Below are positions 1 to 64,000 of a stretch of DNA of 64,000 nt, in pieces. The translations under genes and the position numbers were made by a program. Location: positions 523,825 through 587,824 of the forward strand of contig JBFWNL010000001.1 in NCBI GenBank assembly GCA_050251055.1, written 5' to 3'. The notes under the pieces were generated by a model. It saw only the letters and a program-made list of their open reading frames with translations, ran no database searches and had not been told where the DNA came from. The stretch's first letter is position 1; each line of letters opens with the position of its first letter. This DNA comes from Bacteriovoracia bacterium (GTDB taxonomy: Bacteria > Bdellovibrionota > UBA1018 > JBFWNL01).

Positions 1-199
1 CGATCCAGAAGTAACCTTCGGATTGCTTGTACATCTTGATGAGGCGTTCCTCGAGCACGCGTGCCTTCACCATCAGATCGTGGATCTTGACGAGCGCCTT
101 GGGGTTCATTTGGATGTTGTCCTTTGGACTCTTGGCCGCGTTTTTCTTCGCGCCGTTGCCGTTCGCAGAATGAGACTTGGACTTCGTTTCCAACTTCAA
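1..199 (-). CDS. Thiamine-diphosphate-dependent 2-oxoacid dehydrogenase E1 alpha subunit, N-terminal part (runs off window edge)
   Basis: Manual translation: (L)KLETKSKSHS...IHDLMVKARVLEERLIKMYKQSEGYFWI, matching the E1-alpha N-terminal M..AR.LEER motif; GGAGG upstream of a TTG start. Not in the ORF track. Confidence 0.75.
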   Translation of the reverse strand, partial: MKLETKSKSHSANGNGAKKNAAKSPKDNIQMNPKALVKIHDLMVKARVLEERLIKMYKQSEGYFWI

Positions 200-264
200 G
201 CCGGGTTCCTCCGTTGGGGGCCTCTATAGGGGAAAGCCGACGATAACCGAATTAAGTCGGATTC

Positions 265-2751
265 TCAAGGCGCCTGTTTTTCAAGGGTTTCGGCCAGCGC
301 GGCCCGGAGCGAACCATACCGGGCCCGCCAGCGGGCCTGGCCTATCTTCTCGGCTCCTTGCATGTTTTCAGCGTATTGAACCAGGCCTCCCCAGATGGGT
401 TCGGAGCTATCCAGTAAGTTCATGAGCTCCGTCTGCAGGGTCGCGCGACGGATCCAGGGCTGGGCTGAATCCATTACCGTCCCCCACTGGCCGTCGAGAT
501 ATTGCCAGCCCCGGAATAGATAGGGATGATAAAGCGTGATCCCCATTTCCTTGTGAGCCTCGGTCAAGGCCCGCAGGGCCAGGATGGTATCGAGCAGATC
601 CGACGGGGTCCCCGTAGGAACATCCTGGAGCCGCCGCAGGAAGCCGCCGGAGTACACGTCTTGCCCCATCGCTCCGAGGGTGGCTCCGCCAAACTCCAGG
701 AAATCCTTCACGTACTCGCTCAACACGGCCTTTAGCTTGGGATCAGCGTTATCATCCGCTTGCATCACCTTCTTGAGGCGCACCACCGCGAGCAAAAACT
801 TCGCGAGGCTGCGGACGCGCGCCATTTCCTCCAGCCGGCCTTCGGCCGTGATCTTCTCGCGGACCAGCAGATTGAAACCCCGCCGTCCGGCCAAGTGACC
901 GCCCTTCGGCGCGATCAGATTCTTGAGCGCCACCGCTAGCATTCCGTAGGGGAGCTGCCGCGCCATATCCGGAAACACCACGATGGAGGCAGGGCCTTGC
1001 TCGTTCTTCTTGTCTTTCTTATCCAGGAATCCCAGGACCGCTTTCTGGAAGTTCTCCTGGCTGCCGAAATGACCGCCAAAAACGCCGTCGGCCTTGGTGG
1101 CTTCCGCGAACTCCGCGACCCCCATCACCAGATCCGACATGTCATCCAGCGTTTCGAAATATACCGTTCCCGGTTCGGCCACGGGACGGGCGCCCCCGGT
1201 CATTAAAAACTCGGACGGAAAGATACGAATCGGCGAGGGCGCGTCTGGGTCTTCGGGAACGTAGTTTTCGAAGTCCGTCCCCCAGGGCGAAAAATCTGTC
1301 TCTCCCGCCTGCAGCCCCCACCCCCCGAACAAACGGGACTCGAACACGGGCGTCAACACGTGATCGATGCGTTCTTTGTAAGCGGGTTGGTATTTCTTGT
1401 CCGCGCCCAAGACAGGGAACTCGGCCAAATTCTTCACGATGATCCGGCCCGCGGTATTCAGCGTCCGCGGATGGAAAAGGACCTGTTCGCTTCCCAGCAT
1501 CACGAGGAACCGGTTGGCGGAAGCGTAGAAAAGCGGCGCCGCGACGGCCGCGGCCGCGGGATCGCCCCCTCGGCTCATGAGCTTCGCCACCGCTAGATCC
1601 GAGCGCAAGCCCGCGATGAGCTCCGAGAAACGCATGCGCACGAATCCCTCCGGAGCGGTTCCCGGCTCGATGCGCTCCAGTAACGGGGCGTCCCGCCAGA
1701 GCGCCGCCATTTCGGCGACGCGCGGCTCGACGAACTTCAGGTAATCCTGCTTCGCGAGTTCAGACGGCGGCAGATTCAAATTCTTGAACACGAACTTCTC
1801 GGTGACGAAATCCGCGATGTGCCCGTTAAACTCGCTGAGGACTTCGAAGAACCCATGGGGCAGCTCGTAGTTGAAGGTTTCGATGAACCGCTCCATCAGG
1901 ATCGCATGCACGGCCGGCCAGGTCTCGCGCTCCCACTTCTCGGTTTGGCGGCGCTCCTTTTCGACGGCGTCGTGGAACATCTTGAAAACAATCTGGCGCA
2001 TCTCGCAATCGCTGGCGACCTTGAACAAGAGCTTCACGAGCTTGTCGAAGATGGAAACCTTGATGGCGAGTCCCAGCTCCGCATCGCACTGGATGACCCC
2101 ATTTTCGTCGGGCATGCCCGCGCGGCGGACCTTCTCGGCACGTTCCCGGCCGATGGCCTTCGCGGCCGGGCGCAGGCTCTTGGGAAATTGATCGCTCAGA
2201 TGCGCGCCCTCAAGGATCGCCAACATGAAGTAGTCCATGAGCTCCACGTCGGTGGGCTCATCCACTAGGCGAATATTGTCCTGGTAGGTTCGCTCGCCAA
2301 TCTGCTCCCACAGCGTTTTTTCGCCCGGCTGGGTGGGATTCATCAACGCATAAATCAGGAAGCTCGGAAATGGCGCGTCGCGGATCGACATCTCGATCCC
2401 GCTCGAAGTGTCTTCCGGTTTTTGGGGCCGATCGCTCCGATGGGTCCGGTACGAAAGAAACGCTTTCAGGATCGGCTCAAGATGAGTCGCGCGCCACGGT
2501 TTGAGTCTTCGATCCACGGCCCCCGATTCGGCGCGGATACGATCGTTCTCGATCACTTCCCGCAACAGACGGCGAAGATCGACCGGATCGACCTTGCGGT
2601 CTTCTTCAGAACTATCGTTTTGGGGAATGGGGGGAGAAACGGGGGCGGAAACCTTCCCTCGTAACGGCAATACGGAATTGGAACACCCCGGAAACGCGAG
2701 CACCCCAGCGAGCGCGCACACACCCAAGGTTAAAAGACGCGACACCGACAT
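265..2751 (-). CDS. Large hypothetical exported protein, probable lipoprotein
   Basis: 828-aa ORF with a hydrophobic N-terminus ending in LAFPG-C (imperfect lipobox); no recognised catalytic motif. Confidence 0.75.
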   Translation of the reverse strand: MSVSRLLTLGVCALAGVLAFPGCSNSVLPLRGKVSAPVSPPIPQNDSSEEDRKVDPVDLRRLLREVIENDRIRAESGAVDRRLKPWRATHLEPILKAFLSYRTHRSDRPQKPEDTSSGIEMSIRDAPFPSFLIYALMNPTQPGEKTLWEQIGERTYQDNIRLVDEPTDVELMDYFMLAILEGAHLSDQFPKSLRPAAKAIGRERAEKVRRAGMPDENGVIQCDAELGLAIKVSIFDKLVKLLFKVASDCEMRQIVFKMFHDAVEKERRQTEKWERETWPAVHAILMERFIETFNYELPHGFFEVLSEFNGHIADFVTEKFVFKNLNLPPSELAKQDYLKFVEPRVAEMAALWRDAPLLERIEPGTAPEGFVRMRFSELIAGLRSDLAVAKLMSRGGDPAAAAVAAPLFYASANRFLVMLGSEQVLFHPRTLNTAGRIIVKNLAEFPVLGADKKYQPAYKERIDHVLTPVFESRLFGGWGLQAGETDFSPWGTDFENYVPEDPDAPSPIRIFPSEFLMTGGARPVAEPGTVYFETLDDMSDLVMGVAEFAEATKADGVFGGHFGSQENFQKAVLGFLDKKDKKNEQGPASIVVFPDMARQLPYGMLAVALKNLIAPKGGHLAGRRGFNLLVREKITAEGRLEEMARVRSLAKFLLAVVRLKKVMQADDNADPKLKAVLSEYVKDFLEFGGATLGAMGQDVYSGGFLRRLQDVPTGTPSDLLDTILALRALTEAHKEMGITLYHPYLFRGWQYLDGQWGTVMDSAQPWIRRATLQTELMNLLDSSEPIWGGLVQYAENMQGAEKIGQARWRARYGSLRAALAETLEKQAP

Positions 2752-3092
2752 TTAACCCTCTTCGCCCCCAATGAAATCCGAGAAAATCTATCTGCGGGGG
2801 TATCGTAGAGAAGTTTTCAAGTCAACGCTCGACTCTGACACTTTGCTTCAAGTTCCGTCAGCGATTAAGAACACTTCCTCGCCGCTCAGTAATCCCCCGG
2901 GTTGACTTCACTTTTTAAAGCAGCTACTAGCTGGGTGAGTTTTGGCAGGGATGTGCGTCAGGGAAAATGGGGAATGGGATTTCTTCTCGAAATACAGCCT
3001 CCTTTTGCCTCCAGTTGATTTCCAAAATCAAGATTGCCGCCTGAAATAGTAGGGTTATTCGAGTAATTTAAGTTGGGCCGAGAGACGCGATC

Positions 3093-4445
3093 GTGAAGCA
3101 ATCGAAAATGAAATCTTTCTTCGTCTGCTTCCTGGGAATACTGGCCGGGGCTACGTTTCCGGGCGACGCGCGCGCCGAGAACGCCCAGACGATCCCCCGT
3201 GGTCGGTTCCGCTTAGGGCTCACCTACGGAATGAGCAATGGCATCACCGATACCTTCAACAGCGCCGGCAACCGCGAGCGCGTCGTCGGCAAATACAACG
3301 TCGACTTAAGCTCGGTGAATTTAAGTACGTACGTCCCCCAGGTAAAAGAGCTCATTGACGCTCTCAACGCCACCAATCTTAGCTACAACCCCAGCCACCG
3401 CCAGGACCCCAGTCACGGCATTGTTTCGTACGACGCCAGCCTTCCGCGCCTGGGCGACGCGCTGGAGCTGGGGTTTTTAGGGGTAGGCGGTCACGCTAGC
3501 CAACAGGTCTATAATTTCTCCCTCGCTCACGGCGTGACCGACCAGCTGACCGTCGGCATTCTCATCCCCTTCATCAAGACGGACGTACAGATCGACGCCG
3601 GCGTTTCCGGTACCAACACCGCCAGCGACATTTACCAGTTTTTTCAAAGCTCCGGATTCTCGGGATTAGGCCCCCAGGGCCAAAACCTGGCTAACACACT
3701 GCAGTCCCTCACCGTACCCAACCAAACCCTGGCGTCCATGCTGCGGTCCTTCGGGTACTCGGACGTCGAGAACTTTAACGCCAGCGGCATTGGCGACGTG
3801 GTCCTCGGAACCCGCTACAATTATTTCAATGGCGACGTCACGAACGTCTTGCCGGGACACTTCATCAACTCGTTCCAACTGGGAATCAAAGCGCCGACGG
3901 GACGCGTGTATTCGCCGCGCCAGGTGACCGCCATCGATTTCGGCCAAGGGGCGTGGGACGCCACCGTCGCCCACCTGATGAACTACACCCCGAGCCGGTT
4001 CCTCACCCTGGAAACCTCGTTTAATTACACTTACCGGTTCCGCGGAATGAAGCTGAAGATGATCAAGCAATCGGCGGACGACCTGCTACCGTCCATCGAA
4101 GAAAACGTAAACGAGAAGATGGGCGATAAGTTCTGGGCGCAGCTAGGCGGTAAACTCACGTTTACCGATTACCTGTTCCTGCGCTCGACTTACGAATGGT
4201 ACTGGAAGGGAAAGAACCACTATATCGGCTCTCAACCCGGCATCGACTACAGCCTGATCGCCGCCGACACCGATACTTATCTCGAAACGCTTTCGGCCGA
4301 GCTCACGCTCAGCTCGATCAACGCATTTCTCAACTATAAGTTCCCGCTGCCCGGCGAGCTCGTGTTCACCTATTACCATCCTGTCCGTGGCCGCAATACG
4401 ATCATTGCGCCTTTTGCCACGGCCGAGCTGGTGCTTTTCTTTTAG
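3093..4445 (+). CDS. Putative outer-membrane beta-barrel protein (MetA-pathway phenol-degradation transporter-like)
   Basis: Signal peptide (ARA-E), amphipathic beta-strand pattern, GIGDVVLGTRY and APTG motifs, C-terminal Phe. Confidence 0.65.
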   Translation: MKQSKMKSFFVCFLGILAGATFPGDARAENAQTIPRGRFRLGLTYGMSNGITDTFNSAGNRERVVGKYNVDLSSVNLSTYVPQVKELIDALNATNLSYNPSHRQDPSHGIVSYDASLPRLGDALELGFLGVGGHASQQVYNFSLAHGVTDQLTVGILIPFIKTDVQIDAGVSGTNTASDIYQFFQSSGFSGLGPQGQNLANTLQSLTVPNQTLASMLRSFGYSDVENFNASGIGDVVLGTRYNYFNGDVTNVLPGHFINSFQLGIKAPTGRVYSPRQVTAIDFGQGAWDATVAHLMNYTPSRFLTLETSFNYTYRFRGMKLKMIKQSADDLLPSIEENVNEKMGDKFWAQLGGKLTFTDYLFLRSTYEWYWKGKNHYIGSQPGIDYSLIAADTDTYLETLSAELTLSSINAFLNYKFPLPGELVFTYYHPVRGRNTIIAPFATAELVLFF

Positions 4446-4517
4446 ACCCACCCGCCTAATTTGATATTGCGCTACCTAGCGAGTCGCGCCATGATGGGGC
4501 CGGGCTCGGGCCTCCGC

Positions 4518-5153
4518 ATGAGTAAAGAATCCACTGAGAAAAATCCGCTCCCCTTATCCGCCAAGCTGAACGCCTGGTACCGGGGCTCCATTCGCGGCAA
4601 AACGCGCATTACCCTGGCTTGGATCTTTTGCATCCTGCTCGTGCTCTCTGCCCGGGACTACCCGGCCTGGCCGGGAATCGCCGTCTGCTTCGTCGGCGCC
4701 TGTATCCGATTCTGGGCTAGCGGCTACCTGCGTAAGGACATGAAGCTTTCCGTGGGGGGGCCTTACGGCTTTTCCCGTAACCCTTTGTATCTAGGCACCT
4801 ACATCATGGCGCTGGGTACGGCGATTGCGGTGCAAAACGTGTGGCTCGTGCTCGCGGTTAGCGTGCTCTTCGCGGCGGTCTACCACTACATTATACTGGA
4901 TGAAGAAACCAAGCTCCGCGGAATCTTCGGCTCTCCTTACGAACTGTACTGCATGCTCGTACCTCGATTTTTCCCGCGCTTGAGCCCGCCCAAGCTAGAG
5001 GAAAAGCTCAAGGTGAACGCCAATCCTGAGCACCACCGCTTCTCCTGGGAGCTGATCGCGAAGAATCGCGCCCACGAGCCGTTCGCCACCTTCGCGGCTT
5101 TGATTGGTTTCATCTATCTCATCGCGCGGGTTTGGAAAGTCTTCGGCGCCTGA
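4518..5153 (+). CDS. Isoprenylcysteine carboxyl methyltransferase / PEMT-family membrane methyltransferase
   Basis: GPYGFSRNPLYLG motif, EE..L...FG..Y..Y...VPRFFP, several TM helices; start taken at MSKES. Confidence 0.85.
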   Translation: MSKESTEKNPLPLSAKLNAWYRGSIRGKTRITLAWIFCILLVLSARDYPAWPGIAVCFVGACIRFWASGYLRKDMKLSVGGPYGFSRNPLYLGTYIMALGTAIAVQNVWLVLAVSVLFAAVYHYIILDEETKLRGIFGSPYELYCMLVPRFFPRLSPPKLEEKLKVNANPEHHRFSWELIAKNRAHEPFATFAALIGFIYLIARVWKVFGA

Positions 5154-5174
5154 CCGGCGGCCCTAAGAAACGGC

Positions 5175-7967
5175 CTACAATTCCATCCAGTTCTTACCCA
5201 CGGATGCGTTCACCCGCAAAGGCACCGCTAGACTCATTGCACTCTCCATGGTTTCCACGAGCAGCTTACGCACGGGTTCGACTTCGGCGGGTGGGCAGTC
5301 GAGCAAGAGCTCGTCATGTACTTGAACCACGATGCGGGAGCGGTACTTCCCATCGCGTAGCGAATCGTCGAGTTGGATCATCGCGAGCTTCATCAGATCC
5401 GCCGCGGTGCCTTGCACGGGCGTGTTCATCGCCATACGCTCGGCGTTGGCGCGGATCGCGGGGTTTTTCGCGTGAATGTCCGGTAGCGGGCGACGGCGCC
5501 CCAACAAAGTGGTCGTGAAGCCCTTCTCGCGCGCCTGCTCGATCTGCCCATCCAGGAAGTCCTTCACGGCGCGATAGCGATCAAAGTAGCGATCAATCAT
5601 TTCCTTCGCCTCCGTGCGCGAAATCTTAAGCTCCTGCGCGAGGCCAAATGCCGTCTTGCCGTACATGAGTCCGAAATTAATGGCCTTCGCGATCCCGCGT
5701 TGGCGCTCGTCCACGTCCGCGGGCTTCACGCCGAAGATTTCTCCCGCCGTCCGCCGATGTACGTCCTCATCCTTTTGAAAGGCGTGAATCAACTCTTGGT
5801 CGCCTGACATATGGGCCAGGATCCGCAGCTCGACCTGGCTGTAGTCGGCCGAAACGAACTGATTGCCCTCCGTCGGGACGAAGCCCCGGCGAATACGGCG
5901 ACCGCGCTCGGTACGAATGGGGATATTCTGCAGATTCGGGTCCGAACCGGAAAGGCGGCCCGTCGCCGCGACCGTCTGATGAAAGGAAGCGTGGATCTTG
6001 TGCGTTTTAGCGTCCACGAGCTTCGGCAACGGGTCCACGTAGGTCCCCTTGAGCTTGGCGATTTCACGGTACTCGAGCAAGAGTCGCGGCACCTCGTGAA
6101 GCGGCGCGAGTTTCTCGAGCACGTCGGCATCCGTGGAAAAACCGGTCTTGGTTTTGCCTTGGGTGGGGAGCTTCAAGTGCTCGAAAAGGAGCTGCGCGAG
6201 CTGCTTGGGGGAGTTCAGATTGATGGGTCCCGGCGTGAAGGTGCGCACCTTCTCCTCGATCACGAGCAGCTCGCGTTCGAACTCGGTTCCCAGCTTCTTG
6301 AACCAACCCTCGTCCACGCTGATGCCGGCGCGCTCCATACGGGAAAGCACGCCCACGAGCGGTAGCTCCACGCGAGCGAAGACCTCCATGAGTTTGGCGC
6401 CATCGAGCTGCGGCTTCAGCCGATCCCACAAGCGCATTGCCACCAACGCGTCCTCGGCGCTATAGCGCGTGGCCAGCGCGATATCGACCTGATCGAATCC
6501 GATCTGCGTCTTGCCCTTGCCGCAAACTTCCTCGTAGGTCATGGGTTTGTAGTCGAGATATTTCTGCGAGAGCACGTCTAGGTTGTGGCGGCCATTGGGA
6601 TCGAGCACGTAAGCCGCGATCATCGTATCGGCCCCGATGCCATCCAGGGCGATCCCCTGCTCGGCCAACACGCCCATGTCGTACTTGAGGTTCTGCCCGA
6701 TTTTCTTGTAACGGGGGCTTTCAATGAAGGGACGGAGCTTTTCGAGCACGAGCTCGCGCGGCAGCTGCGCCGTCGTCGTTCCCCGGTGTGCCAAGGGAAT
6801 GTAACAGCCGTAGGTGAGATCGTGGCAGATCGCCACGCCCACGACTTCCGCCTCGCGCGGGTTGAGCGAGGTAGTCTCGAGATCCAGCCCGAAGTGCTTG
6901 GCGCGCTCGATCCCCTCGAGCATCGCCTGGAAGGTTTTTTCGTCGTTCACCGTCCGGAAGGCCTGGGACTCGTCCGCGGCGCCGATCCACTTTCCCGCGG
7001 TGACCGCAGCCGTTTCCCCGGCCTGGGCGCTGGATGGCGAAGGCGCGGACGACGGGCCCCCAGAACTCGACGCGCGCCATTTTTCCACCAACGATTTGAA
7101 ATTCATTTCCTGAAGAAATGCTTCGCATTCCGGGGTCATATGGAAATCGTAGCGCAGAAACGCGGGATCAAGCACCATGTCCACGTCGTCCTTCAGGGAA
7201 GCTAGCTGCGCGGAGAGCCGGGCGTCGGCCTCGTGAGTCTTGAACGTTTCCGCCTTCTTGCCGGTCATCTTCCCGGACTTCGCGGCTAGAACCACCCCGT
7301 CGAGATCGCCGTATTCGTTTAGCAACTGCGCCGCCGTCTTGGCGCCGATGCCCGGCACCCCCGGGATATTGTCCGAGCTATCGCCCACGAGCCCCAGGTA
7401 GTCGCGCACCTGCGAAGCTTTCACGCCAAACTTCTCCAGCACGTCGGGCTCGCGGTAAAACTTCTCCTTCATCGTGTCCCACACCACCACCCGGTCGTTC
7501 ACGAGCTGCATGAGATCCTTGTCGCCGGTCACGATCACCACGTGGTTTTTCTTGGATAGCTCCTGCCACCGACGCGTAAGGGTGGCGATGATATCGTCGG
7601 CCTCGACTCCGGGAATGCGGTAGGAATGGATGCCCAGGAGCTGCACGAGCTGGTCAATGCGCGCGAACTGAGGGATGAGGTCGTCGGGAGGTGCGCTGCG
7701 ATTGGCCTTATAATCCGCATAAATTTCTTCTCGAAAGGACGGTTCCTTCGAGTCGTAGCAAACCACGAGATGCTTAGGCTGGCCTTCGTCGATCAGGCGC
7801 TTGAGCATCGAGGCCACGCCGTAGACGGCATTCACCGGCTCGCCCTTCGGCGTCGAAAGTGCCCGGATAGCGAAGAACGCGCGAAAGATAAACGAGCTGA
7901 CATCGAGGAGATAGAGCGTCGTATCTGGATTTTCTGCCGTGGGGCGTTCGGAGTTGGGTTTTGCCAT
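5175..7967 (-). CDS. polA: DNA polymerase I
   Basis: 5'-3' exonuclease (LLD..SFIFRAFFA, EADD, GDKD), 3'-5' exonuclease (DLETT), polymerase motifs ADYSQVELR, AKAINFGLMYG, QVHDEL; start placed at MAKPNS (7967). Confidence 0.98.
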   Translation of the reverse strand: MAKPNSERPTAENPDTTLYLLDVSSFIFRAFFAIRALSTPKGEPVNAVYGVASMLKRLIDEGQPKHLVVCYDSKEPSFREEIYADYKANRSAPPDDLIPQFARIDQLVQLLGIHSYRIPGVEADDIIATLTRRWQELSKKNHVVIVTGDKDLMQLVNDRVVVWDTMKEKFYREPDVLEKFGVKASQVRDYLGLVGDSSDNIPGVPGIGAKTAAQLLNEYGDLDGVVLAAKSGKMTGKKAETFKTHEADARLSAQLASLKDDVDMVLDPAFLRYDFHMTPECEAFLQEMNFKSLVEKWRASSSGGPSSAPSPSSAQAGETAAVTAGKWIGAADESQAFRTVNDEKTFQAMLEGIERAKHFGLDLETTSLNPREAEVVGVAICHDLTYGCYIPLAHRGTTTAQLPRELVLEKLRPFIESPRYKKIGQNLKYDMGVLAEQGIALDGIGADTMIAAYVLDPNGRHNLDVLSQKYLDYKPMTYEEVCGKGKTQIGFDQVDIALATRYSAEDALVAMRLWDRLKPQLDGAKLMEVFARVELPLVGVLSRMERAGISVDEGWFKKLGTEFERELLVIEEKVRTFTPGPINLNSPKQLAQLLFEHLKLPTQGKTKTGFSTDADVLEKLAPLHEVPRLLLEYREIAKLKGTYVDPLPKLVDAKTHKIHASFHQTVAATGRLSGSDPNLQNIPIRTERGRRIRRGFVPTEGNQFVSADYSQVELRILAHMSGDQELIHAFQKDEDVHRRTAGEIFGVKPADVDERQRGIAKAINFGLMYGKTAFGLAQELKISRTEAKEMIDRYFDRYRAVKDFLDGQIEQAREKGFTTTLLGRRRPLPDIHAKNPAIRANAERMAMNTPVQGTAADLMKLAMIQLDDSLRDGKYRSRIVVQVHDELLLDCPPAEVEPVRKLLVETMESAMSLAVPLRVNASVGKNWMEL

Positions 7968-7972
7968 GGTTT

Positions 7973-8422
7973 TTAAAGCTTCGGCGCAATCGCCGGGACT
8001 TCGATGACCTCGGTGTCGGCCATCACGTCGCCCAACCGATCCCCCGTCTTCACGCGCACCATCAGATAAATCTCCATCACCAAGAGCGGGAAACCCACCA
8101 GGATCAGGAAGATCCAGCCCCAGATCGGGATGATGGCAAAGAACGTCGCGAAGGCCACGGGCGCGTTGCGAATCGCGGAATCGCGGTAATTCGCCGGGGC
8201 CCGGCGCGTGGTGCTCACGGCCTGAAGCCCCAGTAGCTTCTTGCCTACGCTCTGGCCTTTTTTGAAGCCCTTGAAATCCAGCCCATCGGCCGCGAGGCTG
8301 TAGGCGAAGCCCAGGAACGGCCCCAGATATTGCGGCAGCACGATCCCTACGAACATCACCAAGAATAGGTCGATAAATTTGGCGGCAATGCGATGGGAGA
8401 CCTTGGCGCGTACGATCTTCAT
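7973..8422 (-). CDS. RDD family membrane protein
   Basis: R..A..ID, GQSVGKKLLGL, RLGD..A.T.V motifs. Confidence 0.9.
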   Translation of the reverse strand: MKIVRAKVSHRIAAKFIDLFLVMFVGIVLPQYLGPFLGFAYSLAADGLDFKGFKKGQSVGKKLLGLQAVSTTRRAPANYRDSAIRNAPVAFATFFAIIPIWGWIFLILVGFPLLVMEIYLMVRVKTGDRLGDVMADTEVIEVPAIAPKL

Positions 8423-8431
8423 GGCCGGGGT

Positions 8432-9016
8432 TTACTCCAAAAAGAAGCGGTCGCAGAGATCCACGAGCGAGTGGACCGCGAAGATATGGGTTTCCTGCAC
8501 GCGGCTGGAGTTCTTGCCCAGCGAGACATTGAGCCAGATGTCGCAAGCGGACTTCAAATCGCCGCCAGCGCCGCCCGTGAGCGCGATGACCTTGCAGCCG
8601 ACTTTCCGAGCCGAGCGCACGGCCGCCAGCACGTTCTTACTGTTGCCCGAAGTCGAGATCGCGAGCAGCGTGTCTTCCGGGCGCGCGAGCGCCTGGACCT
8701 GACGATCGAAGACCTGGTCAAAACCGTAGTCGTTTCCCACCGCCGTCAGATTCGAGGAATCCGTGGTCAGCGCCACCGCCGGGAGCGGGCGGCGCTCGAT
8801 GAGCATGCGCCCCACCATCTCGGCCGCCATATGCTGTGCGTCGGCGGCCGAACCGCCATTCCCGAGGATTAAAATTTTACCTTTGTTTTTAACCGTTTGT
8901 CCGATGAGCCGAGCGGCGTCGATGAGTTTCTCCCCGCACTCTTCCAGGAACTTGCGGTGCGCGGCCTGCGTCTCTTCAGAGGTGAGTTGCAAGTAGTTTC
9001 GGACTTCGGTAGACAT
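8432..9016 (-). CDS. gmhA: Phosphoheptose (sedoheptulose-7-phosphate) isomerase
   Basis: GNGGSAADAQHMAAE, GNDYGFDQVFDRQ, ISTSGNSKN, RVQETH. Confidence 0.96.
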   Translation of the reverse strand: MSTEVRNYLQLTSEETQAAHRKFLEECGEKLIDAARLIGQTVKNKGKILILGNGGSAADAQHMAAEMVGRMLIERRPLPAVALTTDSSNLTAVGNDYGFDQVFDRQVQALARPEDTLLAISTSGNSKNVLAAVRSARKVGCKVIALTGGAGGDLKSACDIWLNVSLGKNSSRVQETHIFAVHSLVDLCDRFFLE

Positions 9017-9093
9017 GGTAGACTATCTTGTAGTGCAAAACTGGGGCTTTTCCCAGAGTAATATCAAGCAATTTCAAGCAAATGGAGACTCTC

Positions 9094-9426
9094 ATGGCCT
9101 CTCAAAACGTAATGCAAGCCACCGACACCAACTTTGATTCCGACGTCATGAAAACCGGCCAAATCTCCCTCGTCGATTTCTGGGCGGAGTGGTGCGGACC
9201 CTGCCGCATGCTCGCCCCCACCATCGACGCCCTGGCGAACGACTTCGCCGGCAAGGTGAAGGTTTATAAAATGAACGTCGACGAAAACCCTGAAACGCCG
9301 TCGAAGTTCGGTATTCGCGGCATCCCCACCGTTATCCTCTTCAAGGACGGCAAGATGGTGGATCAGATCGTCGGCAACCAGCCGAAAGATGCGTTCGTCC
9401 AGGCGATCCAGCGCCAAATGTCCTGA
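9094..9426 (+). CDS. trxA: Thioredoxin
   Basis: DFWAEWCGPC active site, GIRGIPT; GGAG SD before the ATG at 9094. Confidence 0.97.
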   Translation: MASQNVMQATDTNFDSDVMKTGQISLVDFWAEWCGPCRMLAPTIDALANDFAGKVKVYKMNVDENPETPSKFGIRGIPTVILFKDGKMVDQIVGNQPKDAFVQAIQRQMS

Positions 9427-9444
9427 TTCGCCACGGAGGCGGGG

Positions 9445-10215
9445 CTAGTTCGAGTTTTCTACAGCTCTCTTTAGGCAGCTCAGCTGATCGTTGGCGTTAC
9501 TGACCGCAAGGCAGGGGCCAAGCATCATCTTCAAATCGCGACTTCCCCAGGTCCGGATCAAATCAGCGAGACAGGTATTCTTGCCACTCGTGGTCCGTAA
9601 GGTATCGCAAAGGGGACCCGCGAATTCCGCGAGTCCCTCACTTTTGAAGACGGTGTCGTACCCCTTGGCATAGCAAGCCGCATTGCCGGAGATGGATCCG
9701 GCCGCCCAACTCTCGCACTTGGAGGAAAAATAATCCACGGTCACGCGAACATCGGCCAGCTGTTGCAGGCAGGATGCGTCCAAGGCGGCAAGCGAAAACG
9801 GGACATTCATCAGCGGCTTCCCCTGATAAGCGGGCGTGCCTTTCGAGGCTCCCCAGGTTGCTACAAGCGACTGATAGCAAGCCAGCTGATAAGTCGCGCT
9901 CCCGCCCAACGTCCCAGAGACTCCCGTCGCCAACTCAAGCAGATTTTCTTCGTTAAAAATCGCCTGAAAGCCGCGCTTTTGACAAGCCAGTTGGTAACTG
10001 GCACTCGCCCATTCGCGGCACTTATCCTGAAAGAAAGCGGCCGTATGCTGAATCAGATCGAGCTTGCTTCGACAAGCCGGGCTCAACCCCGTGTAGTCAA
10101 ACGGCGGGCTCAGCCGGTTACCCGCGGGCAGCTGACTCGCCTGTGCGCCCGAGAATACGCCCACGGCCAGCGCGGCGAGGAGGAGAGTGACCCAAAATCG
10201 GAAGAAGGCAACCAT
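9445..10215 (-). CDS. Secreted Cys-rich hypothetical protein with an internal duplication
   Basis: Signal peptide (AQA-S); two related helical repeats (FFQDKCREWAS / YFSSKCESWAA). Confidence 0.75.
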   Translation of the reverse strand: MVAFFRFWVTLLLAALAVGVFSGAQASQLPAGNRLSPPFDYTGLSPACRSKLDLIQHTAAFFQDKCREWASASYQLACQKRGFQAIFNEENLLELATGVSGTLGGSATYQLACYQSLVATWGASKGTPAYQGKPLMNVPFSLAALDASCLQQLADVRVTVDYFSSKCESWAAGSISGNAACYAKGYDTVFKSEGLAEFAGPLCDTLRTTSGKNTCLADLIRTWGSRDLKMMLGPCLAVSNANDQLSCLKRAVENSN

Positions 10216-10794
10216 CTAAATCGAATCCTTGAGAGCTTGTTTCAAACAAGCCAACTGGGAGTACTGATCGGTGCCGGCCATACAAGCGCGCTTCGTGACC
10301 TTCAAGCCGCGCTCCCCTAAGTCATCGATCAGCTTCGCCACGCACGGTACCGCGAACTGCGGGGTGTTTTCGAAGGGCTCGCACGCCACGAATGCGTAAT
10401 CATAAAGCGTCTGTCCGGACGTAATCGCGGTGATCCCCTTAGTAAGGCAAGGGGCGATGTAGCTGTACCAATCCTTCGGGGTGGGGACGGCACTGCATGC
10501 GCTTGCGATGGCACTGAGCTCTTTAATGAATCCAGCGGTCAATCCGACGGCATTTACATGGTCGCTCGTGATCAGGTAAATGCCTTTAGAAATGCAAGGC
10601 GCTACAAACTGATAGTTTTGGTCAGCGTTTGGAATTGCGTTGCAGGCGGCGATCACTAAATTCAGGCTTTTCTTCGCCGCAGCCAGCTCGTTCGCGTCTT
10701 CTGCATTGTCAAAACCCAAAGCCAAACCAGGCCCGCCTGAAACGACCACCAGCAGTGCCAGCCAAAAAAGTCGAACGAAAGAATCCCGAATCAT
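10216..10794 (-). CDS. Secreted Cys-rich hypothetical protein with internal repeats
   Basis: Signal peptide; AC-x13-APC..KGI repeated twice; SD GAGGAGG; stop abuts the next start. Confidence 0.75.
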   Translation of the reverse strand: MIRDSFVRLFWLALLVVVSGGPGLALGFDNAEDANELAAAKKSLNLVIAACNAIPNADQNYQFVAPCISKGIYLITSDHVNAVGLTAGFIKELSAIASACSAVPTPKDWYSYIAPCLTKGITAITSGQTLYDYAFVACEPFENTPQFAVPCVAKLIDDLGERGLKVTKRACMAGTDQYSQLACLKQALKDSI

Positions 10795-10998
10795 CTCCGC
10801 CTCCTCACTTAAATGATACGCATAGCGTCATATTCGATTTAGACGCATATAGTCAACCCAGAATCCCCAACGGAAAAGCAAAATCCCTCCTTGGCATCCC
10901 TGGCAAATTTCAGAAACCTTTTGACCACTTGCAAGAATCCGGTATCCTTAAACAAAGGTCGTTTATAGCTGTTTTCGCCCTCGGGAGGGGCCCACACC

Positions 10999-11697
10999 AT
11001 GGGACAAGAAGTCGCCAACACTGCCATTCAAAGCGGAAGCTTTCTGACCGGATTCATCAAAGCATTCAAGGACGCCGTCGACGCCGGGGAACCGTGGCTG
11101 TTCTTCATCGCGATCGCCTTCGCCTTCGCGGTGGGCTTTGCGCTCGAGCGTTTCTGGCGCCTGTTTTTCCAATTAAATATCGATGGCCAGTCGTTCATGT
11201 TCGACGTGCAAAAGCACATCCTGGCCAACGACATTGAGGGCGCGATCCGCGTCTGCAACGGGGCGAGCGCCGCGGCATTGCCGAAAGTCATCAAGGCCGG
11301 CCTACAGCGCGCCTCCCGCACCGATGAACAAATTCAAAACGCCATCGATGCGGTCAGTCTCGAGATGATTCCCAAACTCGAAAAGCGCCTAGGCTACCTC
11401 GCGTTGATCGCGAACGTCGCTACCCTCTTGGGCCTCTTAGGCACGATCGCGGGTCTGATCAAATCGTTTAACGCCATCGGTGAAGCCAAGGACGCCATCC
11501 AGCGGCAGGCACTGCTGGGCCAGGGGATCGCCGAAGCCATGAACGCGACGGCCTTCGGTTTGATCACCGCCATCTTCGCGATGATCGCCCATAGCATCCT
11601 CACGAACAAGGCGACGAAGATCCTCGAGGAAATCGACGAGTTCGGCGTGAAGCTCATGGACCTACTGTCGGCCCGCAAGAACAAAGCGGAGAGCTGA
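10999..11697 (+). CDS. MotA/TolQ/ExbB proton channel protein (AglR-like)
   Basis: ATLLGLLGTIAGLI and GIAEAMNATAFGL motifs. Confidence 0.93.
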   Translation: MGQEVANTAIQSGSFLTGFIKAFKDAVDAGEPWLFFIAIAFAFAVGFALERFWRLFFQLNIDGQSFMFDVQKHILANDIEGAIRVCNGASAAALPKVIKAGLQRASRTDEQIQNAIDAVSLEMIPKLEKRLGYLALIANVATLLGLLGTIAGLIKSFNAIGEAKDAIQRQALLGQGIAEAMNATAFGLITAIFAMIAHSILTNKATKILEEIDEFGVKLMDLLSARKNKAES

Positions 11698-11700
11698 TCG

Positions 11701-12246
11701 TTGTTTAAGCGCCCAACTTCCCGCCGCAAGACCAAGAAAGGCCCGGTGACGCTCAACCTGGTGCCGATGCTCGACGCGCTCATCACGTTGATCGCGTTCC
11801 TGCTTTACACTATGTCGTTCCTGGTCTTAGTGAGCATCGAGTCGCCCGTGCCGTTTGCCAGCACGAAATCGGTGGAAGAGAAGTTACGGGAAAAGCCCCT
11901 GCAGCTCACCCTCAGCATCATGGCTAACGAGGTGCAGATCTGGAGTCCCTTCGATCGCATCCCCGTGAAAACGATCCCGAACCAGGGCGGCGGCCAACCC
12001 AATTACAACGAGATCCACAACTCGCTCGTGGGGGTGAAACAACAGTTCCCGCACGAGAACCAGATCGTCTTCGTCCCGCAGCCGGGCTCGAACTACGATA
12101 TCCTGGTGCAGCTGATGGACATCTCACGACTGCTCGACGCGGGTGATCCGCCGATCTTCCTCAAGGGCAAGGACGGCCATCCCGATCAACCCGTGACCAA
12201 GCTCTTCGACAAGATCATCTTCGGCAACCTCCTGGGGGACAACTAA
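11701..12246 (+). CDS. ExbD/TolR family protein (AglQ-like)
   Basis: LNLVPMLD TM with the conserved Asp; Y..LV.LMD motif. Confidence 0.88.
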   Translation: MFKRPTSRRKTKKGPVTLNLVPMLDALITLIAFLLYTMSFLVLVSIESPVPFASTKSVEEKLREKPLQLTLSIMANEVQIWSPFDRIPVKTIPNQGGGQPNYNEIHNSLVGVKQQFPHENQIVFVPQPGSNYDILVQLMDISRLLDAGDPPIFLKGKDGHPDQPVTKLFDKIIFGNLLGDN

Positions 12247-12247
12247 G

Positions 12248-12832
12248 ATGCCTCGCCGCTTAAGCATCCGTGACCGCCGCGGCCGCAAGAATCTATCCCA
12301 AGAGTTCGATCTCCAGCTCACGAGCTTGCTCGACGTGATGGTCATCATCCTGGTGTTCATGCTCAAGAGCGCGACGGTCAGCACCAACACGTTCCTCACC
12401 GCGCCAGGCGTACAACTTCCGATTTCCGGTTCGCAGGACTTTCCGGCGGAGAGCGTGCATCTGATCGTCACCCCCGAAGCCATCCTGTTTGAAAACGCTC
12501 GCGTCGTGGACTTCGCGCAGAGCGCGGACGCCGTAGCCGACCAAGCGAAGGCCTCCCAGTATAAGTTCCAGAGCAAGGACCTCGATGAAGGCGGCAAACG
12601 CATCCTGCCTTTGTATGATGCGCTCCTAAAGGCTAAGGAAAAAGACGAGTTTCTTCGCACGAAGTCGCGCGCGCGCGACGAACAAGGCAACCCCCTACCC
12701 TTCGAAGGGGTGCTCGCCATCCAGGCCGATAAGCACGTGAACTACGAAGTGCTCCGCAAGGTGATGTACACGGCGGCCTCCGCCGGCTACAAGGTCTTCA
12801 ATTTCCTTGCGATGAATCGCGACCGACGCTAA
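12248..12832 (+). CDS. ExbD/TolR family protein (AglS-like)
   Basis: LQLTSLLDVMVIILVFMLKS TM; IQADKHVNYEVLRKVMYTA. Confidence 0.88.
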   Translation: MPRRLSIRDRRGRKNLSQEFDLQLTSLLDVMVIILVFMLKSATVSTNTFLTAPGVQLPISGSQDFPAESVHLIVTPEAILFENARVVDFAQSADAVADQAKASQYKFQSKDLDEGGKRILPLYDALLKAKEKDEFLRTKSRARDEQGNPLPFEGVLAIQADKHVNYEVLRKVMYTAASAGYKVFNFLAMNRDRR

Positions 12833-12842
12833 ACCTGTCCCC

Positions 12843-14657
12843 ATGGAGCGTTTTGCCAGGAAAGCCGCGACATTACTGAATCGCTTGCCCGAGTTAACCA
12901 ACGCTTTGGGCGCTCCCGTCGAGGCCTCCCAGCTCGAAATCCCCGCCGATCGCACGCTAGGTGACTTCGCGTTCCCATGTTTCCGCCTGGCAAAATCCAT
13001 GGGCAAAGCTCCGCCCCAAATCGCCAAAGACTTGGTCGCGAAGCTCCCGCCGGAGGCGGATGGCCTGCGCGTGGTGGCGACCGGCCCTTACATCAATTTT
13101 CAGATTTTGGATTCCGCGACCCTGGGCGCCCTATTGCAGGACATCTTGGCCGGCCCGGGCGTGGGAACCTATGGTCAGGTCGCGGCGAACTCGCGGCTGA
13201 CCTGGGTGCTCGAATACAGCTCCCCCAACCTTGCCAAGCATTTTCAGATTTACCACCTGCGCCCAACCGCGCTCGGCGCGGCGCTCGATCGCATTGGCCG
13301 TTATCGCGGCCATAAGATGATTACGGTGAATCACCTGGGCGACTGGGGCACGCAGTGGGGCAAGCTCGCCATCGCGTACGACATGTTCAAGGCGGAGCTC
13401 CCCGCGCAGCCCTCCATTGGCGAATTGGTCGACATCTACGTGAAGTTCCACGCGGCGGCCGAAAAAGATCCGACCCTGGAGGATCGCGCGCGCGAGGCCT
13501 CGCTGAAGCTCGAGCAAGGCGATCCCAAGATGGTCGCGCTCTGGAAACAAGTCGTGGACGTTTCGCTCGCGCAGTTCCAGCGTATCTACGGGCGGCTGGG
13601 TATCCGCTTCGACCATTACTGGGGCGAGAGTCATTATAAGGATATGACCGGCCCCCTGATTGAGGACTGGAAAAAGCGCGGGATCTTGGTGCAAAGCGAG
13701 GGCGCCTGGGTCGTCCCGGTGACCGACGAAAAAGGCAAGGAGCTGCCTCCCTGCATCCTGCAGCGAAGCGATGGCGCGACGATCTATGCCACGCGTGACG
13801 TCGCCGCCGCGATCTACCGCCACGACCAATTCAAATTCGACCGCATGAGCTACATCGTGGGCTCGGAGCAGAAGCTTCACTTCCAGCAGTTTTTCCAAGC
13901 CCTGAAGAAAGCCGGCCACGCCTGGGTCGACCGCTGCGAGCACATCCCTACCGGCATTTACCGTTTCAAAGACGCCAAGATGTCCACCCGCAAGGGCAAC
14001 TTCGTGACATTGGAAGATGTGCTGGATCTTGCAAACGAGCGCGCGCGCGAGCTCATGAGCAGACGCCATGCCGAACAAGCCGCCAAGGCCGCGGCTTCCG
14101 GGGATGAGAGCGCGGCGGCTTCGGTCGGCGGCGCCAACCCCCAGGACAAGGATTTTTCCCAGATCGCCGAACAGGTGGGTACCGGCGCGGTCGTGTTCTC
14201 TGATCTCAGCACCGATCCCGCGCGCGACGTGATGTTCGAGCTCGAGCGCGTGGTCGACTTCGAGGGCGAGACCGGGCCTTATCTTCAATACGCGCACACG
14301 CGGTGCCTGAGCATCATCCGTAAAGCGCGCGAGCGCGGCGAGCTCAAGACCGAGATGCCGGTGTTCACGGCCGAAGCGGCGGCGCGCCTGACCGCCCCCC
14401 AGGAGGTTCACCTGCTGAAGACTCTCGGACAATTCCCGTTGCAGCTAGAGCGCACGCTCGAGATGCGCAAGGCAAGCCAGCTCTCCCACTTCCTCATCGA
14501 CGTCACGAAAGACTTCGGCGCGTTTTACCGCGAATGCCGCGTGCTGGGCGAAGCGCCCGCGACGACCGAGGCCCGCCTACTCTTGGTCGAGGCTACCCGC
14601 CGCGTGCTCGCCCAGGGGTTGCGGCTGCTCGGAATCCCCATGCCGGCCCGCATGTAG
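12843..14657 (+). CDS. argS: Arginine--tRNA ligase
   Basis: GDFAFPCF, EYSSPN, NHLGDWGTQ, KMSTRKGN, GETGPYLQYAH, LLGI...RM C-terminus. Confidence 0.97.
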   Translation: MERFARKAATLLNRLPELTNALGAPVEASQLEIPADRTLGDFAFPCFRLAKSMGKAPPQIAKDLVAKLPPEADGLRVVATGPYINFQILDSATLGALLQDILAGPGVGTYGQVAANSRLTWVLEYSSPNLAKHFQIYHLRPTALGAALDRIGRYRGHKMITVNHLGDWGTQWGKLAIAYDMFKAELPAQPSIGELVDIYVKFHAAAEKDPTLEDRAREASLKLEQGDPKMVALWKQVVDVSLAQFQRIYGRLGIRFDHYWGESHYKDMTGPLIEDWKKRGILVQSEGAWVVPVTDEKGKELPPCILQRSDGATIYATRDVAAAIYRHDQFKFDRMSYIVGSEQKLHFQQFFQALKKAGHAWVDRCEHIPTGIYRFKDAKMSTRKGNFVTLEDVLDLANERARELMSRRHAEQAAKAAASGDESAAASVGGANPQDKDFSQIAEQVGTGAVVFSDLSTDPARDVMFELERVVDFEGETGPYLQYAHTRCLSIIRKARERGELKTEMPVFTAEAAARLTAPQEVHLLKTLGQFPLQLERTLEMRKASQLSHFLIDVTKDFGAFYRECRVLGEAPATTEARLLLVEATRRVLAQGLRLLGIPMPARM

Positions 14658-14755
14658 CCCTTTTCCCTGTTTTAACATATTAAAATTATTATATAATTAA
14701 TAATACTTGATATTGTTAATAAACACTGCGAGAATTACAACTCGGGGTGCTATAA

Positions 14756-16144
14756 ATGAAACCATCCTTTGCCCGCACCATTACACTCCTCACCCTCGTC
14801 GCCGGCTCTGCCGCCTCCCTTTCGGCCTGCAGCGGCACCCAGGATCAATTCTTCGCACCCCTCCCCGGCCGCGGGCCTCGCGGCAATAACCCCGTCAGTG
14901 AAACGTTACGCAGCATCAAACCCGCGCTCGCCGTGCGCGGAATTTCCTGCCTGATGTGCCACGCGACCATCCAGTCCGATGTCATTACCGACTTCGGCGC
15001 GGGCGATCCGTGGTTCATGGGCGCGCATAGCTACGGTCTGGGCGCGGATTTTTACGGCAATCCTTATGATGGCTGGGCATCGTTAGGCGCCAGCAACCCA
15101 AACTACACCGCGGGCAGCCGCAATCCGGCAATGGCCAACACCGTCAACGGCAGCATCATCGTCCCCCGGGTCGAAATCAATCAAGCCGCCGTATTGTCCT
15201 CGATGACTCCGCCGGGTGGCCCGGCGCCGACGCCCCTTTGGTTGCGCGACTTCATGATGAACGACTACTACGCGCCCAACTACGGCGCCGCCACCCCGGC
15301 CCTTCGCCCGGCGATGGCGGCGGTAGCGACTCCTGCATCCGGCCGGGACGCCGTGATTGAAAAAGACACGATGTACATTGGCGCGCCTACGCGAGCGGAA
15401 ATCCTGGCACTGGCGCCCAAGCTGGATAGCGCTGAGACCACGCCGGCGTACGCATTCGAGCCTAACTCTGAAACTTCGCCCGAACTCAGCGGCCTGGAGA
15501 TTACCGGCAACGTAAACGCACAGTACCTGCGGAACCAGGCTGGCACTCACCTTGTCTGTCACGGCGATCTCGTCGTGCGCGGCACGGTGTTCCTAAAAAA
15601 TGCGGTCGTCGAAACCGACGCCGATGGCTGCCGGCTCTACGCCACGGACTCGGTCTTCATCCAAGGTCCGATCACCTACGAGGGCCCCGCCACCGCGAAT
15701 CTCCAGATTTCCAGCGCACGCGCCATCGTCGCGGGCTTCAGCCTCGCCAGCCTAAACGTACGCCTCGTTACCTACCCGTTCGCCCACATGCCGCCTACGC
15801 GCGGGCCGGGGAGCATCGCCGATAAATCAAACGCCATCCTGGCCGACGCCCAGAAAATCGGCGCGGACCTGAAAGACGCGGCCGACGCGGGCCAAGCTTA
15901 TCCTTATACGACCTATACGGACCCGGCCGGTGGCGTACGGACCCGCGTGGCCTTGGGCTTTGAGCATGTCATCTTCAATGCCCCGCAGGTGCACGGACGC
16001 TACTACGGCCCTATCCATGGCGTGATTATCGCCGAAATCGCGCTCTTTGCCGTGGGCGAGCTCCAGTTCCAGTACGACTCCATCTTCAACGAAGTGCCCG
16101 CGTTTCCGCTCTTACAGACCGGAATTCTTGAAGTCTCTCCGTAA
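14756..16144 (+). CDS. Hypothetical lipoprotein with one CxxCH motif and a beta-solenoid-like C-terminal half
   Basis: Lipobox LSAC; SCLMCHA; repeating short beta strands (VCHGDLVVRGTVFLKN...VFIQGPITY). Confidence 0.75.
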   Translation: MKPSFARTITLLTLVAGSAASLSACSGTQDQFFAPLPGRGPRGNNPVSETLRSIKPALAVRGISCLMCHATIQSDVITDFGAGDPWFMGAHSYGLGADFYGNPYDGWASLGASNPNYTAGSRNPAMANTVNGSIIVPRVEINQAAVLSSMTPPGGPAPTPLWLRDFMMNDYYAPNYGAATPALRPAMAAVATPASGRDAVIEKDTMYIGAPTRAEILALAPKLDSAETTPAYAFEPNSETSPELSGLEITGNVNAQYLRNQAGTHLVCHGDLVVRGTVFLKNAVVETDADGCRLYATDSVFIQGPITYEGPATANLQISSARAIVAGFSLASLNVRLVTYPFAHMPPTRGPGSIADKSNAILADAQKIGADLKDAADAGQAYPYTTYTDPAGGVRTRVALGFEHVIFNAPQVHGRYYGPIHGVIIAEIALFAVGELQFQYDSIFNEVPAFPLLQTGILEVSP

Positions 16145-16158
16145 GCAGAGGGAAGGCT

Positions 16159-17877
16159 TCAGGCCCGCACCGAAATAAGCTTGAATTGATCGACGTCCAC
16201 TAGTCCGCGATCGGTAAGCTTCAGCGAAGGGATAACAGGCAAGGACAGAAACGCCAACTGCAAGAAGGGCTCGACGAGTTCACACCCAATTGCCCTGGAG
16301 GCGGCCTTCAAATCCACGAGGCTATGCTTCAGCTCCGCGGGCGTCCTCTCCGACATGAGCCCGCCAAATGGCAGCGGCAACCGGGAAAGCACTTCCTGGT
16401 CGCGAGCCACGCAAAAACCTCCGCCACTCTCGATGAGGGCCGCGAGCGCGGTTCGCATGCTCTCCAGCTTATCCCCCACCACGATGAGATTGTGGCTGTC
16501 GTGTCCTACGCTCGAAGCAATCGCCCCCCGAAGGCTTCCACCAAAACCACGGACGTAGGCGTTGGCGGGCCGGCGTCCATGTCCGTAACGCTCGAGCACC
16601 GAAATACGCGCAACCCCACTCGCGTCATGCGCATCCACCGAACGCTCGGTGATGATCTTGCCGGCAAGGACTTCCATCACGTGCACTTGCCCTGCAGGTC
16701 CTTCAAGATCACGCGCGTGGGGAGTCCTGGCTCGTAAGGTGTTACGAAGATCAGCCTTTACGGCTTGGGCCCGGGGGATCTCGGAGGCGAGTCGGCCCGA
16801 CTTGAACGCCTCCGCGACCGCGCAGGATTTAAGGTCGGAGAGCAAAATAAAGTCCGCGCCATAACCCGGCGCGATCGCGCCAATGCGCTCACGATTCGGC
16901 GCCACGCGATCAAGCCCGTAGTGACGCGCGACCGTCCAGGAAGCGCTTCGATACGTAACCTCCGGCGCGACCCCCAGCCGCATCGCCTTGCGCACGAGGT
17001 GATCAACGTGACCCTCCTCGGCGATATCCAAGGGATTGCGATCATCGGTGCAAAACCCTACCGAGGAGGACGATCCCAGATCCAAAACCGGCAGCAAGGC
17101 CTCCAGATCCTTGGCCACGCTACCCTCTCGGATCCAGACTGAAATTCCTTTCGTCAGTTTTTCGCGCGCTTCTTCTAGCTCTGAACTTTCGTGGCAGCTC
17201 GTAATCCCCGACGCCGCGTACGCGGAAAGCGCTTGGCCGCGCAAGAGAGGACTATGACCATCGATTGGGCGACCGGAAAAGCCCACGAGCTTCGCCAAGA
17301 TCTTCGGATCCGCCGCGAGCACGCCCGGTATGTTCATCATTTCGGCCAGACCCAACGCGCGTGGATGCCGCCCCAGTTTCGTAAGCGCGGTCGCTTCGAT
17401 CGCTCCTCCCCCATTTGTTTCCAAATGGGTGGCGGGTACGCAGGAACTCATCATCACCCACAAATCCATCGTCAAACGGTCCGCCGAATCGAGAAAATAC
17501 TGAATCCCCTTGGGTCCCACGACATTCGCCAGCTCGTGGGGGTCGCAGATCGCGGTGGTCGTGCCCTTCGGCAGTACCGCCGCCTCGAAATAAGGTGGAA
17601 GCATCAGAGAGCTCTCTAGATGCACGTGCGCGTCGATAAACCCCGGGACGACCCACTTCCCACGTCCCTCAATCGTACGCTTCGCTTTAAGCCCAGGCTC
17701 TAACCCCACGATCACGCCATCCTTGACGGCGATATCACCACGCCGGAAGCGGGCGGAAAAGACATCGAGATACTGCACGTCCCGGATGAGTAGGTCGCAA
17801 GGCACGCGACCCTGCGCGGCTTCGAGCCGACGCCGGAGCTTTTTCCGAAAGTGGGACGACGATTGTTTCGCGGACAT
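16159..17877 (-). CDS. ade: Adenine deaminase
   Basis: PGFIDAHVHLESS, DPHELANV, REGS, FCTDD, HDSHN, LPVIPSLKLTDRGL. Confidence 0.95.
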   Translation of the reverse strand: MSAKQSSSHFRKKLRRRLEAAQGRVPCDLLIRDVQYLDVFSARFRRGDIAVKDGVIVGLEPGLKAKRTIEGRGKWVVPGFIDAHVHLESSLMLPPYFEAAVLPKGTTTAICDPHELANVVGPKGIQYFLDSADRLTMDLWVMMSSCVPATHLETNGGGAIEATALTKLGRHPRALGLAEMMNIPGVLAADPKILAKLVGFSGRPIDGHSPLLRGQALSAYAASGITSCHESSELEEAREKLTKGISVWIREGSVAKDLEALLPVLDLGSSSSVGFCTDDRNPLDIAEEGHVDHLVRKAMRLGVAPEVTYRSASWTVARHYGLDRVAPNRERIGAIAPGYGADFILLSDLKSCAVAEAFKSGRLASEIPRAQAVKADLRNTLRARTPHARDLEGPAGQVHVMEVLAGKIITERSVDAHDASGVARISVLERYGHGRRPANAYVRGFGGSLRGAIASSVGHDSHNLIVVGDKLESMRTALAALIESGGGFCVARDQEVLSRLPLPFGGLMSERTPAELKHSLVDLKAASRAIGCELVEPFLQLAFLSLPVIPSLKLTDRGLVDVDQFKLISVRA

Positions 17878-17913
17878 AAAACCTCTAATACCGCCGGGGT
17901 CGCCGCCCCGCGG

Positions 17914-18683
17914 TTACATCGCGCCTTCGCTGCGCTTTTCTTCGGAAGGCTGCGCGAGCGCGCGCAGGTACTCGAGCTTCATGCGCGCGATGTGCTCGAG
18001 CGAAATCTGCTTCGGGCACGCGGCTTCGCAGTCACCGATATTCGTGCAGTGGCCAAAGCCTTCCTTGTCCATCTGCTCGACCATGCGACGCACCCGGCGT
18101 ACCCGCTCGATACGGCCTTGGGGCAGGAGCACCATTTGGGAAATCTTCGCGGCCGTGAAAAGTGACGCCGAAGCATTGGGGCACGCGGCCACGCAAGCGC
18201 CGCAGCCAATGCAAGCGGCGGCGTCCATGGCTTTGTCCGCCTCCACCTTGCCGATCAAATTGGCGTTCGCGTCCGGATGCGGACCGCTTTTGGTCGATAC
18301 ATAGCCGCCGGCGGCGATGATATTGTCGAATGCCGCGCGATCAACCACGAGATCCTTCACGACGGGAAAGGCGCGCGCGCGCCACGGTTCGATCGTGATG
18401 ACGTCGCCGTCTTTAAACGAGCGCATATGCAGCTGGCAAGTCGCGCACCCCAGTTGGGGCCCGTGCGGCTGCCCGTTGATCACCAAGCTGCACATGCCGC
18501 AGATACCCTCGCGGCAGTCGCTGTCAAACTCCACCGGCTCTTGCCCGGCCTTGATGAGATTTTCGTTCAGCAGATCGAGCATCTCGAGAAACGACATGTC
18601 GGCGCTGACGCCCTTCATGTCGTAAGTCTCCATCTTGCCTACGCGATCCGAGCCCGCTTGTCGCCAAATCTTGAGGGTAAGGT

Positions 18684-18687
<4 letters not shown>
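17914..18687 (-). CDS. sdhB: Succinate dehydrogenase/fumarate reductase Fe-S subunit
   Basis: [33 protein letters not shown]. Confidence 0.96.
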
Positions 18688-20617
<1,930 letters not shown>

Positions 20618-20621
<4 letters not shown>

Positions 20622-21316
20622 GGCGTGCCTCCCACGTACATGTAAATGGGGATGATGAAAAACCCCCCTGCGAGCAGGATCGCCAACACGAGACTCGCCT
20701 TATATACGTGCGAGGAAAATCCCTGGTGGGTCACGCCCATCGATTGGAATGCGCTCCAGATCCCGTGACGAAGGTGAAAGCCCAGGACGAGCATGCAGGC
20801 GCAGTAAAGCGCGACGTACCAAGGATTTTGGAAGGTCTCGGCGACCAGACGGTACATGTCCCGGATCGGCCGGTCCGGATTGGACGTGTCAACGTACCCC
20901 TGCTGCACGCCCGCGCCCAACTTGAACTGCAAAATATGAAATACCAAGAAGGCCGCCAGAAACGCGCCCAGCAAACCCATGTTACGTGAAGAAAGCGTCG
21001 ACTTCGAAGGCCCGCCCTTCGTGCGCTCGACCGCGTATCCGACGGGGCGCGCACGCTTGGATTCCAAGCTCAGCGAAACGGATGCCCAGATGTGAACGAG
21101 GAACATGAGAGCCAAGCCCACTTCCGCGACCTCGAGCAGCCAACCATAATTGGCCAAGCTCTGCGTGTATTGATTGATGGGACCGGGAACCAGCGCCAGG
21201 AGATTGAAATTACCCACGAGGTGCGTGATGACGAAACCGACCAACCCCAACCCCGTGACCGCCATAATGTACTTCTTCCCCACGGAAGAAGTCACTGCCT
21301 TCAAGAATGGGTTCAT
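20618..21316 (-). CDS. sdhC: Succinate dehydrogenase cytochrome b558 subunit
   Basis: [33 protein letters not shown]; translationally coupled to sdhA. Confidence 0.93.
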
Positions 21317-21360
21317 TCTTAAATAACAACGCTTTCCCGTGAGAGTGTCAATGATAATGT

Positions 21361-22431
21361 CTACTTAGTGCGGCGCAAAAAGAAATCCACGCCCATGTCC
21401 AGGCTTTGGGCTTTGATTACCCACTCCCCCCGGATTTGCTCCATCCGTGCGGAGAAATCGAAATCGACCGTGGAAGAAGCGGATGGCGATACCGCCGGCG
21501 AGGAAGCCGTGGGGGCCGGAGCGGGAAGCGATAGATTCGTGCGCTTGAAAACCCCTTTGGCGAGACTGTCGGAAAGCCCGCCACGGGCCAGGAACGTCAA
21601 AGGGGCGTCAGCGGCGGGTTTCGCGCGCTCCACCCTCACGAGCTTCAACTTGCGCCCCCCTTGATCTGGCAGTTCAATCTCTCCTTCGAGCGACGGGTGG
21701 TCCTTCCCCAGGTTGATGATCAAGAGCGTGACTCGCTCCGTGACAAACCCTGGGGACGCTTTCGCGTCGGCTTTAGCGACCGCCTTGCCGCCCTTCTGGC
21801 TCACCGCCTTGGGTTCCCATTTCGGATCGAGCATTACCGCGGTCCCCGTCCACGAACCTTCCCAAGGGGGATCGGTCTTGGCGCCATCGCGGATAGGCAG
21901 CTCTTGAAACTTACCCTGCAGGCGCGCGTGCACCCACGTTTCTTTTTCATTTTGTTTATACTGCGTCAGGGTCTCGCGTACCGCCGCGCTATCGGGCATG
22001 AAATCCTGGATCGCTTTCGCCGCAAGAAAACGCGTCTGTACGTCCTCGTGCGTGAGAAAGCTTGAGACGAACGGAAGCTCCTTCACGCCTTGCGCGCGCG
22101 CGAGGGACGCCAGCGCCGTATGACGAATGGCCGAGGGGCCATCCGTCGCCTGGCGTTTCAAAAAATCCGCCGCGTCGGCGTCGTCGAACCATTGCAGACC
22201 GTTCAGCAACCGTACGCGCCGATAAGTCGCGCTCGTTTCTTCAAACATCTTGATGATCACGGCCGACGTGCCGGCGCCCATGCTACGCCAAGTTTCTGCG
22301 GTTTCGGTCGGATGCCGTTGGCTGAGCACCTCGTTGATCGAGTGGCGAATTTCTGTTTCACCGGCGTAAGCCCGCGCACCAAGCCCCGCGCCGTCGAACA
22401 GCCAAAAGCCCAACGCGAGCCAGATCACCAT
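21361..22431 (-). CDS. Exported HEAT-repeat protein
   Basis: Start at MVIWLALG, overlapping the upstream stop; signal peptide (AYA-G); HEAT-like units (IRHTALASLA, TRFLAAKAI). Confidence 0.7.
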   Translation of the reverse strand: MVIWLALGFWLFDGAGLGARAYAGETEIRHSINEVLSQRHPTETAETWRSMGAGTSAVIIKMFEETSATYRRVRLLNGLQWFDDADAADFLKRQATDGPSAIRHTALASLARAQGVKELPFVSSFLTHEDVQTRFLAAKAIQDFMPDSAAVRETLTQYKQNEKETWVHARLQGKFQELPIRDGAKTDPPWEGSWTGTAVMLDPKWEPKAVSQKGGKAVAKADAKASPGFVTERVTLLIINLGKDHPSLEGEIELPDQGGRKLKLVRVERAKPAADAPLTFLARGGLSDSLAKGVFKRTNLSLPAPAPTASSPAVSPSASSTVDFDFSARMEQIRGEWVIKAQSLDMGVDFFLRRTK

Positions 22432-24164
22432 ATGAAAGGATTGTACTTCATTACCGCCGAGGATTGCGTGGAGAACATCACGCCGTCGCCGTTCGTCGTC
22501 CCGGATTCGTAATTCTTGCCGGTGTACCACATCATATGGTTGAACTGGCACTCCTCTACGAGTGGGCAAAGGGTCACCCCACCCACGGGATTCGAGTCGT
22601 AATTCGAGCAATAAGTCGTGTTCTGGCCGCAGGTAAAACCGGTCGAAGCCTGCTGGCTGCTCGAAAGGCACATATTGTGGCTAAGATTAACCGAACTCGA
22701 CGCATTGTGCACGACGGGGGTATCCGGAATGTGATCCTGCCCGGAGAGCGCACTAGTCGAAACCCCTTCCGAAGGATGGTTCAAACCCAGATAGTGGCCA
22801 ATCTCGTGCGAGATGGTGGCGCCCATATCACGGAAGTCGTTGGTCTGGCTCGTGACCGCGCAAGTGCCTGTGCCGTTACAGCTCGGGTTGGCGGTGGCGA
22901 GCTCATCGAAGCTCGAAAACGCAAGTCCACTGGCGCCCGTGCCATTGATCAGCGGACCGCGAATCGTGCCCGCTATGCCGAGAACGGTTCCCCCGCCGGT
23001 GCAGGTAGAGCATGGAAGGGTCGAGACCAAGAACACATTGAGCGCCTTGCCTTCCGTATCCGCCGGCACGACGGCGCTACCCGCCGCGAGCAACTTGCCC
23101 AAGTAGTTCACGTCCAGGTTGGCGTATTGATCGCCATGATCCGGTAGATCCCAATCGTAAGCGTTGATAGTGCCTAGTTTTACCCCAGGGCCCGGGGAGC
23201 TGGCATTGTAGTGGGCATAGACGTGATTGAAAAGTGCATTCAGGTTTTGCTGTCCCTTGGCGGTGGCGGCGTCAGCAATGTTCTTGCTGCCCACCATGAT
23301 GACATTCAAATCCACGGCGCGCGATCCGGTCCCGGAGTCTTTCTTCTTCACCACGGTGACTTCAATATCTGCGTAGTAAGTACCGGTGTTGAGCGAAATA
23401 TAACTATCGGCAATGACCACGTACTTGGCGGTATACGTGCCTTGCCGAAGCTTACCACCACTAAAGAACCCGCCGTGCGTTACCCCACCGTTGGCGCTGT
23501 TGTTCGAATTGAAATAGCATTTTTCGCGGGCGCCCACCGTCGCGTTCGTCCAGTTACAGTTGGGAAACGTGTTCGTGGAAATGCGGCCGGTGTCCGGCGC
23601 CTGGTGCTGAATCCACTGTTGGCGGCTAATGTAAGCGCTGGGCGCGGTAACGCTGCCACCCACCGAGTCGATAGTGGTAGTGCATCCGCTTTGATCGTAA
23701 CCACACGAGCTGCCCGAACAGGAGAAGTACCCCGCCGCCGCGCAGTCACTGCCGGTACCTGCACGGCGCGTGCTCACCAGATCGTCAGTGCCGTCACTCA
23801 ACGAAACTAGCATCGGCCATGCACTGCCGGAAAGATTAGAGGGGTAGTTCACCACCCGGGCCATGAGGGTGACCGAACCGTAAGTATCTAGGTCCGAACT
23901 CACGCTAAACGAAACGCTCACCTCGCGATCGGCTCCCGCGGGTTGCGCCATGCCCGTGACCTTCGCCCGGCCGGTTAAGACCGTCTTTGTGATTTCGGTA
24001 GTCGTGCCGTGATTCGAAGCGCTCGCCCCCGTCACGTTGGGAACCCAACTGGAAGTCACAAGCGTATTGACGACAGAAGTTTTGGGCTCCTCGTCCTTCG
24101 AGCAGCCGCTCACGAGCAGCCCGAGCAAGAGGCTCGGCAGCAGTAGCGCAGAAGTCGATTTCAT
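22425..24164 (-). CDS. Lipoprotein zinc metalloprotease, metzincin (M43/pappalysin-ulilysin-like)
   Basis: Lipobox VSGC after MKSTSALLL; HEIGHYLGLNH = HExxHxxGxxH; D.IPDTP; Met-turn NHMMWY. Confidence 0.85.
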   Translation of the reverse strand: MKSTSALLLPSLLLGLLVSGCSKDEEPKTSVVNTLVTSSWVPNVTGASASNHGTTTEITKTVLTGRAKVTGMAQPAGADREVSVSFSVSSDLDTYGSVTLMARVVNYPSNLSGSAWPMLVSLSDGTDDLVSTRRAGTGSDCAAAGYFSCSGSSCGYDQSGCTTTIDSVGGSVTAPSAYISRQQWIQHQAPDTGRISTNTFPNCNWTNATVGAREKCYFNSNNSANGGVTHGGFFSGGKLRQGTYTAKYVVIADSYISLNTGTYYADIEVTVVKKKDSGTGSRAVDLNVIMVGSKNIADAATAKGQQNLNALFNHVYAHYNASSPGPGVKLGTINAYDWDLPDHGDQYANLDVNYLGKLLAAGSAVVPADTEGKALNVFLVSTLPCSTCTGGGTVLGIAGTIRGPLINGTGASGLAFSSFDELATANPSCNGTGTCAVTSQTNDFRDMGATISHEIGHYLGLNHPSEGVSTSALSGQDHIPDTPVVHNASSSVNLSHNMCLSSSQQASTGFTCGQNTTYCSNYDSNPVGGVTLCPLVEECQFNHMMWYTGKNYESGTTNGDGVMFSTQSSAVMKYNPFIW

Positions 24165-24506
24165 CCGATCCAACACGCGTGAACCTTCCTTTGGAAAAGC
24201 ACCTTTAATACTCATCGGTACGGCGTCTCTAAGCTTCACATTGCGCAGAGTCATTTTTTCACTAACGCTCAACGTTAACTCCGCAATTTCGTAGTTATAA
24301 TCCTTATTTTAGAGGGTTTTATGACGCTTCGCAACGTGTCAACCCGTCCCGCTTGATTCACGCATGGAAACTACGCCTTAGAAAACTGTGTCCGAGCGGA
24401 CTCATCCCTACGGGACACACGGGCTGGGCTTTGACAGTGCTCAAGAGCTGGTCAGCATAAAAATGAAAAGGACAAAAGCCTGAGTTTAAAGCGAGCGCGC
24501 CGAGGC

Positions 24507-24522
24507 AGGTACCGCTCTTGCA
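24507..24522 (+). promoter_or_regulatory. Candidate sigma54 (-24/-12) promoter
   Basis: AGGTACCGCTCTTGCA with GG-N10-GC spacing and TTGC, about 40 bp upstream of the ATG at 24562. Confidence 0.45.
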
Positions 24523-24561
24523 GCCTCTAGAATTACGTTCGGGGCATTAAGGCAAGGGTAC

Positions 24562-25266
24562 ATGGGCCAGTTAAAACGATGCTTCGGTGGCGCGCTCGTC
24601 GCTGCCTGGATTGCCGCCGGCGTGTCCGGCGTCGCTCACGCGAAAAACGCTCGTGCGAGTCAACCTACCGTGAAGACGGCGAAAGCCGCTTCGCTTAAGC
24701 CAAAGAAGAAACTGAAACCCGTGAAAGCGGTGGCGAGCGCGTCACTAAAATCAAAGGCGGCGGGTAAACCTTTAAAGAAGGCCGCAACAAATAAGAAACA
24801 CGCGTCGACCCGAGTCACGCGACGAAAACCGGTCAAGCCAGACCCTTCCGCTAACGTGATCGCCCAGGCGATCGCCACGAGCGAAGCGCCTCCCGGAAAA
24901 TTTCATCCGTTCATCCGAACGGCGCCGCGTATGGAGACTCTCCCGGCTTCGCACCTGTTGAAGACGGCGAAGAAGGGGACGCCTCCCCCGCCCCGGCGGC
25001 CGAAGCTCGAAGCCAATCCTTGGATGCGGGACTTTTTTGAAAACGCGGGCGTCTCCGCCAAGGGCGATCCAGATCTACAGACGCTCTCCGGCGATCAGGC
25101 GGAGCCACCCACACCCGGGACCTCGGATCCCACGCTCAATCTCGACGCCACGGATACCACTCAGCACGAAGCACCGGATGCCGATCCGACTACAGCGTCG
25201 CGGGCGCCGGCCGCCGTGGCAGAACCCATTTACGACGAAGAAAGCTTCATCATTCGCGGCCAATAG
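24562..25266 (+). CDS. Exported hypothetical protein, Lys-rich N-half and acidic/Pro-rich C-half
   Basis: Signal peptide (AHA-K); low-complexity KKK/AK region. Confidence 0.65.
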   Translation: MGQLKRCFGGALVAAWIAAGVSGVAHAKNARASQPTVKTAKAASLKPKKKLKPVKAVASASLKSKAAGKPLKKAATNKKHASTRVTRRKPVKPDPSANVIAQAIATSEAPPGKFHPFIRTAPRMETLPASHLLKTAKKGTPPPPRRPKLEANPWMRDFFENAGVSAKGDPDLQTLSGDQAEPPTPGTSDPTLNLDATDTTQHEAPDADPTTASRAPAAVAEPIYDEESFIIRGQ

Positions 25267-25627
25267 CGGCACGTTTTCGCGGATGGGGCTTGCGCTCTAG
25301 CGGAACTTTTCGCTCCTCACTCGAGGGACTCCGCCGCTCATCGGCCTCATCCGGTTCGTACTCCCCCTCGCACCGATGGTAGTCAACGACCACGGCATGC
25401 GCGCAGGCGCTATGATTTTGGATCGCACGATCGGAAAGCCCGGGCCAAAAACAGTGCCCACCTTCATCCGGGTCGTCAGGATCGGACGTCCAATCACCGC
25501 CCGTATCCACGCAGCATCTAAAGTAGCCCTTTAGGAGTTGGCCACGGCACCCCGGGCTCGCAATCGACACCGAATCCGCCCACGTCGCCACCAAAAGCAA
25601 TACCAAGCCGAACTGAATCGCGCTCAA
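25250..25627 (-). CDS. Small secreted six-Cys protein (paralog of 27306..27689)
   Basis: TTG start overlapping the pilin stop (TTGA); hydrophobic leader; C-x10-CC-x3-GG...DEGGHC-x15-C-x10-C. Confidence 0.7.
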   Translation of the reverse strand: MSAIQFGLVLLLVATWADSVSIASPGCRGQLLKGYFRCCVDTGGDWTSDPDDPDEGGHCFWPGLSDRAIQNHSACAHAVVVDYHRCEGEYEPDEADERRSPSSEERKVPLERKPHPRKRAAIGRE

Positions 25628-26739
25628 TCGGCGAACCCCGCCAGAGTCACGCGCATGCTGCCCCACCCGCCGGTGGTGAAGCCGGACCAGTAGACATTTT
25701 TATCCGGGGTCGACTGATCGATCGGCACACGAATCTCCGCCGACATCGAAGCCGCGAACGCGCCATCATCCCCACGGTTGTAAGCCACGACGTTACGCAG
25801 CTTTTTCCAACGCTGCGGCCGCACCACCGCATTGGAATCCGAGAAAACCGCGATGGAAAACCGCGGTTTGCCAGGGCCACACCCGCCCGGGTTGCCGTTC
25901 GCCATCTCGACGTAAACGTTCAGAATCGCCGTCTTTGCATTGCGCCCGGGAAAGTGAGTCGCCTGCAGGGTCGCGGTCGGAATCGCTTGCCACGCGGGAG
26001 GCGCCGTATACCCCGGATCACCCGGCATCGGCGTCTCCCAAAGCGGCGGGAACTGGCAGTCGTGCGGGACGAATCCCCAACTCGGCAATGAAGTAGGTGG
26101 AGAAGTCTCGGGCCCGATCTCCACTAAGAGCGGCAGTAACGCCCCCTTGATCAACTCTTCAGAATGCACGAGCACGCTTGCGGTCCCGCCCGAAAAATTT
26201 GGATTCGTGGAGCATGAAGTAAGCACCCCTTCCGCGTCGGTATCTAATGAAAGAGGAACCGAGAGCGAGACCGGTGATAATCCAGGCCGGGCGGCGCTTA
26301 AATTCAGACTCGCCACGTAACGGGTACCGCCGGGATTGCTCGAGGGTGGGAGATTACGCAAGTTTCGATCCAGCTCCGTCAGGACGACCGAGAAGTTCGC
26401 AGTCGATGGTACCGACTGTCCGCCCACTAAAATATGGTGAAAGTTCGTGCGAAACCCGCGTCCCACTTCCACCCGCACGACCTCGCTACTACCTGCGGGC
26501 ACACGCATACCTGCATCGTCCGGTGGCGTGTACCCTATGAGCGCACGCGCGCAGTAGGCGGGGTCGTTCAAAGCCATGCGCACGAGGTTAGCGGTGTCTT
26601 GCAAACCTTGCCCGACCCACGCCGCATGCGAGAGCTTTTGGCTGTTGAGCTGGCCCGTGGACAGCGCATAGAGACCAATGATTCCGAGCGACATTCCGAG
26701 TAGAATTTCGATCAGCGTGAATCCCCGATTGTTCTTCAT
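25624..26739 (-). CDS. Prepilin-type N-terminal methylation domain protein (large minor pilin/pseudopilin)
   Basis: Class III signal MKNNRG/FTLIE followed by a hydrophobic helix. Confidence 0.88.
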   Translation of the reverse strand: MKNNRGFTLIEILLGMSLGIIGLYALSTGQLNSQKLSHAAWVGQGLQDTANLVRMALNDPAYCARALIGYTPPDDAGMRVPAGSSEVVRVEVGRGFRTNFHHILVGGQSVPSTANFSVVLTELDRNLRNLPPSSNPGGTRYVASLNLSAARPGLSPVSLSVPLSLDTDAEGVLTSCSTNPNFSGGTASVLVHSEELIKGALLPLLVEIGPETSPPTSLPSWGFVPHDCQFPPLWETPMPGDPGYTAPPAWQAIPTATLQATHFPGRNAKTAILNVYVEMANGNPGGCGPGKPRFSIAVFSDSNAVVRPQRWKKLRNVVAYNRGDDGAFAASMSAEIRVPIDQSTPDKNVYWSGFTTGGWGSMRVTLAGFAD

Positions 26740-26839
26740 ACTACCACCCCAATACGATCGCGAAGCTCAACGAAACCGTGAAAAACCGAGCGATCATTTT
26801 CCTCTATTCGCCGGCCCGATCTCCACTGACCGCGGAAGC

Positions 26840-27196
26840 TCATCCCAGGTAGATCTTCCGGCAAAGTCGACGAAACTCGTGATAACCCTTGACGCATTCT
26901 TCCGCGTCGACCGCTCCTCCCCGTAAACACCCCGTCAGTGCTGGCACCAGGCTCTGATAACAACCCGCCAGTCCTGGATTGATCCGATTGGGGTTCGGCA
27001 CATCGGAACGTTCTTCTTGCGGCAGCTCCGGGTAATCCCCCAGAAAACTCGGCAAATATCTAGGCACCACAACCTCAGCGAGAGTAGCGTCCGCCCCGTG
27101 AGCTAGATACGAACGACCCTGCATAATACCCTCAACGCCCAACAGATGAACCCCCAAGACCAAACCCACACTCACCCCAAACCGCTTGAACTTCAT
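26840..27196 (-). CDS. Small secreted Cys-rich protein
   Basis: Basic-hydrophobic leader; C-x10-C-x10-C-x10-C at the C-terminus; SD GGAG. Confidence 0.7.
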   Translation of the reverse strand: MKFKRFGVSVGLVLGVHLLGVEGIMQGRSYLAHGADATLAEVVVPRYLPSFLGDYPELPQEERSDVPNPNRINPGLAGCYQSLVPALTGCLRGGAVDAEECVKGYHEFRRLCRKIYLG

Positions 27197-27242
27197 TACT
27201 CCGTCCCTTTCGCTTAAAGAAAATTCAACTCATTTGAAATAA

Positions 27243-27281
27243 GGCCGGCGGCGGAATAACGTGCGAGGGACGCCGCCGGCC
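27243..27281. repeat. GC-rich inverted repeat (leader hairpin, copy 1)
   Basis: GGCCGGCGGCG...CGCCGCCGGCC, perfect 11-bp stem. Confidence 0.8.
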
Positions 27282-27305
27282 ACGGACTCAGCCCGTTTTC
27301 AAAAA

Positions 27306-27689
27306 TCACTCAGCATCATAAATTTCAATTTCGTTCTCTCCAGACTTCATTTGAATAGCGCCGTCGTGAGGAACTACGATCGGAAGATCGTCAGAGGGTT
27401 CGTACCAAGTGCGACCGTTCCCGCGGCATTCGATGAGCGCACGCTTAGCTCGGGCGATGCACTCTCTTTCGCCATCTTGACGATCACGCGGGATCGAACC
27501 CCGCAAACACCTGCCCTCCTCATCCACTTTTCCACCCGACCCGAGGCAACAGTTCTGCACCTTGACCGAGTACTGATCGTTGCAACTTGGAATGAGGTGC
27601 ACCCCGGAAGCTTCCGCCCCGCCGGAACCAGCGTGAATTCCGACGACCACACAAACCATAAGTACTACTTTTAATTGATTGAGTTTCAT
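27306..27689 (-). CDS. Small secreted six-Cys protein (paralog of 25250..25627)
   Basis: Signal peptide (AEA-S); C-x10-CC-x3-GG..DEEGRC-x15-C-x10-C; SD GAGGGG. Confidence 0.75.
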   Translation of the reverse strand: MKLNQLKVVLMVCVVVGIHAGSGGAEASGVHLIPSCNDQYSVKVQNCCLGSGGKVDEEGRCLRGSIPRDRQDGERECIARAKRALIECRGNGRTWYEPSDDLPIVVPHDGAIQMKSGENEIEIYDAE

Positions 27690-27710
27690 AACTATCCCCT
27701 CTATTCGTTA

Positions 27711-28133
27711 CTAGTTATTGACCGCACGAAAAGCGGCTCCGCAGCCCTTCAAGCATTCGTTAAAGCCCTTGGTCGCAACCTTGTGACAACGCTCCCTGGC
27801 CTGCGCGTTCGTGGCTCGTTCACAAAGATCGTCACTGAGCCAAAAATTATAGGCACAGCAGTCGACGCAAGTTTGGTGTTGTGCGAGATATTGCTCTGGA
27901 TCCTGGGGCCACGAAGGCGCCACGCACTTCATAGGTACGCCGGGCGGAGGCGAGTCGATCGCGGGAATCTCCCGCTGTCCGTATACTCCTCCGCTCGCTT
28001 GCAGCGCAGGAGCCCCGCCCTCATCGAGATCCGCGTGATCAAACTCAAATGCTTTTGCCGAAGGCATCACCGCCAACACGGTCAAAAGCGACAACCACCC
28101 TATTCCGATTCTATCGATCTTTCCGTCCTTCAT
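27711..28133 (-). CDS. Small secreted eight-Cys protein
   Basis: Start MKDGK with SD GAGGGGG; signal peptide (AKA-F); C...CxxCC-x10-C-x11-C-x10-C-x3-C. Confidence 0.75.
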   Translation of the reverse strand: MKDGKIDRIGIGWLSLLTVLAVMPSAKAFEFDHADLDEGGAPALQASGGVYGQREIPAIDSPPPGVPMKCVAPSWPQDPEQYLAQHQTCVDCCAYNFWLSDDLCERATNAQARERCHKVATKGFNECLKGCGAAFRAVNN

Positions 28134-28173
28134 TTTCGATCCCCCTCTTCGTTCAAAAATCAAAAAATAAGCA

Positions 28174-28230
28174 CGGTCGGCGGCAAATGGGTTTTTGGGA
28201 TTTGGGCCACATGGTTTCCGCCGCCGACCG
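28174..28230. repeat. GC-rich inverted repeat (leader hairpin, copy 2), terminator-like on the minus strand
   Basis: CGGTCGGCGGC...GCCGCCGACCG 11-bp stem; followed on the minus strand by TGCTTATTTTTTGATTTTT. Confidence 0.75.
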
Positions 28231-28391
28231 TTCACTGGGTAAAACTTCTTTTGAATCCCTCGTTCGTCCGTGAATCCAGCTTACTAATTCGGTGCGTCAT
28301 AGTCAAATATTTTTTTATATTTGTATTCGTTTTAAATTTATTTTTAAAAATTATCTTTAATATTCATATAATTAATTCCGATATAGACTAT

Positions 28392-28423
28392 TGAATACAT
28401 ATAAAATAAAATTTTTGTATTCA
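28392..28423. promoter_or_regulatory. Candidate operator: TGAATACA-N16-TGTATTCA inverted repeat
   Basis: Perfect 8-bp half-sites in an AT-rich divergent promoter; an extra TGTATTC half-site at 28322-28328. Confidence 0.5.
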
Positions 28424-28426
28424 CTT

Positions 28427-29284
28427 ATGGCATTGCTCAAGCCGGATGTGCATCATTACAACGACCCGCTGAAGTTTCTACGGGACTGGTTCGCCTATCA
28501 GAAGGATTTGAACCCTGAGTTCTCCCTCCGCGCCTTTTCTAAGTCGGCGAGGCTTTCGGTAGGGTTCCTCCCCATCATTCTCAACGGCAAGCGCACGCTC
28601 ACGGAACGCGCGCTGGAACGCATTCTCCCCCCGATGGACCTTACCCTGGCGGAGGCGAACTTCCTGCGCTCGCTGCGGAAGCTCGCGCATTCACGCGACC
28701 GCGGCGAGCGGCGTACCGGCTTCCAATCCCTGCAGAAATATCAAATCTATCGCCGCCTCAACCCGAAGGAATTCGAAGTCTACCGCTACCTGAGCCGGTG
28801 GTTCTACGTCGTCATCCGCGAAATGGCGGATATGAGCCATTTTCAGCTGGATGCGGAATGGATTCGCGAACACCTCACCTACCCGGTGCCACTGACCGAA
28901 ATCCAAAAGGCTATTCGATTTCTCGTCGAGCATGGTTTTATCGAGCCCGCCTCCGGCGGCGCCCAGCCCGCCGCCAAGAAGGACAAACACATCACCTGTA
29001 ATGATGCGGTCTACCGCGTGGCAATGGCGGCGTACCACCAGTCCATGCTGAAGCTCGTCGCCGACTCGGTCGAAACCGTTGAGCGCGAACGCCGTCACAT
29101 CATGGGGATCACCGTCGGCATGGATGAGGCCACCTTTACCGAGGTGAAGGCGCTGATCGAATCGACGGTGGCCCGCATCCGTGAACTCACCGAAAAAGTC
29201 ACCCCTCGCCAAGCGGTGTACTATGTAACCCTCGCCGCCGTGCCGATGGCCGAACAAATCCAAGACCCCGAAAAAGCATCTTAA
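28427..29284 (+). CDS. TIGR02147 / DUF4423 family putative transcriptional regulator
   Basis: FL.D.F..K..NP.FSLRAFS...LS.G.L..IL.GKR.LT HTH, WFYVVIRE, YHQSML, R..MGIT, VYYV. Confidence 0.88.
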   Translation: MALLKPDVHHYNDPLKFLRDWFAYQKDLNPEFSLRAFSKSARLSVGFLPIILNGKRTLTERALERILPPMDLTLAEANFLRSLRKLAHSRDRGERRTGFQSLQKYQIYRRLNPKEFEVYRYLSRWFYVVIREMADMSHFQLDAEWIREHLTYPVPLTEIQKAIRFLVEHGFIEPASGGAQPAAKKDKHITCNDAVYRVAMAAYHQSMLKLVADSVETVERERRHIMGITVGMDEATFTEVKALIESTVARIRELTEKVTPRQAVYYVTLAAVPMAEQIQDPEKAS

Positions 29285-29383
29285 GTGCTTGTAATATTTT
29301 AGCTATTATTATGACGCAGCTTAACAATTTCGCGCTTATTTCACTCTATAATGTAAGGGAAGCTTTGTTGCTAGGGGGCCTAT

Positions 29384-30268
29384 TTGAAGTTCGGGCAATT
29401 CTACGCGCTGACCGCTATCCTGCCGATCTTGGCGGGTTGCGCTCAGCAATCCATTTCCTCGTCATCTTCGCCGGGCACGTCCACGACGGTGGGCAATCCC
29501 ATCACGCAATCCGCCGCACTCGCAATCGAAACCACCCTTTCCGGAGACCGCTGGAATCACCTCGCCGCTTGCGTGACGGGAGTGGAACTCATCCGCGGTT
29601 ACGGCGAATTAGGCACGAACCCCGGCACTTTCGATGGCCACGCTCACAACGGCACCGCCCCCTTGACGGAGCTCGACGCGCAATGGATCAGCACGGAGAA
29701 AGACCTCATCCTCTCTCCGGAAGTACAGATTCCCGCGGGTAACTACGAAGGCATTATTTTGCAAACCCAGCCCAATTGTGGCGCACCCGCGCAAGCGAGC
29801 GGCTATGCCTACAATGCACGCGCGGAGATTTACTCCACGAGCGCGAATCCAAACCGGCTCTGGTTTTTCGGGGCGTTTCACGTGGCCAGCAGCGGGATTG
29901 AATCGCCGTCCGTCGGCGGCGAGGCGCGGCCTCCCGCGATTCACCCCAATATTGCTGGTTTCGCGCAATTCCTGGGGCCCGACTTAGGCGAATCGGAGAT
30001 TTCCGCCGAGCCGCCAGCGGAGCGCGGCGACCGGGTCGCCAAAACGACCTACAAGCTCATCCTGAATCTGGATCGATTCCGCGCACGCTTGCCCGCGGAT
30101 AACGAAAATCCATCCGCCGTGGATGCCGCGCTCAACGGCACTTCGGGGGTCATGAGGGTGGAGTCGGTGACCCTGGAGCGAATCACCCCATCGGTCAGCG
30201 GCGAGCCTCCTACCGGCATCCGACCGGAGCTGCACTCGCTCGGACCGGCGCGCCCACGGCCGCGCTAG
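29384..30268 (+). CDS. Hypothetical lipoprotein
   Basis: Lipobox LAGC, Ser-rich linker, then TTVGNP. Confidence 0.75.
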   Translation: MKFGQFYALTAILPILAGCAQQSISSSSSPGTSTTVGNPITQSAALAIETTLSGDRWNHLAACVTGVELIRGYGELGTNPGTFDGHAHNGTAPLTELDAQWISTEKDLILSPEVQIPAGNYEGIILQTQPNCGAPAQASGYAYNARAEIYSTSANPNRLWFFGAFHVASSGIESPSVGGEARPPAIHPNIAGFAQFLGPDLGESEISAEPPAERGDRVAKTTYKLILNLDRFRARLPADNENPSAVDAALNGTSGVMRVESVTLERITPSVSGEPPTGIRPELHSLGPARPRPR

Positions 30269-30327
30269 TTAAATCCGCTACTCGATCGCGTAAATCAAAT
30301 TTGAAAATAGCCGGATTGCTTGCGCGG

Positions 30328-30996
30328 CTAAACGCGCATTTCCGGCACGGCCGCGGCGCCACCCGCCGGCAGAGCCAGCTTCGCTTCCGTCGCGCGCGTG
30401 ATCTCGTCCACCGAGACGCCGGGAGCCCGCTCCAGGAGCTTCAAGCCATCCGGGGTGACTTCCATCACCGCGAGCTCGGTCACGATCTTCTTCACGACGC
30501 CCTTCCCGGTGAGTGGAAGTTTACACGCCTTCAATACCTTGCTCTGGCCGTCTTTCGACACGTGCTGCATGGCCACGATCACGTTTTTGGCGCCGGCGAC
30601 CAGGTCCATCGCCCCGCCCATTCCTTTCAAGAGCTTGCCCGGAATCATCCAGTTGGCGAGATCGCCTTTCTCATCCACTTCCATCGCCCCCAACACCGTG
30701 AGATCGATATGGCCGCCGCGGATCATGGCGAAGGAGTCGGCGCTCGAGAAGAACGAGGCGCCCGGAATGGCGGTCACGGTTTCCTTGCCCGCGTTAATCA
30801 GGTCGGCGTCGATCGTCGCCTCCGTCGGATAAGGCCCAATGCCCAGCAAACCGTTCTCGCTTTGCAGAATCACCGTCATGTCCTTGGGAATGTAGTTCGC
30901 GACCAACGTCGGTATGCCGATACCCAGGTTGACGTAGTATCCATCCTCTAGCTCCTGGGCAATTCTTTGGGCGATCTGTTCACGGGTGAGTGCCAT
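30328..30996 (-). CDS. scoB: 3-oxoacid CoA-transferase subunit B
   Basis: [23 protein letters not shown]. Confidence 0.95.
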
Positions 30997-31014
30997 GATT
31001 TCGTCTTCCCTCTC

Positions 31015-31716
31015 TTAGGCCTTACTTAAAGTACGTTTTTCAATTTTCTTGTCGTACGCAGGACCTTGGAAAATCCGCTTCACGTAAACCCCCGGCGTGT
31101 GCACCTGATCGGGTTCAAGCGAACCCACCGGCACGATCTCCTCCACTTCGGCGATCGTGATCTTGCCTGCCGTGGCGGCCATGGGGTTGAAGTTACGCGC
31201 GGTCTTGCGAAAAACCAGATTTCCCATGGCGTCCCCGCGCCACGCCTTCACCAGCGCGAAGTCTGGGCGGAGCGAGCGCTCCAGCACGTATATGCGACCG
31301 TCGAAAGCCTTCGTTTCCTTACCTTCGGCGACGAGCGTGCCGTACCCCGTGGGCGTGTAGAACGCCGGTATCCCCGCGCCGCCGGCGCGCAAGCGTTCCG
31401 CTAGCGTACCCTGGGGCGTGAGTTCCACTTCCAAGATGCCCGCTAAAACCTGGGCCTCGAAAGTTTTGTTTTCGCCCACGTAGCTCGAAATCATCTTCTT
31501 GATCTGACGGCTGTGGAGCATCCAACCCAGGCCGAAATCGTCGGTTCCGGCGTTGTTGGAGATACAGGTAAGGTCCTTCACGCCCTTCTTCACGAGCGCG
31601 CGGATGCAGTGTTCGGGCACGCCGCACATGCCGAAACCACCCACGGCAAGCATGGCCCCGTCGAACACGTCCTTCACCGCTTCATCCGCGTCTTTAACGA
31701 CTTTGTTCAAGCCCAT
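31015..31716 (-). CDS. scoA: 3-oxoacid CoA-transferase subunit A
   Basis: GGFGMCGVPE, PQGTLAERLRAGGAGIPAF, ARNFNP. Confidence 0.95.
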   Translation of the reverse strand: MGLNKVVKDADEAVKDVFDGAMLAVGGFGMCGVPEHCIRALVKKGVKDLTCISNNAGTDDFGLGWMLHSRQIKKMISSYVGENKTFEAQVLAGILEVELTPQGTLAERLRAGGAGIPAFYTPTGYGTLVAEGKETKAFDGRIYVLERSLRPDFALVKAWRGDAMGNLVFRKTARNFNPMAATAGKITIAEVEEIVPVGSLEPDQVHTPGVYVKRIFQGPAYDKKIEKRTLSKA

Positions 31717-31731
31717 GGGCCGTCTCCTTCT

Positions 31732-32907
31732 TTACGCGCGCTCCACGCAGATCGCGGTAGCTTCGCCGCCGCCGATGCAGATTCCGGCCACGCCCCGCTT
31801 ACCGCCCGTATCCTTCAGGGCCGAAGCGAGCGTCATTACGATGCGCGCGCCACTCGCGCCGATGGGATGACCGATGGAAATAGCGCCGCCCCACACGTTG
31901 AGCTTGCTCATAGGAATCTTCAGCTCCCGCTGCGCGGCCAAGGCCACCACCGCGAAAGCTTCGTTCACCTCAAAGAGATCGACCGATCCGGCTTCCCAAC
32001 CCGCTTTTTTCAGGGCCGCATTCATCGCTCCCGCCGGAGCGGTCGTGAACCATTCGGGTTTCTGCGCATGCGTGCCATAAGAAGTCAGACGCGCGATCGG
32101 GGCCAATCCCATTGTCTTGGCTTTGCTTTCGCTCATGAGTACCACGGCGCACGCGCCGTCATTTAAAGTCGACGCGTTCGCGGCGGTCACGGTGCCGTTT
32201 TTATCGAAAACGGGTTTCAATCCCGGAATTTTATCGAAATTTACCTTCGCGGGCCCCTCGTCCTCCGAAACCGTCACGTCACCTTTCTTGCCCGCGATGG
32301 TCACCGGCGTGATCTCGCCCGCGAACTTTCCCGCCTTCTGCGCGGCCTGCGCCCGCTTGAAACTTTCGATGGCAAAGGCATCCTGTTCCTCGCGCGAGAA
32401 CTTCATCTCGCGCGCGCACAGCTCGCCACAATTGCCCATGTGTTGGTTGTTATAAGGATCCCAAAGGCCGTCGTGCACCATCGAGTCCAAGAAGGGCTGG
32501 TTGCCCATGCGAAGACCCGCGCGGGCGCCTGGTAAAAGATACGGAGCCATCGTCATGTTTTCCATGCCGCCCGCGACGACAATTTCGGAATCGCCCGTTT
32601 GGATGGACTGCATGCCCAGCATGATTGCCTTCATGCCGCTGCCACAAACTTTATTGATGGTGAGGCAAGGCACGGAAACCGGAAGCCCGGCGTGAATCGC
32701 GGCCTGTCGCGCCGGGGCTTGGCCTTCACCGGCGGTGAGAACGTTGCCCATGATCACTTCCGAAACCTGATCGGGCTTTACCTGGGCGCGCGCGAGCGCC
32801 ACGCGGATCGCCTCCGCGCCCAAGCGTGGAGCGGGCAGCCCGCTGAAAGCGCCTTGAAAGCTACCGAACGGTGTACGGGCCATGCCGACGATGACTACCT
32901 TTTCCAT
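31732..32907 (-). CDS. atoB: Acetyl-CoA C-acetyltransferase (thiolase)
   Basis: INKVCGSG, NEAFA, GHPIGASG, CIGGG. Confidence 0.93.
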   Translation of the reverse strand: MEKVVIVGMARTPFGSFQGAFSGLPAPRLGAEAIRVALARAQVKPDQVSEVIMGNVLTAGEGQAPARQAAIHAGLPVSVPCLTINKVCGSGMKAIMLGMQSIQTGDSEIVVAGGMENMTMAPYLLPGARAGLRMGNQPFLDSMVHDGLWDPYNNQHMGNCGELCAREMKFSREEQDAFAIESFKRAQAAQKAGKFAGEITPVTIAGKKGDVTVSEDEGPAKVNFDKIPGLKPVFDKNGTVTAANASTLNDGACAVVLMSESKAKTMGLAPIARLTSYGTHAQKPEWFTTAPAGAMNAALKKAGWEAGSVDLFEVNEAFAVVALAAQRELKIPMSKLNVWGGAISIGHPIGASGARIVMTLASALKDTGGKRGVAGICIGGGEATAICVERA

Positions 32908-33011
32908 AAATTATCCTCCCAACCATTGGCCAAGCCTTGGTCAAAAAACGGTGTCTGGCGGTTGTATCGTAAACCGCCGGAGCTGGGAAGGTCGGACTAG
33001 GGTTTGCGGGT

Positions 33012-33569
33012 GTGTCGCGAGTACCCTACCCGGCATTGCCAATTGGCGCGAACTTCTCTAAAATTGAAGAGGTGCACGCAAAAACCGACCCGGCGCGGCT
33101 CAAAGCCCTCGCGCTCTTCCTGATTGCCATCGTCGCCCCGGTCAGCTTTCTGAGCGGGCAACCCACCGTCCAGCATGAGCGTCTGCGTTTTCGAAACACC
33201 TTCAAAAGTCCGGAAGAAGTTGTCGGATATTACTGCGCGCGCGACGCTTCCGGTTTCGTCTGGTCGGGGCTCCTCGATATCGAGCGAAAGGCTTTTACGA
33301 CCTGGAAACAGGTTCCCCAGTTTGATTCCTTCTATATTGCTAAGACCTACACGGTAATGCCCGCGAAGCTCGAAGCGGGTTTCGCCAAAGTCCGAGTGAA
33401 GTATGACCTCGTCGGAATGGGAGATGCGCATGGCACCCGAAGCCCTGCCGCTCGCCCGAGCCACGAGGTGACCTTCAACCTTACCCGCACGGATGGCGCA
33501 TGGAAAATCGCCAAGCCAGAACCTTCGGACATCGCTCCGGTGGTCATGGAATCTAAGTTTAATCCTTAA
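33012..33569 (+). CDS. Hypothetical membrane-anchored/exported protein, possibly NTF2-like fold; start uncertain (GTG at 33072 possible)
   Basis: One hydrophobic helix; C-terminal VTFNLTRTDGAWKI pattern. Confidence 0.6.
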   Translation: MSRVPYPALPIGANFSKIEEVHAKTDPARLKALALFLIAIVAPVSFLSGQPTVQHERLRFRNTFKSPEEVVGYYCARDASGFVWSGLLDIERKAFTTWKQVPQFDSFYIAKTYTVMPAKLEAGFAKVRVKYDLVGMGDAHGTRSPAARPSHEVTFNLTRTDGAWKIAKPEPSDIAPVVMESKFNP

Positions 33570-33674
33570 TTTTATTAGACAATCTCCTCCCTGTCTTATC
33601 TGTTGATCCCAGAGGTCAAATATGATTTATACACTGCGTCATTAGCTAGACTTACAGAGGAGTTCCGGAAATAA

Positions 33675-36665
33675 ATGCTGGTCTTCAAAGTGGGCCGTGC
33701 CGCGGTCTTAACTTCCCTGCTCTTTGCGTTCGCGCCCTCGGCTTGGAGCGCCTATCGATGTACACCGAATGACCCTCGCGATTGCCGCAAACTCAACGAA
33801 GACATGACCCAGTTCTGGAAGGATGACCCGAACAAACGGGATCAGCGCACTTCGCCCCAACTCAATGACGCCGTTGGAATTCTTCAACAACACGGGATCG
33901 AAATCTACTGGTCCTATACCGAGGCCGTGAGCCGGCAAAATCCCAACTCCATGCGAGAATTCGCTTTCCAGGAATGGATCCGAAACTTCCAAGGGGGCAT
34001 GCCCTGGCTGCCCCTATCCTGGGGTTACGGAAACTATCCACTCTACCACTATACCAGCTACATGCCGACCTTCGAGCAGGCGCTACGCAGCTTCCGGTTT
34101 CCCCTCAGCGACGAAAATCTCCTGATTACTTATCTTTTCACAACGAACACCGTGCACGCGACCAGCCACAATTATGCGATTCAGGTACGCGAGCTCGCCA
34201 AGACGATCTTGAATTACGACAGCGGATTCGGCGAACTGCGCCTGGAAGTACACGAGGCCCCTTCCGCGCTCACAATTCGTAAAATCGACGATTACCTCAA
34301 GAACGTCCGCAACGGGCAAGTACGCGACATGATCCTCGAGCTTCGTAAACAGCTCGAAACCCTCTTCGGCGGCGGCGACGTCGACGCATTCTTGGGCGTT
34401 TACAGTGTCACGAACGAGGTTTCCTCCCTGTTCTCGCGCTACCGCAAGGAAATCGAGGCGGTAAAGGCCGCCACCAGCGCCGATCGAGTGGCGAAGCTCC
34501 TCCAATCGGGAAGCTCGGTCGCGGTGCTGCGGGACCTCTCCGAAATGATCTTGAAAACGTCGGCGAAGCTCCGCGCGGGGATCACCGGGTGCCAGTTCTC
34601 CAATCAGATCGACTGCACCTTCGAATACGTCGACCTACTCAGCCAGCTGAACAACACCGTTTTCTCGCTCAGTAACCAACTCATTGGCCGCTTACGGGAA
34701 TTCCAGACGGAGATCTCCGTCCGCGATTTTCTCGAAATCTCTCTCTCCCTCGCGCGCGTCAGCCAAGGCTTAGGATTCAGCGGACCCGACTTCGCCAAGG
34801 ATATCGAAGCCCGTTTGCAGCAGAAGCAAACCTACCACCAGGCCACCCTGTTAACCCTCATGTCCGATATGGAAAAATCCATTCAAGGGATCATCGCCGA
34901 CTTCCGCGGGCAATTCATGCCGCTCATCGCGAAGTATAAGGCGTTCACCGGGGTCGCCGAAATGTACGTGGACGACTCCTTACGCAGCTCCTCCGTCCTG
35001 CCGCTGGCCAATCTCGTATCGGTGATGAAACGCGCCGCACTCGCCAAAAGCGGGCTGACCATCTTCATCGACGATCAACCTTCGCAAAAAACCTTCCAGG
35101 TTCTCAACCCCGGCATCGCGCACGGACCGCTCATCATACCCACTCCCGAAGCCATGAACGCGCCCGGCTTCGAATGGAATCCGGAAGGGATCTACATCCT
35201 GGCGAAAACCCCCGGATCCATCGAAAAAGTCGCAGGTATTCTTACCGGGGACGCGGGGAGCATGATCTCTCACGTCCAGCTCTTGGCCAGCAACGCGGGT
35301 CTCCCCAACGTGTTCATCGCGCCAACGATCATCGAGGGGCTACGGCGCTGGGAAGGCCAGGACGTCCTGCTCATCACCCTGCCGAATGGCGAAGCCCAGA
35401 TCAAACCCTGGAAGAAAGCCACCGCCGCCGAACTAGCCGCGTACAACGAATACTACAAGGTGAAGACCAATAAGCGCATGCGCATCCCCGTGCCGGAAAA
35501 TCTGCGCAATCACGCCTACCCCATCCGGCTCGAGGACCTTCGCATGGTCGACGCGGGCAAGATCGCGGGCGGTAAAGCGACTGGCCAAGCGGAAGTGTCC
35601 TCTATCTCCGGACTGAATGAAATCGTGCCCCGCGGGTTCGTGTTGCCGTTCGGCGTGTATTTCGAGCACATGCAAGACAGCGGAGTTTACGACTTCATCA
35701 AGCAAAAGCTCGCGGACCCGAAGCTCGCCGGCGAGGGCAAGGAAACCACGGAAGCCCGCAAGGCCGCGCTCGCGCAGATTCGCGAGCGAATCGCGATGAT
35801 CGAGCTAAAACCCGAAATCCTGGCCACCATTTTTGAGACCCTAATGAACGCGCCCTACTCGAACGAGGGCCAACAGCTGGGGGTCTTCGTCCGCAGTGAC
35901 ACGAACGCCGAGGACCTGCCCGGCTTCGTCGGCGCCGGCCTCAACCAAACCATCGGCAATGTCACCACCCCGGCGAACGTCGCACAAGCGATCAAAACCG
36001 TTTGGGCGTCGCCCTTCCGCGAGCGTGCTTTCACCTGGCGTCAGGACCTGCTCGAAAATCCGTGGGACGTGCTCCCGTCGGTCGTGGTTCAAATCGGCGT
36101 CGAAGCCGATAAGGCGGGGGTGATGATCGTCGGCAATCCCACCGTAACGGATGACATCGAAGACACCGTCTACATCGCGGCTAACGAAGGCCTGGGCTTC
36201 ACCACCGTGGGCGGCGAGTTTTCCGCCGAAGAGCTCACCATCTCGCGCAAGAAAGATTATGAATACCGCCGCCACAAGCGTGCTTACGCACTAACGAAGT
36301 ACATCTTCCGCAAGGACGGCGCCTTCGATCCAAACGACGTCGAAAAGCAATTCCTCTCCGCGGTGCCGGTCACTGGCTTAAGCCCGGTGGTTACTCCGGA
36401 AGAAGCTAAGGAACTGGCACGCATCGGCGACGCCATTCAAAAGCATATTCACCAGAACTACGGCATCCTGGGCAAATGGGACCTCGAGTGGTGCATCAAG
36501 GACGGCAAAGTGGTGATCGTCCAGCTACGCGCCTTCAACGGCAACAAGCTCATCCGAGACACCTCTTCCCTAGGCAAACTGCAGAAGAGCGTGGTGAAGC
36601 AGGATTTCGACGTCGGCCACGACGAACGCGCCTTCGCCGTCGGCGAAGCCGAAGCCGAAAAATAA
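33675..36665 (+). CDS. Exported PEP/pyruvate-binding (dikinase-like) protein
   Basis: Signal peptide (AWSA-Y); phospho-His swivel motif GILT...ISHVQLLA..G.PN; ATP-grasp motifs GGKA, PRGFVLPF, VRSDTNAEDLPGFVGAGLN, DLEW, VQLR. Confidence 0.85.
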   Translation: MLVFKVGRAAVLTSLLFAFAPSAWSAYRCTPNDPRDCRKLNEDMTQFWKDDPNKRDQRTSPQLNDAVGILQQHGIEIYWSYTEAVSRQNPNSMREFAFQEWIRNFQGGMPWLPLSWGYGNYPLYHYTSYMPTFEQALRSFRFPLSDENLLITYLFTTNTVHATSHNYAIQVRELAKTILNYDSGFGELRLEVHEAPSALTIRKIDDYLKNVRNGQVRDMILELRKQLETLFGGGDVDAFLGVYSVTNEVSSLFSRYRKEIEAVKAATSADRVAKLLQSGSSVAVLRDLSEMILKTSAKLRAGITGCQFSNQIDCTFEYVDLLSQLNNTVFSLSNQLIGRLREFQTEISVRDFLEISLSLARVSQGLGFSGPDFAKDIEARLQQKQTYHQATLLTLMSDMEKSIQGIIADFRGQFMPLIAKYKAFTGVAEMYVDDSLRSSSVLPLANLVSVMKRAALAKSGLTIFIDDQPSQKTFQVLNPGIAHGPLIIPTPEAMNAPGFEWNPEGIYILAKTPGSIEKVAGILTGDAGSMISHVQLLASNAGLPNVFIAPTIIEGLRRWEGQDVLLITLPNGEAQIKPWKKATAAELAAYNEYYKVKTNKRMRIPVPENLRNHAYPIRLEDLRMVDAGKIAGGKATGQAEVSSISGLNEIVPRGFVLPFGVYFEHMQDSGVYDFIKQKLADPKLAGEGKETTEARKAALAQIRERIAMIELKPEILATIFETLMNAPYSNEGQQLGVFVRSDTNAEDLPGFVGAGLNQTIGNVTTPANVAQAIKTVWASPFRERAFTWRQDLLENPWDVLPSVVVQIGVEADKAGVMIVGNPTVTDDIEDTVYIAANEGLGFTTVGGEFSAEELTISRKKDYEYRRHKRAYALTKYIFRKDGAFDPNDVEKQFLSAVPVTGLSPVVTPEEAKELARIGDAIQKHIHQNYGILGKWDLEWCIKDGKVVIVQLRAFNGNKLIRDTSSLGKLQKSVVKQDFDVGHDERAFAVGEAEAEK

Positions 36666-36680
36666 CCCCGCCGCAGGACC

Positions 36681-37295
36681 TCAGTGAACCTTCTTCTTGC
36701 CGGCCGGCGTTCCCGTGACGAACTTCGCCTCGGTTTCCGCCTGCTCGTCGTTGAGCGTATCCTGATAGTCTGGGTCGTTTTTCGCCAACCAGTCGTCCGT
36801 CATCTGATCGAGCTTCAAGTTGGACTTATCCATGCGTAGATAGACCTTGCGCTTGCCGGCATCGACGGCCGTCCACTCGTACGGAACGTTACCCAGGGCC
36901 TCGAAGTCCGCCTCCGACACCCGCCCGAAGTGATCTTCGGGCTTCTGGGGATCCAGCAGGTCGGAGTAATAGGCCCCGAGCGCATCGACGTTCAGACCCA
37001 GCAACGTTTCCGCGGTGGGCGAGCTCGCCTGGGGATCGAAATCGGAGCTCGCGTGCAACGTAATCGCGGACATCCGGCCTTCGAATTTCAGGGAAAGCGC
37101 GAGCAGGATCTCGTCTTGGTAAATGCGCCCATCGGCGACAAACCCCACCTGTCCGGCGCCTCCTAAACGGCTCAATCCCTCCGCGAAATTGGCCCCAAAG
37201 ACCTCGACCACCATCTTCAAGTAATCCAAGGGCAGTTCCACGCCCTGGCGCTGAGTTAGGGTAGCGGACGGAGGCAACGGCTTGCGCTTTTCCAT
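36681..37295 (-). CDS. Hypothetical protein
   Basis: 204-aa ORF coupled to htrA via a TAATG overlap. Confidence 0.75.
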   Translation of the reverse strand: MEKRKPLPPSATLTQRQGVELPLDYLKMVVEVFGANFAEGLSRLGGAGQVGFVADGRIYQDEILLALSLKFEGRMSAITLHASSDFDPQASSPTAETLLGLNVDALGAYYSDLLDPQKPEDHFGRVSEADFEALGNVPYEWTAVDAGKRKVYLRMDKSNLKLDQMTDDWLAKNDPDYQDTLNDEQAETEAKFVTGTPAGKKKVH

Positions 37296-38398
37296 TAAAT
37301 AATTCCTTCCTTCAAGTGATCGAGATCAGGTGGGAGTTCCTCGAGTGAAATCTTCAGCGTGATTTGCTTCGAGCCCCGTTGCAACTTTACGGAAACCGAT
37401 TCCTTCGGCTTAAGCTTCAAGAGGGCGCGCTCGACTTCAAGCGGCTCGGTCGTCGCCACCCCACCCACGTCGATCAAAATATCTCCCTGCTTAATGCCTG
37501 CCCGCTGCGCGGGGGCCCCCCGCACCAGGTTATAAATCAAAACTCCTTCGCCGCGCGCGAGCCCGTAATAGTCCCGGAGCTGCGGCGTCACGCGCTCCGA
37601 GAGGATACCTAGCCACGGACGCGGCACGCGCCCGTATTTCTTCAAATCCCCCATGACCGCGGTCGCTTCATTCACCGGAATGGCAAATCCCAAGCCGCCG
37701 CTCTGTCCCGTCCGCGAAAAAATCAGGGTGTTGATTCCGATCACTTCGCCCTTCAGATTAAAAAGGGGCCCACCGGAATTACCGGGATTGATCGAGGCGT
37801 CCGTCTGCAAGAAATTATCGAGGGGCCCCAAGCCGATCGTACGGTTCTTCGCGCTGATGATCCCCATAGTGACGGTGTTCTGGAGTCCAAAGGGATTTCC
37901 GATCGCGACCACGGGCTGGGCAATGCGGACTTTTTCGGAATCACCGATTTTGACCGGAGTAATGGTGAGCGGCGACAGCACCTGCAAAAGCGCGAGATCT
38001 AGCTTCGGATCGCGACCGACGATGCGCGCGCGAAGCTGCTTCTTATCCTTGAAGCTGACGAAGACTTCCGAGGCGTTTTCAACCACATGATTGTTAGTGA
38101 GGATGTAGCCTGCGGTATCCACGAGAAAACCCGAACCGAGCGAGGTGTTCTTGCGCTCTCGCGGCATGCCCCAACCACGCAGAAACTCATCCCAGCCAAA
38201 TACGGTGATATTTTGCACGGTGACCGCGCTGACGTTCGCGACGGCGGGCTCGATCTTCTCCACCAGGTCCGGCAGGTCTTCGGATTGCGCTGGCGTCAGG
38301 GCGGGAAACGCGGCGTGCGCACGCGGCAGAACGACGGCAAATAAGCCTGCCCAGAGTACCGCGCGGCGAAAACCGGATTTAGTAAATATCCCCGTCAT
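37295..38398 (-). CDS. htrA: HtrA/DegP-family serine protease with one PDZ domain
   Basis: Signal peptide from MTGIF (AHA-A); TNNHVV, DLA, INPGNSGGPL; PDZ WLGI. Confidence 0.93.
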   Translation of the reverse strand: MTGIFTKSGFRRAVLWAGLFAVVLPRAHAAFPALTPAQSEDLPDLVEKIEPAVANVSAVTVQNITVFGWDEFLRGWGMPRERKNTSLGSGFLVDTAGYILTNNHVVENASEVFVSFKDKKQLRARIVGRDPKLDLALLQVLSPLTITPVKIGDSEKVRIAQPVVAIGNPFGLQNTVTMGIISAKNRTIGLGPLDNFLQTDASINPGNSGGPLFNLKGEVIGINTLIFSRTGQSGGLGFAIPVNEATAVMGDLKKYGRVPRPWLGILSERVTPQLRDYYGLARGEGVLIYNLVRGAPAQRAGIKQGDILIDVGGVATTEPLEVERALLKLKPKESVSVKLQRGSKQITLKISLEELPPDLDHLKEGII

Positions 38399-38981
38399 CG
38401 TCGACGTCGCGGCGAATGCTATCGATGAGGTTATCGACGTTCTCCATATCCCGCTCAAAATCCTCGATGCTCTCATCCAGCTCGAGATCGGAGACGACCT
38501 TGCTGAACTCGCGGTCACCGGCCAAATCCTGGCGGATGGCTTCGATGTATTTATCCGGATACTTCGCGACCAGCTCTTCGATGTAACGATTCAGCTTACC
38601 CTCTTTGAGGATGAGTTCTTTGCGTTTGATCTTCTTCCAGTTTTTCACGTAGTGCAGACGGCAATAGCCACCGGAGGTAGCTAGGCCCTCGCACGCGACT
38701 TCGCGACAGATATCCGTGTCGACCTTCGACTTGCCCGCCATCATCGGCGTACCCTTTGCGGCCTTTTCTTTCACGGCGATGAAATCGGATTGAAGCGCGG
38801 TGACGGGAAGACCAGTTCCCTTCTTGGTCTTCTTGGGGGCTTCCGCTTTCGCTTCGGGTTTGGAAGCGGGTTTCTTCTTCGCGGCAAGAGATGCGGCCAG
38901 GGCCTTCACCTTGCCCGAGAGCGTCTTGGGTTTCCCTTTGGGGGCTTTGTGCTTGGACTTTTTCGCTTTATTATCAGCCAT
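38379..38981 (-). CDS. Hypothetical protein, Lys-rich N-terminus, CCCH-type motif, acidic tail
   Basis: C-x4-C-x9-C-x2-H (CREVACEGLATSGGYCRLH). Confidence 0.75.
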   Translation of the reverse strand: MADNKAKKSKHKAPKGKPKTLSGKVKALAASLAAKKKPASKPEAKAEAPKKTKKGTGLPVTALQSDFIAVKEKAAKGTPMMAGKSKVDTDICREVACEGLATSGGYCRLHYVKNWKKIKRKELILKEGKLNRYIEELVAKYPDKYIEAIRQDLAGDREFSKVVSDLELDESIEDFERDMENVDNLIDSIRRDVDDDGDIY

Positions 38982-39080
38982 CTATAAACTCGAGTTGCCA
39001 CGCGCAGCTACTGGCGTCAAGCGCTTTAGTGTTGACGTGGCTTATAAACCCCTATAATGTCCGACCACTCAGGTGCAACA

Positions 39081-39668
39081 ATGAAGGTTTTTCTACGTGA
39101 AATTAGAGATGTAGACACCGAGCTCGCCTTCACACAAGACGTAGCATGGGTTTTAGAAGCCGTCGCGCGCGCGGACGAGTCTTCCGAGTTGCCAGGAGTG
39201 GGCGACGCTGCCGACTTACGTCCGGCCGACCGTTCTGGAGCTCCATACAAGCTCCGCCCGATCGACAGCCACTTCACCCTCCGAAAAATCGAGGACATCT
39301 ACCAGGTCGAAGGCCGCGCGACCACCAGCTTGAACCTGCTTTGCTCCCGCTGCGCCAAGGGCTACACCCACCCCTGCCAGACCGACTTTTCCGCTTATTA
39401 TTCCCGCAACCCCAAGGTCGCGGACGCCGAGTTAGGCAAAGATGACTTGGAAATCAACTTCTTATCCGAAGATTTCATTGACTTGAAAGAGGTTCTGGCG
39501 GAACAAATCCAGCTCCAGGTCCCCTTCCAACCGCTGTGTAAGGAAAGCTGCAAGGGCATGTGCCATCACTGCGGAACGGACCTGAACGCCGGACGGTGCG
39601 CTTGCGAGAAGCTGGTGCAGAACAATCCGTTTTCGGTTTTGAAAGATTTAGTGAAGAGAGTGAATTAA
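39081..39668 (+). CDS. yceD: YceD/DUF177 family protein
   Basis: CSRC, PLCKESCKGMCHHCG.DLN...C.C, NPFSVLK; immediately upstream of rpmF. Confidence 0.9.
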   Translation: MKVFLREIRDVDTELAFTQDVAWVLEAVARADESSELPGVGDAADLRPADRSGAPYKLRPIDSHFTLRKIEDIYQVEGRATTSLNLLCSRCAKGYTHPCQTDFSAYYSRNPKVADAELGKDDLEINFLSEDFIDLKEVLAEQIQLQVPFQPLCKESCKGMCHHCGTDLNAGRCACEKLVQNNPFSVLKDLVKRVN

Positions 39669-39677
39669 GGAGAAGCA

Positions 39678-39869
39678 ATGGCAACCCCTAAGAAAAAAGT
39701 ATCCCGTGGACGCCGTGACCGCCGCCGTTACGCCAGCGGAAATCGTTTGGCCAAGCCGACCGTCGTCGTATGCCCGAACTGCAGCGACCAAAAGCGTCCG
39801 CATACGATCTGCGGCTGCGGCTGGTACGCTGGGAAAGCCGTCATCAACGTACAGACGGCCCGCGCCTAG
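39678..39869 (+). CDS. rpmF: 50S ribosomal protein L32 (Zn-ribbon type)
   Basis: MATPKKKVSRGRRDRRR...CPNC...PH.IC.CG.Y. Confidence 0.96.
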   Translation: MATPKKKVSRGRRDRRRYASGNRLAKPTVVVCPNCSDQKRPHTICGCGWYAGKAVINVQTARA

Positions 39870-39911
39870 TCCACAACCCCTGATATTACTGGCTCGATCG
39901 GCTCCATCGTA

Positions 39912-40949
39912 ATGACAGGCTCCTCGTCTTTCGCCAGCCCTTACGCCGCCCGCATCACGGGCATGGGCTCCTATTTTCCGAAACGGGTGATGACCAACGA
40001 TGATCTCGCGCGCGATCTTGCCAAGCGCAACCTCGAAACCAGCGACGAATGGATCCGCGAGCGCACCGGCATTGCTAGCCGCCGCGTTTCCGAACCGGGC
40101 AATCCCGCCGAGCACAATTCAACCCTGGGAAAATTCGCGGCGCTGAACGCGCTCGAAATGGCCGGAAAAAAAGTCGAGGACATCGACCAGATCATTTATG
40201 CCACCTGCACGCCCGACACCATCATCCCGTCGACCGCATGCTGGGTCCAGCACAAGCTCGGCGCCAAACGCGCATTTGCTTACGACGTGAATGCGGCTTG
40301 CTCCGGCTTCGTCTACGGGCTGACGCTCGCCGACCAGGCGATCCGCGCGGGCAACGCCAAGACCGTGCTCGTCATTGGCGGTGAAGTACTCACCTCGTTC
40401 TTGAATTGGGATGACCGCACCTCCTGCGTGCTGTTCGGCGATGGCGCCGGCGCAGCCGTGGTCGAACGTGTCGAGGCGTCGAGTCCGAACCGCATCCTGT
40501 CCACGCACCTGGGTTCCGACGGTAGCTTGTGGGAGCTGTTTTACGTAATCTCCGGTGGCTCCAACCAGGAAGTGACGCCGGCCGAGATCGAAAAACGCTC
40601 CAACAAGATGTTCATGAAGGGCAAGGAGATCTTCAAAGTCGCGACCAAGACGTTAGCCGACTATGCGGTCACGGCGCTCGAGGCCCAAGGCATGACCACG
40701 TCGGACCTGACGTGGCTCGTTCCCCACCAGGCGAATCTGCGCATCATTGAAGCGGTGGCGAAACGCCTCGATTTTCCCATGAGCAAAGTGCTCGTGAATA
40801 TAGACCGCTATGGCAACACCTCCGCCGCGACCGTTCCGACGGCGATGGACGAAGCCATCCGTACCGGCAAGATCAAACGCGGCGACACCGTCTTGATGGA
40901 CGTATTCGGGGCGGGCCTCACTTACGGCTCCCTCCTCATGAGATGGTAG
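39912..40949 (+). CDS. fabH: 3-oxoacyl-ACP synthase III
   Basis: AACSGF, FGDGAGA, PHQAN, GNTSAA. Confidence 0.96.
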   Translation: MTGSSSFASPYAARITGMGSYFPKRVMTNDDLARDLAKRNLETSDEWIRERTGIASRRVSEPGNPAEHNSTLGKFAALNALEMAGKKVEDIDQIIYATCTPDTIIPSTACWVQHKLGAKRAFAYDVNAACSGFVYGLTLADQAIRAGNAKTVLVIGGEVLTSFLNWDDRTSCVLFGDGAGAAVVERVEASSPNRILSTHLGSDGSLWELFYVISGGSNQEVTPAEIEKRSNKMFMKGKEIFKVATKTLADYAVTALEAQGMTTSDLTWLVPHQANLRIIEAVAKRLDFPMSKVLVNIDRYGNTSAATVPTAMDEAIRTGKIKRGDTVLMDVFGAGLTYGSLLMRW

Positions 40950-40956
40950 CGACGAG

Positions 40957-41982
40957 GTGATGAGGATGATCGCACTCTTTCCCGGACAAGGCTCGCAGCA
41001 CGTCGGCATGGCCAAGGATCTCTTCGACAACTTTCGATTGGCGCAGGAACTCTTCGAGGAAGCGTCCGACGCCGCGAAGGTAAATCTCAAGAAACTCTGT
41101 TTTGACGGCCCCGAAGCCGACCTCACCGCCACGGAGAACGCGCAGCCCGCGCTCCTACTCGCATCTACCTGCGCTCTGCGCATCGCGGAAAAAGAAACGG
41201 GTTTCCAAGCCACCCTCACGGCCGGCCATTCGCTCGGCGAATACTCGGCGTTGGTCGCCACCGGGGCGATTCCCTTCGCCACCGCCATCCGATGGGTACG
41301 CGAGCGCGGCTTAGCCATGCAAAAGGCCGTCCCGCGCGGCGAAGGTTCGATGACCGCCGTGCTGAATATGGAAGACGCGCTCGTGGAGAAGATGTGCGCG
41401 GAAGCAACCCGGCTTGCCGCCGCCAAACGGCCCTCCAGCGACTACCAGCACTTAAGCGTCGCGCCGCTCGTCGCGCCCGCGAATTTCAATGCTCCCGGGC
41501 AAATCGTGATCTCGGGCTCGGTGGATGCCCTGGCGGAAGCCACCGCGTTGATGAAAACCCCGGAGTTCTCCGGCAAGGCGATCCCGTTGCAAGTGAGCGC
41601 TCCCTTCCACTGCGCGCTCATGAAGCCTTCGCGCGACCGCATGGCGGATGTTTTCGCGAAGACCCCCGATGCTGAGAAACCACACGCGTTGAAGTGCCCA
41701 TACATCCCGAATCGGACGGCGCGCATCACCACCGAGGCGTCCCTCGTGTTGGACTTCTTGGTCGAGCAGATTGACCATCCGGTCCTCTGGAAGCAGTCCA
41801 TGGAGAACCTACTGCAGGCGCACGAAGGCCCGGAATTGAAAGCCGTCGAGTTCGGTCCCGGCAAGGTGCTACAAGGCTTGGCTAAACGCATCGCAAAAAA
41901 CGCGGGTAAGACATTCCAAGTCGAGAGCGTCGGCGACACGGCGGGGATCAAAAACTTGATGGCCCTGGGAGCAAATGCATGA
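40957..41982 (+). CDS. fabD: Malonyl-CoA:ACP transacylase
   Basis: FPGQGSQ, GHSLGEY, VSAPFH, EFGPG. Confidence 0.96.
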   Translation: MMRMIALFPGQGSQHVGMAKDLFDNFRLAQELFEEASDAAKVNLKKLCFDGPEADLTATENAQPALLLASTCALRIAEKETGFQATLTAGHSLGEYSALVATGAIPFATAIRWVRERGLAMQKAVPRGEGSMTAVLNMEDALVEKMCAEATRLAAAKRPSSDYQHLSVAPLVAPANFNAPGQIVISGSVDALAEATALMKTPEFSGKAIPLQVSAPFHCALMKPSRDRMADVFAKTPDAEKPHALKCPYIPNRTARITTEASLVLDFLVEQIDHPVLWKQSMENLLQAHEGPELKAVEFGPGKVLQGLAKRIAKNAGKTFQVESVGDTAGIKNLMALGANA

Positions 41983-42731
41983 ACGCGACATCCGAATCTA
42001 AACCCGTAGCCCTCATTACTGGCGCATCGCGTGGTATCGGTGCCGCCATTGCGGAGCGCCTCGCGCTGGACGGTTTTTTTGTGGTGCTCAACTACTCTTC
42101 CAATGAAGGCCGTGCGCGGGAAGTTCTCGATCGTATCACCGACCAAGGTGGGGCCGGACAGCTTTGCCGCTTCGACGTGGCCGACCCCGTCCAAGTCGAC
42201 GAAGCGATCGCGAAAATCGGCAAGGATATCGGCCCATTGGCCGTTCTCGTAAATAATGCCGGGATCACCGTCGACTCGCTCCTGATGCGTCTAAAGAATG
42301 AAGACCTGGATCGCACGTTAGGAATCGACCTAAAGGGAGCTATCTACTGCACTCGCGAAGCGTCCAAACAGATGATGAAGGCGCGGGCGGGTTCCATCAT
42401 TCAAATCAGCTCGGTCGTAGGCGAAATGGGCAACGCCGGCCAGGCCGCCTACGCGGCCGCGAAATCGGGCCTCATTGGATTCACCAAATCTGTGGCCAAG
42501 GAGCTTGCCAGCCGCGGTGTGCGAGCCAATGTGATTACGCCGGGTTATATCGCCACCGAGATGACAGAAGCCTTGACGGAAGCCCAAAAAGAAGCGATTC
42601 TGCGCAGCGTTCCGTCAGGCGCCATGGGTACCCCCGACGATATCGCTTCGGCGGTATCGTTTCTGGCCTCCTCCGAAAGCCGTTATATCACCGGCCAAGT
42701 CCTCGGAGTGAACGGCGGAATGTACATGTAG
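41979..42731 (+). CDS. fabG: 3-oxoacyl-ACP reductase
   Basis: TGASRGIG, NNAGIT, YAAAK, VNGGM. Confidence 0.96.
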   Translation: MNATSESKPVALITGASRGIGAAIAERLALDGFFVVLNYSSNEGRAREVLDRITDQGGAGQLCRFDVADPVQVDEAIAKIGKDIGPLAVLVNNAGITVDSLLMRLKNEDLDRTLGIDLKGAIYCTREASKQMMKARAGSIIQISSVVGEMGNAGQAAYAAAKSGLIGFTKSVAKELASRGVRANVITPGYIATEMTEALTEAQKEAILRSVPSGAMGTPDDIASAVSFLASSESRYITGQVLGVNGGMYM

Positions 42732-42749
42732 TTTTTTTAGGAGAAGAAA

Positions 42750-42998
42750 ATGGCAACCACCACTTTAGAAGATCGTGTCCGTAGCATCATTTGTGACCAG
42801 CTCGCCGTGGAAGCGGAAAAGGTAAAGGACGCCGCGTCCTTCATCGAAGATCTGGGCGCGGACAGCCTCGACATCGTCGAACTCGTCATGACCATGGAAG
42901 AAGAATTCGATCTCGATATCCCGGACGAAGACGCCGAGAAGATCAAGACCGTGGGCGATGTCGTGAAGTACATCTCCCAAAAGGCCAACGCTAGCTAA
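42750..42998 (+). CDS. acpP: Acyl carrier protein
   Basis: [14 protein letters not shown]. Confidence 0.97.
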
Positions 42999-43015
42999 GG
43001 CCAGCTCGTCGGCAC

Positions 43016-44347
43016 ATGCCCCCAGTCCAATACAACCGAAGGGTGGTCGTTACCGGAATCGGGGCGGTCTCTCCCTTAGGTAATAGTGCGCCCGAAACCT
43101 GGAAAAACGCGCTTGAAGGGCGCTCCGGGATCGGCTCGATCACTCTCTTTGACACCAAAGACTGCCCGGTGACGTTTGCCGGGGAAGTCAAAGGTTTCGA
43201 AGTCACGCGCGCGATCACGCCCATCCGGCCCCGTCCGCTCGATCCCGAGGCCGCGGAAATCACGCAAGCCGTGAACGCGAAGGACGCCAAAAAAATGGGG
43301 CGCTTCATTCATTTCGCGATGGGCGCCGGCGTGGAGGCTTACATCGATTCCGGGCTGGATAAGATCCGGGCGAAACTCGATCCTACCCGCCTAGGAATCA
43401 ACATCGGCGTAGGTATGGGCGGCCTGGGCGAAATCGCTGGCGTGCATGACGATCTCCGCGAAAAGGGTTACCGCCGCATCACCCCGTTCTTCATCCCGCA
43501 AGTCATCCCCAACCTGGCTTCCGGCAATCTCAGCATCCTACTCGACTTCCAAGGCCCCAACCTTTGCAACGTGACCGCTTGCTCGTCGAGCGCGCATAGC
43601 ATCGGGGAGAGCTACTATCAGATCCAACGCGGCGACGCCGACATCATGCTCGCGGGGGGCGCCGAAGCCGTCATCACCCAATTGGGCGTGGGCGGGTTCG
43701 CGGCCATGCGCGCGCTCTCGACCCGCAACGAAGATCCACAAAAAGCCTCGCGCCCCTTCGACACGGGCCGCGATGGTTTCGTCATGGGCGAAGGCGCGGC
43801 GGCGCTGATGCTCGAGGAATACGAACACGCGCGCGCCCGCGGCGCCAAGATCTACGGCGAAGTCGTGGGCTACGGGCTCTCGGGCGACGCCTATCACATG
43901 ACGTTACCCGCGCCCGAAGGAGCCGGAGGATACCGCGCGATGAAGATGGCGCTGGAACGCTCGGGCGTTCCGGCCGACCGCGTGGGCTACGTCAACGCGC
44001 ACGGCACCTCCACCCCGGCCGGAGATACCGAAGAGGCCGCCGCGATCAAAAAGCTTTTCCCCAACGGCGCGAAACATCTGCACGTGAGTTCCACCAAGTC
44101 CATGACGGGACATCTCTTGGGCGCCGCCGGCGCACTCGAAGCTCTGTTCAGCGTACTCGCCCTGCACGAAGGAAAAATCCCGCCGACCATCAACCTCGAA
44201 AACCTCGACCCGAAATGCGCGGCCACGGGACTGGATTTCACGGCAAATCGCGCGGTCACGAAAACCTTTGATTACGCCATCTCCAATAGCTTCGGCTTCG
44301 GCGGCACCAACGCCAGCGTCATGCTGGGACGCGTGGGGGCAAAGTGA
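43016..44347 (+). CDS. fabF: 3-oxoacyl-ACP synthase II
   Basis: TACSS, NAHGTST, GHLLGAAG, NSFGFGG. Confidence 0.96.
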   Translation: MPPVQYNRRVVVTGIGAVSPLGNSAPETWKNALEGRSGIGSITLFDTKDCPVTFAGEVKGFEVTRAITPIRPRPLDPEAAEITQAVNAKDAKKMGRFIHFAMGAGVEAYIDSGLDKIRAKLDPTRLGINIGVGMGGLGEIAGVHDDLREKGYRRITPFFIPQVIPNLASGNLSILLDFQGPNLCNVTACSSSAHSIGESYYQIQRGDADIMLAGGAEAVITQLGVGGFAAMRALSTRNEDPQKASRPFDTGRDGFVMGEGAAALMLEEYEHARARGAKIYGEVVGYGLSGDAYHMTLPAPEGAGGYRAMKMALERSGVPADRVGYVNAHGTSTPAGDTEEAAAIKKLFPNGAKHLHVSSTKSMTGHLLGAAGALEALFSVLALHEGKIPPTINLENLDPKCAATGLDFTANRAVTKTFDYAISNSFGFGGTNASVMLGRVGAK

Positions 44348-44787
44348 GTCAACGCGTTCTCATCGCCTCCGATCACGCCGGATTCCCGCTCAAGACCGCG
44401 CTTCAGGAGATCCTCAAGGACATCGAGTGGGACGATCTAGGTCCTTCCAACACTTCGCGCGTCGACTATCCTGATTACGCCGCCGTGCTCGCGCGCAAGA
44501 TCTCCGAAGGCGCCGCCGATCTGGGCATCCTCATTTGCGGCACCGGCATCGGCATGTCGATCGCCGCCAACAAGTTCAAGGGCGTGCGCGCCGCCGTGGT
44601 GGAGAACCCGACCTCGGCGCGCCTAGCCCGCGACCACAACCACGCCAACATCCTGTGTCTTGGCGCACGCATGCTCGGAAACGAGTACGCCGCGGAAATC
44701 ACCCGCAAGTTCCTGGATACCTCTCCGTCCGCGGATCCGAGACATCGGGGCCGCGTCCAGAAAATCGGCAACCTAGAGAACCAGTAG
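44344..44787 (+). CDS. rpiB: Ribose-5-phosphate isomerase B
   Basis: SDHAG, DYPD, CGTGIG, HNHAN. Confidence 0.95.
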   Translation: MSQRVLIASDHAGFPLKTALQEILKDIEWDDLGPSNTSRVDYPDYAAVLARKISEGAADLGILICGTGIGMSIAANKFKGVRAAVVENPTSARLARDHNHANILCLGARMLGNEYAAEITRKFLDTSPSADPRHRGRVQKIGNLENQ

Positions 44788-45044
44788 GGCCGCGCCCGCG
44801 CCGGTAACTTCCGCCTCCGCTTCCAGTATTGCTCGGATAGGCACCTACCCAGCCCCTACCGCCTGACGGTAGTGAGCCACCCTCACGTATCCGTCAAAGT
44901 GGTCTTCCACAAAACGGTTTTCTCCGAGCTTCAGTAAACGATATTTGCCTGTTTTTATTGAATTTTTATCGATATAACGCGATGCGATGTTTATTTGACT
45001 AATAGCGTCATAGGTGATTTATCGCTCTCACGGAGAGAGAGCCG

Positions 45045-47171
45045 ATGAAAAACACGCCCCGTTACGCAGTATCCCCTGGAATCCCATTTTTTCTGAGTAT
45101 CTTGCTAGCAGGGTCGACCGGCGCTTCCGCGCACGCGCAAGAAGTGACGCAAATGGTCCTCGTGGACCAGCCGGGTAAACCCTTCCTCATCGATATTTTT
45201 GAAACCACGGAGGAAGAATTCGCGGCCGTGTTGCCCGCCCATAGCAAAGGCGGCTCCGGCGGTGGAAAACCGGCTCGCATCACGAACGGTCAAACCGCAA
45301 AAGATTACTGTGAAGCCAAAGGAAAGCGCCTCCCCACCGAAGCCGAATGGATGCTTGCCGCTTCGAACTTAGGCCAGAACAAGAAATACTCGCTGCGCGG
45401 CGATGCTCTCTATGACGAAAAAGGCAAGCTATTGGCGAATCTGACCGATAGCCGTGTCTACAAAAACAGCGAAGCGGTTTGGAATTTTCAAACCGTCGGA
45501 ATCGACGCGATCGGAACCGTCGGCATGACGGGCAATCGTCCCGAGTGGGTGATCGGAGAAAAGGGAACTTCGCGTTGCGGACTCTCTTACTATGCGAGTC
45601 CAAACAACGCGGAGCTGGAGAAACTTTGCAAACCGTCATCCGACACTGAACGCGACGGCACCGCCCGCTGCGTCTTGGATTATACCGATGGCATCCTCGT
45701 GCAAATGGGCGAACGCGTGACGGGGGAACTCAGGACCTACGTGGAAAGCCTATTTGATCCCGCCCATGGCTGGTCCGTGAGACCTAACCTGGTTTTTGCT
45801 CCGCTACCTCCAATTAAACCGGCGTCCTCGGGCGGTTCCGGCTATTCGAGTGGCTCCACCTATTCCGGTGGCACCAACTATTCCGGCGGTTCTAGCTATT
45901 CTTCCAACGCCGACGTGCCGGACGTGCAGATCCTCACCCCGCGGCAGCGCAAGCTTGAATTTGAGCTCGCCTCCACTCCCTCCGACGGCATGGTGAAGCT
46001 TTCTCTGGTATTCACGGAAAGCAAAGGACGGATGGGCCACGAAATAGACCTTGGCGAAATGAAAGTCAGCCGAGGTAAGCAGGTTTTCCGGGTGGACCTA
46101 GAGCTCATCCAAAAAATCGAAGTAGACCATCCCCGTCAGCGTGCCTGGCTGAAGGCGGAGAGCGGAGGCCGGGAGCTGAAGTTTTCGGGGAGCGGCGTTC
46201 CCGTGTTCACCAGTGGCGAAAAATTCGATTATGGATGTGACAATCCGGTGCTGATCTCGGACATGCATAACACCCTCGATAAGGGCGACGCCTGTACGAA
46301 GCAATATTTCGATGAGTTTATCGGTCTCAACAACCTCACGGTGTTCTTGGTCTCCACGACCGGCTTCTCGGCTTACCGCGATCTGCGCGCCGTGGGCTTC
46401 AAGCACGAAAAGAATATTCTTCCCCTCGACAACGTCGGCGGGACGGGAGGGAGCGAAAAGGCCCGCCGCGTGAAAGACGCGCTGTTCTCCACCGGCGCTT
46501 GCATCATCGGATTCGCCGGAGAAACCCCGGAAAAGGAAGGCCTAGCTGCGCAAACCCTCGACATCCCCTATCTGGGCGTGAACCAAAGCCTACGCCAGGG
46601 ACGGAAGATTCGCGACGAGCGCGTGGAAACCTACCTCTGTGAACGCAATCGCCCCCAGGAAGACGACTATGTGCAGCGCGGGCCCACCTGCGAAGAACCG
46701 TTCGAATCGCAGGAGTGGCGCCTGATCGAGTGCGAAGCCGACTTTTACAGTAGCGGCATTCTCGGGATTGGCGGCGGTACGAAAGTGCGTACCGAGACCC
46801 TGCAGATCCGTCCCGAAATCAAGGGCTCGGAAAACAAGATTTGCGAAACTTACGCGTTTCGCCGCAACGGGGTCACCGACTCGGAGGCAAAAAAAATCCG
46901 GCGCTCTGCTAAACCGGTCGAAAAAGCCCGTTACTGTTCCACGAAGGCGCCCCGCAGCTATGTTCGCAAAGATAAAGATGAGGCCTGTAAGGTCGGCTAT
47001 AACATCCGCGACAAGGTGGACTGGGTGCCCGTTTACGGCGAACCAGAGCCCGCCTACGACGTGAACAAATATCCCGCCGGCAGCGTGTCGACGAAAAACT
47101 GGTGTGAGCTAGTCGACATCTTGGTTGAGCGTCACAAGCTCAAGGGGCCCTCAAGCCGTCCGCGCCCTTAA
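45045..47171 (+). CDS. Exported multidomain protein: FGE/sulfatase-modifying-factor-like domain plus a degenerate HAD-like region
   Basis: Signal peptide (AHA-Q); PFLID..E.T, A..YC...GKRLPTEAEW, GMTGN..EW; later ISDMHNTL and GFAGE. Confidence 0.7.
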   Translation: MKNTPRYAVSPGIPFFLSILLAGSTGASAHAQEVTQMVLVDQPGKPFLIDIFETTEEEFAAVLPAHSKGGSGGGKPARITNGQTAKDYCEAKGKRLPTEAEWMLAASNLGQNKKYSLRGDALYDEKGKLLANLTDSRVYKNSEAVWNFQTVGIDAIGTVGMTGNRPEWVIGEKGTSRCGLSYYASPNNAELEKLCKPSSDTERDGTARCVLDYTDGILVQMGERVTGELRTYVESLFDPAHGWSVRPNLVFAPLPPIKPASSGGSGYSSGSTYSGGTNYSGGSSYSSNADVPDVQILTPRQRKLEFELASTPSDGMVKLSLVFTESKGRMGHEIDLGEMKVSRGKQVFRVDLELIQKIEVDHPRQRAWLKAESGGRELKFSGSGVPVFTSGEKFDYGCDNPVLISDMHNTLDKGDACTKQYFDEFIGLNNLTVFLVSTTGFSAYRDLRAVGFKHEKNILPLDNVGGTGGSEKARRVKDALFSTGACIIGFAGETPEKEGLAAQTLDIPYLGVNQSLRQGRKIRDERVETYLCERNRPQEDDYVQRGPTCEEPFESQEWRLIECEADFYSSGILGIGGGTKVRTETLQIRPEIKGSENKICETYAFRRNGVTDSEAKKIRRSAKPVEKARYCSTKAPRSYVRKDKDEACKVGYNIRDKVDWVPVYGEPEPAYDVNKYPAGSVSTKNWCELVDILVERHKLKGPSSRPRP
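45840..45905 (+). repeat. 18-bp coding tandem repeat (xYSGGx linker)
   Basis: GYSSGS-TYSGGT-NYSGGS-SYSS. Confidence 0.75.
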
Positions 47172-47231
47172 AGACCTTCCCTGAAGGTTCAGGGTCGCGT
47201 ATGTTGGGACCTTATAAGGAGAACCCCGCAT

Positions 47232-48491
47232 ATGCGCAGCTTCCTGAACCCTTTGGCCAAGGCCGATCCTGCCGTCCACGCCAGCGTGACCCGCGAACTG
47301 ACGCGCCAGGAGGACGGCCTGGAGATGATCGCTTCGGAAAACTACGTCTCCACGGCCGTCATGGAAGCCCAGGGTAGCTGCCTCACGAACAAGTACGCTG
47401 AAGGATATCCGAATAAACGGTACTACGGTGGCTGTGAATACGTGGACGAGGTGGAGAAACTTGCGATCGAGCGCGTATGCAAGCTATTTGGCGCCGTCGC
47501 CGCCAACGTACAACCCCACTCTGGATCCCAGGCCAACATGGCCGCATACTTGGCGCTCATCAACCCGGGCGATAAGATCCTCGGCATGAGCCTTTCCCAC
47601 GGGGGACACCTCACCCATGGCAGCCCCGTGAACTTCAGCGGCAAGCTGTTTAATGTCGTGAGCTACGGACTGAACCCCGCGACCGATCGCCTGGACTACG
47701 ATCTGATCCGTGATCTGGCGAAAAAAGAACGCCCGAAGGTCGTCGTGGCCGGCGCGAGCGCGTACGCGCGCGTGATTGACTTTGAAACTATGGGCGCGAT
47801 CGCCCGTGAAGTCGAAGCGGCGCTCGTCGTCGACATGGCTCACATCGCGGGACTGGTCGCGGCGGGATTGCACCCGTCCCCCATCCCCCACGCCGTCTAT
47901 ACGACGAGCACCACGCACAAGACACTGCGCGGCCCGCGCGGGGGGTTGATCCTCTCGGATGCCGAGAATATCAAGAAGGTAAACTCACTCATTTTCCCGG
48001 GCATCCAGGGCGGCCCGCTCATGCACGTGATTGCGGCCAAGGCCGTTTCGTTCGGAGAAGCGCTCGCGCCGGGATTTGTCGAATATCAAAAATCGGTCGT
48101 GGAAAATGCCCGCACCCTGGCCGAAGCGCTCCTGGCCAGGGGCTTTAAGCTCGTCACGGGGGGTACCGACAATCATCTGATGCTGGTGGACCTGACGACC
48201 TTCGGTGATGGTTCCATTTCCGGCAAAGACGCCGAGAACTGGCTCGATCAGGCCCATATCACCGTGAATAAGAACACCGTCCCCAATGAAAAGCGCAGCC
48301 CGTTCGTAACGAGCGGGATTCGCATCGGTACGCCGGCGCTTTCCACGCGCGGTATGCGCACCGCTGAAATGAAAATCATCGGGGGTTGGATCGCGGAAGT
48401 CATCGCCGCCAAGGGGAACGAAGCCACGATCACGAAAGTCCGCGGCGCGGTGAAAGAGCTGTGCGGGAAATTCCCGCTCTACGCGAAGTAA
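47232..48491 (+). CDS. glyA: Serine hydroxymethyltransferase
   Basis: [33 protein letters not shown]. Confidence 0.98.
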
Positions 48492-48518
48492 AAACGCGCC
48501 ACCGCCGCGGCGGCTTGC

Positions 48519-50144
48519 TCAGCGGCTATTACTCAGCTTATTGAAAGGCGTGACCCACGCCTGTTCGGAGAACTCCGCGCGCGTGATCTTTTCATACTTG
48601 CGCGAAACGATTTGGAACAAGTTGGCCTGGGGAGAATCGACGATCCCGTCCGCGTTCGCCGCCAGGTTATCGAGGGCGAAGGAAGCCGGCGCTCGCGCGC
48701 CCATCGTGGCCGCGACGCCGTTTGGGCTGGAAGCCACCCTTTCCGCGGCGGCAGCGGACGATACATTTCCGACGGTGGGCTGCCCAGCGGAAGCGAGCAG
48801 AGTCCCGGAGCCCAGCGCCTGAAAAACGTCACTGATAGCGGTATCGATGATGGATCGAATGCTGCCTTCGAGCTGTGGTTGAGTTTTTGCGATCATCGCC
48901 GCGATCTGCCCGGGCTCGAGCGGACGATCGGGGTTCATGAAAACATCGGCATCGGCGCCGAACTCCTGCTGGACGGCGCTAAAGATCGTATTCGCCCGGC
49001 CATTCCCAAAAACATTCCGCATCGCGGGATCATGCGCCATCGCGCAATCCATTCGCTCAAACGAAGTCTTGAGCGAACCTACGCAAGGATCAACCGAGGC
49101 CGCCGCTTGTGCTTCACTCACGAATAAGTTCCATCCGAAGACCGCGAACCATTGCCCCAGCTCCGCCGGATCGATCTCTAGAAGCGCCGTATTCAATGCG
49201 TCGGCCTTGCGCTGGTTTTCCTTCTGATTCTTGTCCGCGTTGTTTCGGCCCACGACCTTCAGGGCGACCAGCCCCACGGAAACCGCGGCCGTCACGCAAG
49301 AACCGATCCCTTTGGCGTTCGCCGCCTCGACGGCGTTAGAGGCCGCGTTTTTCTCCATCATTCCCTTTAAGATGAAAAATCCGCCCGGCGCCGCGCCCGC
49401 CAACGAATACAGGCTGTTGCCGACCTTACCGGTGATCATGGTACTAAGGCCAATGTCGGCCGCCGCCGCGGCCACGCCGCCATATACGCAAACATTCCCG
49501 AGGGTCGTGACCCGCTTCGCGGTGGCTTGTAGCTTCGTTGCCGCCGCGTAGGCAGCTGCGGCGGATTGCTTCACCTTGGCGGCGATTCCGGCGCAGGCTT
49601 GAAATCCGGGCTTGGCGGCATGCGCGGCCGTTTCGGCGGCCACCGCTTCACCTTTGCTGCCCATCAGGTGCAAGTCGACGGCGGCCCCTTCATCCGGACC
49701 GGCGTCCTTCGATACCCCAGACGCCATCGCGGCCTCGGGCGCCGCCGCTTGCGTGGCCGAGGCGACGCCGGCTTCTTTTTCGGCACGTAGGAGGTTACTC
49801 AAGAATTTCGGATAAATGGCTTCCACCAAGGGAGCGGCTGCGACCGCGCCACAGCCTAACGCGGCTTTCGTATCGGTCACCAGCTGCGTCCCCGCCGCTT
49901 TCGCCGCCGCGCGATCCGCTCGGAGATCCATCAAGTACTGCATGCAATTCACGCCACAGATTCCCGCCATCGCGCCCCAGATCCCAATGCCGATAGTCTC
50001 GGCGGTCTTGGCCTTTTTGGCGGCATCCGCGCCATCCTGATAGCTCTGCCTTTGGGAATCCGCGCGCCCCGGGATTGGACACAGCAGCAAAATCGCTGCG
50101 AGCGCACCCATCGTAAAGCCTGATTTTTTGGGACAATTCTGCAT
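48519..50144 (-). CDS. Exported Ala/Gly-rich hypothetical protein
   Basis: Start MQNCPKK with SD GAGGGG; signal peptide; several G/A-rich hydrophobic helices; C-terminal NLFQIVSRKY. Confidence 0.75.
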   Translation of the reverse strand: MQNCPKKSGFTMGALAAILLLCPIPGRADSQRQSYQDGADAAKKAKTAETIGIGIWGAMAGICGVNCMQYLMDLRADRAAAKAAGTQLVTDTKAALGCGAVAAAPLVEAIYPKFLSNLLRAEKEAGVASATQAAAPEAAMASGVSKDAGPDEGAAVDLHLMGSKGEAVAAETAAHAAKPGFQACAGIAAKVKQSAAAAYAAATKLQATAKRVTTLGNVCVYGGVAAAAADIGLSTMITGKVGNSLYSLAGAAPGGFFILKGMMEKNAASNAVEAANAKGIGSCVTAAVSVGLVALKVVGRNNADKNQKENQRKADALNTALLEIDPAELGQWFAVFGWNLFVSEAQAAASVDPCVGSLKTSFERMDCAMAHDPAMRNVFGNGRANTIFSAVQQEFGADADVFMNPDRPLEPGQIAAMIAKTQPQLEGSIRSIIDTAISDVFQALGSGTLLASAGQPTVGNVSSAAAAERVASSPNGVAATMGARAPASFALDNLAANADGIVDSPQANLFQIVSRKYEKITRAEFSEQAWVTPFNKLSNSR

Positions 50145-50266
50145 GGCGGATCCCCTCTGTCCTAAATAATTATACCCTAGTCCCCCGGAAATCTGACGCA
50201 AGAGTCGCATTTATGTATTCTCTGTGTTCTCAAACGATCTCAGGAGTGTCCGGCATGCCCCAGGAT

Positions 50267-50391
50267 GGATCGGTGGGGCAAAACAGGGCTATTGGGGGCA
50301 AGAGCAGTACCCCACCGATCCTCACGTGGCTGTCCCTTTCCTCCGAGATGGTTTCCGAAAAATCCGGAGGGGGAAGCAGTTCCCTCTCCGG
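50267..50391. repeat. Two strong intergenic hairpins
   Basis: GGATCGGTGGGG/CCCCACCGATCC (50267-50321, perfect 12 bp); CCGGAGGGGGAA/TTCCCTCTCCGG (50364-50391). Confidence 0.75.
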
Positions 50392-50505
50392 CAAATCTCT
50401 GTAATATCAATCACTAAAACACTTGAGCCCCACCTGTAGTAGGCTTGCCAAGCGGGTGCCCATCCGGTAGAAGCCCGTAACCTACATCGTGGGAGGAGTG
50501 CGGAA

Positions 50506-51027
50506 GTGAAGTGCCCTTTTTGCTCGGCAGTTGAAACCAAGGTCATCGATTCCCGGCTGAATCAGACCAACGACATCACGCGCCGACGCCGTGAATGCAT
50601 CCACTGCGAAGGCCGCTTCACCACTTACGAACGCGTCGAAGAAGTCATGCCCGTCATCATCAAAAAAGACGGACGCCGTGAAGTCTACAACCGCGACAAG
50701 ATCCATGGCGGCGTCTACAAGGCCTGCCAGAAACGTCCCGTCGGCGCGCAGCAGATCGACGGCATCGTCCAAAGCATCGAGAAAAAGCTACAGAGCTTCG
50801 GCGCCAAGGAAATCCCCAGTAAGACTATCGGCCAAATGGTGATGGCGGCACTTCACTCCCTCGACAAGGTGGCGTACGTGCGCTTTGCTTCCGTTTACCG
50901 TGAATTCCAAGACGTCGAGGAATTCGTCGCCGAACTCCAAGAACTTCCCAACGAGCCGGTCGATCCGGCAAGCTTGGCCTTCCCTTTCGTGGGCCAAGGA
51001 GAAAACAACCCGACTGCAACATCATGA
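50506..51027 (+). CDS. nrdR: Transcriptional repressor NrdR
   Basis: KCPFC...DSR...RRRREC..C..RFTTYE; VAYVRFASVYREF. Confidence 0.97.
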   Translation: MKCPFCSAVETKVIDSRLNQTNDITRRRRECIHCEGRFTTYERVEEVMPVIIKKDGRREVYNRDKIHGGVYKACQKRPVGAQQIDGIVQSIEKKLQSFGAKEIPSKTIGQMVMAALHSLDKVAYVRFASVYREFQDVEEFVAELQELPNEPVDPASLAFPFVGQGENNPTATS

Positions 51028-51479
51028 GCACACCCTACTCTCCCCGTCACCGCGGCCGCGAGGTCGCTTTTCAGTTTTTGTATCGCCTGGACCTGCTGAA
51101 CGGAAAACGCGGCGGCGCGGACGCCATCCCGCCGGGCTGGTCGGCGGAGCGCGCGCAGGAGCTGCGTACGCACATTGCGCACTTCGAAGTCCCCGCCGAC
51201 GTGGCCGAGTTCTCAAACCAGCTCGTGCAAGCCACGCTGACTCGGCTACCAGAGCTCGACGCTGCCATCGAAGGTGCCGGTTCGAGTTGGAAAGTCGCCC
51301 GCATGGCACTCGTGGACCGCAATCTCTTGCGCCTGGCTCTCGCCGAGACCTCCCTGGACACACCGGTAGCGGTCGTGATCAACGAGGCGGTGGAGCTCGC
51401 TAAGCAGTTCGGTACCGAAGAAACCCCTGGGTTCGTCAACGGGGTGCTCGATAAGCTCGTTAAGAGCAAGAGCGCGTAA
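51024..51479 (+). CDS. nusB: Transcription antitermination factor NusB
   Basis: RE.AFQ.LY, DRNLLRLA, VINEAVELAK.FG, FVNGVLD. Confidence 0.95.
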   Translation: MSTPYSPRHRGREVAFQFLYRLDLLNGKRGGADAIPPGWSAERAQELRTHIAHFEVPADVAEFSNQLVQATLTRLPELDAAIEGAGSSWKVARMALVDRNLLRLALAETSLDTPVAVVINEAVELAKQFGTEETPGFVNGVLDKLVKSKSA

Positions 51480-51632
51480 ACCCGCTCCCAACCGTCATTT
51501 TCCCGACGGATACACTCGCGAGCCGTAGCTGGGGCTCGGCAGTTTCGACGCAGGCTGGCACACGCTAGACTCTTTCGCCCGGGAAAGCTAGAATTTGAAA
51601 AGGGCAACTACGGGAAACGGGGAAAAGCCGCC

Positions 51633-52052
51633 TTGAATCAAGATCAGTATCAGCCGCTGGATTTGGACCACTCGATCAAGAGCATCGTCGCGCTCTGTTA
51701 CATGAACGAACGTCCGCTCCAAGGATTGGCGGGCCACCTCGACTGGCGCTTCCACGGCGCCATTTCCTACTTCCTCCGACAAGGCGCCCTCACCGGCCGG
51801 GAAGGCGAATGCGTCTACATCCCCGTACGCAAGCACGAGCGCGTTTTTCACCTGCTCATGGTCGGAGCAGGCATGGCGGTTCACCCCGGCGCGCGCGACG
51901 AAGCGCCCGAAGAAGTTTTCGAATCCTTGCGCAAGAATTTGCCGGCCCTCAAGCTTCCCCAAGTCGGCGTCTCTGCCGCCGATTTCGGCGGCCTTTCCGC
52001 CGCGGAACTCGAAAAGAAACTCAAAGGAGCGGAACTTTGTCTGCTCCCCTAA
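51633..52052 (+). CDS. Standalone M17 leucyl-aminopeptidase N-terminal-like (macro-like) domain protein
   Basis: ERPLQGLAG.LDWR..G.IS...G...G..GE motif. Confidence 0.65.
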   Translation: MNQDQYQPLDLDHSIKSIVALCYMNERPLQGLAGHLDWRFHGAISYFLRQGALTGREGECVYIPVRKHERVFHLLMVGAGMAVHPGARDEAPEEVFESLRKNLPALKLPQVGVSAADFGGLSAAELEKKLKGAELCLLP

Positions 52053-52423
52053 AACCTTCTTTCCTGAAGCAACTTGTCGCCCGCCTCTTGAGCCCGTCGG
52101 ACAAGTACGAGCTCACGAATGGCCGCGGTACTCCTTCGCCCATCGAATCGCTTCCCCTCCTCGATCGCCTCGAAACGCTGGTGAGTGGCAGCATCGAGAC
52201 CAAGGCCCGCACGCAAGACCTGGCGCGCCAGCTCCAGGCGAAATTCGCCGCGCAGGCGCAAAACCAGGCCGAAACCTTGGCCAGGGCACGCGCTGAGGCG
52301 CAGGCACGGGCCGAAGAAGCCGCCCTTCCCCCGCGGGTTACCACCCGCCAAAAGGAGTACGAACCCGCCCTCCGCGACGAAAGCGTCGTGCAGGCGCTGC
52401 TCCATTTACGTGAAAGGCTATGA
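52037..52423 (+). CDS. Hypothetical protein
   Basis: TTG start after AAGGAG, overlapping the previous gene; ATGA overlap with the next gene. Confidence 0.55.
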   Translation: MSAPLKPSFLKQLVARLLSPSDKYELTNGRGTPSPIESLPLLDRLETLVSGSIETKARTQDLARQLQAKFAAQAQNQAETLARARAEAQARAEEAALPPRVTTRQKEYEPALRDESVVQALLHLRERL

Positions 52424-53097
52424 CCCGCGAGGCCCTGAAGTTTTCCAACGTCGCCGAGCGGTTCACCCTCGAAAATACGAGTCGATGGGACGACAGCGCC
52501 GCGCTCGCCGAGTGCTCCCTCTTGCGACTGGTGATCCTGCGCGACCTGTATCGCTATCTCCATGCTGAGCGCTCCAAGGTATTGGTGGAAGGATCCAAGA
52601 AAAGCGTGGACGATATCCGTGCGCTGCAGACCAGCTTGGAGGAGCTGCGCGGGCAAGACTTGCGCGGGCTCTCGCTTTCCGACGTCATCTCCCGGGCCAA
52701 AGCCGGCAAACCTTTGGACACCCCTCGCCGCCCCGCCGCCGAGTTGCTGCAGAAGATCGAGCGCGAGAAGCTGGAGCGCTACGACCGCAAGTGGGAATCC
52801 GCCTTGGCCGCCGAAGCCTTTCATTGCGGCTGGGGATTTTGGCACCTCGACGCCTGGGTGAAGGTCTCCACCGCCGAGGCGTTCCACGGCCACCTCAGCC
52901 GCTCGCTATGGCCGAAGGGCATCGTGCTCTTCGTGGAGGCTTCGCCGGGCAACAGCCTGGACAAGACGGATGAGCCGATCTGGAAAGGGCGCTGGGTGTG
53001 TACCCTCTCCCCTCAGAAAGACCCCAAGGCGACTCCTCTGCTGAGCATTCCCGGAATCTCTTCCCGACCCGACGAACCCCGGTGGAATCTACTATGA
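52420..53097 (+). CDS. Hypothetical protein
   Basis: 225-aa ORF with ATGA coupling at both ends. Confidence 0.7.
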   Translation: MTREALKFSNVAERFTLENTSRWDDSAALAECSLLRLVILRDLYRYLHAERSKVLVEGSKKSVDDIRALQTSLEELRGQDLRGLSLSDVISRAKAGKPLDTPRRPAAELLQKIEREKLERYDRKWESALAAEAFHCGWGFWHLDAWVKVSTAEAFHGHLSRSLWPKGIVLFVEASPGNSLDKTDEPIWKGRWVCTLSPQKDPKATPLLSIPGISSRPDEPRWNLL

Positions 53098-53606
53098 AGC
53101 TTTGCGAGTTCCTCACCTTGCTTTTGCGGACGCAAGGTCGAGTCCTGCAAGAACTGCTAGCCACATGCGGGGAGGGGCGCCTAGCGCAACTGTTGCGGGA
53201 CAACGAAGTCACGGCGCGGATATCGGTGCAAGGACTTCAGCTCGTGCACGGCCCCATGTCTTACCAGGGACATGGCGAAGGCTTCGCGATGATCGAGCAG
53301 ACGGTGACCGACCTGGCGTTGCCGGAGGAAATCGAGTTTCACCTCTGGTCCTACCCGTTTTACCGGGCGTTTATCGAAAGCGAGCTGGGACTGGATTCCA
53401 CGATCCGCAATGACAAGGCGAACGAACTGTCGGCGCTCTTGGACGAGGCCATCGCCTCGGCCCATCATTGGGGTGAATGCCTGGTCCCGAAAGATGGGGA
53501 CGCGGCGCTTGCGCGAAAAGTCCAAGCCGTGGTCAGCCAAAACTACCTGCGCTTTCGGACGGATTTCCTGCGTAAAACCGGCGGTCGCGCGCTTAGCTCT
53601 CTTTAG
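53094..53606 (+). CDS. Hypothetical protein
   Basis: Start MKLCEF overlaps the previous stop (ATGA). Confidence 0.65.
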   Translation: MKLCEFLTLLLRTQGRVLQELLATCGEGRLAQLLRDNEVTARISVQGLQLVHGPMSYQGHGEGFAMIEQTVTDLALPEEIEFHLWSYPFYRAFIESELGLDSTIRNDKANELSALLDEAIASAHHWGECLVPKDGDAALARKVQAVVSQNYLRFRTDFLRKTGGRALSSL

Positions 53607-55155
53607 CCAGCTTATGTTTTTCCAGAACTTTCCGTAACCCCTCGCGGCTCAAGCCAAGCAGCTTCGCCGCATGACTCTTATTGCCCTGGGTTTTCGCAAG
53701 CGCGATGCGCACCGCCTTTTTTTCCGCTTCATCTTTCGCCGCCTTCAGGGTCGTCACCTCACCCATCGACTCCTCGCTCGCTTCCCCTTCACTACCCGAG
53801 GCACCGATGGAGACCATCGACGCCGGGGTTGTCGGTTCGAGCTGAAAGTCCTGGGGAGAAAGCACATCGCGATCCCCGCTCAGAATGATCGCGCTTTCCA
53901 GCTTGTTCTGCAGCTGCCGGATATTTCCCGGCCACGGATAGGCCATGAGCTTGGCCAAGGCATCGGGGCTCAGCTTCTTCAAGCGCCGCGCGCGGCCCGC
54001 GAGCATTTTATTCAGGAGTGACTGGGAAAGGTCGCCAATATCGCCCGTGCGCTCGCGCAGAGCCGGAAGTCGGAAGCGGACGACGTTAATCCGGTAGTAA
54101 AGATCCTCGCGAAAACGCTGAGCGCGGACCATGCTCTCCAACTCACGGTTGGTCGCGGCCACGATCCGAAAGTCCACGGGCTTGGGCTTTTCGTCGGAAC
54201 CGACCGGAGTGACCGTCTTGTCCTGCAAAACGCGCAGGAGCTTGGCCTGCATGGAAAGCGGGAGCTCGCCGATTTCATCCAGAAAGAGCGTCCCCCCGTG
54301 GGCCATCTCGATCTTGCCCTTACGCGCGAACGTTCCCGTCGCCGCGCCCTTCGTCACCCCGAAGAGCTCGGCTTCGAACAGGCTCTCAGGGATGGCGGCG
54401 CAGTTCAGCGCGACGAAAGGGCTATTGCGGCGGGCGCTGCGCGAGTGCACCACCTTCGCCACGACTTCCTTGCCGGTACCGCTCTCCCCTTCGATTAAGA
54501 TGGAAGAATCGCTCTGCGCGAAGGCGGGTAGCTGATTGTAGAGTTCCTGCAAGAGACCGTTGGAAGAGCGCAGAACGAAGCTCTCGGTTTCCTGACCCCA
54601 GGTGCGCCGCTCCTGCTGGAGCGTGTTACTCACCTCGGTGAGATTCTCGATCGTGCGCCGATGCTCGAGCGCCACCGCCGCAAAGAGCGCAAGCACTTGC
54701 AGGATCTGCAGATCGTCTTCCTCGAACCGTCCGCGCTTGGAGTTCAAAATTTGTATCGCGCCCAAGTTGCGACCGGAAGGCGCCCGCATCGGCACGCAGA
54801 GAATCGTCTCGGTTCGGTACTGGGTGACGGCATCCACCTTTGGAAAAAACCGCGGATCCGAATGAGCGTCGTTGATGATGATCGGCAACGCCGTCTTGAA
54901 GACGTGCCCCACAATGCCCTGGTCAGCGGCGATCCTGATCTCTTTTCCGCCCATGCCGGTGGCTACCAGGGATGTGAGCTGCATGTCCGCCAGGGGGGCT
55001 TCCTTCTCGGGGGCTAGAAACACCGACCCGCGATCCCCATGGGTGAGCTCAATAGCCGCATCTAAGATGCGGGAAACCAGCGCCGTCCGCTCCAGACGGT
55101 CGAAGAAGGCCGTACAGACCTGCAGAAGCATGGGGAGGATCTGAGACGGTTCCAT
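53593..55155 (-). CDS. Sigma54-dependent enhancer-binding protein (GAF-AAA+-Fis HTH)
   Basis: N-terminal GAF (DPRF...YRT.TILCVP), GESGTGKE, LFLDEIGE, QAKLLRVLQ, WPGNIRQL, C-terminal HTH; GAFTGA loop reads GAATGT. Confidence 0.95.
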   Translation of the reverse strand: MEPSQILPMLLQVCTAFFDRLERTALVSRILDAAIELTHGDRGSVFLAPEKEAPLADMQLTSLVATGMGGKEIRIAADQGIVGHVFKTALPIIINDAHSDPRFFPKVDAVTQYRTETILCVPMRAPSGRNLGAIQILNSKRGRFEEDDLQILQVLALFAAVALEHRRTIENLTEVSNTLQQERRTWGQETESFVLRSSNGLLQELYNQLPAFAQSDSSILIEGESGTGKEVVAKVVHSRSARRNSPFVALNCAAIPESLFEAELFGVTKGAATGTFARKGKIEMAHGGTLFLDEIGELPLSMQAKLLRVLQDKTVTPVGSDEKPKPVDFRIVAATNRELESMVRAQRFREDLYYRINVVRFRLPALRERTGDIGDLSQSLLNKMLAGRARRLKKLSPDALAKLMAYPWPGNIRQLQNKLESAIILSGDRDVLSPQDFQLEPTTPASMVSIGASGSEGEASEESMGEVTTLKAAKDEAEKKAVRIALAKTQGNKSHAAKLLGLSREGLRKVLEKHKLAKES

Positions 55156-55162
55156 AGCGTTT

Positions 55163-55189
55163 TAATCGGTCTAAAGGGGCAAAACTATA
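55163..55189 (-). promoter_or_regulatory. Candidate sigma28 (FliA) promoter for the bEBP gene, leaderless
   Basis: Minus strand TATA-N15-ACCGATTA versus consensus TAAA-N15-GCCGATAA; ends 7 nt before the ATG; no SD. Confidence 0.5.
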
Positions 55190-55284
55190 ACTTTTGTTGG
55201 CAGTTTGAGTTAATTTCAGAAGGTAGTGCCAAAAAAAGTGCCATTCTGCACTAAAAGTTGGCAGTTTGACGCAACTGAAGTTGC
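55186..55284. promoter_or_regulatory. Upstream activator (enhancer) array
   Basis: Direct repeat GTTGGCAGTTTGA at 55196 and 55257; palindrome GCAAC-TGAA-GTTGC at 55271-55284; TGCCA half-sites. Confidence 0.65.
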
Positions 55285-55323
55285 CCTCTCGAGCTTTTCC
55301 CCTATCTTTTCAACCACCCAAAG

Positions 55324-55340
55324 TTGGCACCGCGCTTGCT
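55324..55340 (+). promoter_or_regulatory. Sigma54 (-24/-12) promoter
   Basis: TTGGCACCGCGCTTGCT, near-perfect TGGCAC-N5-TTGC(A/T). Confidence 0.85.
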
Positions 55341-55350
55341 CTATCTAGTC

Positions 55351-55475
55351 AGTGTGGGGAATGCAACGGGGACCTCAGAGTGGTGGGAGCTGAGGCCCTA
55401 AGCAACCCAAAAAGTTTGTCCTCCAAAACCCTAAAAACCCTCTCATGGGAGCCGGGCCATTTGGCCCGGCTCCAA
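55351..55475 (+). ncRNA. Candidate sigma54-dependent small RNA (or structured 5' leader of hldD)
   Basis: Starts at the predicted +1; 5' stem-loop 55355-55409, C-rich single strand (TCCTCC, AAAACCCT x2), terminal 11-12-bp hairpin 55448-55473; no credible ORF. Confidence 0.55.
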
Positions 55476-55542
55476 TAAGATTACGGGCCAAATTCGGGGT
55501 TAACCCTGTCCAAATCCAGGCAATCCAAGTAAAAATCAAAGC

Positions 55543-56544
55543 ATGAACGCTGCGGCAAAACCGATGGCGCCTCCGTCATCCATTCTAGTTACCGGCGCGG
55601 CCGGCTTTATCGGCACACGCCTCGTCGCACGCCTGCAATCCCTGCCCAAGCCCGCGCCCTTGATCAGCGTGGATCGTCGTGCGCACTTTGCCACGCGCAC
55701 CGAGCACGGGGGCACGGACTACGGACAAATCGTCGACCGTGACGAGCTCGAAGCCTGGCTCGCGAAAGAAAAGCCCGCGCTCAAGGCCGTGATTCACCTG
55801 GGCGCCTGCACCGACACCACGAATTTAGACGAAGCCTACCAGAAACGCATGAACCTGCAGTATTCGCAGATGCTTTGGAATCATTGCACGCGCGCGAAAA
55901 CCCCCTTCATTTACGCCAGCAGCGCCGCTACCTACGGCGAAGGAAATTTAGGCTATAGCGACGACGAAGGCCTGATCCCCATGTTGAAGCCCCTAAATCC
56001 CTACGGCGAATCCAAGCGCCTCTTTGATCTTTGGGCGATTGAACAAGAAAAAGCCGGCAAAACACCCCCCAGCTGGAGCGGGTTCAAGTTCTTCAACGTC
56101 TACGGGTTCGGTGAGCGCCACAAAGGCAAGATGGCCAGCGTCGTGCTCCATGCTTTCGATCAAATCCAGGCGAGCGGTCGCGTGAAGCTCTTCAAGAGCC
56201 ACCGCGAAGGCATCGCGCACGGCCAACAAAAGCGGGACTTCATTTACGTGGAAGACGTCGTCGACGTTTTACTCTACGCGATGAACCGCCCGATCCCACG
56301 CGGGATCTACAACTTAGGCAGCGGGCAAGCCCGCTCGTTTTTAGATCTCGTCCGCGCGACCTTCCGGGCAATGGGACGCTCGGAGCAAATCGAATTCATC
56401 GATACGCCATTGGAACTGCGCGAACGCTACCAGTACTTCACCGAAGCGAAGATGTTCAAGCTGGAGAGCCTGGGCTACGACAAGCCCTTTACCCCACTCG
56501 AAGAAGGCGTGGCTGCCACGGTGGCGCGCCTCGGCGCTCGCTAG
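55543..56544 (+). CDS. hldD: ADP-L-glycero-D-manno-heptose 6-epimerase
   Basis: TGAAGFIG, HLGACTDTT, YASSAATYG, YGESK, FNVYG..E.HKGKMASV. Confidence 0.93.
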   Translation: MNAAAKPMAPPSSILVTGAAGFIGTRLVARLQSLPKPAPLISVDRRAHFATRTEHGGTDYGQIVDRDELEAWLAKEKPALKAVIHLGACTDTTNLDEAYQKRMNLQYSQMLWNHCTRAKTPFIYASSAATYGEGNLGYSDDEGLIPMLKPLNPYGESKRLFDLWAIEQEKAGKTPPSWSGFKFFNVYGFGERHKGKMASVVLHAFDQIQASGRVKLFKSHREGIAHGQQKRDFIYVEDVVDVLLYAMNRPIPRGIYNLGSGQARSFLDLVRATFRAMGRSEQIEFIDTPLELRERYQYFTEAKMFKLESLGYDKPFTPLEEGVAATVARLGAR

Positions 56545-56778
56545 TCCATCCGGGCCAATCGACGCAACACCCCATAGCTGACTCCTGAACGCGGTTTTTC
56601 GGCAATTTCATTGTCCGTTTCCCGGTCTTTCGATATACCCAATCCTCATTTCATTTCGGCATCTGAGTTCGGCAGTGGGGCCCTCGACGCAGTTCTTTTC
56701 GCCTTTGAAACCCCTGTCCCGCGCGCGTTTTAAATAAATCGGAACTCGCCTACCCGCGAGTCCGCAAGGAGACCGGTC

Positions 56779-58239
56779 ATGCAAAAAAATTATATCAATA
56801 GTGAGTGGATTGATTCGCTCGGTAAAGAGAAGGTCGAAATCATCAACCCCGCCACCGGCAAGGTGATCGATCACTGCCCCCTCGGCACTAAAGAAGATGT
56901 CAACCGCGCGGTCGAAGCCGCCGCGAAAGCTTTCCCGATGTGGCGGCAGACCCCGCCCACGGATCGCGTACAGCCCCTCTTCCGTCTGAAGATGCTGCTC
57001 GAAGAGAATCAAGAAGCGCTCGCCCGCTGCCTCACGCAAGAGCACGGCAAGACGCTCGTTGAAGCCCGCGGCAGCATCCGTCGCGGCATTCAAATGGTCG
57101 AAACTGCGTGCGGCATCCCCACCCTGATGATGGGGCAGGTACTCGAAGACATCGCGCCCGGCATCGACAGCCAAGCCGTACGCCGTCCGATGGGCGTTTT
57201 CACTGCGATCACGCCTTCGAACTTTCCCGCCATGGTTCCGTTCTGGTTCTGGCCCTTCGCGGTCGCCTCGGGCAACACATTCGTGCTGAAGCCCAGCGAG
57301 CGCGTACCCATGACCCAGACGATGATCATGGACCTGATCACGAAGGCGAAGTTTCCACCGGGCGTGATCAACGTCGTGCAAGGCGGACGCGAAGTCGTCG
57401 ACGCGCTCTGCACCCACCCAAAAATCCAAGGCGTATCGTTCGTGGGCTCCACGCCGGTCGCCAAGCACGTCTACGTCACCGCTTCGGCCGCGGGTAAGCG
57501 CGTGCAATCGCTCGGCGGCGCGAAAAACTTCATGGTCGTCATGCCGGATGCCGTCATGGACAAAGCCGTTTCGACCGCGCTCGAATCCATTATCGGTTGC
57601 GCGGGCCAACGTTGCCTCGCCGGTTCCGTGATCCTGGCCGTGGGTGACTGCTACGACAAGGTCGCCGACCAGATCGTGCGCTTCGCGCGCGACGTGAACG
57701 TGGGCGACGGGCTCGACCCCCGCACGCAGATGGGTCCAGTGATCTCGGCCGCCTCGAAAGAGCGCGTGAAAGGATTGATCGCGGGCGCCGTGAAAGAAGG
57801 CGGCAAGCTCTTGCTCGACGGACGTGAAAACGTCGATCAAATGCCGGGCTACTTCCTGCGCCCCTCCGTCATTGGCGAAGTAAAACCCGAAATGACGATC
57901 GCCAAGGAAGAAGTTTTCGGACCCGTGGTTTGCCTGGCCCGAGTGAAGACACTCGACGAAGCGATCACCTGGCTCAATAGCTCGAACTACGCGAACACGA
58001 CCACGCTCTTTACGACGAACGGAGCGGCCGCCCGCAAGTTCACCTACGAGGTGGAGCCGAGCATGATCGGAATCAACATTGGCGTTCCCGCGCCCATGTC
58101 GTTTTTCTCATTCGGCGGCGCCAAGGACTCGTTCTTCGGCGACGTGAAGGCCCACGGGCGCGCGTCGATGGATTTTTACACCGACACCAAAACCACGATC
58201 TTCCGCTGGCTGAGCGATTCCAGCATTTGGAGCAAGTAA
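56779..58239 (+). CDS. mmsA: CoA-acylating (methyl)malonate-semialdehyde dehydrogenase
   Basis: NFPAMVP, KPSE, GGAKN, AGQRCLA, EEVFGPV, GINIGVPAP. Confidence 0.93.
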   Translation: MQKNYINSEWIDSLGKEKVEIINPATGKVIDHCPLGTKEDVNRAVEAAAKAFPMWRQTPPTDRVQPLFRLKMLLEENQEALARCLTQEHGKTLVEARGSIRRGIQMVETACGIPTLMMGQVLEDIAPGIDSQAVRRPMGVFTAITPSNFPAMVPFWFWPFAVASGNTFVLKPSERVPMTQTMIMDLITKAKFPPGVINVVQGGREVVDALCTHPKIQGVSFVGSTPVAKHVYVTASAAGKRVQSLGGAKNFMVVMPDAVMDKAVSTALESIIGCAGQRCLAGSVILAVGDCYDKVADQIVRFARDVNVGDGLDPRTQMGPVISAASKERVKGLIAGAVKEGGKLLLDGRENVDQMPGYFLRPSVIGEVKPEMTIAKEEVFGPVVCLARVKTLDEAITWLNSSNYANTTTLFTTNGAAARKFTYEVEPSMIGINIGVPAPMSFFSFGGAKDSFFGDVKAHGRASMDFYTDTKTTIFRWLSDSSIWSK

Positions 58240-59646
58240 ATGAAAACCCTACTCGTCAAAAACGGCCTGGTCGTTACCGCCACCGATCAATACGAAGCCG
58301 ACATTTACGTCGTGGGCGAAAAGATCCAGACGATCGGTAAGGGGCTGGAAGCCCAGTTAATAAAAGCCGATCAAGTGCCAGATCAAGTTATTGACGCCAA
58401 GGGCCGCTACGTGTTCCCGGGCGGGATCGACGCCCACACGCACATGGATCTGCCCTTCATGGGGACATCTTCGAGCGACGACTTCGAGAGCGGTACGATG
58501 GCGGGCCTGCACGGCGGTACCACGACCATCATCGACTTCGCGATTCAGACCCAAGGCGATAGCTTGGCCGCCGCTTTGAACACCTGGCACGAAAAGGCCG
58601 ACGGCAAGGCCGTGGGTGACTACGCCTTCCACCTCGCGATTACGGATCTGAACGAAAAGACGAAGGCCGAGATTAAGACTTGCGTGGAAAAAGGCGTGAC
58701 GTCCTTTAAGACCTTCATGGCCTATAAAGGCGCCTTGATGATCGACGACCGCCAGATGGTCGCGCTCATGGCCGAAGTTTCCAAGCAAGGCGGCATGGTC
58801 ACAACCCACGCCGAAAACGGCGATATGATCGATAACCTTATCGCCCAGAATCGCCTGAACGGGAATCTGACCCCGAAATACCACGCGCTCTCGCGCCCCG
58901 AAATCGCCGAAGCCGAAGCAACCGGCCGCATTTCCGATATCGCGTTCCAAGGCGGGCATCCGCTCTACATCGTGCACATGACCTGTGAAGGCGCGCTGAA
59001 CCGCATCCGCGAGAACACGAAACGGGGCCAGAAGGTCTTCGTCGAGACCTGCGTGCAATACCTGCTCCTGGATGACACTTTGTATTCGCGCGAGAACTTC
59101 GAAGGCTCCAAGTGGGTAATGAGCCCACCGCTCCGCAAGCCCAAAGACCAAGCCGCGCTCTGGGCCGCGCTCAACCAAGGCCTCGTGCAGGTCGTGGCCA
59201 CCGATCATTGCCCGTTCTGCATGGACCAGAAGCGCATGGGTGAAAAAGACTTCTCGAAGATCCCGAACGGCGCGCCCGGCGTCGAAAACCGTCTGGAGCT
59301 CATGTTCTCGGAAGGCGTGGGCAAGGGCCGCATTTCGCTCAATAAGTTCGTCGACGTGAATTGCACGGCGCCGGCCAAGATCTTCGGTCTCTTCCCGCGC
59401 AAGGGAACGATCGCCGTGGGTTCGGACGCGGATCTTGTGATCTTCGACCCGAACGAGACTCATACGTTATCGGTAAAGAACCAGCACATGAAGTGTGACT
59501 ACTCGGCTTATGAGGGCTGGAACGTGCGCGGAAAGGTGAAGACCACCATCCTGCGCGGTACCGTGGCCGTGGACAACGGTAAAGCACATGTCGGCAAGGG
59601 TTTCGGGAAATACCTCCCACGTGCCAAGCTGAGCGCCAACATTTAG
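58240..59646 (+). CDS. hydA: Dihydropyrimidinase
   Basis: PGGIDAHTH, GGTTTIIDF, SFKTFMAY, HAENG, SPPLR, TDHCPF. Confidence 0.95.
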   Translation: MKTLLVKNGLVVTATDQYEADIYVVGEKIQTIGKGLEAQLIKADQVPDQVIDAKGRYVFPGGIDAHTHMDLPFMGTSSSDDFESGTMAGLHGGTTTIIDFAIQTQGDSLAAALNTWHEKADGKAVGDYAFHLAITDLNEKTKAEIKTCVEKGVTSFKTFMAYKGALMIDDRQMVALMAEVSKQGGMVTTHAENGDMIDNLIAQNRLNGNLTPKYHALSRPEIAEAEATGRISDIAFQGGHPLYIVHMTCEGALNRIRENTKRGQKVFVETCVQYLLLDDTLYSRENFEGSKWVMSPPLRKPKDQAALWAALNQGLVQVVATDHCPFCMDQKRMGEKDFSKIPNGAPGVENRLELMFSEGVGKGRISLNKFVDVNCTAPAKIFGLFPRKGTIAVGSDADLVIFDPNETHTLSVKNQHMKCDYSAYEGWNVRGKVKTTILRGTVAVDNGKAHVGKGFGKYLPRAKLSANI

Positions 59647-59670
59647 CCCTAACATTCAAAGGAAATCAAA

Positions 59671-60537
59671 ATGTCGAATATCGTAAAAGCCGGCTTGATT
59701 CAGATCGCGAACAAAATCGATACGAAAGAACCTTGCGAAAAACATCGCAATGCCATGATCGAAGCCCACATTCCCTATATCGAGAAAGCGGGCAAACAGG
59801 GCGTGAAGATGCTTTGCTTCCAGGAAATTTTCACCGGCCCCTACTTCTGCCCGTCGCAAGACGTAAAGTGGTATGGCCTAGCCGAGGAAATCCCGAACGG
59901 CCCAACGACCAAGCTCATGCAAGAGTACGCGAAGAAGTACAATATGGTCATCGTCGTGCCGATCTACGAACAAGAGATGACGGGCGTGTACTATAATACC
60001 GCGGCCGTGATCGACGCCGACGGCAAGTACTTGGGTAAGTACCGCAAGAACCACATCCCGCAGGTGGCCGGATTTTGGGAAAAGTTCTTCTTCAAGCCGG
60101 GCAACATGGGCTACCCCGTGTTCAAGACCCAGTACGGCAACGTCGGCGTCTACATCTGCTACGACCGCCACTTCCCGGACGGAGCCCGCTGCCTGGGCCT
60201 CAGCGGCGCCGAGATCGTATTCAACCCGTCGGCAACCGTCGCTGGCCTCTCGCAGTATCTCTGGGAGATCGAGCAACCCGCCCACGCCGTGGCCAACGGC
60301 TACTTCGTCGGCGCGATCAACCGCATCGGCCGCGAGCAGCCTTGGAACATCGGTGAGTTCTACGGGTCTTCCTATTTCGTCAGCCCGCGCGGCAAGATCG
60401 TCGCGCAGGCCTCGAAAGACAAAGACGAACTGCTGGTATCCGATCTCAACTTCGACGAGATCAAGGAAGTGCGCGACCTCTGGCAGTTTTATCGGGATCG
60501 GCGGCCGGAAACTTACGGGCAGTTGACGGCGTTGTGA
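59671..60537 (+). CDS. Nitrilase-family beta-ureidopropionase (N-carbamoyl-beta-alanine amidohydrolase)
   Basis: E-K-C triad (CFQE, YRKNHIP, ICYDRHFP); located between hydA and an aminotransferase. Confidence 0.88.
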   Translation: MSNIVKAGLIQIANKIDTKEPCEKHRNAMIEAHIPYIEKAGKQGVKMLCFQEIFTGPYFCPSQDVKWYGLAEEIPNGPTTKLMQEYAKKYNMVIVVPIYEQEMTGVYYNTAAVIDADGKYLGKYRKNHIPQVAGFWEKFFFKPGNMGYPVFKTQYGNVGVYICYDRHFPDGARCLGLSGAEIVFNPSATVAGLSQYLWEIEQPAHAVANGYFVGAINRIGREQPWNIGEFYGSSYFVSPRGKIVAQASKDKDELLVSDLNFDEIKEVRDLWQFYRDRRPETYGQLTAL

Positions 60538-60546
60538 CGAGTCAGA

Positions 60547-60588
60547 TTTCAGTTTCGGTTCGAGTTCCAGTTTCAGTTTAGTTTTCAG
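60547..60588 (+). repeat. Degenerate intergenic hexamer repeat (TTTCAG-like x7)
   Basis: tttcag tttcgg ttcgag ttccag tttcag tttagt tttcag. Confidence 0.65.
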
Positions 60589-60606
60589 GTAGAGAAAGGT
60601 TTGCCT

Positions 60607-61911
60607 ATGCGTAAAAACGAAGAGATCTTGGCTATCCGTAAGAAATACATGCTGCCCACCGCCCTTCACTACCACAAAGAGCCGTTGCAGCTGGTGCGGG
60701 CGCAAGGCGAATACGTTTGGGACGAAAACGGGCGCCAGTACCTGGATGCGATCGGCGGCATTGTTTGCATCTCGGCCGGGCATAATCACCCCAAGATTAA
60801 AGCCCAGATGCGCAAGATGCTCGATAGCGATACGCCCCAACACACGAGCTTACTCTATTTGAACGAAGAGCCGGCCCTACTCGCGGAGAAAATGGCGGAA
60901 GTCGCGCCTCCAGAAGTGAAGCGCCTCGCGATGACGAACTCGGGCTCGGAAGCCAACGAACTCGCGTTCATGGCTGCTCGCCACGCCACCGGTGAAACCA
61001 TGGTCGTGAACCTGCGACATAGCTACCACGGCGGAACTTCCGGGACGTTAGCTAGCTGCGGACACCACACTTGGCGCTTCCGCGCCCAGCCCGTAACCGC
61101 GACCACCTCGGTCGTGGCCCCATACTGCTACCGCTGCCCGTTCGGAAAAACCCCGGATGGTTGTACCTTTGAGTGCGCCCGCCAGGTCGAATCCACGATC
61201 CAAACCAGCACCCACGGAAAGATCGCGGCCTTCATCGCCGAACCCGTCATGGGCGTCGGCGGCTTCATCGATCCCCCCAAGGAATACTTCCAGGAAGTGG
61301 TGAAGATCGTCCATAACTACGGCGGCAAGTACATCAGCGACGAAGTGCAAACCGGCGCGGGACGTTGCGGCGCCGAATTCTTCGCCACGAACGAACTGGG
61401 CATCGACGCCGACATGGTCACTATGGCCAAGGGCCTAGGCAACGGGGCCGCCATCGGCGCCGTGCTCATGAAATCCGACATCGCCGACACGATGGCGGGC
61501 AAACTCTACTTCAACACGTTCGGCGGCGACCCATACCAAACCATGCAGGCGCGGATGACCATTGAGATCATCCAGGAAGAGAAACTCATCGAGAACGCCA
61601 AGGCGATGGGCGCGCTCCTCAAGGACGGCTTCAAGGAGATGATGAAGACGCACGAGCTCATCGGCGACGTCCGCGGACGGGGGCTGATGATGGGTATCGA
61701 GCTCGTCAGGGATCGCAAGACCAAGGAATACGCCACCGCCGAGACGGCGGCGATCATGGACATTTGCCGCGAAAAGGGCTTACTCCTGGGTAAAGGCGGG
61801 CTTTTCGGGAACGTACTGCGGATCGCACCGCCGCTGACGATTAACCGCGACCAGGTGAAGGTCATGCTGACTATCCTGGATCAGGCGTTTCACTCCATGA
61901 AGAAACTTTAG
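60607..61911 (+). CDS. Class III aminotransferase (beta-alanine/AGXT2-PYD4-like)
   Basis: NSGSEAN, YHG, DEVQTG, MAKGLGNG, GDVRGRGLM. Confidence 0.9.
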   Translation: MRKNEEILAIRKKYMLPTALHYHKEPLQLVRAQGEYVWDENGRQYLDAIGGIVCISAGHNHPKIKAQMRKMLDSDTPQHTSLLYLNEEPALLAEKMAEVAPPEVKRLAMTNSGSEANELAFMAARHATGETMVVNLRHSYHGGTSGTLASCGHHTWRFRAQPVTATTSVVAPYCYRCPFGKTPDGCTFECARQVESTIQTSTHGKIAAFIAEPVMGVGGFIDPPKEYFQEVVKIVHNYGGKYISDEVQTGAGRCGAEFFATNELGIDADMVTMAKGLGNGAAIGAVLMKSDIADTMAGKLYFNTFGGDPYQTMQARMTIEIIQEEKLIENAKAMGALLKDGFKEMMKTHELIGDVRGRGLMMGIELVRDRKTKEYATAETAAIMDICREKGLLLGKGGLFGNVLRIAPPLTINRDQVKVMLTILDQAFHSMKKL

Positions 61912-62026
61912 CCGACCCTAGGCCGACTGTATCCGCTGGGACACACCCTTCGGTATTTTTCGTCAGATTACTGCACCCCGCGGGTTATGCCTGTATCGAA
62001 TCGACAGCAAACCAGGGGGCACTTTC

Positions 62027-62560
62027 ATGCGGATTCTCACTCTCACGTTACTTTTTACTTTAAGCTTTTCGGCCAACGCGCAGAACCCAACTTCGGTGTC
62101 CAATCGGACTGCACTTGATGACGGATGTCGATCATTGCGGTTCGACGCGGAGTCCGCCTGCCAGAGTGCAGCTAGGAAGTGCGGCGATTTTCAACGGGCA
62201 AAGCAGCGCGCCGAAACTTGCGGAGGCAATCCGCCAGGACGGCCTACGACGGAAGCGGCCTGTGGCAGTTACAATCAGTGCTTCATCGATCACGCCTGGG
62301 ATTGCCAATACGCTTGGTCTTCCGGGCCTCCCGCAGGGTGTAAAATCACGCACAGTGGAGATAACTCCTGCCCGGGAGATTGGTTTATTGGTCCCGACAA
62401 CGATGACGAAGGCTGGAACGGCGAAGGCCATCGCGCCCGCTTCCTAAATACGCTCCGCCGCTGTCAGGAAAAAACCCAGGAATTAGGTCGTCGTTGCCCG
62501 CTCGAAATCGTGCCGGTCGTGCCCACCTGTCCGGGCGCCGACCCTGCGATCGAACTATAA
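62027..62560 (+). CDS. Secreted Cys-rich hypothetical protein
   Basis: Signal peptide (ANA-Q), 12 Cys including two CX10C; SD AGGGGG. Confidence 0.7.
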   Translation: MRILTLTLLFTLSFSANAQNPTSVSNRTALDDGCRSLRFDAESACQSAARKCGDFQRAKQRAETCGGNPPGRPTTEAACGSYNQCFIDHAWDCQYAWSSGPPAGCKITHSGDNSCPGDWFIGPDNDDEGWNGEGHRARFLNTLRRCQEKTQELGRRCPLEIVPVVPTCPGADPAIEL

Positions 62561-62596
62561 AAAGAGAGCGCGGGCCTAGACCCAGCACTGGCCGGA

Positions 62597-63589
62597 TTAG
62601 CTATACCGCCGAATCCAGCCCGCCAAGTCGTCGAAAGCCCGCGCCTTGTCCACGCCTTCGGGAACCTTCGCGCCCGTAACGCCCGCACCTTCATTGAAAG
62701 GCTCGTGACGGAATCCAGGATAGGTTTTGAGTTCCTTGGTCTTCGCCTTGAGTTTTTGGAAGAAATCGATCGTCGCGTTCGGATCGACGATCTCGTCATC
62801 CATGGAAACCAGGAACTGGATCGGCACGCGGATTTCTTTTTCGCCCGCGAACATGTCCCGCAATGCCGCCTGCATCTGCATGAAGAAACGCGGAGTGGCC
62901 TTGTCGTGCACCAGGCGATCCTTTGCGTAAGCCTCCTGCACGCACGGATCATGGCCAATCTTGGTAACGTCGAGCCCGGTCGGCATCTGAATGGAACCCC
63001 AGACCTTCGCGAGCACCTTCGCCGCCACCAACTTCGGTAGCGGCACCTTCACCTTCAAGCCCAAAAGCGGCGACGAGATCGTGGCTGACTTGATGGGAAG
63101 ATCCGGATTGAACATAAGGAGTCGAAGCGCGGTCAAACCGCCCATGCTATGCCCTAAGAGATGCAGCCTCACCTGACCGAACTTTTTCTCCAGACGCTCC
63201 ACCAGGAGGCGCGCGACGATCGCCGCATCCGCGACATAATGATCGAAGTCCTCCACGTGCCCGCGACCCCCTCCTGAACGTCCGTGGCCCCGCAAATCAA
63301 ATCCATGGATTGAGCCTAAGGTTTCACCGAGCCGGGCATCCAAAAAATGCGGGAAGTGCAGATAGCGGCCGAAATGCTCCCCTTGACCGTGAATGACCAA
63401 GAGCGCCTCGGACCCGTTCCAAGCCTGGCGATGATGATGAGCCAGAAAAAGCTTCACCCCGCCGCCCCCGGCGTCGAACCCGGAGATCGTCTCGACCTCC
63501 GTCGTCCAATCCGGAGGGAGCCCCGGAAAACCCTTCGGCTGCAGATTGCCCATCGTGTTCACGGCGTTTTCGGTTTGCATAGGCCCCAC
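62597..63589 (-). CDS. Alpha/beta hydrolase, lysophospholipase/monoglyceride lipase-like
   Basis: HGQGEH, DLRGHGRS, GHSMGG, D and RHE catalytic residues. Confidence 0.92.
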   Translation of the reverse strand: MGPMQTENAVNTMGNLQPKGFPGLPPDWTTEVETISGFDAGGGGVKLFLAHHHRQAWNGSEALLVIHGQGEHFGRYLHFPHFLDARLGETLGSIHGFDLRGHGRSGGGRGHVEDFDHYVADAAIVARLLVERLEKKFGQVRLHLLGHSMGGLTALRLLMFNPDLPIKSATISSPLLGLKVKVPLPKLVAAKVLAKVWGSIQMPTGLDVTKIGHDPCVQEAYAKDRLVHDKATPRFFMQMQAALRDMFAGEKEIRVPIQFLVSMDDEIVDPNATIDFFQKLKAKTKELKTYPGFRHEPFNEGAGVTGAKVPEGVDKARAFDDLAGWIRRYS

Positions 63590-63595
63590 CTTACC

Positions 63596-64000
63596 TCAAT
63601 TCGCCTGGGCGCGCACGCCTTCGCATTCGGGCGGAAGCTTGGGCATCTTGAAGGCTTCCGCCTTACGTTCTGGGCTCGCGGTCTTTTGGCGGGCCTCATC
63701 CGAGAACCACCAATCTAACTCGGAACCGCAGCCGTCTCCCGGCGGGATCGCCTCCTGTTTTTTGCAAAGGGGGCTACCTTCCGGGCAGCGCAAGCGGACA
63801 TGAAAGTGATCATGATGCTCGAACCAGGGGCGGACCTTGGCCATCCATTTGCGTTCGGATTTTTTTCCCCGCGTCGCCTGGCAGAGCGCGCGCTTGACGG
63901 CGGCATGGACGAAGATTCGCTCCACTTCCGGAGCCTGGGCCGCGTACTTGAGAATCTTCACATGCTTGGGGGTCCAAAGCTTCTTGAGCACTTTGTAGGT
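63596..64000 (-). CDS. mepA: Penicillin-insensitive murein endopeptidase, C-terminal part (runs off window edge)
   Basis: ERIFV...K..LC, RPW..H.DHFHVRLRCP, Q..IPPGDGCG.EL.WW. Confidence 0.9.
   Translation of the reverse strand, partial: TYKVLKKLWTPKHVKILKYAAQAPEVERIFVHAAVKRALCQATRGKKSERKWMAKVRPWFEHHDHFHVRLRCPEGSPLCKKQEAIPPGDGCGSELDWWFSDEARQKTASPERKAEAFKMPKLPPECEGVRAQAN

Follow-up and report, generated by a model that had tools for sequence, protein, structure and literature searches.

A sigma-54 promoter and a divergent variant enhancer-binding protein gene precede hldD in a member of the Bdellovibrionota and may drive a structured leader

Cases of a sigma-54-dependent RNA gene lying beside an activator gene have been described before. 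In one of them the activator, LuxO, is a response regulator that is phosphorylated and carries the canonical GAFTGA motif; the RNA, Qrr, has been proven to be an sRNA that depends on Hfq and has a U-tract terminator. CrcZ/CbrB and Pxr are likewise sigma-54 sRNAs next to activator genes. In the account of Qrr1/LuxO of the Vibrionaceae given in PMC10162802, the sigma-54 activator gene lies beside an oppositely oriented small RNA gene, with two upstream activator sites between about -175 and -60 of the sigma-54 promoter. GlmY is described as sigma-54 dependent in PMC3162934. For Desulfovibrio vulgaris, PMC4641369 lists an ncRNA as target of four one- or two-component enhancer-binding proteins (EBPs), DVU0653, DVU0679, DVU1419 and DVU2359, the last a single-component EBP divergent from a sigma-54 promoter.

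The locus analysed here shares much of this layout. It lies in a window of 64,000 nt, the whole stretch of DNA that was analysed, from a host which we take to be an uncultured Bdellovibrio relative. As in Qrr1/LuxO, an activator gene is oriented away from a sigma-54 promoter preceded by two boxes; unlike that system, the activator has a GAF sensor and a GAATGT L1 loop, Hfq was not found in the genome (93.5% complete), and the RNA is a predicted one with no Rfam match. GlmY/GlrR, CrcZ/CbrB and Pxr resemble it in having a sigma-54 promoter, a dedicated activator and an RNA near the activator gene (predicted in our case), and no sequence or structure relation of the gap RNA to GlmY, CrcZ or Pxr emerged from the Rfam search. 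The EBPs of the Desulfovibrio ncRNAs belong to different EBP families and are likened to ours by description, not by sequence; unlike there, the protein gene hldD comes next here on the same strand, within 70 nt of a hairpin. An orthologous module is found in Bdellovibrio bacteriovorus HD100 (CAE79744.1 / CAE79743.1). Its activator is the reciprocal-best match, ~45% identical over the full length and also with GAATGT, and TGCCAAC boxes at about -99 and -82 precede a divergent GG-N10-GC promoter. There, however, a 59-60 aa hypothetical protein with a Shine-Dalgarno sequence begins ~35-45 nt past the promoter, hldD is not adjacent, and the promoter is off consensus (GGCC...[CA]GC).

The activator gene (53593..55155, minus strand) encodes 520 aa with GAF, Sigma54_activat (PF00158, E 7.8e-65), AAA_lid_14 and HTH_8 (E 8e-10) domains by Pfam, the HTH being of Fis type. 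Across a gap of 387 bp (55156-55542) lies hldD (55543..56544, plus strand; TIGR02197, 336.2 bits against a cut-off of 274.6), coding for ADP-glyceromanno-heptose 6-epimerase; its ATG is not preceded by a Shine-Dalgarno sequence. HldD performs the heptose step of LPS core synthesis, and hldD is thus a cell-envelope sugar gene. No DNA homologues of the gap were found among 40 relatives, nor any second copy or paralogue of the gap RNA within its own genome.

The gap contains a sigma-54 promoter, TTGGCAC-N5-TTGCT (55324..55340, plus strand; GG at 55326-27, GC at 55338-39), ~170 bp from the divergent activator gene and with a predicted +1 near 55351. Its TGGCAC (55325-55330) and TTGC (55336-55339) give a GG-N10-GC element of full consensus. 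The pattern TGGCAC-N5-TTGC[AT] matches 23 sites in the 3.77-Mb genome, this one included, where by our own rough estimate 3-4 would be expected by chance; rpoN is encoded in this genome (PF04552, 219.5 bits, C10:43613-44092). Upstream, the 13-mer GTTGGCAGTTTGA forms candidate activator box 1 (55196..55208, centre near -149) and box 2 (55257..55269, centre near -88), both on the plus strand, and it has no further exact copy in the genome. The sequence further reads as two inverted half-sites, TGCCAA and TGCCA with an A-run between them (55227..55243, plus strand), to which a near-identical TGCCAAAAAAAGTGC in the gap of the orthologue in genome G361 may be compared. By eye, an inverted repeat GCAAC-N4-GTTGC (GCAAC-TGAA-GTTGC; 55271..55284, plus strand) contains one of two AAC-N4-GTT boxes, the other being at 55190-55199. 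Counting the promoter's own TTGGCA, the gap is the sole place in the genome with at least four TTGGCA/TGCCAA hexamers within 160 nt. Such predicted activator sites ~80-150 bp upstream fit membership among sigma-54 promoters, and the half-site is shared with orthologue loci. Both the near-perfect promoter and the array of repeated and palindromic boxes reported in the initial annotation were recovered. A consensus scan also gave a sigma-70-like match for the activator gene, TTAACT-18-TATAGT (55184..55213, minus strand), which overlaps box 1. In one respect this promoter stands apart from the others: the next ORF of at least 60 aa begins 192 nt from the predicted +1, against at most 107 nt at the other 22 of the 23 strict sites, where the ORF start mostly has a Shine-Dalgarno sequence.

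The dedicated pairing of activator and sigma-54 promoter that the initial annotation had claimed is borne out by the genome-unique box array and by the orthologues, beside which TGCCAA(C) boxes and a GG-N10-GC promoter recur at an equal distance. The activator orthologues are reciprocal best matches (E 7e-142 and 8e-145, against 1e-67 and 2e-72 for the next paralogue), and 9 of 12 orthologue genomes retain the divergent promoter and boxes, the promoter falling at indices 168-202 of the stretches extracted from the matched N-terminus. Judged by these comparisons, activator and promoter make up one orthologous module within the Bdellovibrionota. Its cargo varies: a gene for a 59-60 aa protein in seven Bdellovibrio genomes, a hydrophobic ORF of 21 codons with hldD behind it in the Oligoflexia MAG G006, and no ORF followed by hldD in the present genome. 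A terminator hairpin follows the 59-60 aa ORF in those Bdellovibrio loci that were read by eye. The short cargo looks ancestral, since in the seven Bdellovibrio loci the promoter drives its own short unit. The small protein has no Pfam family, and no homologue of it was found in any of five genomes (G000, G006, G085, G361, G315). The closest activator orthologue (60%), in G085, lies away from hldD, with no sigma-54 promoter seen beside it, and no relocated promoter copy was found in G085 or G361 at up to two mismatches. A metagenome scan with the GAF alignment gave at least five loci; among the matches listed, two at 54% have an ORF layout like that of the G085 lineage, and three at 27% were rejected as orthologues. 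At 29 other hldD loci of the order no upstream sigma-54 site scored 19 or more, hldD mostly lying right behind another gene, so that sigma-54 control of hldD is not general.

The first ~124 nt of the predicted transcript (55351..55474, plus strand) would be non-coding. MFE and centroid structures place an extended 5' stem-loop at about 55355..55409, followed by an unpaired, C-rich and G-poor tract (55419..55445) with UCCUCC at 55419-55424 and AAAACCCU and AAAAACCCU at 55425-55441, and then by a predicted GC-rich hairpin of 11 bp with a 4-nt loop (55447..55473), all on the plus strand. These are the stem-loop, the C-rich strand with its UCCUCC and the stable terminal hairpin of the initial annotation, which had also remarked on the missing U-tract; indeed, the hairpin tail reads AAUAAGAU, and the terminator scan gives no terminator there. 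The statement that the segment has no credible ORF proved nearly right: no ORF in it has a Shine-Dalgarno sequence, although a putative upstream ORF of 33 codons (55445..55546, plus strand), whose TGA overlaps the hldD ATG (ATGA), and one of 10 codons do exist. In contigs of two DNA datasets, both from one landfill-metagenome study that may be the source of this DNA, the interval 55100-55700 is identical and free of indels, so that the upstream ORF and hldD do not owe their relative frames to any obvious assembly slip, although the check is not independent.

Folding of 130 nt gave an MFE of -52.5 kcal/mol against -42.8 +/- 3.8 for shuffled sequences (z = -2.56; 4 of 200 shuffles as stable), a modest predicted excess of stability; for the full leader, stability lies within the ordinary range (z = -1.53). 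U-tract terminators are common in this genome, at least four T within the next 8 nt being present at 47 of 80 strong hairpins 3' of genes; ~40% of these strong hairpins are likewise without a T-run. The 3' arm of the hairpin (55459-55468) has a second possible partner, a fully complementary 10-nt segment at 55484..55493 (plus strand).

Among 127 genomes of the class and in two collection scans, the same gene order was found in one other genome, G006, from another family of the order (activator 56% and HldD 54% identical). The succession of promoter, hairpin, conserved block and hldD is kept there and the outer flanks differ; the pairwise alignment scores 61, against 14.8 +/- 11 and a maximum of 41 in 200 shuffles. 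G006 has the same promoter plus ATCTAGTC, and one AAAAGTTT element is common to both gaps. The body of the RNA is barely conserved, a 21-codon ORF with a strong Shine-Dalgarno sequence occupying the homologous position, but a C-rich tract lies at the same place, just before a homologous hairpin that shares AGCC(S)GG...CC(S)GGCU and shows, by eye, one compensated G-C to C-G flip. No alternative partner of the hairpin comparable to 55484-55493 was seen in G006. Also by eye, AAAAGTTTAGT occurs at both ends of the small G006 ORF and once in our window.

The alignment with G006 further delimits a conserved block just before hldD (GGGNTTAACCCTNNCCAAAT..., 55497..55540, plus strand), across which the frame of the 33-codon ORF is open in G006 too, there running into hldD. 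Exact matches to the block pattern occur only in G000 and G006 among the 127 genomes of the class, and with up to two mismatches the counts resemble those of a reversed control. Two explanations of the block were rejected. In relatives hldD is preceded by a membrane protein of ~230 aa, which we guess to be YhhQ-like, and the block might have been a relic of its 3' end; an HMM of 10 such proteins, run on all six frames of the gap in the window and of that in G006, gave a best E of 0.91, and an intact copy of the gene lies elsewhere in the genome (C5:7737-8432). An ECF/sigma-E type promoter, TAACC[CT]-N15-18-TCC[AG]A[GA], has only 10 matches in the genome, with no regulon-like pattern.

We lean towards reading the 125 nt as a sigma-54-dependent structured leader or attenuator of hldD, with a probability of roughly 0.45. 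The initial annotation had offered a sigma-54-controlled hldD leader as its alternative, and we find it at least as likely as a free sRNA. The GAF-domain activator would bind the TTGGCA/TGCCAA boxes at about -150 to -85 and, once its sensor domain is triggered, would open the promoter at 55325-55339, with transcription starting near 55351. The first ~125 nt, non-coding, would then work in cis, as an extended and structured leader or attenuator, in which the hairpin at 55447-55473 and the preceding C-rich, G-poor tract may pause or partly stop the polymerase, whereas pairing of the hairpin's 3' arm with 55484-55493 instead would allow read-through. Read-through would provide a conditional, sigma-54-dependent supply of hldD mRNA for the heptose step of the LPS core, with a short 5' RNA possibly building up on the side. 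What we observe is the promoter with its boxes, the domains of the activator, a module that is orthologous between genomes and its synteny with hldD; that transcription starts at this site, that this protein activates it, and that termination is partial with read-through, we infer.

We count for a leader of hldD the full-consensus promoter with its genome-unique box array, the reciprocal-best orthologues that keep promoter and boxes, and the conserved order from promoter to hldD in G006. The hairpin without a U-tract, in a genome where most strong hairpins have a T-run, and its perfect 10-nt alternative partner point the same way, as does an hldD that has no Shine-Dalgarno sequence of its own and is preceded by a frame open in both genomes. 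Published links add to this, PMC3162934 describing a tie of sigma-54 to LPS and envelope precursor genes from comparative work, and Table 1 of PMC4641369 listing a D. vulgaris EBP with a lipid A biosynthesis target. Against a leader of hldD we count the outlying distance of 192 nt, which fits a cargo other than hldD, the short own cargo of the seven Bdellovibrio loci, the 29 hldD loci without such a site, and the G085 activator with neither hldD nor a sigma-54 promoter adjacent. Furthermore, termination at 55473 is possible given the T-less share of strong hairpins, the activator lacks the GAFTGA Phe, and the full leader fold is unremarkable.

A free trans-acting sRNA of ~125 nt, ended by the hairpin at 55447-55473 and pairing through UCCUCC...ACCCUCUC with the Shine-Dalgarno regions of its targets, is possible, but to us doubtful. 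It has a sigma-54 promoter of its own, the distance to the next gene and the short units behind the orthologous promoters suit it, and its layout of 5' stem-loop, unpaired C-rich tract and strong 3' hairpin is the usual one, with the z of the 130-nt fold in its favour. The C-rich tract before the G006 hairpin with its compensated flip speaks for it as well, as does the G361 gap next to the activator, where a hairpin with a U-run comes after a C-rich tract, and the activator and RNA pairs described for Qrr1/LuxO (PMC10162802) and the four D. vulgaris ncRNAs (PMC4641369) are precedents. On the other hand, the intrinsic terminator expected of such an RNA is wanting in its U-tract, Hfq was not found in a genome 93.5% complete, and in G006 the presumed seed is not conserved in sequence and the 21-codon ORF stands instead. 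Rfam 15 gave no match over the whole window at the gathering threshold, including Qrr, GlmY/Z, CrcZ and, if curated, Pxr; an E-value scan of 54900-55800 gave six matches, all far below gathering (best E 0.16), the best being microRNA and leader models that fit the hairpin only. When the C-rich tract was scanned against ~10,490 start regions, the best duplex reached -34.7 kcal/mol and five shuffled seeds -26.6 to -32.4 kcal/mol, rough energies computed on DNA letters, so that no target stood out. The idea that the RNA is a sponge acting through GGA motifs is weak: CsrA is encoded in the genome, but by eye there are four GGA in ~125 nt against ~2 that we estimate by chance, whereas a CsrA/RsmA sponge has many, mostly in loops. 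Of the activator-plus-sRNA module first proposed, the pair has held up, and the free sRNA stays putative, with no Rfam match, paralogue or U-tract and a body unconserved in G006.

It is improbable that the 125 nt are a functionless remnant of a lost small-protein ORF, the promoter being kept for hldD or on its way out. Cargo that differs by lineage (59-60 aa, 21 aa, none) and a Bdellovibrio small protein without homologues in the five genomes would suit such decay, and, speculatively, AAAAGTTTAGT flanking the G006 ORF and present once here would fit a deletion between repeats; but the intact promoter, 13-mer boxes and activator gene argue that selection is still acting, shuffles fold somewhat less stably than the real sequence, and the hairpin is conserved with G006.

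The activator itself departs from the canon. Walker A (GESGTGKE) and Walker B (LFLDE) are intact in its translation, and the L1 loop reads GAATGT instead of GAFTGA, with no aromatic third residue; going by this motif, it is a variant EBP and not a canonical member. G[AS]FTGA is present in 18 of the 19 other AAA+ domain matches of the genome, the remaining one being unalignable at the motif, so GAATGT is confined here to this protein, and it is invariant in 12 of 12 orthologue genomes. Against named EBP equivalogs (NifA, NorR, NtrC, LuxO, GlrR and others) the best score was to NifA, 334.1 bits for an NCBIfam cut-off of 528.85, and none of the best 25 equivalog models listed for the activator reached its curated cut-off. 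According to PMC7057263, the GAFTGA Phe is essential throughout and only Tyr replaces it in nature, and PMC3162934 and PMC6158489 describe EBP homologues with defective motifs as sigma-70 dependent. PMC4641369 nonetheless predicts at sigma-54 promoters a D. vulgaris protein with a Phe-less G-x-A-T-G-x loop (GVATGV), DVUA0100, whose N-terminal region has no known domain and whose listed targets are type III secretion genes; its activity is a regulon prediction, and it is likened to ours by motif only. Least probable of all is a TyrR/DhaR/VpsR-like protein that works with sigma-70, or as a repressor or anti-activator at the boxes, and leaves the promoter silent or to another of ~18 canonical activators: the solitary GAATGT and the literature on Phe and defective motifs favour it, but the Walker motifs are intact, DVUA0100 is a counter-example by prediction, and GAATGT throughout the orthologues, nine of them with a divergent GG-N10-GC promoter, would be hard to explain had the clade left sigma-54.

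These observations place a sigma-54 activator/promoter pair in a little-studied phylum of predatory bacteria, as an orthologous unit whose cargo varies by lineage. Should hldD be what it truly controls, heptose synthesis for the LPS core would respond to a signal in this organism; should the RNA stand alone, one more lineage joins the short list of activator-adjacent sigma-54 sRNAs. A bolder proposal, which we regard as unlikely, is that the GAATGT clade, with GVATGV relatives elsewhere, drives sigma-54 promoters without the Phe and with one tiny divergent cargo each, the protein cargo having been swapped here for an RNA with an anti-Shine-Dalgarno C-rich seed. If true, the phylum would have its first sRNA under sigma-54, and an RNA would have taken the place of a protein cargo behind an unchanged promoter. 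The loop may matter more than the RNA, as a natural aromatic-less clade still paired with GG-N10-GC promoters, and it lets one ask directly how far remodelling by way of sigma-54 depends on Phe. Among the best 150 representatives matched by the activator, GVATGV occurs in 20 and GAATGT in 7. The presence of GAATGT across the whole activator clade was unexpected and had gone unremarked in the initial annotation.

The region under study lies between two divergent genes: an enhancer-binding protein gene (the activator; 53593-55155, minus strand, 520 aa), in which a domain search found GAF, Sigma54_activat, AAA_lid_14 and HTH_8 domains, and hldD (55543-56544, plus strand), coding for ADP-glyceromanno-heptose 6-epimerase (TIGR02197 model: 336 bits, cut-off 274.6). 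The activator reached no NCBIfam equivalog cut-off, the top model being NifA (334 bits against 529). The window sits on contig C1 of an uncultured MAG, 3.77 Mb in size and 93.5% complete, and the two DNA holders of the sequence are landfill metagenomes.

The 387 bp between the two genes carry the promoter TGGCAC-N5-TTGC at 55325-55339, and rpoN is found in the genome, where 23 strict sites of this type were counted against 3-4 expected by chance on a rough estimate. Upstream of the promoter, the 13-mer GTTGGCAGTTTGA occurs twice (55196-55208 and 55257-55269) and nowhere else in the genome, and genome-wide only this gap has four or more TTGGCA/TGCCAA hexamers in a stretch of 160 nt. Many sigma-54 promoters on the genome-wide site list run on as TTGCTCTA or TTGCTTTAT past the -12 element, so that the ATCTAG common to the window and to G006, the one genome with the same gene order, is partly a general promoter feature and not one of the RNA.

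Full-length orthologues of the activator are rare, being present in two of the 115 other genomes of the order, G085 (60%) and G006 (56%); a search of the class (127 genomes) gave no further full-length one, and of 401 evenly sampled genomes of the phylum 12 gave a match, the window's own included. The only named public records of orthologues are 'Bdellovibrionales bacterium GWB1_55_8' and 'uncultured Oligoflexia bacterium'. The Bdellovibrio orthologues, assigned by look-up to B. bacteriovorus and Bdellovibrio sp. (CAE79744.1 in strain HD100), match the window's gene clearly better than any other (E = 7e-142 and 8e-145; next paralogue 1e-67 and 2e-72), and all seven of their divergent gaps show TGCCAA(C) boxes near -99 and -82 and, as far from the activator gene as in the window, a GG-N10-GC element. 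G006 has the boxes CTGCCAAC and TTGGCG-N7-CGCCAA, and its promoter, TGGCAC-N5-CTGC, is followed by ATCTAGTC as in the window. The gap of G361 carries TGCCAAAAAAAGTGC, near-identical to the window, and a GG-N10-GC site was not found in it; in G085 the gap is about 95 bp, adjoins an ATP-grasp gene and has no such promoter. By eye, the translation of the G315 locus (L094) shows a transposase-like ORF with an HTH inserted upstream of the activator orthologue at the expected position of the divergent promoter, so that the module there looks disrupted by the insertion. The promoter is thus retained in nine of the 12 orthologue genomes. The sensor-activator, the unique box array and the consensus sigma-54 promoter form a real, conserved module, and the promoter, the repeated upstream boxes and the dedicated pairing of activator and promoter proposed in the initial annotation were all borne out.

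The predicted product of this module in the window is an RNA whose first ~125 nt are non-coding. From the predicted +1 at about 55351, 130 nt fold into a stem-loop at the 5' end, a C-rich tract left unpaired and a GC hairpin of 11 bp (55447-55473), the layout described from the sequence, with an MFE of -52.5 kcal/mol (z = -2.56; 4 of 200 shuffles equally stable); the leader as a whole has an unremarkable fold (z = -1.53 in the window, -1.78 in G006). The claim that no credible ORF is present held as far as Shine-Dalgarno sequences are concerned, but ORFs of 10 codons and of 33 codons (55445-55546, its TGA overlapping the hldD ATG) do exist. The reported lack of a U-tract was likewise correct, since no T-run follows the hairpin and a terminator scan made no call there; in this genome 47 of 80 strong post-gene hairpins have at least four T in the next 8 nt, and at least five T follow 34 of 212 hairpins after genes versus 7 of 165 inside genes. 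The tract preceding the hairpin is C-rich and G-poor, which would also fit a Rho loading site and counts for the leader of hldD discussed next. At 55497-55506, where a block conserved with G006 begins, GGGTTAACCC forms a perfect 10-nt palindrome; the spacing in G006 is off by one base, and it is therefore not conserved as a palindrome.

We favour, at a probability of roughly 0.45, a structured leader or attenuator of hldD under sigma-54 control, which may shed a short 5' RNA. Several observations count for it. The order of activator, promoter, hairpin, a conserved block (55497-55540) and hldD is the sole feature common to the window and G006, which belongs to another family of the same order and whose outer neighbours differ. 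The hairpin is without a U-run in both genomes, and its 3' arm (55459-55468) could instead pair perfectly over 10 nt with 55484-55493. The block is open in one frame in both (the 33-codon ORF in the window, a frame running into hldD in G006), and this may also count, the differences over the three codon positions (5/2/5) proving nothing. We also count for the hldD leader that LPS and envelope precursor genes have been linked to sigma-54 (PMC3162934).

A free trans-acting small RNA seems to us less likely than the hldD leader. Two results speak for an independent short transcript. At 22 of the 23 strict sigma-54 sites an ORF, in most cases with a Shine-Dalgarno sequence, starts 2-107 nt past the predicted +1, whereas the window site is the exception, with 192 nt to the next ORF, which has none. 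Furthermore, hldD is present in 96 of the order's 116 genomes, and 29 other hldD loci lacked, within 400 nt, any sigma-54 site with a score of 19 or above, hldD lying mostly directly behind another gene, at least ten times one for a membrane protein of ~230 aa. That protein ends in ...DTDF(N/S/T)PF... (L104, L105, L106, L113, L115, L116, L118, L119, L122 and L123), and in L104 its stop overlaps the hldD start as ATGA. The window's genome keeps this membrane-protein gene elsewhere (C5:7737-8432), which indicates that hldD has moved.

Judged by sequence comparison, the predicted cargo of the module, that is, whatever the divergent promoter transcribes, is not conserved across lineages. All seven Bdellovibrio loci (L096-L102, seven genomes; e.g. 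L097:1120-1296, minus strand) have a Shine-Dalgarno sequence and an ORF of 59-60 aa 35-45 nt past the promoter, annotated as a hypothetical protein (CAE79743.1 in HD100, neighbour of the activator orthologue); it belongs to no Pfam family and had no detectable homologue in any of G000 (the window's own genome), G006, G085, G361 and G315. In G006, a wholly hydrophobic 21-codon ORF (L006:1179-1244, minus strand, = L070) lies between promoter and hldD, about 60 nt past the promoter, with a strong GAGGAG Shine-Dalgarno and AAAAGTTTAGT at both ends, followed by AAAAAGTTT, a tract rich in C, a GC hairpin that lacks a U-run, the block and hldD. The window retains the promoter, one AAAAAGTTT, a C-rich tract, a hairpin and the block, and is without the 21-codon ORF; that its RNA is what remains, without function, of a small gene since lost seems improbable to us. 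By eye, the two hairpins have AGCC(S)GG...CC(S)GGCU in common, apart from a single G-C to C-G flip. Aligned globally, the two regions score 61 (shuffles 14.8 +/- 11, maximum 41, n = 200), nearly all of it from the two ends. In this one relative, promoter, AAAAAGTTT, hairpin and block are kept, but not the middle, where G006 has its small ORF instead.

That the activator does not serve the promoter at 55325-55339 seems very unlikely to us, even though its L1 loop, unexpectedly, reads ELFGVTKGAATGT where activators carry GAFTGA (54340-54400, residues about 262-281). Its Walker A and B motifs are intact. An AAA+ domain query gave 20 matches in the genome: besides the activator, 18 carry G[AS]FTGA and the last could not be aligned at the motif. 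GAATGT does not vary across the 12 orthologue genomes (including L005, L006 and L094-L102). Of the 150 top matches from 1.84 billion representatives, seven read GAATGT, one GAATGV, 20 GVATGV and a few close variants, the rest being mostly canonical, so that GVATGV marks a broader group of public GAF-AAA+-HTH proteins; the named ones among ten looked up were a Tectomicrobia MAG protein and metagenome 'Nif-specific regulatory protein' entries. The Phe of GAFTGA is described as consistently essential, with Tyr as sole natural alternative, in a review (PMC7057263), and defective motifs were taken as a sign of sigma-70 dependence by Francke et al. (PMC3162934). D. vulgaris DVUA0100 carries GVATGV and, according to the regulon prediction of Kazakov et al., still serves sigma-54 promoters (PMC4641369). 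The steady pairing with GG-N10-GC promoters points to the GAATGT clade probably doing the same.

Pairs of an activator gene and an adjoining sigma-54 RNA gene are already known, and the window locus adds at best one example. One such pair is a Qrr gene and luxO, adjoining in opposite orientation (PMC10162802). Likewise, the D. vulgaris sigma-54 regulome includes four ncRNAs, one listed for DVU2359, an enhancer-binding protein gene divergent to a sigma-54 promoter (PMC4641369). Follow-up is most warranted for the changing cargo and the Phe-less loop. After a gap of 235 nt past hldD, the genes at 56779-59646 code for a CoA-acylating methylmalonate-semialdehyde dehydrogenase (TIGR01722) and a dihydropyrimidinase (TIGR02033), and together resemble a pair for the catabolism of pyrimidines or beta-alanine.
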